This document shows positions 1 to 26,343 of a stretch of 26,343 bases of DNA, piece by piece (the first letter of the stretch is position 1; each line of letters starts with the position of its first letter). The notes under the pieces were generated by a model. That model did no database searches, was not told where the DNA came from, and saw only the letters and a list, made by a program, of their open reading frames with translations. Source of the stretch: Paramoeba atlantica (lineage: Eukaryota > Protista > Discosea); assembly GCA_977017575.1 (NCBI GenBank), contig CDRNVI010000110.1, positions 1 to 26,343 of the forward strand, read 5' to 3'. A program made the translations under genes and the position numbers.

Positions 1-1113
1 CATCGGAAGAAACAGCTTCGCGAATTTGTGTTCATGTCGAAGAATTCGGACCAGCCCCGCCAACTTCAACAGAACCTCCCCCATCGCCACAGGCCTAACG
101 GATTTTGATGTCTTGGGAAGTGCCACGAGACGCGCTCTCCTCAATCTACGCATGACTTCTTTGGACAGCATCCCGTTGACAAGATCACAGATCATATGAC
201 ACAGACTGGAACAACAGATCTCATCATCCAATAACAACCGAACAATGGCTTCCGTTGTACCCGAAGGTCCGGGAGCCGATCCCTTTGCTAGTCTTTTCCC
301 TGCATCACGTAGATCTTGCGGTGGGAGGCACGCAATCTTCGGGGCGTCTGTCGGAAGCGCGAATGAAATAGGCAACGAGGGATGCAATTTTCGCAATTGG
401 TCCAATTTTCCTTCATCCGTCATCGTTGTAGTTGCAGTTTCCTGATCTAATACTCGCGTTCCCTTCTTCGTTGCTCCTTCCAAGAGCAGTCTCGTTGCTT
501 TCTTTATAGCCCGCAAATCACTCGCCTTTTGCTCCGCTTCACTGTTCAGAGTTGTCGTCTCCTGAATTTCAACTGGACGGCGACGACGCTTCTTTCCAAT
601 GATGTGGCGCACTGTGGCTAAAGAGTGTTTCATTGCCGACAGAGTTCTGTTCCAAATTTGATTCCGTTGCTCGTACGAGGAACTCGCGTAGTCCCTCATG
701 ATATCCCGATAGATCGCGACAACACAAGGTACAAACTCGGAACTAACGGACCGTAAGGTGGGCATTGGGTCGAGGTCCAAATCAGCTTCGGTGTGATCAA
801 GATCATGTCTGTCTTTGTCTTCTGTGGAATTCGTTTCCCACGCGTTTCTCCTTGGCTCATCAAGCCAGCGTATCGAATGAATTCGCACGTTGGGATTCGG
901 CGGAATAAACCCCTCAAATTTGGTTCCAGATTTGTGCCCTTCCACGCCTTCATATGATATGGCTATTCTACCGGCTCCCGCCCGTTTCTTGACTGATTTC
1001 ACCACACCCCTCGATATATTTAATTGTGTGGAATCGCTAAAACACCACGCCACCAGGCAACCATCACCGCACTTCGACATTTTTGATTGATCCCAAACGA
1101 GGTCTGGTGCCAT
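1..1113 (-). CDS. CRE-1: N-terminal part of a CRE/SLACS-like non-LTR retrotransposon ORF, running off the left window edge
   Basis: This ORF is absent from the track because it has no stop inside the window. My translation is stop-free from 1353 to 1, with the first ATG at 1113. It gives ...VAWCFSDSTQLNISRGVV...EFVPCVVAIYRDIMRDY...DLRAIKKATRLLLEG...RKLHP...LAKGSAPGPSG...RARLVALPKTSKSVRPVAMGEVLLK, colinear with the ORFs at 5340-8345 and 8367-15910. Confidence 0.9.
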   Translation of the reverse strand, partial: MAPDLVWDQSKMSKCGDGCLVAWCFSDSTQLNISRGVVKSVKKRAGAGRIAISYEGVEGHKSGTKFEGFIPPNPNVRIHSIRWLDEPRRNAWETNSTEDKDRHDLDHTEADLDLDPMPTLRSVSSEFVPCVVAIYRDIMRDYASSSYEQRNQIWNRTLSAMKHSLATVRHIIGKKRRRRPVEIQETTTLNSEAEQKASDLRAIKKATRLLLEGATKKGTRVLDQETATTTMTDEGKLDQLRKLHPSLPISFALPTDAPKIACLPPQDLRDAGKRLAKGSAPGPSGTTEAIVRLLLDDEICCSSLCHMICDLVNGMLSKEVMRRLRRARLVALPKTSKSVRPVAMGEVLLKLAGLVRILRHEHKFAKLFLPM

Positions 1114-1349
1114 AGGGAAATGTCGAGCCGAATCTAACGTTCCTTTCCACGTCTCTATTATTCTCGCTTCTTCAGCTAATCCGGCCGGGGGTGCTTCAAC
1201 TGCGGTTTCAATGGTCGTGTTTGTTTGTTCACTGTCTTCGACCTCCGATTCCCCAGCAGCATTGAAAACCGGAATCACATTATGGCTGATGCTCCCTCCA
1301 GCGCGTGTCGGGATTTCGTCGGGCGTAATACAGTTTTTTTTTTTTTTTA

Positions 1350-2301
1350 GAAATCAACGACGAGAGTCTTCCACATACATTAAAAACAACTTGTAAGAAA
1401 ACATTGTTGTAAGAGCTAAAGAAATATATCGCTGATATCCTGAATCTCATCCACTGCCTATATTTACTAGCTAAAGAATATTCGTATTATTGATGCAACT
1501 ATCCGGATGTATATAGCGCGCAAACTATTTCAAAAGCATAATATAAAAATATAATACGTAGTGAAGGGGCTTTGCCCCCTGGCACGCAGCCACTGGTTGG
1601 GGGCTGGTGGGAGGGCATCGCACACTAATAAAAATAACTTGTAAGAGAATGTAAGCTATAAAACTATACACAATCTACATAAAGTTATAATTTAAATCAT
1701 ATTAAAAGATATAATAGAATTCATAATCAGAGATTATGTGCCTCGTAGGGCCATTCGAGAAAAAGGAGTCTTTTCAAATTCGTATTTGTTCTCGTCTAAA
1801 TTTCTTCTCGTAAACTATCATAAGCTTTTTTTTTTTTTTTATGAGTCGCGGCATTGCCTCTATACTTTAACCCAGTAGACGAACCGAGTAGGTCCATTGG
1901 GGGATATACGAGTTGAAAACAAGCAATCAAATTAGCAATTTTATATTGTTTTTATGCAAATAAAGAAAATTTTTCTCTCTCTTTCTCCTCTTTCTCACCT
2001 CTTGACATACTTTTCCCACCTTTCTCCCTACTTTCCTGCTTTCCCCTACCCAACTTTTCAACTTTTCAGGGGGGGTAAGGTCTCCCTCAGCTTCGCCTCA
2101 CCCGGCCTGCAGGCGGCTCCTCAACCATTCGCGCGTTCCGGACCGGGTCTTTCGACCTCTCCACGGCCTGACTTGTGGACCCTTCCCTTGTTATACGGGA
2201 GGGCGCAGGCGCGGGCCTGTGTCGACAGCGACACGGTCGCGAAACAGGATGCTGGCCGACGGGGAGGAGATTCACTACCCGTGTACTACCTCACTTGGGG
2301 T
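1350..2301. repeat. 952-bp dispersed direct repeat, copy 1 (modules C 1350-1615, A 1616-1820, B 1821-2301); copy 2 at 17897-18848
   Basis: Near-identical by direct comparison at offset 16547; I saw one substitution near 1805. Copy 1 is abutted on the left by T15 (1334-1348), which copy 2 lacks. Confidence 0.95.
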
Positions 2302-2523
2302 ACCTAGCCCTGACGGACTAGGCGTGAGCATAGACTCTGTCGACTCGACCAGCATCCGGGCCAGAGGTATGTGGCCCTGCGCATGGCGTCTTCGCCATGC
2401 CCCTAAGCGCCTTCAAGGGGGGCGTTAGGGTCACTGACAACTATCCTGGAGACCATCATCCGAGCCTGGGAACGCATCAACGTGACATTAAGCTCTTGCA
2501 AATAAGCTTTTTTTTTTTTTTTT
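1820..2523 (-). mobile_element. SINE-like unit with A15 tail and flanking direct repeat ATAAGC(T)15-16
   Basis: ATAAGC+T15 lies at 1820-1840 and ATAAGC+T16 at 2502-2523. Related copies at about 23420-24210 also end in minus-strand poly(A), at a site about 25 nt further on. Confidence 0.6.
2125..2430 (-). ncRNA. Unclassified structured RNA core of the SINE-like unit (also 18672-18848 in part, and 23973-24208)
   Basis: A 13-bp helix pairs 2247-2259 with 2345-2357. Hairpins lie at 2146-2157 (GAAA loop on minus), 2160-2179, 2303-2322, 2358-2377, 2382-2399 and 2401-2430. Between-copy differences become G-U pairs on the minus strand. Confidence 0.55.
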
Positions 2524-2639
2524 AAAAGTAAAGGTCTTAATAAATTTTTTGTATTAAGATCACCTTTACCTTCAGAGTTGCTACTTTTCCGCCTTCATCA
2601 CTTACTACTATTAGACTTTCCCTCCAGAAGTTGGAGCCA

Positions 2640-5005
2640 TTTTTTTTTTACTATAGTGTAATCCTTTCAGGTCAGGGCATCCGGCTTACGTTGTATGTCG
2701 GAAAACGTTGTCTTAATAATTGTATGATATAAACTGCGAATCCTCTTCAAACAATTCTTTTCGTAAACTATGAGACTTCCTACCACGGATTCTCACTGCA
2801 TATTCCATCAAAAAGCGCAAATATCGTCCCCATGGCTTTGGCTCAGGTACTTTCTGAGCTGGCCTAGGAGAATGTTTCCATTCATCTCCTGCAAGAGAAG
2901 TATGAAATCGTTTTCCACCTTGCTGGGCTCAATAGAAATGTTTTCCGCCAGAAGCCGTAGCAGCTCCCGAGTTCGGGCGTGCAATGAGCCACTTGACAGC
3001 ACCGGTAAACAGGCGAATTGCTCCTCGGCGAACATATTCGATGAGACGTATTTGGTGTTTTTCCGCGCGATCGCATCTTTGATTGCCTTCGCCGGTGTTG
3101 TTCCCGCAAGAGATGGTGCCAGATCGTGTACGACGGTGAGATCATAGAAGATTTCACCTGTCGCCCAATAAATAACCAAATCGGGCCCTGAACGGTGTAG
3201 CGTGCTGCCTTTGCATGTCGCAATGTGCTCTCGCCGACGTTCTTCTCGGATCACCTCGGAGCATGATGTGCACACATATGTGGAGAATTGCCGTGGCTCT
3301 AATTCACAAGGAATACCCGCACGCAGACACATATTATGAATATAGCGTACTAGTGCGTTGTGCTTTACCGTTGTATTCATTCCCGCACATCGGACGCAAC
3401 CCGGAATATGTGTAAGGGCAGTGGCACTGTTTAGAAGAACTCTGCATCCGGGGCAGGTGAGAGATTCGGGAAGACGTGGATGGCCCATTCCCAGGCGGGG
3501 CATTACTGCTAAGGTGAATTTCCGCGACGGCACGAGTCGCTCGTTTGCTTGTATCCATGTATAACTACCCTTCTTCGTTGTAGCGTCCATGATTCTTGCA
3601 AATTTCTTGTTCTTCCGAAGGCGCTCCTTCACTTCTTTGTGCATCTTGACTTCGACTGCCGTCATCTCAGCGACAGGTGCAGTGTCCGACTCGCTAGGCG
3701 TGACTTGAGCTGAAAGGAATTTTGGCTGCTCAAAAGCCACACTGCGCGACGCCTGGTACGCGGCCGCTCGGAGTGCATCAGTAGAAGGCAGGCCCAGCCC
3801 ACCCATACGAAGGGGAAGCCTTGCCCAGTCCAGTTGATCTTGCGTCATTGGTCCGAACCATGTCTTCAGAACTTTATCAACTTCGCCGTCAAACTCCTTT
3901 GCCATCGCTTCAGAGGAGTTCGGTGTGTGTGTGCGAATATGAAAACGATGACGAATGTTAACACATTTAGAGAGCAGGATAATAGATACGTTGCTCGCTC
4001 CCATCTGACTTAACCGACGGAAAATTGTTTTATGTTTCTGTAGCTTTTCTAGTAGTAGGGGATCTACCTTTTCGTCTTCTCCCACGTAAGCGCCGAGAAC
4101 CTTGATTGCGTCCTTCTCTACGTTGACTTGCGCCATTCGCAGAACTTCCGGAATTTCCGTGCCCTTCGTTCCTCCGAACCACACACATTTATGATTTGCC
4201 ATTTGCATGTTTCTTTCATTCAACAAATCCCACAGTCTATAAAATGCCTTCGTTAGGAGTGCAGGATCATCCGAAGCAAAGTTTATGTCGTCTATGTATG
4301 CGAATATTTTGATCGAGGGAAATTCTAAGGCCAGCGTTGCGAGGATGGGTTGCATCATTGTACAGAAAAGAAGCGTAGAAAGGGGAGACCCCTGTCGAAC
4401 TCCTGCTGTGCTGAAAACTTTGTCGTGTAACTTTCCGTCTGATCCAAAATACAGCAGCTCCGACGGCTCGGCATATTGAGCGTGAAAAAGCCTCCAGAAC
4501 GGTCGCAAACTAGAGAACGCGAAGAGTGCGTTCGCGATGTCTTGCCTCCAAGGAGTGTTGAATGCATTGCTGATGTCCATTGTTAGGATTGATTGTCCTT
4601 CCTGATAGAGTTTATGTAGGCGGTGTAATACTGTTTCACATCCTGATTTAGTTGCCACTCCGAATTGCCACGGAGCAAAAATCGGCGGCAGACAATGTTC
4701 ATATTTTTGCAACAAGACGATCTCTGCTAATTTTAGAAAAATCTCCCCAACAGCAACCGGGCGCACGTCCCTTCCATTTGCTTTCGGTATGGCGACTAAC
4801 CTTGCCCTCTACAACCTGTCCATCACGTCTTTCGAGATCGCTCCATTTACAACATCCAGTAACATGTGACACAGAGCTGTGCAACAGATTTGATCGTCGA
4901 GCAACAGTCTGACTATACCGTCCGTTGTCCCAGATGGACCGGGTGCCGCGCCCTTGGCCAATCGACGACCTGCCTCGCGGAGTTCTTCCGTTGTTATGAT
5001 CGCTG
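2640..5005 (-). mobile_element. CRE-2: 5'-truncated CRE-like non-LTR retrotransposon with 3' UTR and A10 tail
   Basis: RT-RLE coding sequence spans 2808-5003, and T10 at 2640-2649 is a plausible poly(A) tail. Confidence 0.8.
2808..5003 (-). pseudogene. CRE-2 reverse transcriptase plus restriction-like endonuclease (premature TAG at 4809-4811)
   Basis: Motifs: RPVAVGE, QFGV, DISNAFN, GVRQGSPLS, YIDD, LGA, RLPLRMGGLG, CPGC-x11-H-x3-C, KHN, EPR, GPDL...YDLTVVH and RKNTKY. The frame continues upstream of 4766 as LAKGAAPGPSG...DRL*RARLVAIPK. Confidence 0.93.
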
Positions 5006-5009
5006 TATA

Positions 5010-5105
5010 TGCCGATCCGGACCGGATCTCGTTATTTATTGGAACAACGGCGAGGTATACTATGACTTAACCGTAATACACGAGCTTTCGTCCTTCATAC
5101 AATAA
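5010..5105 (+). pseudogene. Inverted fragment of a CRE-like RLE domain from a related subfamily
   Basis: Translates RSGPDLVIYWNNGEVYYDLTVIHE, versus RSGPDLVIYWATGEIFYDLTVVHD in CRE-2. Confidence 0.85.
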
Positions 5106-5276
5106 GAAAGTAAACGTGACACAGACGTGATTTCGACGGTGAGTTGTCTTATAAAAAAAGCAATCAAATACATAATGAACAAGAATAAATAAAATGAAAC
5201 CAATTAGAAGGAGCATCGAATTATGATTTAAGCATTCTAGAAATGCTTTTCGCTTGTGACATGAGTTCGCTTCTCA

Positions 5277-5305
5277 TAAATAAATAAATAAATAAATAAA
5301 TAAAT
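5277..5305. repeat. (TAAA)7 microsatellite just 3' of CRE-3
   Basis: Direct reading; it lies 35 nt past the CRE-3 stop. Confidence 0.9.
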
Positions 5306-5339
5306 ATAAATATTCCAGATAGACGTGTCCGCTGACTTC

Positions 5340-8300
5340 TTACAACCGAAGTCCTCCCATCCATTTCTCTGCCGGGATGTAGTCTCTGAGTTGAGATACT
5401 ATCGTGTAAGCGGACATCTTCTCAATCTCGAGTTGGAACGCGTTGCGCACGTTATCATAGTTCAGCTTCGCTCTTTGTGAGAGAGCCTTTAATAGGGCCT
5501 TTGTATCAACATGTAGCAGGCCGCAATCTGTTGCGGCCAGACATTTGAATGAATCGCTGTCGACGCCTTTCTCAACCACATATTTCTTGTACTTTCTGTC
5601 GGCGACCTGTTGCATGAGGGCAGAGCTGGTTTGTTTGGCATAGCTAGTACAGCACGTGTGAACCACTGTAAAATCATAGAGCACCTCACCGATGTGAGGC
5701 CACATGATGGCAAGATCTGGGCCGGAACGAATGCGGCGGGCTTTGCAAGGATGTTGCTCGGCGACTTCTGCGGAAATCGTGCACTTACATTTTGTGCAGT
5801 GGTACGAAGAGTAAATGCGCGGTTCGATAACACTAGGCAGGCCTGCTTTTGAGCATAACTCTGCGAGATAACGGACTATGTGTGAATGCTTGCGGGTAGA
5901 GTTCATGCCGGAGCAACGGGAACATCCAGCAACGTGGGGAAGGATGGTTGAAGGAGATTCTTGATTCGAACATCCAGGGCAAATCATTTTGGTCGGTGCT
6001 TTTGGCACGCCGATTCCCAAGCGCATCATGAGCGTGTATCTGAAAAGATACGGGTTAACGTAGTTACTTGTATGTTCGAGGTGAAAATTAGCTTCCTTGG
6101 TGCGCTTCAAGATATTTGTTAAGGTTGAGTCTTTTTGCACTTCAATTAATTGCTTGTCATGCGCTTGGCTCAGGTTCTTTTTAAGAAATTTGCGGGCCTT
6201 TTCCGCGCGGCTCTGAGCTTTAGCTTTGACCTTGCCGCTGCCCTCTGAATCTACCGGAGCGTTATTGGGTTCAAATTGCTCTTCAATAGATTCTCGGGCA
6301 GCTGCGAAGTAATATTGTTGTTTCAGAGTGCAAGAAATCAAGCCTAATCCGCCTAGTTTTTGCGGGAGCGCTGCAAGCTTGAGTGCCTGGACATCGGCGC
6401 CACACCATTTCTGCAGGACCTCGTGTATGTGCTGCTCGAAAGATTGGGCTAGGTAAAGAGTAGCCTCCGGGCGGTGAACTCTTAAATGGTAGTCTTGGCG
6501 TGGAATTGTACAGCGGCGCAAAATCGCCAGAGAGAGGTTACTCGGGCCCATGAGAAGAAGGCGACGAAATAGGCATTTGTGCTTGTTCAATTTGCGCAGG
6601 AGAAGATCTTCTACCACATTGTCTTTGCCGATATAGGCTCCTAGGATCTTTATCGACTCGGTGCAAAGATTAACGCCTAAGTTTTCTAATGAAAAGGGTT
6701 CGCATGACGCACATTTCTGAAAGAATTCACATTTTTGAAAGTTAACGCATAGATTGAGCTCGGCTGTGGTTTCGCGTAAGTGCAGGAACGCCGCTTCGAG
6801 TGATCGCACGTTGGTGGAACTGAGAGTCACGTCGTCTTGGTAGGCTCTTATTTTGACGTCAGGGTATAGGCTTAGGACTTCTCGAAGAGGACCTTGTAAG
6901 AGTGCACAGAAGTACATGGAGGATAGGGATGATCCCTGGCGAATTCCTGAAGAGCTTTCTATGGTTGCAAAAAGGGCATTGTGGGCGAAAAACAATAGTT
7001 CAGATGGCAGGCCGTATTCCAGATAAAACATGCGCATGAAAGGTTTAAACACGGGATTATCTAGTAGTGCCTGGGTTATAGCGTCACGACGTGGAGTGTT
7101 ATACGCATTGCTGAAGTCAACGGTAATCAATGCGTGTCCATTCTCGTATTCACTTAGTAGTTCGTGCACTATCGATTCACACGCGTTCTTGTGGAGTACA
7201 CCTCGTTGGATGGGCGCAAAGTACTTTCGTAGTGCGGCTTCATGTCGCTGAAGTAAAATGGACCCGCAGATTTTGAGGATCGTGTCCCCCATGGCAACCG
7301 GGCGTATACCATTTCGCTGTCTGTGTCGCGTCTGCTGGTAATTCGAAAACGCAAGGAGCCGCAGGGTGCAGTTTTTGGAGTTTGGCAAATGTTTCTTTAT
7401 CAGATAATTTGTTGATTACAGTGACCTGATCCAGAACTTTTGCCGCTTTTGAGATCGACCCCTCGAGCACAAGGCGTGTGGCTTTTTTTATCGCTCTGCG
7501 ATCAGCGAATTGCCCTTCGTCCGCGTCCTTCTCTCTTTCTTCAAGCTCGGATTGCGTAAGCACTGGGCGACGTCGTCGACTGCGCGCTGACTGCTCTCTT
7601 AATTCTGCCAGCGAGTATTTCATCGCGGAGAGCACCCTGTGCCATATCCGACAGCGGTGAACATAATCACAATCTGCATAATCCCTCATAAGATCGCGGT
7701 AAACCGACACCACGCACGGTATAAATGCAGCGCTTACGTTTCTGACTGTAGGAATAGGTTCGTAATCCAAATCTTCGACTGTTTGCTTCACAGACGGTAT
7801 ATCTTTTGCAGGCGCGACTTGCTCGTCTTGAGCGCCTCTATTCAAAACGTTAATCCATACAATTTTATAGATGCGCACACTTTCCTGAGCAGGAATCGAT
7901 CCCGCGAAGCTTCGTTCCTTGCAGTGTCCTTGTAGGCCGTTGTATTTTACAGTCAGTCTGCGTACACCTGCCCTTGATCTCGCCGTTTGAACTGTGCCAG
8001 CAGAGATGTTTAACAATACTTGTTGGTCGAAACACCACGCTACCACACATTCGTCGCCTTTCCGAGCATTTCTGGTATGTGACTCCACTTCTTGCGGCGT
8101 CAATGGGAACTCAGTCTCAGGTTTCACGTTTGCGCGCATGTCGTCCACAATTTGCGTTAGTCGGTCTGCATTGTTCGTCGAATCTACATTCACTTCATCA
8201 AGCGGCAGGGGCGAGGGTATGCGGCCTGGGCTGGGTGATTGTCCTTTCTCCTCTGACGCGGGTGAGCTGCAGTCGTAGAACTCTTCTGGCTGAATTTCAG

Positions 8301-8345
8301 GTTGCGCAACTGGTTTGGACTTGGAGGCAGTTGTTGCTTGTTGTT
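5340..8345 (-). pseudogene. CRE-3: CRE-like retrotransposon ORF with an internal frameshifting deletion near 7325
   Basis: ORFs 7240-8193 and 5340-7388 join as LPADATQT / RNGIRPVAMG. About 65-70 codons present in CRE-1, -2 and -4 (LAKG..PGP..RLVA) are missing. YQDD, GIRQGSSLS, CPGC..H..C and GPDL..YDFTVVH are present. The frame is open upstream to about 8345 without an ATG. Confidence 0.92.
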
Positions 8346-8366
8346 TTTATTTTTATTTTTACTCGT

Positions 8367-9285
8367 ATGAACACGCAAAACGCCGAACAAATTATGAAGA
8401 GGGGATCAACGCTCGATAAGCCAAAGAAAACCCCCCGTGTGAGAGTTATTATGAGTGCAAAGGAATTATCGCCGAACTGGGCCGACCACGAGGTACATAG
8501 CAACTACCGACGGCCAAGGATAAAATTTTCTGATGCAAGGCCGACCTCACAAGAGTCCGAGAATGATTCCGATGAGGAGAGAGATTCATCCAAACATCCT
8601 GAAGATTGCGAAGGCGCCTCCGATGATACCACAGGCGAAGAATCTGATGTGATGTCGGTGGATGAGGACGTAACGTCGATGGATGGGGAAGTGGGGCAAC
8701 GCAAAAACGAAGAATTTCCGAAGGCTCCAGATCACATCAACACCATTATCCATGAATGGGGCAAAGGAACGACGTGCGAACTGAGATGGGGATTCAAAAA
8801 AGAGCAGAAATATGCCTCAAAAGGAGTAGTGGTGAAGAGGACTGTCCGAAAAGGTATTGTAAAGCTGAAGGTGGAATACAAGCCAAGCGACGGAGACAAT
8901 GGACCCTCTGGTTTTATCTACCTTCCTCCATCTGCAAAAGTGAAAATTTGGTCCATTAAGGCACTGTGTCTAGATAAAGTAAAAAGCGTCGATGTGTCAA
9001 TGGAAAACACTGGAAATTCAGAGAACAAGGAGGAGCGAGGCATTGAGGGAACATCTGATTTGGAACCGCTGCCAAAGATGGCACAAATTGATCCAACGTT
9101 TGCCGTCCATGTAATCGCGATTTTTCGTTCCATTATTAAAGCGTACCCGAAGGCTCAGACAGAAGCAGAAAGAACTGTTATCTGGCACAAACTCCTCGAT
9201 ACACCACGGGACTCTTTGGCCACAATCCGTCTAAACTACCTACGTCGCCAGAGCTCCGTACAGCGTCGAGGGAGACGTGAGTGGG
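8367..9285 (+). pseudogene. CRE-4, 5' part (interrupted at 9285 by YR element V1)
   Basis: ATG at 8367 follows a T-rich tract. ELRWGF..KGVV..VEY..LPP, DLEPLP, FRSIIKAY and IWHKLL are homologous to the CRE-1 and CRE-3 N-termini. Confidence 0.88.
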
Positions 9286-9454
9286 AAACTATCGATAGGA
9301 CATACATTTTAATTTCGTCTGTTTTAGAAAATAGGATAAACTAAACTCTTCAATTCTTGCAAAAGTGTAACTCATTAAATATTAGACTCATTCCATGTGC
9401 TATATGTTCTTCTATTTTCTTCTAATGGGCAAACTAGATGAGGGCTAAGTATGG

Positions 9455-9472
9455 TTTGCTTTGAAAATACGG
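9455..9472. repeat. 18-bp internal direct repeat of V1, TTTGCTTTGAAAATACGG (second copy 13245-13262)
   Basis: Exact match. One copy lies 7 nt after the RT stop and the other 12 nt before the gag ATG. Confidence 0.9.
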
Positions 9473-9478
9473 AATTCC

Positions 9479-12400
9479 CTACGGGCGCCGTAGGCTCTCA
9501 ATATAAGTACCGATGGAGGGCAGTGGTGTCAATTCTTCAGCGCTGGATTTTCTCGTGAAGGGATCTGATATTTGGGCGTTGGTAGGTACCCACTTTACTT
9601 CCAGGTTAGTGTTTGATGGGATGTACTGCATCCACCTATTGGCAGTGAAGTTAGTGCTTGCCCGCCTCTGGAGGGCCATGGCCACAGGCGCGTTGTCGAC
9701 GTTCAATAGAATGTCCCGATGTCCTTTTCTGACTGCTGCCATAATTCCACCAAGAGCCGCACTCAGCTCTGAGTAGAATATATGGGCTCCGGGCTTTGTC
9801 ATGCCCTGTTTTGCAGTTTCGAGAATGCCTTGATTGAACAACAGAATAGCCCATGCGATTGAACTGGCATCAGTCCAAACTTCCACCTTTTCTTCTTTGG
9901 GTATATGACCTATCTTTTTTAACCAAACATTTCGCTTGAGTGCGGAAAATGCATCAGTCAGTTCGCCTAACAGGTGGTCGGTCGGAGAGAAGGAGATCTC
10001 CCAAGACTTTTCGTCGTGCACTTTTCTGGCAACTTTTCCTAGTGTTTGAAGAAGGTGTGCAAAAGTGCATAGTGGGATTTTCATAACCGTGGCCCTCCAC
10101 ATTAGTAAACCAGAAAGCGTATACAGTTCCACAGCTGTCCACGTCCCATTCCCGATTATGTCATTGTATCTTGAATACGCCTTTTCAGTCCACTTTTCTG
10201 ACATGCGGTACTTCTTATTTTTTAGATCAAATTCAATACCAAGTACGCACGCTTCCTGTAGTGGCTTCATGGTGAGATCATCTACTTCTAGTTGAACTGC
10301 GTGGACTCGGGCGCGAAATTCTTTTGCATGGTTTTCTACTTCTGACTTGGATTTTCCGAACAAAAGAAAATTGTCTACCCAGGCCAATCCAATGTCCCGG
10401 ACAATGCGATTTGAAACTCGCTGTGCAATAGCCGGGGCCCATGACCATCCCATGGGCATGGAAGAAAATTGAATACTGCATGTTTCTCCTCTAGCGTGAC
10501 CTAAAACCGCTCCAAAGTAGGATCGGATCTCGGGAGCGAGGGAAAATTGGTAAAAGTAACTCCGTGCGTCCGCGTGAGCCATCCATTCCGAATCTAGCAG
10601 ATTTTCAATCACGTTATGTATGGATGGTAGGTGCATTGCGGGGGGGCATTCGAAAACTCGGTTGAGTTTCCTACAATCGCAGATTAGACGAAGTGTGGAG
10701 TCTTTCTTCGGAACTGTAAAGGTACGATGTACTACTATCGGTCCTTCGGTCTTCTCTACAACCCCCATGCGTAATAAGTCTGGTAAATGATGTCTCATAA
10801 ATCGAGACACTGGTCGATTGCCTTTAGGTGCACGCAGCATGTGCGCGTGAAAGGCGTTGACGTTCTGTAGTAGATGTAAAAAGTCTAGGCTGCCATCGTC
10901 ATTCATATTGTTCAGTATAGAATATGACAGTCTTGTGGTTGTGATAGGAGCAATTATTCCCTGATTTTTGTACGCTCGCACGCTCGGTGGTCGGGTGAGC
11001 TGCCCGCGAGACATAGACTGATTGTTTGTGTCTTCAATTTTCTTCGTTGCAATGTTAGCAATGTCCGTTGAATTATGCACGTAGATAGGTTCGGGATTCG
11101 GTTCGCCTATAATGTTATCGCTGTCTAGCGTGATCTTACCGATGTGCAAGGGGAACCTACCTTGTAATTGACGTTTTAGTATGTAAACAGCTGATTTAGT
11201 TTTCTTGTCATGTCCTTTGGTGTTTTCTGGGTTCACAGTAATTTTGTCGCGTCCTGTAGCCCTAGGGACAAGGCCACTTCCAGTCGAGGGAGATATATCC
11301 ACAATGTCTCCAGATCTTTGTGCTTGGCCAACAGCTGTATTACCGACAGTGGAACTCCCTTTCTGAGGAGTGATACTAGAGCCCCTCTTTTTACAGAATG
11401 TGCCGACAACTCTGCTTTCACCCGCTTCAGCACGGCATTGGCTCTCAGCGTCGTTAAAGTCGTGAACTTGTCTTCTGGCTTCAGCTTGTCCAATTGGTCC
11501 ATGAAGATTTTCCACTCCGTCAAGTTGCAAGTCATTGGAATAGCAGTCCCTACTCTGAAGGGATCCCCTTTGTGAGTCGGAAACGTTACTCCCAGTATTC
11601 TCCGCTCGAGATCTACCACTTGTAAATCTAATTTCCTCAGATGTTTGACATCGTCTATTCTGCTGCATGTCTTCCACGCCAAGGTCAGGCCCGCGGCTTC
11701 GTCCGGAAGCAGCCATTCGCACGCCTCCAATACTTGTTCGCGTGTAGCCGGGGGCGCCTGATGCTCCGGTATTTGAGCCCCTTGACGCTGAAGGGATCGC
11801 ATGTAGGCTGTTACTGTCGACTTTTGCAATTGACCCCCAGATCGGAATATGATTTGTATCAGACTCTTTGCATACGTATGTGCGGTTTGGATGCTGATGG
11901 TACCCCGTTGAGTTTGCGGATTGATTAGTCTCATTTTCGACTCCAAGAAGCATATTATGCACCAATCTTCGCTTGGAACGTCGTTTCCGAGATTTTCCTT
12001 CCAAACTGTATACTGTTTGTACACGCTGGAAAGGTGATTCCAGCGCGAGTTGGATTTCTCTTCTAATAGACGATCCTGGCCTAGAACGATCATTTGTTGA
12101 ACGTCGACTGTAGGAATCGCGGCTCTTGTTTCTCTGTTGCCTTCCACGCGGTCGAGGAAGAGGTCTTCGATCTCCAGTAAGTTCTTTGCTCTTGATCTTG
12201 TTACTATCCCTGTAACAGCCCTGTTGCTCGTGGAAGGTTGCTTGTACTGAGTACTTCGGACATGACTGGTAGTGCCGGCGCCGGTTGTGGTTTCCGTTTG
12301 ATTTCCGTATGTTTCGTTTCCCTCTTCTTGATATTGATTTTTTATGCCCCTTAATAAATATATTTCCAGAATATTCTTCACTGTAAAGATTATTGCCCCT

Positions 12401-12607
12401 AATGTCGATAGTTCTATTATATTGCCCCTTATATAATCTATTGTTTCTTGGACTAAATTTCTGTTGAATTCTTCGAGTCAGAATTTTTTCCCTTGCGGTT
12501 TTGTCATCGGGCCCGCGTTTCGCCCTGTTCGGTCGTTTTTTGTATCCATGGCTTTGATCATTGCAGGTAGAATTTTTCCCCGCAGTCCCCCGGTCGTTTT
12601 TGCTTCT
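9479..12607 (-). CDS. V1 reverse transcriptase-RNase H; frame open from 12607, first ATG 11953
   Basis: RT: FTVPKKDSTLRLICDCRKLN, HADARSYFYQF, MPMGWSWAP, WVDN. RNase H: WTDAS, YSEL, VDN, ISDPFTR. I checked codon by codon that 12005-12607 contains no stop. Confidence 0.9.
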   Translation of the reverse strand, partial: RSKNDRGTAGKNSTCNDQSHGYKKRPNRAKRGPDDKTAREKILTRRIQQKFSPRNNRLYKGQYNRTIDIRGNNLYSEEYSGNIFIKGHKKSISRRGKRNIRKSNGNHNRRRHYQSCPKYSVQATFHEQQGCYRDSNKIKSKELTGDRRPLPRPRGRQQRNKSRDSYSRRSTNDRSRPGSSIRREIQLALESPFQRVQTVYSLEGKSRKRRSKRRLVHNMLLGVENETNQSANSTGYHQHPNRTYVCKESDTNHIPIWGSIAKVDSNSLHAIPSASRGSNTGASGAPGYTRTSIGGVRMAASGRSRGPDLGVEDMQQNRRCQTSEEIRFTSGRSRAENTGSNVSDSQRGSLQSRDCYSNDLQLDGVENLHGPIGQAEARRQVHDFNDAESQCRAEAGESRVVGTFCKKRGSSITPQKGSSTVGNTAVGQAQRSGDIVDISPSTGSGLVPRATGRDKITVNPENTKGHDKKTKSAVYILKRQLQGRFPLHIGKITLDSDNIIGEPNPEPIYVHNSTDIANIATKKIEDTNNQSMSRGQLTRPPSVRAYKNQGIIAPITTTRLSYSILNNMNDDGSLDFLHLLQNVNAFHAHMLRAPKGNRPVSRFMRHHLPDLLRMGVVEKTEGPIVVHRTFTVPKKDSTLRLICDCRKLNRVFECPPAMHLPSIHNVIENLLDSEWMAHADARSYFYQFSLAPEIRSYFGAVLGHARGETCSIQFSSMPMGWSWAPAIAQRVSNRIVRDIGLAWVDNFLLFGKSKSEVENHAKEFRARVHAVQLEVDDLTMKPLQEACVLGIEFDLKNKKYRMSEKWTEKAYSRYNDIIGNGTWTAVELYTLSGLLMWRATVMKIPLCTFAHLLQTLGKVARKVHDEKSWEISFSPTDHLLGELTDAFSALKRNVWLKKIGHIPKEEKVEVWTDASSIAWAILLFNQGILETAKQGMTKPGAHIFYSELSAALGGIMAAVRKGHRDILLNVDNAPVAMALQRRASTNFTANRWMQYIPSNTNLEVKWVPTNAQISDPFTRKSSAEELTPLPSIGTYIESLRRP
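11233..12477 (-). CDS. V1 tyrosine recombinase
   Basis: Catalytic set R (KTCSRIDD), K (THKGD), H-x-x-R (AHSVKRG), H (AKHKD) and Y (LWIYL). The frame begins directly after the gag TGA; first ATG 12093. Confidence 0.92.
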   Translation of the reverse strand, partial: LEEFNRNLVQETIDYIRGNIIELSTLGAIIFTVKNILEIYLLRGIKNQYQEEGNETYGNQTETTTGAGTTSHVRSTQYKQPSTSNRAVTGIVTRSRAKNLLEIEDLFLDRVEGNRETRAAIPTVDVQQMIVLGQDRLLEEKSNSRWNHLSSVYKQYTVWKENLGNDVPSEDWCIICFLESKMRLINPQTQRGTISIQTAHTYAKSLIQIIFRSGGQLQKSTVTAYMRSLQRQGAQIPEHQAPPATREQVLEACEWLLPDEAAGLTLAWKTCSRIDDVKHLRKLDLQVVDLERRILGVTFPTHKGDPFRVGTAIPMTCNLTEWKIFMDQLDKLKPEDKFTTLTTLRANAVLKRVKAELSAHSVKRGALVSLLRKGVPLSVIQLLAKHKDLETLWIYLPRLEVALSLGLQDATKLL

Positions 12608-13233
12608 TCAAGAGCCTGTGCGAAGACGCGGCAGTCCCCATGCTGAACGCGAACTTTGTAAGCAACCAACGCCGCCAATATGTTGTCCCCGACCGCCATG
12701 TTCCCGTCTGATTTCCATACAAGTCCCATTTTCATTGAGTTTCGCACCCAAGCCAAAAATGCTAGCAACAAATCGTTCTTCCGATGCTCGTCTTGGTGAT
12801 AGCGTGGGGCATTGCGTTCGGCAGCTCCAATACCAAAGTAGCGACGCAAATGAGCGTCCAATTCCACAAAACTACGATCTCGCGTCTCCGAGGGTGCCTC
12901 GATGAACATCGCGTACGTAGATAATTCAAGCGGTTCGAACGTTCCAGTCTCTCGGCCTTCAACACGCTCCATCGCAGCGGAGTAAGGGTCAGTGGCGAGT
13001 TTCTCCACCCCATGTAATCGAGCATTCGTCGGAGGAAACGTAAGCTCGCCAAATTTCGCATAGTCCACCAACATAGTTGTTTTCTCTTCGCCAATCTTCT
13101 TCACCACTCCCTTCCACATTTCTCCACGTGGCACTTTGTCTGAGGACCATAAAACCGCGATAGTGACGCCAACCTGACTCTCGGCCACAAACCGTCCAAT
13201 GCGAGAGTCAGATAGTGGGGGGAGGTCATTCAT
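12478..13233 (-). CDS. V1 Gag-like ORF1 (251 aa)
   Basis: First ORF of the element. It is similar to the V2 ORF1 (N-terminal beta module, then FEPLELSTY versus IFPLTWKSY). No CCHC knuckle is seen. Confidence 0.75.
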   Translation of the reverse strand: MNDLPPLSDSRIGRFVAESQVGVTIAVLWSSDKVPRGEMWKGVVKKIGEEKTTMLVDYAKFGELTFPPTNARLHGVEKLATDPYSAAMERVEGRETGTFEPLELSTYAMFIEAPSETRDRSFVELDAHLRRYFGIGAAERNAPRYHQDEHRKNDLLLAFLAWVRNSMKMGLVWKSDGNMAVGDNILAALVAYKVRVQHGDCRVFAQALEEAKTTGGLRGKILPAMIKAMDTKNDRTGRNAGPMTKPQGKKF

Positions 13234-13485
13234 TGTGCGTTTTTTTTGCTTTGAAAATACGGCTAGGATTACAATGAGCTACACATAATTATCCATCGTT
13301 TACTTCCATACATGTATGAATACGGTGCATTAAAACGATTTCACATTTTTACATGTATTACTCAAAGAGTTCCTGCAATACTAAATATTATAAATAAATG
13401 TTATAAATAAAATAATACGGGCATTTTCTAAAATTTTCATCATGGGCTGAAAAAGGACTACATGTTTTCGTACGTCCCACTTGGG

Positions 13486-15910
13486 GATTAGCATCCCACA
13501 CGGCGAACATTACCGAGGAAGAACGACTTGTACAAGAAGTAGACAAACGATCAATTCGAAATGCATTGCAAGCAGCAAAGGCAGGAAATCTTGGAAAAGC
13601 TACCCGCATACTCGACAATGTTTACAAGGACTCTGCTCTTCCACTCTGGGAAAAGGTTGACAAACTTCGAGATCTACACCCCAAAGGCCCTACACCTCAA
13701 ACTTCTGATCGAGACTTCCCGCGAATTGCGATATTGGAACCTTCTGAACTTCGTCTAGCGACTGAAAAATTGTCAAAAGGTGCAGCTCCTGGCCCGACAG
13801 GTCTGAGTGAAAGCATGATGCGAATTTTAGTGGAGGACGAAGAATCCTGCCTTTCACTCTGCCACATGCTGAGAGACGTCATAAATGGGGAAGTTGCGAA
13901 AAGTGTCCGAGTAAGATTAACACGATGCAGAATGATAGCCCTTGCAAAACCGAACAATGGAATACGACCGGTTGCAATGGGGGAAACGCTGCTAAAAATT
14001 TGCGGTTGTATCCTCCTTGAGCGCCATGCGAACTCCTTGTCAGACATATTCCAACCGATCCAAAGAGGCATATTACAAAAGAATGCATGTGAGTCCATTG
14101 TACATGAACTTTTGGAAGAGCATGAAGCTGGAGCCACAATTTTGACGATTGATTTCAAGAATGCATACAATACGCCACAACGTACGGCAATAGAAGAAGC
14201 GCTCCTTCAATACCCGGTATTCAAACACTTTATGCGAATGTTCTATTTTGAATATGGTCAACCATCGGAACTTTTATTTTTCGCCAACGACTCATTACAT
14301 TCCGTGATCGAAAGCTCGTCTGGGGTCCGTCAAGGATCAGCACTCTCTTCGGTTTATTTTTGCGCACTGCTACAAGGTCCTTTGAAAGAAATTGCGAAGC
14401 TCTATCCAGAGGTTACTATCAGAGCCTACCAGGACGATGTGACGATGAGCTCCAAAAATGAGTCGTCTTTGGAAGTTGCGTTCCTTCACCTCAAAGAACT
14501 AGCAAGTGGTCTGAATCTTGAAATTAATTCCCGTAAATGCGAAGTATTCCAAGGCAACAGTTCAACGAATAATCGAGGGATGGATCTCAAGGAACTTGGG
14601 GTGGAAGACTGTGTGGATTCCATCAAGGTCCTAGGAGCATACATCGGGCATAATAAAGCCGTTGAACGAAAGCTCTTGGAGAAGTTAGGGAAACATAAAT
14701 GTTTATTTCGAAGACTTCGCGCTATGGGTCCCAGCAACTTGTCACTAGCGATTCTCAAGCGATGTACCATACCCCGTCATGATTACCACCTTCGAGTCCA
14801 CAAACCTGGAGCTTCGTTTCTTCTTGCCCAGGTGTTCGACGAGGAAATCCATGAAATCTTAAAGAAATGGTGTGGTGCAGATAGTGAAGCACTTAAACTC
14901 TCTGCCCTCCCATGTAAAATGGGAGGTCTAGGAATCACCTCAACCGTTCTAAAGCAACGCTACTTTTTCGAAGCGTCCCTAAAATCTATTGATGAGCGAT
15001 CGAAACCCATTAATGCTCCGGTAGATAAGGGAGGCAAGAAACAAGCCGACAGGACACGAACGAATTCACAAGCTGCACGCACCCAGCTAAGAAAGAGCAT
15101 GAAGAATGAACACGAGAAGACAGCAGCAGAATTGAATGCAATACCGAGATTCCAAAATATCATAAAGCGAACGAAGGAGGCGAACAATCACTTAGATTCA
15201 ACGTGCAACTACGTAAATCCATATCTTTTTCGTTACACTCTAATGATGCGCCTAGGAATTGCTCTAAGTAATGTGTCAGGCGAGATTACATGCCCTGGAT
15301 GTGGAACAATCGAAACATCAAGCAAAATCATTCACGATGTGCTGGCATGAATTGCACGAGAAAACATTCTCATTTGGTACGCTATATTGCCGAAATGTGC
15401 TCCAAAGCTGGTCTTCCATGTGCGATCGAACCTCGTATTCATGCGTCCTTTTTTTGCACCAAATGCAAGTGCTCAATTTCCCCAGAAGCGGCGGAATACC
15501 ATCCTTGCCGAGCGCGTCGAATTAGATCTGGCCCAGACCTAGCGATTATGTGGCCAGATGTTGGAGAAATTTTATACGACGTTACCGTGGTACATACGTG
15601 CTGCAGCAGCTATGCAAAGCAGAGCAGCAATGCCCTGCTGCAGAGTGCGGAAGAGCGGAAGATAGCAAAATATGTCAAAGAAAAAGGTCTTGATCCAGAA
15701 TGCTTTCGCTGCATAGCTGTGACAGATTGTGGAGTACTACATGAAGAGACAAAGGTTTTGCTGAAAACATTGGCGAAAAGAAATGATGTTGATTACAAGA
15801 TTGTACGAGAAGCTTTTCAACTTGAACTGGAAAAATATTCAGCCTATGCAGTCGCTCAATTGCGCCAATATATAGAAACCGAGAAATGGGTAGGAGGACT
15901 CCGTCTTTAA
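13486..15910 (+). pseudogene. CRE-4, 3' part: RT plus RLE, with a small frameshifting deletion near 15331
   Basis: KLRDLHP, GAAPGPTG, IRPVAMGE, DFKNAYN, GVRQGS and YQDD are present. About 6 codons of the zinc knuckle (PHVAGC in CRE-3) are missing at the junction of ORFs 13566-15350 and 15290-15910. GPDL..YDVTVVH follows. Confidence 0.93.
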
Positions 15911-15934
15911 ACACTCCTCTGAATATTACATTTT

Positions 15935-16205
15935 CGCTGCTTTTAACATTTCGTTAATAATGTTTCGTTGCTTTCAGCCTTTGGTGATTAATAATGTTTC
16001 GTTACTTTCAGCCTTTGGTGATTACTGTTTCGCTGCTTGGTTAGGTTTCAGCCTTTGGTTATTTTTGTTTTGCTGCTTGGTGATTATTGTTCCGCAGCTT
16101 TCAGCTCTTGGTTGTTACTGTTTCGCTGCTTTGGGTTATCACCGTTTCGCTGCTTTGAGTCGTCACTTTTTCGCTGCTTTCAGCATTCGGCTATTACTGT
16201 TTTGC
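15935..16205 (+). repeat. Degenerate minisatellite in the CRE-4 3' region (core GTTTCGCTGCTTT / TTTCAGCCTTTGGTGATTA)
   Basis: The cores recur about ten times with variable spacing. Confidence 0.8.
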
Positions 16206-16368
16206 TTTTTTGAGTAACATGTGAATAAATAAAGGAACGGAAAACACGTGAAACTATTATTTTTTAGTATACAGCAGCATTGTATACTGCCATTGTATAC
16301 TACAACAAGACGTTAAAGTCGTGAAAGAAGCCTTCCAACGCGTCCGTATTACGGACCCGAAAGGCTTC

Positions 16369-16454
16369 TTTATTACCCCCTTTTTGTTTATTACCCCCTT
16401 TTTGTTTATTACCCCCTTTTTGTTTATTACCCCCTTTTTGTTTATTACCCCCTT
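16369..16454. repeat. 18-bp tandem repeat TTTATTACCCCCTTTTTG x4.8
   Basis: Four perfect units at 16369-16440 plus a partial unit. The minus strand has five G5 runs. Confidence 0.95.
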
Positions 16455-17425
16455 GTTGTTTGCGCATCCGGCGCAGGGTCCGCCAATTGGGCTAAAGAAG
16501 GCAGTGTATTTGATATCAAGGTTGCAATTGGTTTCATGGTCTGAATCACGGTGCTAGCTGTAGGAAACGTGAATCGAGAGCCGGTCGGTCGACGAATGCG
16601 AATGTGTGAATTGGTTTGTTTCGATGCTTCAATGGCTTTTTTATCTTTCGCTTCTTTCCGTTCCTCAGCTCGTCCTTCGTTCCGTTCGTTCATAGGATGC
16701 GACGGAGATTGCGATCCAGGTGAAATGCAAGATTCTGATGAGGGTGGCGGCGTCGATGAAGATGTCGGGGATTTCGAAGATGGGGAATTCCGTGGTGGCG
16801 GCAAAGGAGTCTTTTGTGGAGGGAAAACGAAAGCCCTCTTTTTCTGCAGGGTCGCTCGCAACCGCTCGGAGTGCTGTGTGTTTGTCGGTTGCGGTAGCGG
16901 TAACGGGACCGGTAGCTCTTGCGACGAAGATGCTTGGGGCGGAAACGGTCGCGGTTGCGGCGGAGATGGTTGCGGCGTAGACGGGGACGGTTGTGGCGTA
17001 GACGGTCGCGGCGGGGACGGTTGAGGTTGCCGCTGCGGAGGCGGTTGCGATCGCTTCGCAGAACTTTGCGACGGGGGCGATCGCGGCGGTGCTGGCGATT
17101 CCGACGTTTGCGCTTGCGGTGCTGTCGGAGACGATCGCGGTTGCGACGGAGACTTTTGCGACGGAGGCAATAGTTGTGATCGCGGCAATGTTGTCGCAGA
17201 CGGGCCCTCAGGAGATTTCTTGTGCCGATCGCTCGGCAGCGACTGCGGTGACGGCGGCGGCGGCGCCGAAAGTTCAAGCGGCGGCGGTCCAGTTGCTCGC
17301 GATTCAGACGGTGCCGGCCGAGGCCGTTCCTCCGTAGGTTTCTTCCTGCGGCGGGTCGTTGGCAGAGGCTGGACAACTGGAGCTACTCCAGTATCTTTCG
17401 CTCGGCTCCGAGTGAACATGCCCAT
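16445..17425 (-). CDS. Pro/Ser/Gln-rich low-complexity ORF (326 aa from ATG 17425), function unknown
   Basis: Long open frame preceded by a T-rich leader and an SL-like sequence. Low complexity weakens the ORF-length evidence. Confidence 0.5.
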   Translation of the reverse strand: MGMFTRSRAKDTGVAPVVQPLPTTRRRKKPTEERPRPAPSESRATGPPPLELSAPPPPSPQSLPSDRHKKSPEGPSATTLPRSQLLPPSQKSPSQPRSSPTAPQAQTSESPAPPRSPPSQSSAKRSQPPPQRQPQPSPPRPSTPQPSPSTPQPSPPQPRPFPPQASSSQELPVPLPLPQPTNTQHSERLRATLQKKRAFVFPPQKTPLPPPRNSPSSKSPTSSSTPPPSSESCISPGSQSPSHPMNERNEGRAEERKEAKDKKAIEASKQTNSHIRIRRPTGSRFTFPTASTVIQTMKPIATLISNTLPSLAQLADPAPDAQTTRG

Positions 17426-17465
17426 CACAAAAAGAGTAAGAGTACAAAAAATAAAAAACAAAAAG

Positions 17466-17489
17466 CAACAAGGTACAGAAACTGTATCA
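17466..17489 (-). other. Spliced-leader-like sequence TGATACAGTTTCTGTACCTTGTTG
   Basis: The first 17 nt match nt 16-32 of the trypanosomatid SL exon as I recall it (AACTAACGCTATTATTGATACAGTTTCTGTACTATATTG). No GT donor follows. Confidence 0.75.
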
Positions 17490-17696
17490 CTGTAAGATCA
17501 CTATCGCATGCTAACATATATAACATGCCTATAGTTCGGCATATGATATTACATTCGCCCTTGTCAGGGCCTTCCGCTTACACTGGCACTGCATGCAGCT
17601 TGACATGACGCATTCGCACAATGGCTGACACCAATTTTCGGAGGAGAACCAAGAACGGTACCCATGCGAAATCGTACGAGTGCTGGAAAAAAAGGC

Positions 17697-17845
17697 ACAG
17701 AGCAGAAAAGGGATTTAGATGCTCAATGGGCCATAATTTTGTTGCGCTCAAAGTGATTTCTGACGGATTCCTCGGCTCCACGTAAATCTTGGACAGCAGT
17801 TTTGAAGATTGGAACAGAGCAGAAAAGGGATTTCGGCGCTCAATG
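17697..17845 (+). repeat. Two 32-bp direct repeats ACAGAGCAGAAAAGGGATTT-N4-GCTCAATG (17697-17728, 17814-17845)
   Basis: Direct reading. A weaker relative lies at about 22950-22980. Confidence 0.8.
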
Positions 17846-17896
17846 AACCAATCTTCTGATCTACCGACCTTGATTTCCGTTGCCAAAATCAGCGTC

Positions 17897-18848
17897 GAAA
17901 TCAACGACGAGAGTCTTCCACATACATTAAAAACAACTTGTAAGAAAACATTGTTGTAAGAGCTAAAGAAATATATCGCTGATATCCTGAATCTCATCCA
18001 CTGCCTATATTTACTAGCTAAAGAATATTCGTATTATTGATGCAACTATCCGGATGTATATAGCGCGCAAACTATTTCAAAAGCATAATATAAAAATATA
18101 ATACGTAGTGAAGGGGCTTTGCCCCCTGGCACGCAGCCACTGGTTGGGGGCTGGTGGGAGGGCATCGCACACTAATAAAAATAACTTGTAAGAGAATGTA
18201 AGCTATAAAACTATACACAATCTACATAAAGTTATAATTTAAATCATATTAAAAGATATAATAGAATTCATAATCAGAGATTATGTGCCTCGTAGGGCCA
18301 TTCGAGAAAAAGGAGTCTTTTCAAATTCGTATTTGTTCTCGTCTAAATTTCCTCTCGTAAACTATCATAAGCTTTTTTTTTTTTTTTATGAGTCGCGGCA
18401 TTGCCTCTATACTTTAACCCAGTAGACGAACCGAGTAGGTCCATTGGGGGATATACGAGTTGAAAACAAGCAATCAAATTAGCAATTTTATATTGTTTTT
18501 ATGCAAATAAAGAAAATTTTTCTCTCTCTTTCTCCTCTTTCTCACCTCTTGACATACTTTTCCCACCTTTCTCCCTACTTTCCTGCTTTCCCCTACCCAA
18601 CTTTTCAACTTTTCAGGGGGGGTAAGGTCTCCCTCAGCTTCGCCTCACCCGGCCTGCAGGCGGCTCCTCAACCATTCGCGCGTTCCGGACCGGGTCTTTC
18701 GACCTCTCCACGGCCTGACTTGTGGACCCTTCCCTTGTTATACGGGAGGGCGCAGGCGCGGGCCTGTGTCGACAGCGACACGGTCGCGAAACAGGATGCT
18801 GGCCGACGGGGAGGAGATTCACTACCCGTGTACTACCTCACTTGGGGT
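17897..18848. repeat. 952-bp repeat, copy 2, directly 3' of YR element V2
   Basis: Matches 1350-2301. Confidence 0.95.
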
Positions 18849-18907
18849 GTGTACCTCACTGTGTACCTGTGTACCTCACTGTGTACCTCACTTGTGTGTG
18901 TGTGTGT
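18849..18907. repeat. Short array (GTGTACCTCACT x3 plus one truncated unit) followed by (TG)7
   Basis: Direct reading. The unit is a 3-nt-deleted version of GTGTACTACCTCACT found immediately to its left. Confidence 0.9.
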
Positions 18908-18914
18908 TTAATCT

Positions 18915-20507
18915 CTAAAAAATTCTGCTTATTGGGTCCGCTGGATTTAGTTTCGTAGAAATATAATGAGCTTGAATACATATTCCTTTATTCTTTAAAC
19001 TCTGTAAAATGCTTTTCAATTCTTTCGCTATGCCATCAGACTTGCATATTTTCCGATTCAACGCTGCTCGACAAGACGTATTATCAATCCAAAGCTGAAC
19101 GCAAGTCCCTTGCTCGAAATATTTTTGGAATTCTTCGAGGGCGAATCGCACCGCCGCCGCTTCTGATTTGTTAACTTCGTAGGTCCATTCTGCTGGCCAA
19201 GGTGCGCCCAAAATCTTAACCTCTCCGCTATCCATGTACAGAATTGCTCCCCATCCTTTTGAGGAGGCGTCTGTAAAGAGTTTATGACGCGGAGGTGCAG
19301 TGGCGGGGTGAGGGGGTGCTCTTATCGGCACGTTTTTAATCAAGTCGTCACGCCATTGAGCTAAGATCACACGAGTTTTCATGGGAAGATCCACGATTTT
19401 GTCCTTTGCAAAAGGATGTCGGTTCAAGTAATTAATACGTCGTTGTACTATTTTTATCGCAAAGTGATATTGCGGGATTACCACACCAAGTATCGAAGAG
19501 CAGTACAGTAGACGCCCCACCGCCGCCTCCAGCTCTAAGAAAGTGAGTCTCGAAAAAGTATCCCGTTTCAATTTGCTCACAACCTTCGGTCCCAAGCAGA
19601 CCCGGCTTGATGCGTGATCAAATTTCACTCCGTTGAACACGTATTGTTTCGTCGGAGGAACGTCCTGATCTTTAAATCGAGCTCCTGCCACTCGCGCACG
19701 CGAGTCAATAAAATAAACATACTCGTCTGCATGTTTTCTAGATCCGGAAAAACGAACTCCATCTATATAGATATCAGTAGAACCGTGTTGATACGAGTGG
19801 GATTTTGAGCAATAATCTTTATTTCCTGCCAACGCTGCTGTCATGCAATGCATAATTTCAGGCGCACATCTGTGGCCCATGGGTAAAACATTCATTTCGT
19901 ATAATTGCCCATCTTCTGCACGAAACCGAAACTTTGCTCGGGATCGTAAGGGTAAGCCAACCTGGTAAAAACCACACATTAGATCACGTTTTACCCCCAC
20001 CTCAGCATTTACTGCGTATAAATAACGAGAAGGGTGTAGGAGAGGAACAGCTGGTTCGTAGTCCTTTAGGCGTAAATTGTCTGATCGTGTCCATGAAATA
20101 AAACGTCTTCTGTCTTTGCCCGCGTCGTCTTTTTCAAGGACAGTGAACGGAACCATATATTGCATGGTCGGGCGTCGTTTGGCTTCTTCGGTAGATACCT
20201 TCGATATGACTTTAGACCGAATCAATGCTGGAATGTCTCCTGGAGCCAATGCCGGTTTAATGCAAGGAGCGGACTCAGCTTTCTCGGGCAACTTGGTGAG
20301 TTCATCAAGAACGTACGTTAGCCTATCATTCTGTTGTTCCGTTAGCCACTTCCGTAATTTTTGAACATTCAACGTCGGAATATTATCCTTTGCATGCAAG
20401 GGGATATGGTAGTCGTCGGTTTTAGCTAATTTGGAACTGCGCCTTGGACATAAAATTGAATACGATTTAAGGAAAGGAACCTGTTCGTAAAACTCCTGAA
20501 CCATCAC
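18915..20507 (-). CDS. V2 reverse transcriptase-RNase H (ATG 20504; frame open upstream to 21779 except one TGA at 20910-20912)
   Basis: RT: PFTVLEK..RRRFISW, KRDLMCGFYQV, LPMGHRCAP, YIDG. RNase H: FTDASSKGWG, KSEA, IDN, NPADPISR. Confidence 0.92.
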   Translation of the reverse strand: MMVQEFYEQVPFLKSYSILCPRRSSKLAKTDDYHIPLHAKDNIPTLNVQKLRKWLTEQQNDRLTYVLDELTKLPEKAESAPCIKPALAPGDIPALIRSKVISKVSTEEAKRRPTMQYMVPFTVLEKDDAGKDRRRFISWTRSDNLRLKDYEPAVPLLHPSRYLYAVNAEVGVKRDLMCGFYQVGLPLRSRAKFRFRAEDGQLYEMNVLPMGHRCAPEIMHCMTAALAGNKDYCSKSHSYQHGSTDIYIDGVRFSGSRKHADEYVYFIDSRARVAGARFKDQDVPPTKQYVFNGVKFDHASSRVCLGPKVVSKLKRDTFSRLTFLELEAAVGRLLYCSSILGVVIPQYHFAIKIVQRRINYLNRHPFAKDKIVDLPMKTRVILAQWRDDLIKNVPIRAPPHPATAPPRHKLFTDASSKGWGAILYMDSGEVKILGAPWPAEWTYEVNKSEAAAVRFALEEFQKYFEQGTCVQLWIDNTSCRAALNRKICKSDGIAKELKSILQSLKNKGICIQAHYISTKLNPADPISRIF

Positions 20508-21682
20508 ATTATCGATGCACCGGGGAGAAGTACTGACACCTTCTGAGTCCCTAACGCTCTTGCCGTAGTTATTTGGTTGGCGTTGTACCGCAGTAGACTT
20601 TCTACGTTCAAGTGCTTTGAGAGATTCATTACTTCCGATAAGTTGAGGTGGCCTTCTACTATTTCCTGAAATAGAAAGGTGATGGCTCCTCTCTTGATTG
20701 AGTGCGTGCCATATCCGTCGCCTAGGACGTCTCGAATATGGAGATCCATCTCCTGAACTGTCGCGGTGCTCATTCGTTGCCCTGGTCGCAGGCTGCTTAC
20801 ATACTGAGCTATTTGGTTTGTGCCCGGACCCGTGATGATCGCGTACATGTACGGTCGGTACGGATTTAGACGAGTGGTCTTCGTGAAACGTCCCCAGTAG
20901 ATTATTATTTCATTCGAATTTACACTCAGAAATTGCTCCCTTCTTAGCTCGGCCGTTTCGGTCCAGCGTGACGCGGCTTTCCAGCATAGCAGGACCGTCA
21001 TTGCTTGTGTTATCGACAGGCGTGTGCACAATTTTTGCAACATGGGAGGTGTTATCGGTTGCATTTGACGTTGTGGTTCCGTGCCCCCCTGGGCCTGAAT
21101 CGCTTTTGTGAACAACTTCAACGGATTGCATTCCATCCCCATCAACGTGAAAACCGTGTGAAGAGCGCGAGCATAATTGAGGCGAGTTGACGGCGCGACG
21201 CGTAGAGTCTGGAGATACAAAATGGCGGTTGCTGAATTCATCTCTCGGTGCTTCACGCGACAAAATTCGTTTACGTTTTTCCATAGGCGTGTTCTGTTGT
21301 TCCAAGTCGACTTTGCCCACATCGGCTGAATCGCTTCGGTCAGCTGGACGGAGTCCGGATCGTCCGGATTTATCCTCAGAATTGCCTGAGTAATGTTTTG
21401 AACTTGGTCGTGGGATACATCGCGACTGTGTTCTCGTTTTAGTCCTCTGACTGTTTGCGAATCTGTGCGGTGCGCGACACGTGTTTGAGGTAAGACCCTT
21501 AGTGGAATCAGTCGTGTGCAAGGATGCATTTTGGTCTGTATTGGGATACGAGTAGTTTTGGGCACACTCCGGGCACTGATTTTGGGAAATTTGGGAGAGC
21601 ACCTCACGAACGAGTTTTGCAAACTTTTCCACGATCTCTTCAATCCAATGACACGAGTAGTTTTTGGGGTGGGGAACAATCC
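20504..21682 (-). CDS. V2 tyrosine recombinase
   Basis: R (KAASRW), K (FTKTT), H-x-x-R (THSIKRG), H (SKHL) and Y (LLRYN). In frame with gag across one TAG; first ATG 21529. Confidence 0.92.
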   Translation of the reverse strand, partial: GLFPTPKTTRVIGLKRSWKSLQNSFVRCSPKFPKISARSVPKTTRIPIQTKMHPCTRLIPLRVLPQTRVAHRTDSQTVRGLKREHSRDVSHDQVQNITQAILRINPDDPDSVQLTEAIQPMWAKSTWNNRTRLWKNVNEFCRVKHREMNSATAILYLQTLRVAPSTRLNYARALHTVFTLMGMECNPLKLFTKAIQAQGGTEPQRQMQPITPPMLQKLCTRLSITQAMTVLLCWKAASRWTETAELRREQFLSVNSNEIIIYWGRFTKTTRLNPYRPYMYAIITGPGTNQIAQYVSSLRPGQRMSTATVQEMDLHIRDVLGDGYGTHSIKRGAITFLFQEIVEGHLNLSEVMNLSKHLNVESLLRYNANQITTARALGTQKVSVLLPGASIM

Positions 21683-22645
21683 CTAGTGGATTGTCCGTCT
21701 TTCGCTGCGCACCATTTGGTGGGAACGCGCAGCGCCACTCGCCACCCCCCTCTGAAAAATCTGAGTCAAAAGAGGACAGTTAGCACGTATATGACCTGGT
21801 TTACGACAATTATAGCAAACAGGGTTGGCACGGCGAGAAATACGAGTTTGCTTGAGCTGTTCCTCAAGCATCATTTTCCCAAATACGTCATTGGGGTCTT
21901 CCACTTGATGGAGGCGTTGTTGAACACGATCGACTGGCGCTCCAGCAGCTGCCCAATAGTGCGTGCGTAACTCCTCGATCAGCATGGTAGCGATAGCAAC
22001 GAAATCTTCTGTCCAGGTGCCTAGCTCGCGCGCCGCATAAATCCATTTGGTGAGGATAGTAAACAAGCGCTCTCGGATTGGGGGAGGGTTGAAGCGAACA
22101 CCTAATTGAGGAGCATCGCGCAATTCTCTGATCAATTCACGGGGCTTGAAGTCATCTTCAGAGTATATATACGATTTCCATGTCAAGGGGAAGATTACTG
22201 AAAATGCCTTGGGGTTTTCTACGCCCACTTCAGATTGGATAGGATCACTCACCCGTTGTCCACCCGGCATACGTGCTTGAACCTTGACGAAACTGAGATC
22301 GTAATAGCTTATATCCGGGAAAGGAAACGAATATTCAATGTCAGGGTCATCGTCCCATCGCGCTTTAATCTCACTGTTCGGATCTTTTGGATTCTTAAAG
22401 TAGACACGACCTGTAACCGTGTATCGATCCTGGTCCCCTCGCTCCGACCACACTGCTTGAACGAAGACGCGATAACCTCGTGAGAGTAGTAAATTGGTTT
22501 TATCTGCAAATTCTCGCAAAGCTTCTTCGGACAACGGAACGGCATGGCCACCGCCTTGCAGAATCGCCTCAACCTGGCCAGGGTTGAGTGTCTGCTGGTG
22601 ATCACTCGGCGCGGCCGGATCAGGACTGATCGCTCTGGCCGTCAT
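21683..22645 (-). CDS. V2 Gag-like ORF1 (320 aa) with CCHC zinc knuckle
   Basis: CYNCRKPGHIRANC fits C-x2-C-x4-H-x4-C. Confidence 0.88.
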   Translation of the reverse strand: MTARAISPDPAAPSDHQQTLNPGQVEAILQGGGHAVPLSEEALREFADKTNLLLSRGYRVFVQAVWSERGDQDRYTVTGRVYFKNPKDPNSEIKARWDDDPDIEYSFPFPDISYYDLSFVKVQARMPGGQRVSDPIQSEVGVENPKAFSVIFPLTWKSYIYSEDDFKPRELIRELRDAPQLGVRFNPPPIRERLFTILTKWIYAARELGTWTEDFVAIATMLIEELRTHYWAAAGAPVDRVQQRLHQVEDPNDVFGKMMLEEQLKQTRISRRANPVCYNCRKPGHIRANCPLLTQIFQRGVASGAARSHQMVRSERRTIH

Positions 22646-22847
22646 CGCACACTAATAAAAATAACTTGTAAGAGAATGTAAGCTATAAAACTATACACAA
22701 TCTACATAAAGTTATAATTTAAATCATATTAAAAGATATAATAGAATTCATAATCAGAGATTATGTGCCTCGTAGGGCCATTCGAGAAAAATGAGTCTTT
22801 TCAAATTCGTATTTGTTCTCGTCTAAATTTCCTCTCGTAAACTATCA
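22643..22847. repeat. Module A, 205 bp (other copies 1616-1820 and 18163-18367; partial diverged copy 24562-24679)
   Basis: Near-identical by direct comparison. Its left end coincides with the gag ATG. Confidence 0.95.
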
Positions 22848-23419
22848 GCATCATCCCAGCGAAAACTCGCTATCCGAAATAAAAGCGTTCGATTTTTTAC
22901 ACTGACTCGCGTAGCGCAAATATGGCGAATGAAATCCTCAGGACTGGACCGAGCAGAAGAGGGTTTTACAGGCTCAAGGTCAGGCGAAAAAGAGGTTATA
23001 CACTTTGTTTTCATGAATGCTAAATGCAAATGGAGGTAGTCTTGCACTAATACAGTCGGCAAAGGTCTGATCCTGTGTATCTGACTCCTTCGTCTCTCCT
23101 CTCATGCTCGGCGCTGGAGTCTCAATGCTTTTGACAACGGAGGATGTAGCCAAGTCCGACGAAGTGGGCGATGGGGCGCTGAATTGCTTTTCTTGAGCTT
23201 CGATCTCCGAGAGCCTTCGTTCGCGCTCCAATCTTTCTTCCGCAGTTGGGAAACCGTGCAGTGTCAGAAGACCTTTCCACACGGTTTTTCCGACGACGCC
23301 AGCAACTTTCCCGAGTGTTTCCAGACGAGAGGGTTCCAGAGTTGTTTGTTCTTTAGCAAAGGAAACCTTTACTCATCTCTACCTCACATTGGGGAACCTT
23401 GCTTCCGAAAAAACAAGTA

Positions 23420-24210
23420 TTCTTTTTTTTGCAGTTAATAAGGGGGGAGAAGTATGAATCGCGGCATTGCCTCTATATTTTGACCCAGTAGACGAACCAA
23501 GTAGGTCCATTGGGGGGGAATACGAGTTGAAAACAAGTAAATTTTTTTTTTTTTTATATGATTTTAAAACAAGCAATCAAATTAGCAATTTCATATTTTG
23601 GAGCCCAAAACTAGCAATTCGATCTCCCGTAAGTATAAGAACATTAAAAACAATAACAATAAAAACACTCTTTTTTTAAATACTCTTTACAATAAAAACA
23701 TTCTTTTTTTTTTTTTTTTTTTTTGCAATTAATAAGGGGGGAGAAGTATGAATCGCGGCATTGCCTCTATATTTTGACCCAGTAGACGAACCAAGTAGGT
23801 CCATTGGGGGGGGTATACGAGTTAAAAACAAGCAATCAAATTAGCAATTCTTTTTGTTTCCACAGATGTACCTTTTGTTTTTTCTCAGCCCAAAACTAGC
23901 AATTTAATCTCCCCTAAGTATATACTACAAACAAGAAACAGTAAAAACTAAAACAAGCAATACAGACCCAATCCATTCGCGCGTTCCGGACCGGGTCTTT
24001 CGACCACTCCACGGCCTGACTTGTGAACCCTTCCCTTGCTATATGGGAGGGCGCAGGCGCGGGCCTGTGTCGACAGCGACACGGTCGCGAAACAGGATGC
24101 TGGCCGACGGGGAGGAGATTCACTACCCGTGTACTACCTCACTTGGGGTACCTAGCCCTCGCGGGCTAGGCGTGAGCATAGACTCTGTCGACGCGACCAG
24201 CACCCGTGGC
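23420..24210 (-). repeat. Two diverged relatives of module B: a short copy at about 23420-23635 and a longer one at about 23705-24210 carrying the structured core
   Basis: Both share ATGAATCGCGGCATTGCCTCTATA...GTAGGTCCATTGGGG...CAATCAAATTAGCAATT. 23973-24208 is about 95% identical to 2125-2360. Each begins (plus strand) at a T-run. Confidence 0.88.
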
Positions 24211-24271
24211 CTATGTCACCACCATAGGATCCGTTGGGTCCTACGTCCTCGGACCCAGGACTGTACAGTAC

Positions 24272-24348
24272 AACGCACATAAAGTTCAGCCATCACTTAT
24301 GATTAAGAAAAACTTCTAGAAAAACGTTTAGCAGAAGATAAACTCTAT
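24272..24348. repeat. 77-bp direct repeat (second copy 26267-26343, cut by the window end) containing the start of the Cys-rich ORF
   Basis: Exact match by reading, at offset 1995. Confidence 0.92.
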
Positions 24349-24360
24349 TCCTATATTAAA

Positions 24361-24561
24361 CCCAGATTGAAAGGGGCGAGGGAGATACGAAGCAACAGGC
24401 GTGGCAGATTCCCACTGAAAAGAAATGTTATCTCCCGCACGAAGTTTGTCTCCGAGCTAGAAAGCGCAAAGGCTTTTCTCGTGCGGGGAGATACCATTTC
24501 TTTTCAGTGGGAATCTGCCACGCCTGTTGCTTCGTATCTCCCTCGCCCCTTTCAATCTGGG
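24361..24561. mobile_element. 201-bp MITE: about 83-bp terminal inverted repeats, CCC...GGG ends, flanked by TTAAA/TTAAA
   Basis: 24361-24442 versus 24479-24561 differ by one mismatch and one indel. Other module-A copies show the uninterrupted ATATTAAAAGAT. Confidence 0.9.
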
Positions 24562-24704
24562 TTAAAAGATATAATAGAATTCATAATCAGAGATTATGTG
24601 CCTCGAGGGCCATTAGAGAAAAAGAAGTCTTTTCAAATTCGTATTTGTTCTCGTCTAAATTTCCTCTCGTAAACTATCATGGTTAAAAAATTCTCGATTC
24701 TGAT

Positions 24705-24884
24705 ATGGACGAGCATAAAAACTCGCTTTGTCCAACGAATCGTGCAGATTTGAGACGAGAGATCGCTTCTGGGGTCGAAAAATTAGAAGAGGCGCAATAC
24801 GATGTATTTTTGAGGACTTTAAAGAGTGTTTCAACCCGTGTGAAAATTGTGCTGGAGAAAAAAGGTGGAAATTGTGGATACTAA
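24705..24884 (+). pseudogene. C-terminal fragment of an IS630/Tc1/mariner-type transposase
   Basis: My translation is MDEHKNSLCPTNRADLRREIASGVEKLEEAQYDVFLRTLKSVSTRVKIVLEKKGGNCGY*. It fits the typical Tc1 tail (P..xxEL...I ... SMxxR..xV...KGG..xY*). Confidence 0.7.
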
Positions 24885-24955
24885 CTTTTTTCTTACCAGA
24901 AAAAAAACTTGCAGTTGCCCTTTTTACGGTATTCAGGAGAATGCCAAAAATCCAA

Positions 24956-25471
24956 AAAATCCAAATCATTCCGGATTGATCCGGATGGTCACTGGCAAGC
25001 CAGACCCTTCACAGACAGATTTGGAAGTTCCGAGGCCGACGTCCTCTACCAGTTTCAGCTTTTCCAAGGCGGCACCAACGTGCTGTTGCCAACACGCTGC
25101 GTCGACGAACTGTGCGTCAACACGGCTTAACCAAGAGGTGTAAGCCTGGTAAGGGAGCTGGTTCCCTGTGGGGAGGGTCCGGGACGGTCCTCCGAGTACT
25201 GGGCCTAGTCCAATCCAAAATCCAAATCATTCCGGATTGCTCCGGATGGTCACTGGCAAGCCAGACCCTTCACAGACAGATTTGGAAGTTCCGAGGCCGA
25301 CGTCCTCTACCAGTTTCAGCTTTTCCAAGGCGGCACCAACGTGCTGTTACCAACACGCTGCGTCGACGAACTGTGCGTCAACATGGCTCACCCAAGAGGT
25401 GTGAGCCGGGTAAGGGAGCTGGTTCCCTGAGGGGAGGGTCCGGGACGGTCCTCCGAGTACTGGGCCTAGTC
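24956..25471 (-). repeat. Tandem duplication of a 255-bp unit (period 261) with conserved hairpins; candidate structured RNA
   Basis: 24956-25210 versus 25217-25471 differ by 8 substitutions, none of which breaks the hairpins I can see. Confidence 0.93.
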
Positions 25472-25576
25472 GGTTATCAGCCCAGCCTCTTAGAGTGAGG
25501 CCTCCGGGAATACTGCGATGAACGGGTTTGAACTCGCCGTCTGAGCACCATGTGCTTCAAACTTTGAGTTCTTGCC

Positions 25577-25626
25577 ACTCCGCCACCTCCCCCTACTCCG
25601 CCACCTCCCCCTACTCCGCCACCTCC
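25577..25626. repeat. 18-bp tandem repeat ACTCCGCCACCTCCCCCT x2.8
   Basis: Direct reading. Confidence 0.9.
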
Positions 25627-25697
25627 ACCTTTTTAGCCAAATACAAACGATCACGACGGATTGTATATCCTTCAAGCAGGTCTCTTCTTCCTTCGTC

Positions 25698-26288
25698 TTA
25701 CTTCCTTCCTTCAAGCAGGTCTCCAATCTGATCATGGATCATAGCAATTCGCTCTTCCCTTTGCTCCTTAACACTCTTGGCAGCAGTTCCCTTGTAGGTT
25801 GTCCAAATGCGGCGCATCGTCTTTGATAGAACGGGGGCGTCTGCAGAGGGAAGCTCACGACGGAAATATTCGGCTACGGAAGTTGCCGCACGGCTATACA
25901 CTTTCGACTTTCCTACAGTAAAGCTTCGCTGTATAATGCAAAGTACTTGGGACACAAGTGCGAATGTCAACTTCCGTTGGCATACTGTCCACCCTTCGTA
26001 GACACAGCATGCTTCCTGGACTCTCTTTTGGTCCAACCCACGCTTGGCACACTTTGCCACAACTTCAGGACCCAAGGTTTGATGATCTTGCGGCTTATTG
26101 CAAGAGTGGCAAATGTTGCAGCCAACAGGCACGCAAAACTCGGAGCAGTGGCCGCACATTTCAAGTGAGGTGCATTCCTCATTAGTGTGCTCGTTGCCGC
26201 AATCAAGGCAAGAGGAAGGAGTCCGAGCACGGAACTGAGTAACCTTATCGCAGTTAAAACAGTGCAAACGCACATAAAGTTCAGCCAT
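25698..26288 (-). CDS. Cys-rich hypothetical protein (196 aa), putative zinc-binding
   Basis: CFNC, CLDC, CGHC, CNIC and CHSC in the first 65 aa, followed by a helical-looking region. I recognise no family. Confidence 0.6.
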   Translation of the reverse strand: MAELYVRLHCFNCDKVTQFRARTPSSCLDCGNEHTNEECTSLEMCGHCSEFCVPVGCNICHSCNKPQDHQTLGPEVVAKCAKRGLDQKRVQEACCVYEGWTVCQRKLTFALVSQVLCIIQRSFTVGKSKVYSRAATSVAEYFRRELPSADAPVLSKTMRRIWTTYKGTAAKSVKEQREERIAMIHDQIGDLLEGRK

Positions 26289-26343
26289 CACTTATGATTA
26301 AGAAAAACTTCTAGAAAAACGTTTAGCAGAAGATAAACTCTAT

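Follow-up and report, generated by a model that had tools for sequence, protein, structure and literature searches.

The window, a stretch of 26,343 nucleotides deposited under Paramoeba atlantica (contig CDRNVI010000110.1), carries on its minus strand a gag-like gene, a tyrosine recombinase (YR) gene and one encoding reverse transcriptase/RNase H (RT/RH), in the order found in VIPER-type YR retrotransposons (order DIRS). The region makes up the coding core of a YR retrotransposon of VIPER-like type from a euglenozoan protist, with the structure A1 - gag - YR - RT/RH - B1, flanked by split direct repeats. Its features are listed along the element.

13263–13506, minus strand: split direct repeat A1 at the 5′ end; next come an 18-nt copy of repeat B's head (13262–13245) and the gag ATG
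12478–13233, minus strand: gag-like ORF, 251 aa, with its ATG at 13233 and its stop TGA at 12480–12478, then CTC
11233–12607, minus strand: spacer X, the −1 (RT) frame over the gag end and the whole of YR, ~458 codons, stop-free
12574–12580, minus strand: heptamer G_GGA_AAA, in phase; could act as a shift site, not conserved
12535–12541, minus strand: heptamer A_AAA_AAC, in X_XXY_YYZ phase over gag codons T-K-N; the favoured shift site
12508–12514, minus strand: heptamer G_GGC_CCG, the third in phase
12475–12480, minus strand: candidate readthrough site UGA + CUC, a conserved stop context
11233–12477, minus strand: YR frame, continuing the phase of gag for 414 codons and closed by TGA 11235–11233
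12342–12429, minus strand: AGGGGCAWWA, three times, 50–135 nt downstream of the gag stop
12246–12208, minus strand: conserved YR block YKQPSTSNRAVTG, YR codons 78–90, upstream of the first ATG of the frame
12165–12124, minus strand: conserved YR block DLFLDRVEGNRETR, YR codons 105–118, also upstream of that ATG
9479–11232, minus strand: RT/RNase H part of the −1 frame, with RVT_1 at ~10714–10283 and an RNase H-like domain at ~9871–9590
9298–9472, minus strand: 3′ split direct repeat B1, supported by sibling copies and a contig joint in DNA runs

Neither a Pfam domain nor a CCHC box was found in the gag product (251 aa), and the gag ORFs of related elements are its homologues (E 1e-15 to 1e-32). 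The YR frame contains no stop between the gag TGA and TGA 11235–11233, and its first ATG is codon 129 (12093). It encodes a Pfam Phage_integrase domain at residues 332–396, and the catalytic residues R273, K303, H360, R364, H386 and Y395 are invariant across 13 lineages (alignment A4). The RT frame lies at −1 relative to gag. Its last upstream stop is TGA 12610–12608, from which it remains open from 12607 to TAG 9481–9479 (1042 codons), spanning all of YR, and its first ATG is codon 219 (11953). A preliminary description of this DNA had reported both relationships, a gag and YR sharing one frame across a single UGA-C and an RT frame open from 12607 to 9479 with no ATG until 11953, and both were confirmed. 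The RT frame matches Pfam RVT_1 (E 1e-11) and RVT_3 (E 2.4e-5), yielded 50 homologues, and carries W-V-D-N in place of the YxDD motif (alignment A1). A methyltransferase domain is absent from the frame, which stops 36 codons past the RNase H-like domain, and this separates the element from DIRS1 and PAT.

The window copy ends its repeats with B1, and A2-B2 is missing after it. In the sibling copy L001, window positions 13506–13245 are repeated directly after its B1 and followed by B2; L093 is arranged likewise, and a contig joint 9297→13504 in DNA runs supports the B1-A2 order. The split direct repeat structure (A1 ... B1-A2-B2) is thus seen through these two siblings and the joint. The element is a high-depth repeat with copies 99% identical, and the high-depth read consensus retains the gag stop, the heptamers G_GGA_AAA and A_AAA_AAC, and every frame; sibling L093 has frame-breaking indels. 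As a separate observation, the three AGGGGCAWWA matches are the only ones in the whole window, where 0.18 are expected, and none of 100 shuffles reached three.

The same layout was found in at least 17 divergent lineages with RT ~25–45% identical. Exactly one stop parts gag and YR in at least 17 lineages, a count that in part follows from the definition of type A, for which contiguous gag and YR stretches were a criterion; L082 has two stops between gag and YR rather than one. The RT frame is open through the entire YR gene in all ~34 related loci with a recognisable YR, and its stop-free reach upstream of the RT domain in these loci is 410–630 codons. The frame relationships, which the preliminary description had proposed to compare across copies, are thus preserved.

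VIPER of trypanosomatids (Lorenzi 2006; PMC6681497) and the window element share the order gag - YR - RT/RH without a methyltransferase, the split direct repeats A1 ... B1-A2-B2, and short motifs read by eye from the supplement, namely W-[VI]-D-N for YxDD in RT and HS[VI]KRGAL in YR. They differ in gag, which has 446 aa with a CH-box in T. cruzi VIPER and 251 aa without a CCHC box in the window. Three protein searches found no trypanosomatid protein among the sequence relatives, the named ones being from Diplonema and prokinetoplastids; the element is classed as VIPER-like in architecture only. The coordinates of the T. cruzi VIPER ORFs (ORF1 6599–7939, ORF2 7940–8956, ORF3 7816–10653; supplementary table, Ribeiro et al. 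2019, PMC6681497) imply that gag and YR are contiguous in one frame there too, with RT in −1. The RT frame opens ~121 nt before the gag stop in T. cruzi VIPER and 127 nt before it in the window. In the literature searched, the VIPER ORFs are described only as 'overlapped ORFs', in keeping with the earlier remark that a YR/RT overlap had been noted in VIPER. The accompanying suggestion that the in-frame stop and the slippery sites might have gone unreported holds in part: the shared gag/YR frame and the −1 RT frame can be derived from the table in PMC6681497, and an interpretation as recoding was not found in the literature searched.

The RT frame had been said to contain far fewer stops over YR than expected, and this was borne out. 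Over the 414 YR codons of the window, the −1 frame contains no stop, against 18.0 expected from codon-order shuffles and 16.4 from synonymous shuffles, and zero was reached in 0/5000 shuffles of either type. NNT codons precede AA/AG/GA codons in 0 of 113 cases, compared with 22% T elsewhere. By comparison, the +1 frame over YR is interrupted by 38 stops, and over the gag body the −1 frame has 7. Five other lineages likewise show 0 stops where 8.5–18 are expected (0/5000 shuffles reach zero in each), T before AA/AG/GA codons is absent from all 691 pooled cases, and gag bodies do contain −1 stops. Because of these shuffles and the recurrence of the layout in other lineages, the open −1 frame over YR is not attributable to chance; it is kept stop-free by selection.

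What is selected in spacer X was examined in three related pairs, L005/L018, L012/L049 and L020/L059. Change is fastest at the third position of YR codons (0.40, 0.55 and 0.20, respectively), at rates resembling position 3 of non-overlapped gag and RT, and substitutions track the YR frame rather than that of X. At the amino-acid level, X is 55, 38 and 77% identical and YR 82, 68 and 89%. Related pairs also show YR, RT and gag to be under purifying selection. X of the window has no similarity to X of other lineages, is R/S/G-rich and lacks AUG over its first 218 codons. X is without constraint as a protein, and only its freedom from stops is retained, as would be expected of a translated spacer. 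An ORF from the PhM_4 transcriptome, P0094 (1169 aa), joins Gag and X-RT/RH in a single frame; its N-terminus is matched by the window gag (E 2e-10), and YR (P0067) lies on the same transcript in a different frame. The predicted Gag-X-RT product therefore occurs elsewhere, as a single ORF in an expressed relative.

We propose, at a probability of about 0.6, that three products are made from one gag AUG: Gag, Gag-YR through UGA readthrough, and Gag-X-RT/RH through a −1 slip. Translation would start solely at the gag AUG, and the majority of ribosomes would end at UGA 12480–12478 and release Gag. Some would pass UGA-CUC and stay in frame into the recombinase, giving Gag-YR. Others would slip by −1 a short distance ahead of the stop, with A_AAA_AAC as the most likely site, cross ~435 codons of the −1 frame over YR as a basic spacer of unconstrained sequence, and so reach RT/RNase H to yield Gag-X-RT/RH. 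The shifting and readthrough by ribosomes, the exact shift site and the product ratios are what we infer from the conserved layout. The model was put forward in the preliminary description, and it agrees with the open RT frame, the UGA-CUN context, the heptamer enrichment, the YR blocks that precede the first AUG, and P0094; the GC stem is not significant in the window, and G_GGA_AAA is not conserved.

Of the 19 type A metagenome lineages tallied, 15 end gag with TGA-CTN, 2 with TAG-G and 2 with TGA before a different codon; L094 and L095, outside the 19, also have TGA-CTN. UGA is known to be leaky when CUN follows. The peptide after the stop is not conserved, though the next codon is nearly always CUN. 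From the gag stop to the first AUG, the zero frame of 17 lineages contains 0 stops in 622 codons, against 11 expected, and 0/2000 simulations reach zero. Readthrough is favoured because the conserved YR blocks precede the first AUG and UGA-CUN is near-invariant; a conserved single stop in a leaky context is here followed by AUG-less coding sequence under purifying selection. In the window, the UGA lies in the loop of a weak AU-rich hairpin and folding after the stop is unexceptional (z 0.0). In L020/L059, the stop is UAG-G and a 9–10-bp hairpin follows 8 nt on.

It is also conceivable, if unlikely, that only the −1 frameshift is programmed and that YR is produced by reinitiation after termination at the gag stop, or else by internal or non-AUG initiation a little way downstream, the shared frame of gag and YR arising incidentally when two downstream genes are packed behind a single stop. 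In T. cruzi VIPER an ATG comes directly after the TGA, and L002, L046, L070 and L021 carry an AUG 3–13 codons past the stop, which makes termination-reinitiation a serious possibility for those lineages; a readthrough-stimulating structure is not detectable in the window. Yet the window is AUG-less for 128 codons that include the conserved YR blocks. Nor would reinitiation account for a pre-AUG stretch kept free of stops in 17 lineages, or for a stop that is almost always UGA, with a next codon almost always CUN, ahead of an unconserved peptide.

For the −1 slip in the three-product model, candidate sites are concentrated where they would be needed. From the point where the RT frame opens to the gag stop, 462 codons contain 18 in-phase XXXYYYZ heptamers, whereas 13518 codons elsewhere contain 46, an ~11-fold enrichment (Fisher p 1.4e-12). 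At least one occurs in this zone in 13/19 type A loci, and 6/19 have no canonical heptamer. Both heptamers pointed out in the preliminary description are present in gag phase, and only A_AAA_AAC is conserved. The nearest relative, L094 (gag 78% identical), has C_CCA_AAA_AAC at the homologous position, whereas its codons homologous to G_GGA_AAA are CGC GGT CAC, which are not slippery. A_AAA_AAC is also present in L005/L018; the zone of L005 is just 19 nt long and contains C_CCA_AAA_AAC. Many lineages have G_GGA_AAC, C_CCA_AAC or T_TTA_AAC. In L040/L041, where the RT frame does not open until 9–12 nt past the gag stop, the simple model would have to be modified.

The possible GC stem GGGCGAAACGCGGGCCC does lie 9 nt after A_AAA_AAC, but it amounts to just 4 bp (GGGC/GCCC), and the 80 nt downstream of the heptamer fold no better than shuffles (z +0.2). 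In the window, neither the two heptamers nor the stop are followed by a stable stem-loop (z +0.2, 0.1 and 0.0), an Rfam search gave no match, and alignments contained no compensatory pairs. A stem downstream of the heptamer is found in L012 (z −3.5) and L002 (z −2.1). VIPER of T. cruzi Dm28c has an in-phase A_AAA_AAC 27 nt before the gag TGA, and 6 nt after it a 10-bp GC stem whose loop contains the UGA (−34.9 kcal/mol, z −3.6). The putative frameshift in the window thus combines a heptamer in the overlap with a startless −1 ORF kept open, and lacks a stimulatory stem.

The frame could in principle be changed in the RNA, if the polymerase slips on the A6 run and some transcripts with one A more or fewer join the gag and RT frames. 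The favoured site is an A6 run (AAAAAAC), a second such run lies just before the stop, and the PhM_4 transcript with gag and RT in one frame could be a slip product or a genomic variant. This is nevertheless quite improbable, as G_GGA_AAC, C_CCA_AAC and T_TTA_AAC of many lineages hold only three As, T. cruzi shows the classic heptamer-spacer-hairpin geometry of ribosomal frameshifting, and the length of this site does not vary among the DNA contigs, which drop rare variants.

Spliced-leader trans-splicing is the way in which Euglenozoa process polycistronic transcripts. Since the host group trans-splices, three separate mRNAs are possible in principle, with Gag made from 13233, YR from ATG 12093 and RT from ATG 11953, internal ATGs that both exist; the frame relationships would then be meaningless. 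We regard this as very improbable. It leaves unexplained why the RT frame is stop-free for 218 (window) to 558 (L007) codons before its first AUG in every lineage, this AUG being far inside the frame (codon 219 in the window, 472 in L002 and 559 in L007), why the YR frame upstream of 12093 is open and conserved, and why slippery heptamers pile up before the gag stop. A layout due to chance or to the relic of a dead copy, to which the missing 3′ A2-B2 and the indels of L093 might point, is effectively refuted by the shuffles, by recurrence in dozens of loci with RT 25–45% identical, by purifying selection on YR, RT and gag, and by the depth and near-identity of the copies.

The proposed expression strategy has counterparts in retroviruses. 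In −1 frameshifting of retroviral gag-pro/pol, MMTV gag-pro uses A_AAA_AAC with a pseudoknot and HIV-1 uses U_UUU_UUA. Common to these and the window would be a heptamer at the gag 3′ end, a startless enzyme frame and a minority Gag-enzyme fusion. Unlike in retroviruses, the window ribosome would cross ~435 non-conserved codons (up to ~600 in relatives) over another gene before RT, and the element has neither a protease nor a detectable stimulatory structure. The gammaretrovirus MuLV expresses gag-pol by stop-codon readthrough, and UGA-CUA(G) is a leaky stop in cellular and viral genes. Alike are the single in-frame stop between gag and a downstream enzyme and, in L020/L059, UAG-G with a hairpin of MuLV geometry; by contrast, the proposed readthrough product is a recombinase rather than RT, and the same gag end would also feed a frameshift. 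Antizyme-type +1 frameshifting takes place at UCC-UGA. A possible likeness to it exists only for relatives of a sister architecture, type B, to which the window element does not belong: RT is in frame with gag, YR is in +1, gag ends GGN-UCC-UGA and the +1 YR frame opens just upstream of that stop. DIRS1-like elements have long pol/YR ORF overlaps (PMC3266345), and like the window element they are YR retrotransposons with extensively overlapping pol and YR frames; in the window, however, YR is overprinted over its full length, catalytic domain included, by the N-terminal extension of the RT frame, and the repeats are of the split direct kind. At the gag stop, T. cruzi VIPER has TGA-ATG with a strong hairpin, whereas the window has the TGA-CTN type without such a hairpin.

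A broader reading, which we hold tentatively and at somewhat less than even odds, is that the gag stop of euglenozoan YR retroelements, VIPER included, is a three-way switch setting Gag:Gag-YR:Gag-RT, in which the recoding assignment has flipped repeatedly and RT is always accessible only through translation of an overprinted, stop-free spacer of 400–600 codons. Type A may make RT by −1 slip and YR by readthrough; in type B, RT may depend on readthrough and YR on a +1 shift at UCC-UGA; and some lineages may be fused. If this is true, the spacer is an unusually long 'read-me-through' sequence in which only the absence of stops is selected. The repeated swaps among −1, in-frame and +1 arrangements suggest that the mode of recoding can change while its output stays constant.

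For the expression of overlapping genes in YR retrotransposons (DIRS, Ngaro, VIPER), the literature searched records the overlap only. A conserved recoding hub, if true, would be the first concrete expression model for VIPER-type elements, which form a sizeable part of the T. cruzi genome. The model predicts a Gag-tethered recombinase and a Gag-tethered RT, and would allow −1 frameshifting and UGA readthrough to be tested on natural examples in Euglenozoa, a group whose programmed recoding has been little studied. Spacer X is a clean case of selection merely keeping a frame open, which bears on how overlapping genes are detected and interpreted.

The VIPER-like element lies on the minus strand of the window, and its bounds come from comparison with two sibling copies (99% identical) in one ENA assembly, L001 and L093. 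Pfam places a Phage_integrase domain in the second frame and RVT_1 and RNase H-like domains in the third; gag has no Pfam domain match. The catalytic residues of the tyrosine recombinase (YR) are invariant in a 13-lineage alignment. The element shares its gene order, its split direct repeats and the lack of a methyltransferase with VIPER and TATE (PMC6681497; PMC12278014). Its relatives by sequence are metagenome contigs, two prokinetoplastid transcriptomes (PhF_6 and PhM_4) and Diplonema papillatum, and trypanosomatid proteins gave no match in the searches for relatives, including an attempted placement against trypanosomatid VIPER. In DNA runs the element is present at high depth, the joint between repeats B1 and A2 included, and the consensus of these runs differs from the window at few bases, with no difference affecting the stop, either heptamer or any frame. 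Among the sequencing runs listed, matches came as DNA contigs only; the single run of possible RNA origin gave none.

Features of the VIPER-like element
13506-13263, minus: repeat A1; an 18-nt copy of the head of B lies between it and gag (sibling comparison)
13233 to 12480-12478, minus: gag, from ATG to TGA, next codon CTC (reading-frame analysis)
12610-12608, minus: last upstream stop of the RT frame (-1), followed by 1042 open codons to the TAG at 9481-9479
12580-12574, minus: G_GGA_AAA heptamer, in phase for a -1 slip
12541-12535, minus: A_AAA_AAC heptamer, in phase for a -1 slip
12093, minus: first ATG past the gag stop in the gag/YR frame (reading-frame analysis)
11953, minus: first ATG in the RT frame (-1)
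11235-11233, minus: TGA ending the YR frame, which is in phase with gag and open past the gag stop until this point (reading-frame analysis)
9472-9298, minus: repeat B1, 3' of the RT stop; both siblings continue from here into A2 and then B2

The A2-B2 part is absent from the window copy. The loose end at 9472, first taken for a short SIRE-like A-B element, is the normal A2-B2 junction. In a related locus of 9799 nt (L002), two complete copies follow each other head to tail with a repeat period of 4753 nt. The length of many metagenome contigs is close to that of a single element (4.3–4.7 kb), and two 4606-nt contigs with related elements (L009 and L010) start at different points of the element. 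These copies, lengths and starts would fit tandem arrays or circular forms.

In the explanation that fits best, a single translational start at gag would have three outcomes: Gag, Gag-YR by readthrough of the UGA (predicted size roughly 75 kDa), and Gag-X-RT/RH by a -1 frameshift (roughly 140 kDa), where X is the spacer read in the RT frame across the end of gag and the whole of YR. The probability that frameshift and readthrough operate together, judged on evidence shared between both, is put at about 0.6. Taken separately, the frameshift is well supported by the comparative data and readthrough in the window element moderately so.

Re-derivation of stops, ATGs and phases confirmed the coordinates of the preliminary description for the three frames, the stop and both heptamers, and its view that the RT frame is not open over YR by chance was borne out. 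Shuffling the order of the 414 YR codons gives an expectation of 18.0 stops in the -1 frame and synonymous-codon reshuffling one of 16.4, against none observed; a stop-free outcome arose in 0/5000 shuffles of either kind. T-ending codons precede AA-, AG- or GA-initial codons in 0/113 cases in the window YR, compared with 22% T elsewhere. The control frames contain 38 stops (+1) and 7 stops (-1 over the gag body). The frame layout of the window is genuine and lies far outside what chance would produce.

About 90 related loci were retrieved for comparison. Wherever YR is recognisable among them, the RT frame is open for 410–630 codons upstream of the RT domain and spans the whole YR, opening between -196 and +12 nt relative to the gag stop. 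Five further lineages each have 0 stops against 8.5–18 expected (0/5000 shuffles stop-free), and T before stop-risk codons is found at 0/691 positions when they are pooled with the window. Within three locus pairs (L005/L018, L012/L049 and L020/L059), codon position 3 of YR contains the fastest-evolving sites, at rates close to those of position 3 in non-overlapped gag and RT, and identity in X and YR is 55 vs 82%, 38 vs 68% and 77 vs 89%, respectively. X is rich in R, S and G with few hydrophobic residues, and the X of the window has no match to that of any other lineage, whereas gag and YR are clearly homologous between lineages. A hidden conserved domain in X was ruled out by the substitution pattern in the pairs and the lack of similarity between spacers; as far as these sequences reveal, the absence of stops is the only visible constraint. 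Such a stop-free, otherwise unconstrained spacer would be expected if ribosomes must cross it in the RT frame. Initiation of RT at an internal AUG would not predict an open X, because the first AUG of the frame lies as deep as codon 219 in the window, 472 in L002 and 559 in L007.

Four loci with related RTs (37–41% identical; L027, L031, L023 and L069) carry an open N-terminal extension of 455–581 codons, and no frame of these loci has a detectable YR. Mutual homology among the L027, L031 and L069 extensions suggests a YR-less derivative family.

Candidate slip sites are concentrated where a -1 frameshift would have to occur. The zone from the RT-frame opening to the gag stop has 18 in-phase XXXYYYZ heptamers (Y = A or U) in 462 codons, compared with 46 in 13518 codons over the rest of gag and YR, an enrichment of about 11-fold (Fisher p 1.4e-12, some of the loci being related to one another), and 13/19 loci have at least one in the zone. 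A zone of just 19 nt contains A_AAA_AAC in phase in both L005 and L018, as C_CCA_AAA_AAC in L005, and the 31-nt zone of L007 contains G_GGA_AAC. In the gag C-terminus alignment the window T-K-N, encoded by A_AAA_AAC, matches G-K-K, P-K-N or T-K-N elsewhere. C_CCA_AAA_AAC occupies the same position in L094, the nearest relative (78% identical in gag, about 68% at the nucleotide level), and A_AAA_AAC is the proposed slip site; the alternative site G_GGA_AAA is present and in phase, but L094 has the non-slippery CGC GGT CAC there.

The GC stem suggested downstream of A_AAA_AAC did not hold up, being a 4-bp GGGC/GCCC helix in a region that folds at z +0.2. In the window, folding gave nothing significant after either heptamer or after the stop (z +0.2, +0.1 and 0.0), an Rfam scan of 12250-12700 gave no match, and the alignments designated A2, A3 and A5 contain no compensatory pairs. 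The closest relatives are uninformative on structure downstream of the stop, since L092 (YR 62% identical to the window's) has lost gag and the similarity of L094 ends 12 nt past the gag stop. Significant hairpins directly follow the site in L012 (z -3.5), L020 (-3.1), L002 (-2.1) and L059 (-2.0), and none was found by folding in L005, L018, L021 and L070.

In two loci (L040:912-1012 and L041:863-963) the RT frame opens 9–12 nt after the gag UGA, so a -1 shift there would need prior readthrough; it may possibly occur at UCA_AAC, 4 nt before a CGGG-N7-CCCG hairpin. This hairpin is kept in L037, L043 and L046, and a possible pseudoknot partner was noted by eye about 35 nt downstream (loop GGUCU with AGGACC in this group; GGUUA with AAAACC in L040).

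Canonical VIPER has the frame layout of the window element. Coordinate arithmetic on the T. cruzi Dm28c copy (ORF1 6599-7939, ORF2 7940-8956, ORF3 7816-10653; Ribeiro et al. 2019, PMC6681497, supplement) places gag and YR contiguously in one frame and RT in -1, with the RT frame opening some 121 nt upstream of the gag stop. An in-phase TCA AAA AAC lies 27 nt before the gag TGA (supplementary file 10), followed by a 6-nt spacer and a 10-bp GC stem with the UGA in its loop (-34.9 kcal/mol, z -3.6 vs mononucleotide shuffles), a hairpin that the window element lacks. An overview of DIRS1 describes ORF overlaps as not usual in VIPER (PMC3266345). Readthrough or programmed frameshifting is not mentioned for these elements in PMC6681497, PMC3266345, the 2025 mobilome paper or a full-text literature search, a scope exclusive of Lorenzi et al. 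2006.

Exactly one stop separates gag from YR in at least 17 lineages. The single in-frame UGA-C recognised in the preliminary description recurs as UGA-CUN in 15/19 type A lineages (those with gag and YR in one frame and RT in -1) and in L094 and L095; the remaining type A contexts are UAG-G (2/19) and UGA with another codon (2/19). Apart from this context, the peptide encoded past the stop is not conserved. From the gag stop to the first in-frame AUG, 622 codons over 17 lineages contain 0 stops, against 11 expected when the codons of the overlapping frame are shuffled (stop-free in 0/2000 simulations). Two YR blocks of the window conserved across lineages, YKQPSTSNRAVTG (12246-12208, minus) and DLFLDRVEGNRETR (12165-12124, minus), precede the first AUG (12093). 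Against readthrough as a general rule, termination followed by reinitiation is possible in lineages with an AUG near the stop: several relatives have one 3–13 codons past it, and T. cruzi VIPER reads UGA-AUG, in contrast to UGA-CUC in the window, where readthrough is the favoured route. Just downstream of the window gag stop, three copies of AGGGGCAWWA lie in a 90-nt stretch (12342-12429, minus), with no other match in the 26-kb window (0.18 expected); the motif may stimulate recoding or act as a signal for packaging or for protein binding.

The VIPER-like element is one of a cluster of retroelements in the window. A second, distantly related YR retroelement occupies 22651-18918 (minus), its YR 25% identical to that of the first, with an in-phase C_CCA_AAA 15 nt after its gag stop. 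Window 4404-2941 has 65% identity to part of the L001 5' flank (nt 52-1518).

Other retroelement features of the window
Within 22651-18918, minus: gag of the second element, with a CCHC knuckle, ending TAG-GGA
21682-20507, minus: YR of the second element, in the same frame as its gag
21779-20913 and 20909-18918, minus: RT/RNase H frame (-1) of the second element, open on both sides of one TGA
2808-4766 and 5340-7388, minus, and 13566-15350, plus: three RVT_1-containing ORFs, apparently non-LTR-type, flanking the VIPER-like element

Fused forms occur among the relatives. A 1169-aa ORF of the PhM_4 transcriptome (P0094) begins with a Gag homologous to the window Gag over its full length (E 2e-10), and the frame stays open through spacer and RT/RH; on the same transcript, a YR 40% identical to the window's (P0067) is called in a different frame. 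The predicted Gag-X-RT fusion is thus present as a plain ORF in this relative. Two annotated Diplonema papillatum gene models (P0041 and P0092) join an integrase and an RT domain in a single chain. These single ORFs suggest that the family also has fused polyprotein forms.

A second arrangement, type B, is found in at least 10 lineages (loci including L033, L034, L036, L039, L042, L047, L050, L057, L061 and L067). Here a single stop divides gag from the long RT frame, which shares its phase, and YR lies in +1, opening 11–224 nt before the gag stop in 10/14 loci and after it in 4/14. Type B gag often ends GGN-UCC-UGA, which resembles the +1 shift site of antizyme. On the RT tree the two types are interleaved, requiring five changes, at least three of them independent of long branches. 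This interleaving indicates that the principle is conserved and not a particular recoding event; as read from these sequences, that principle is one gag stop from which both downstream frames are reachable.
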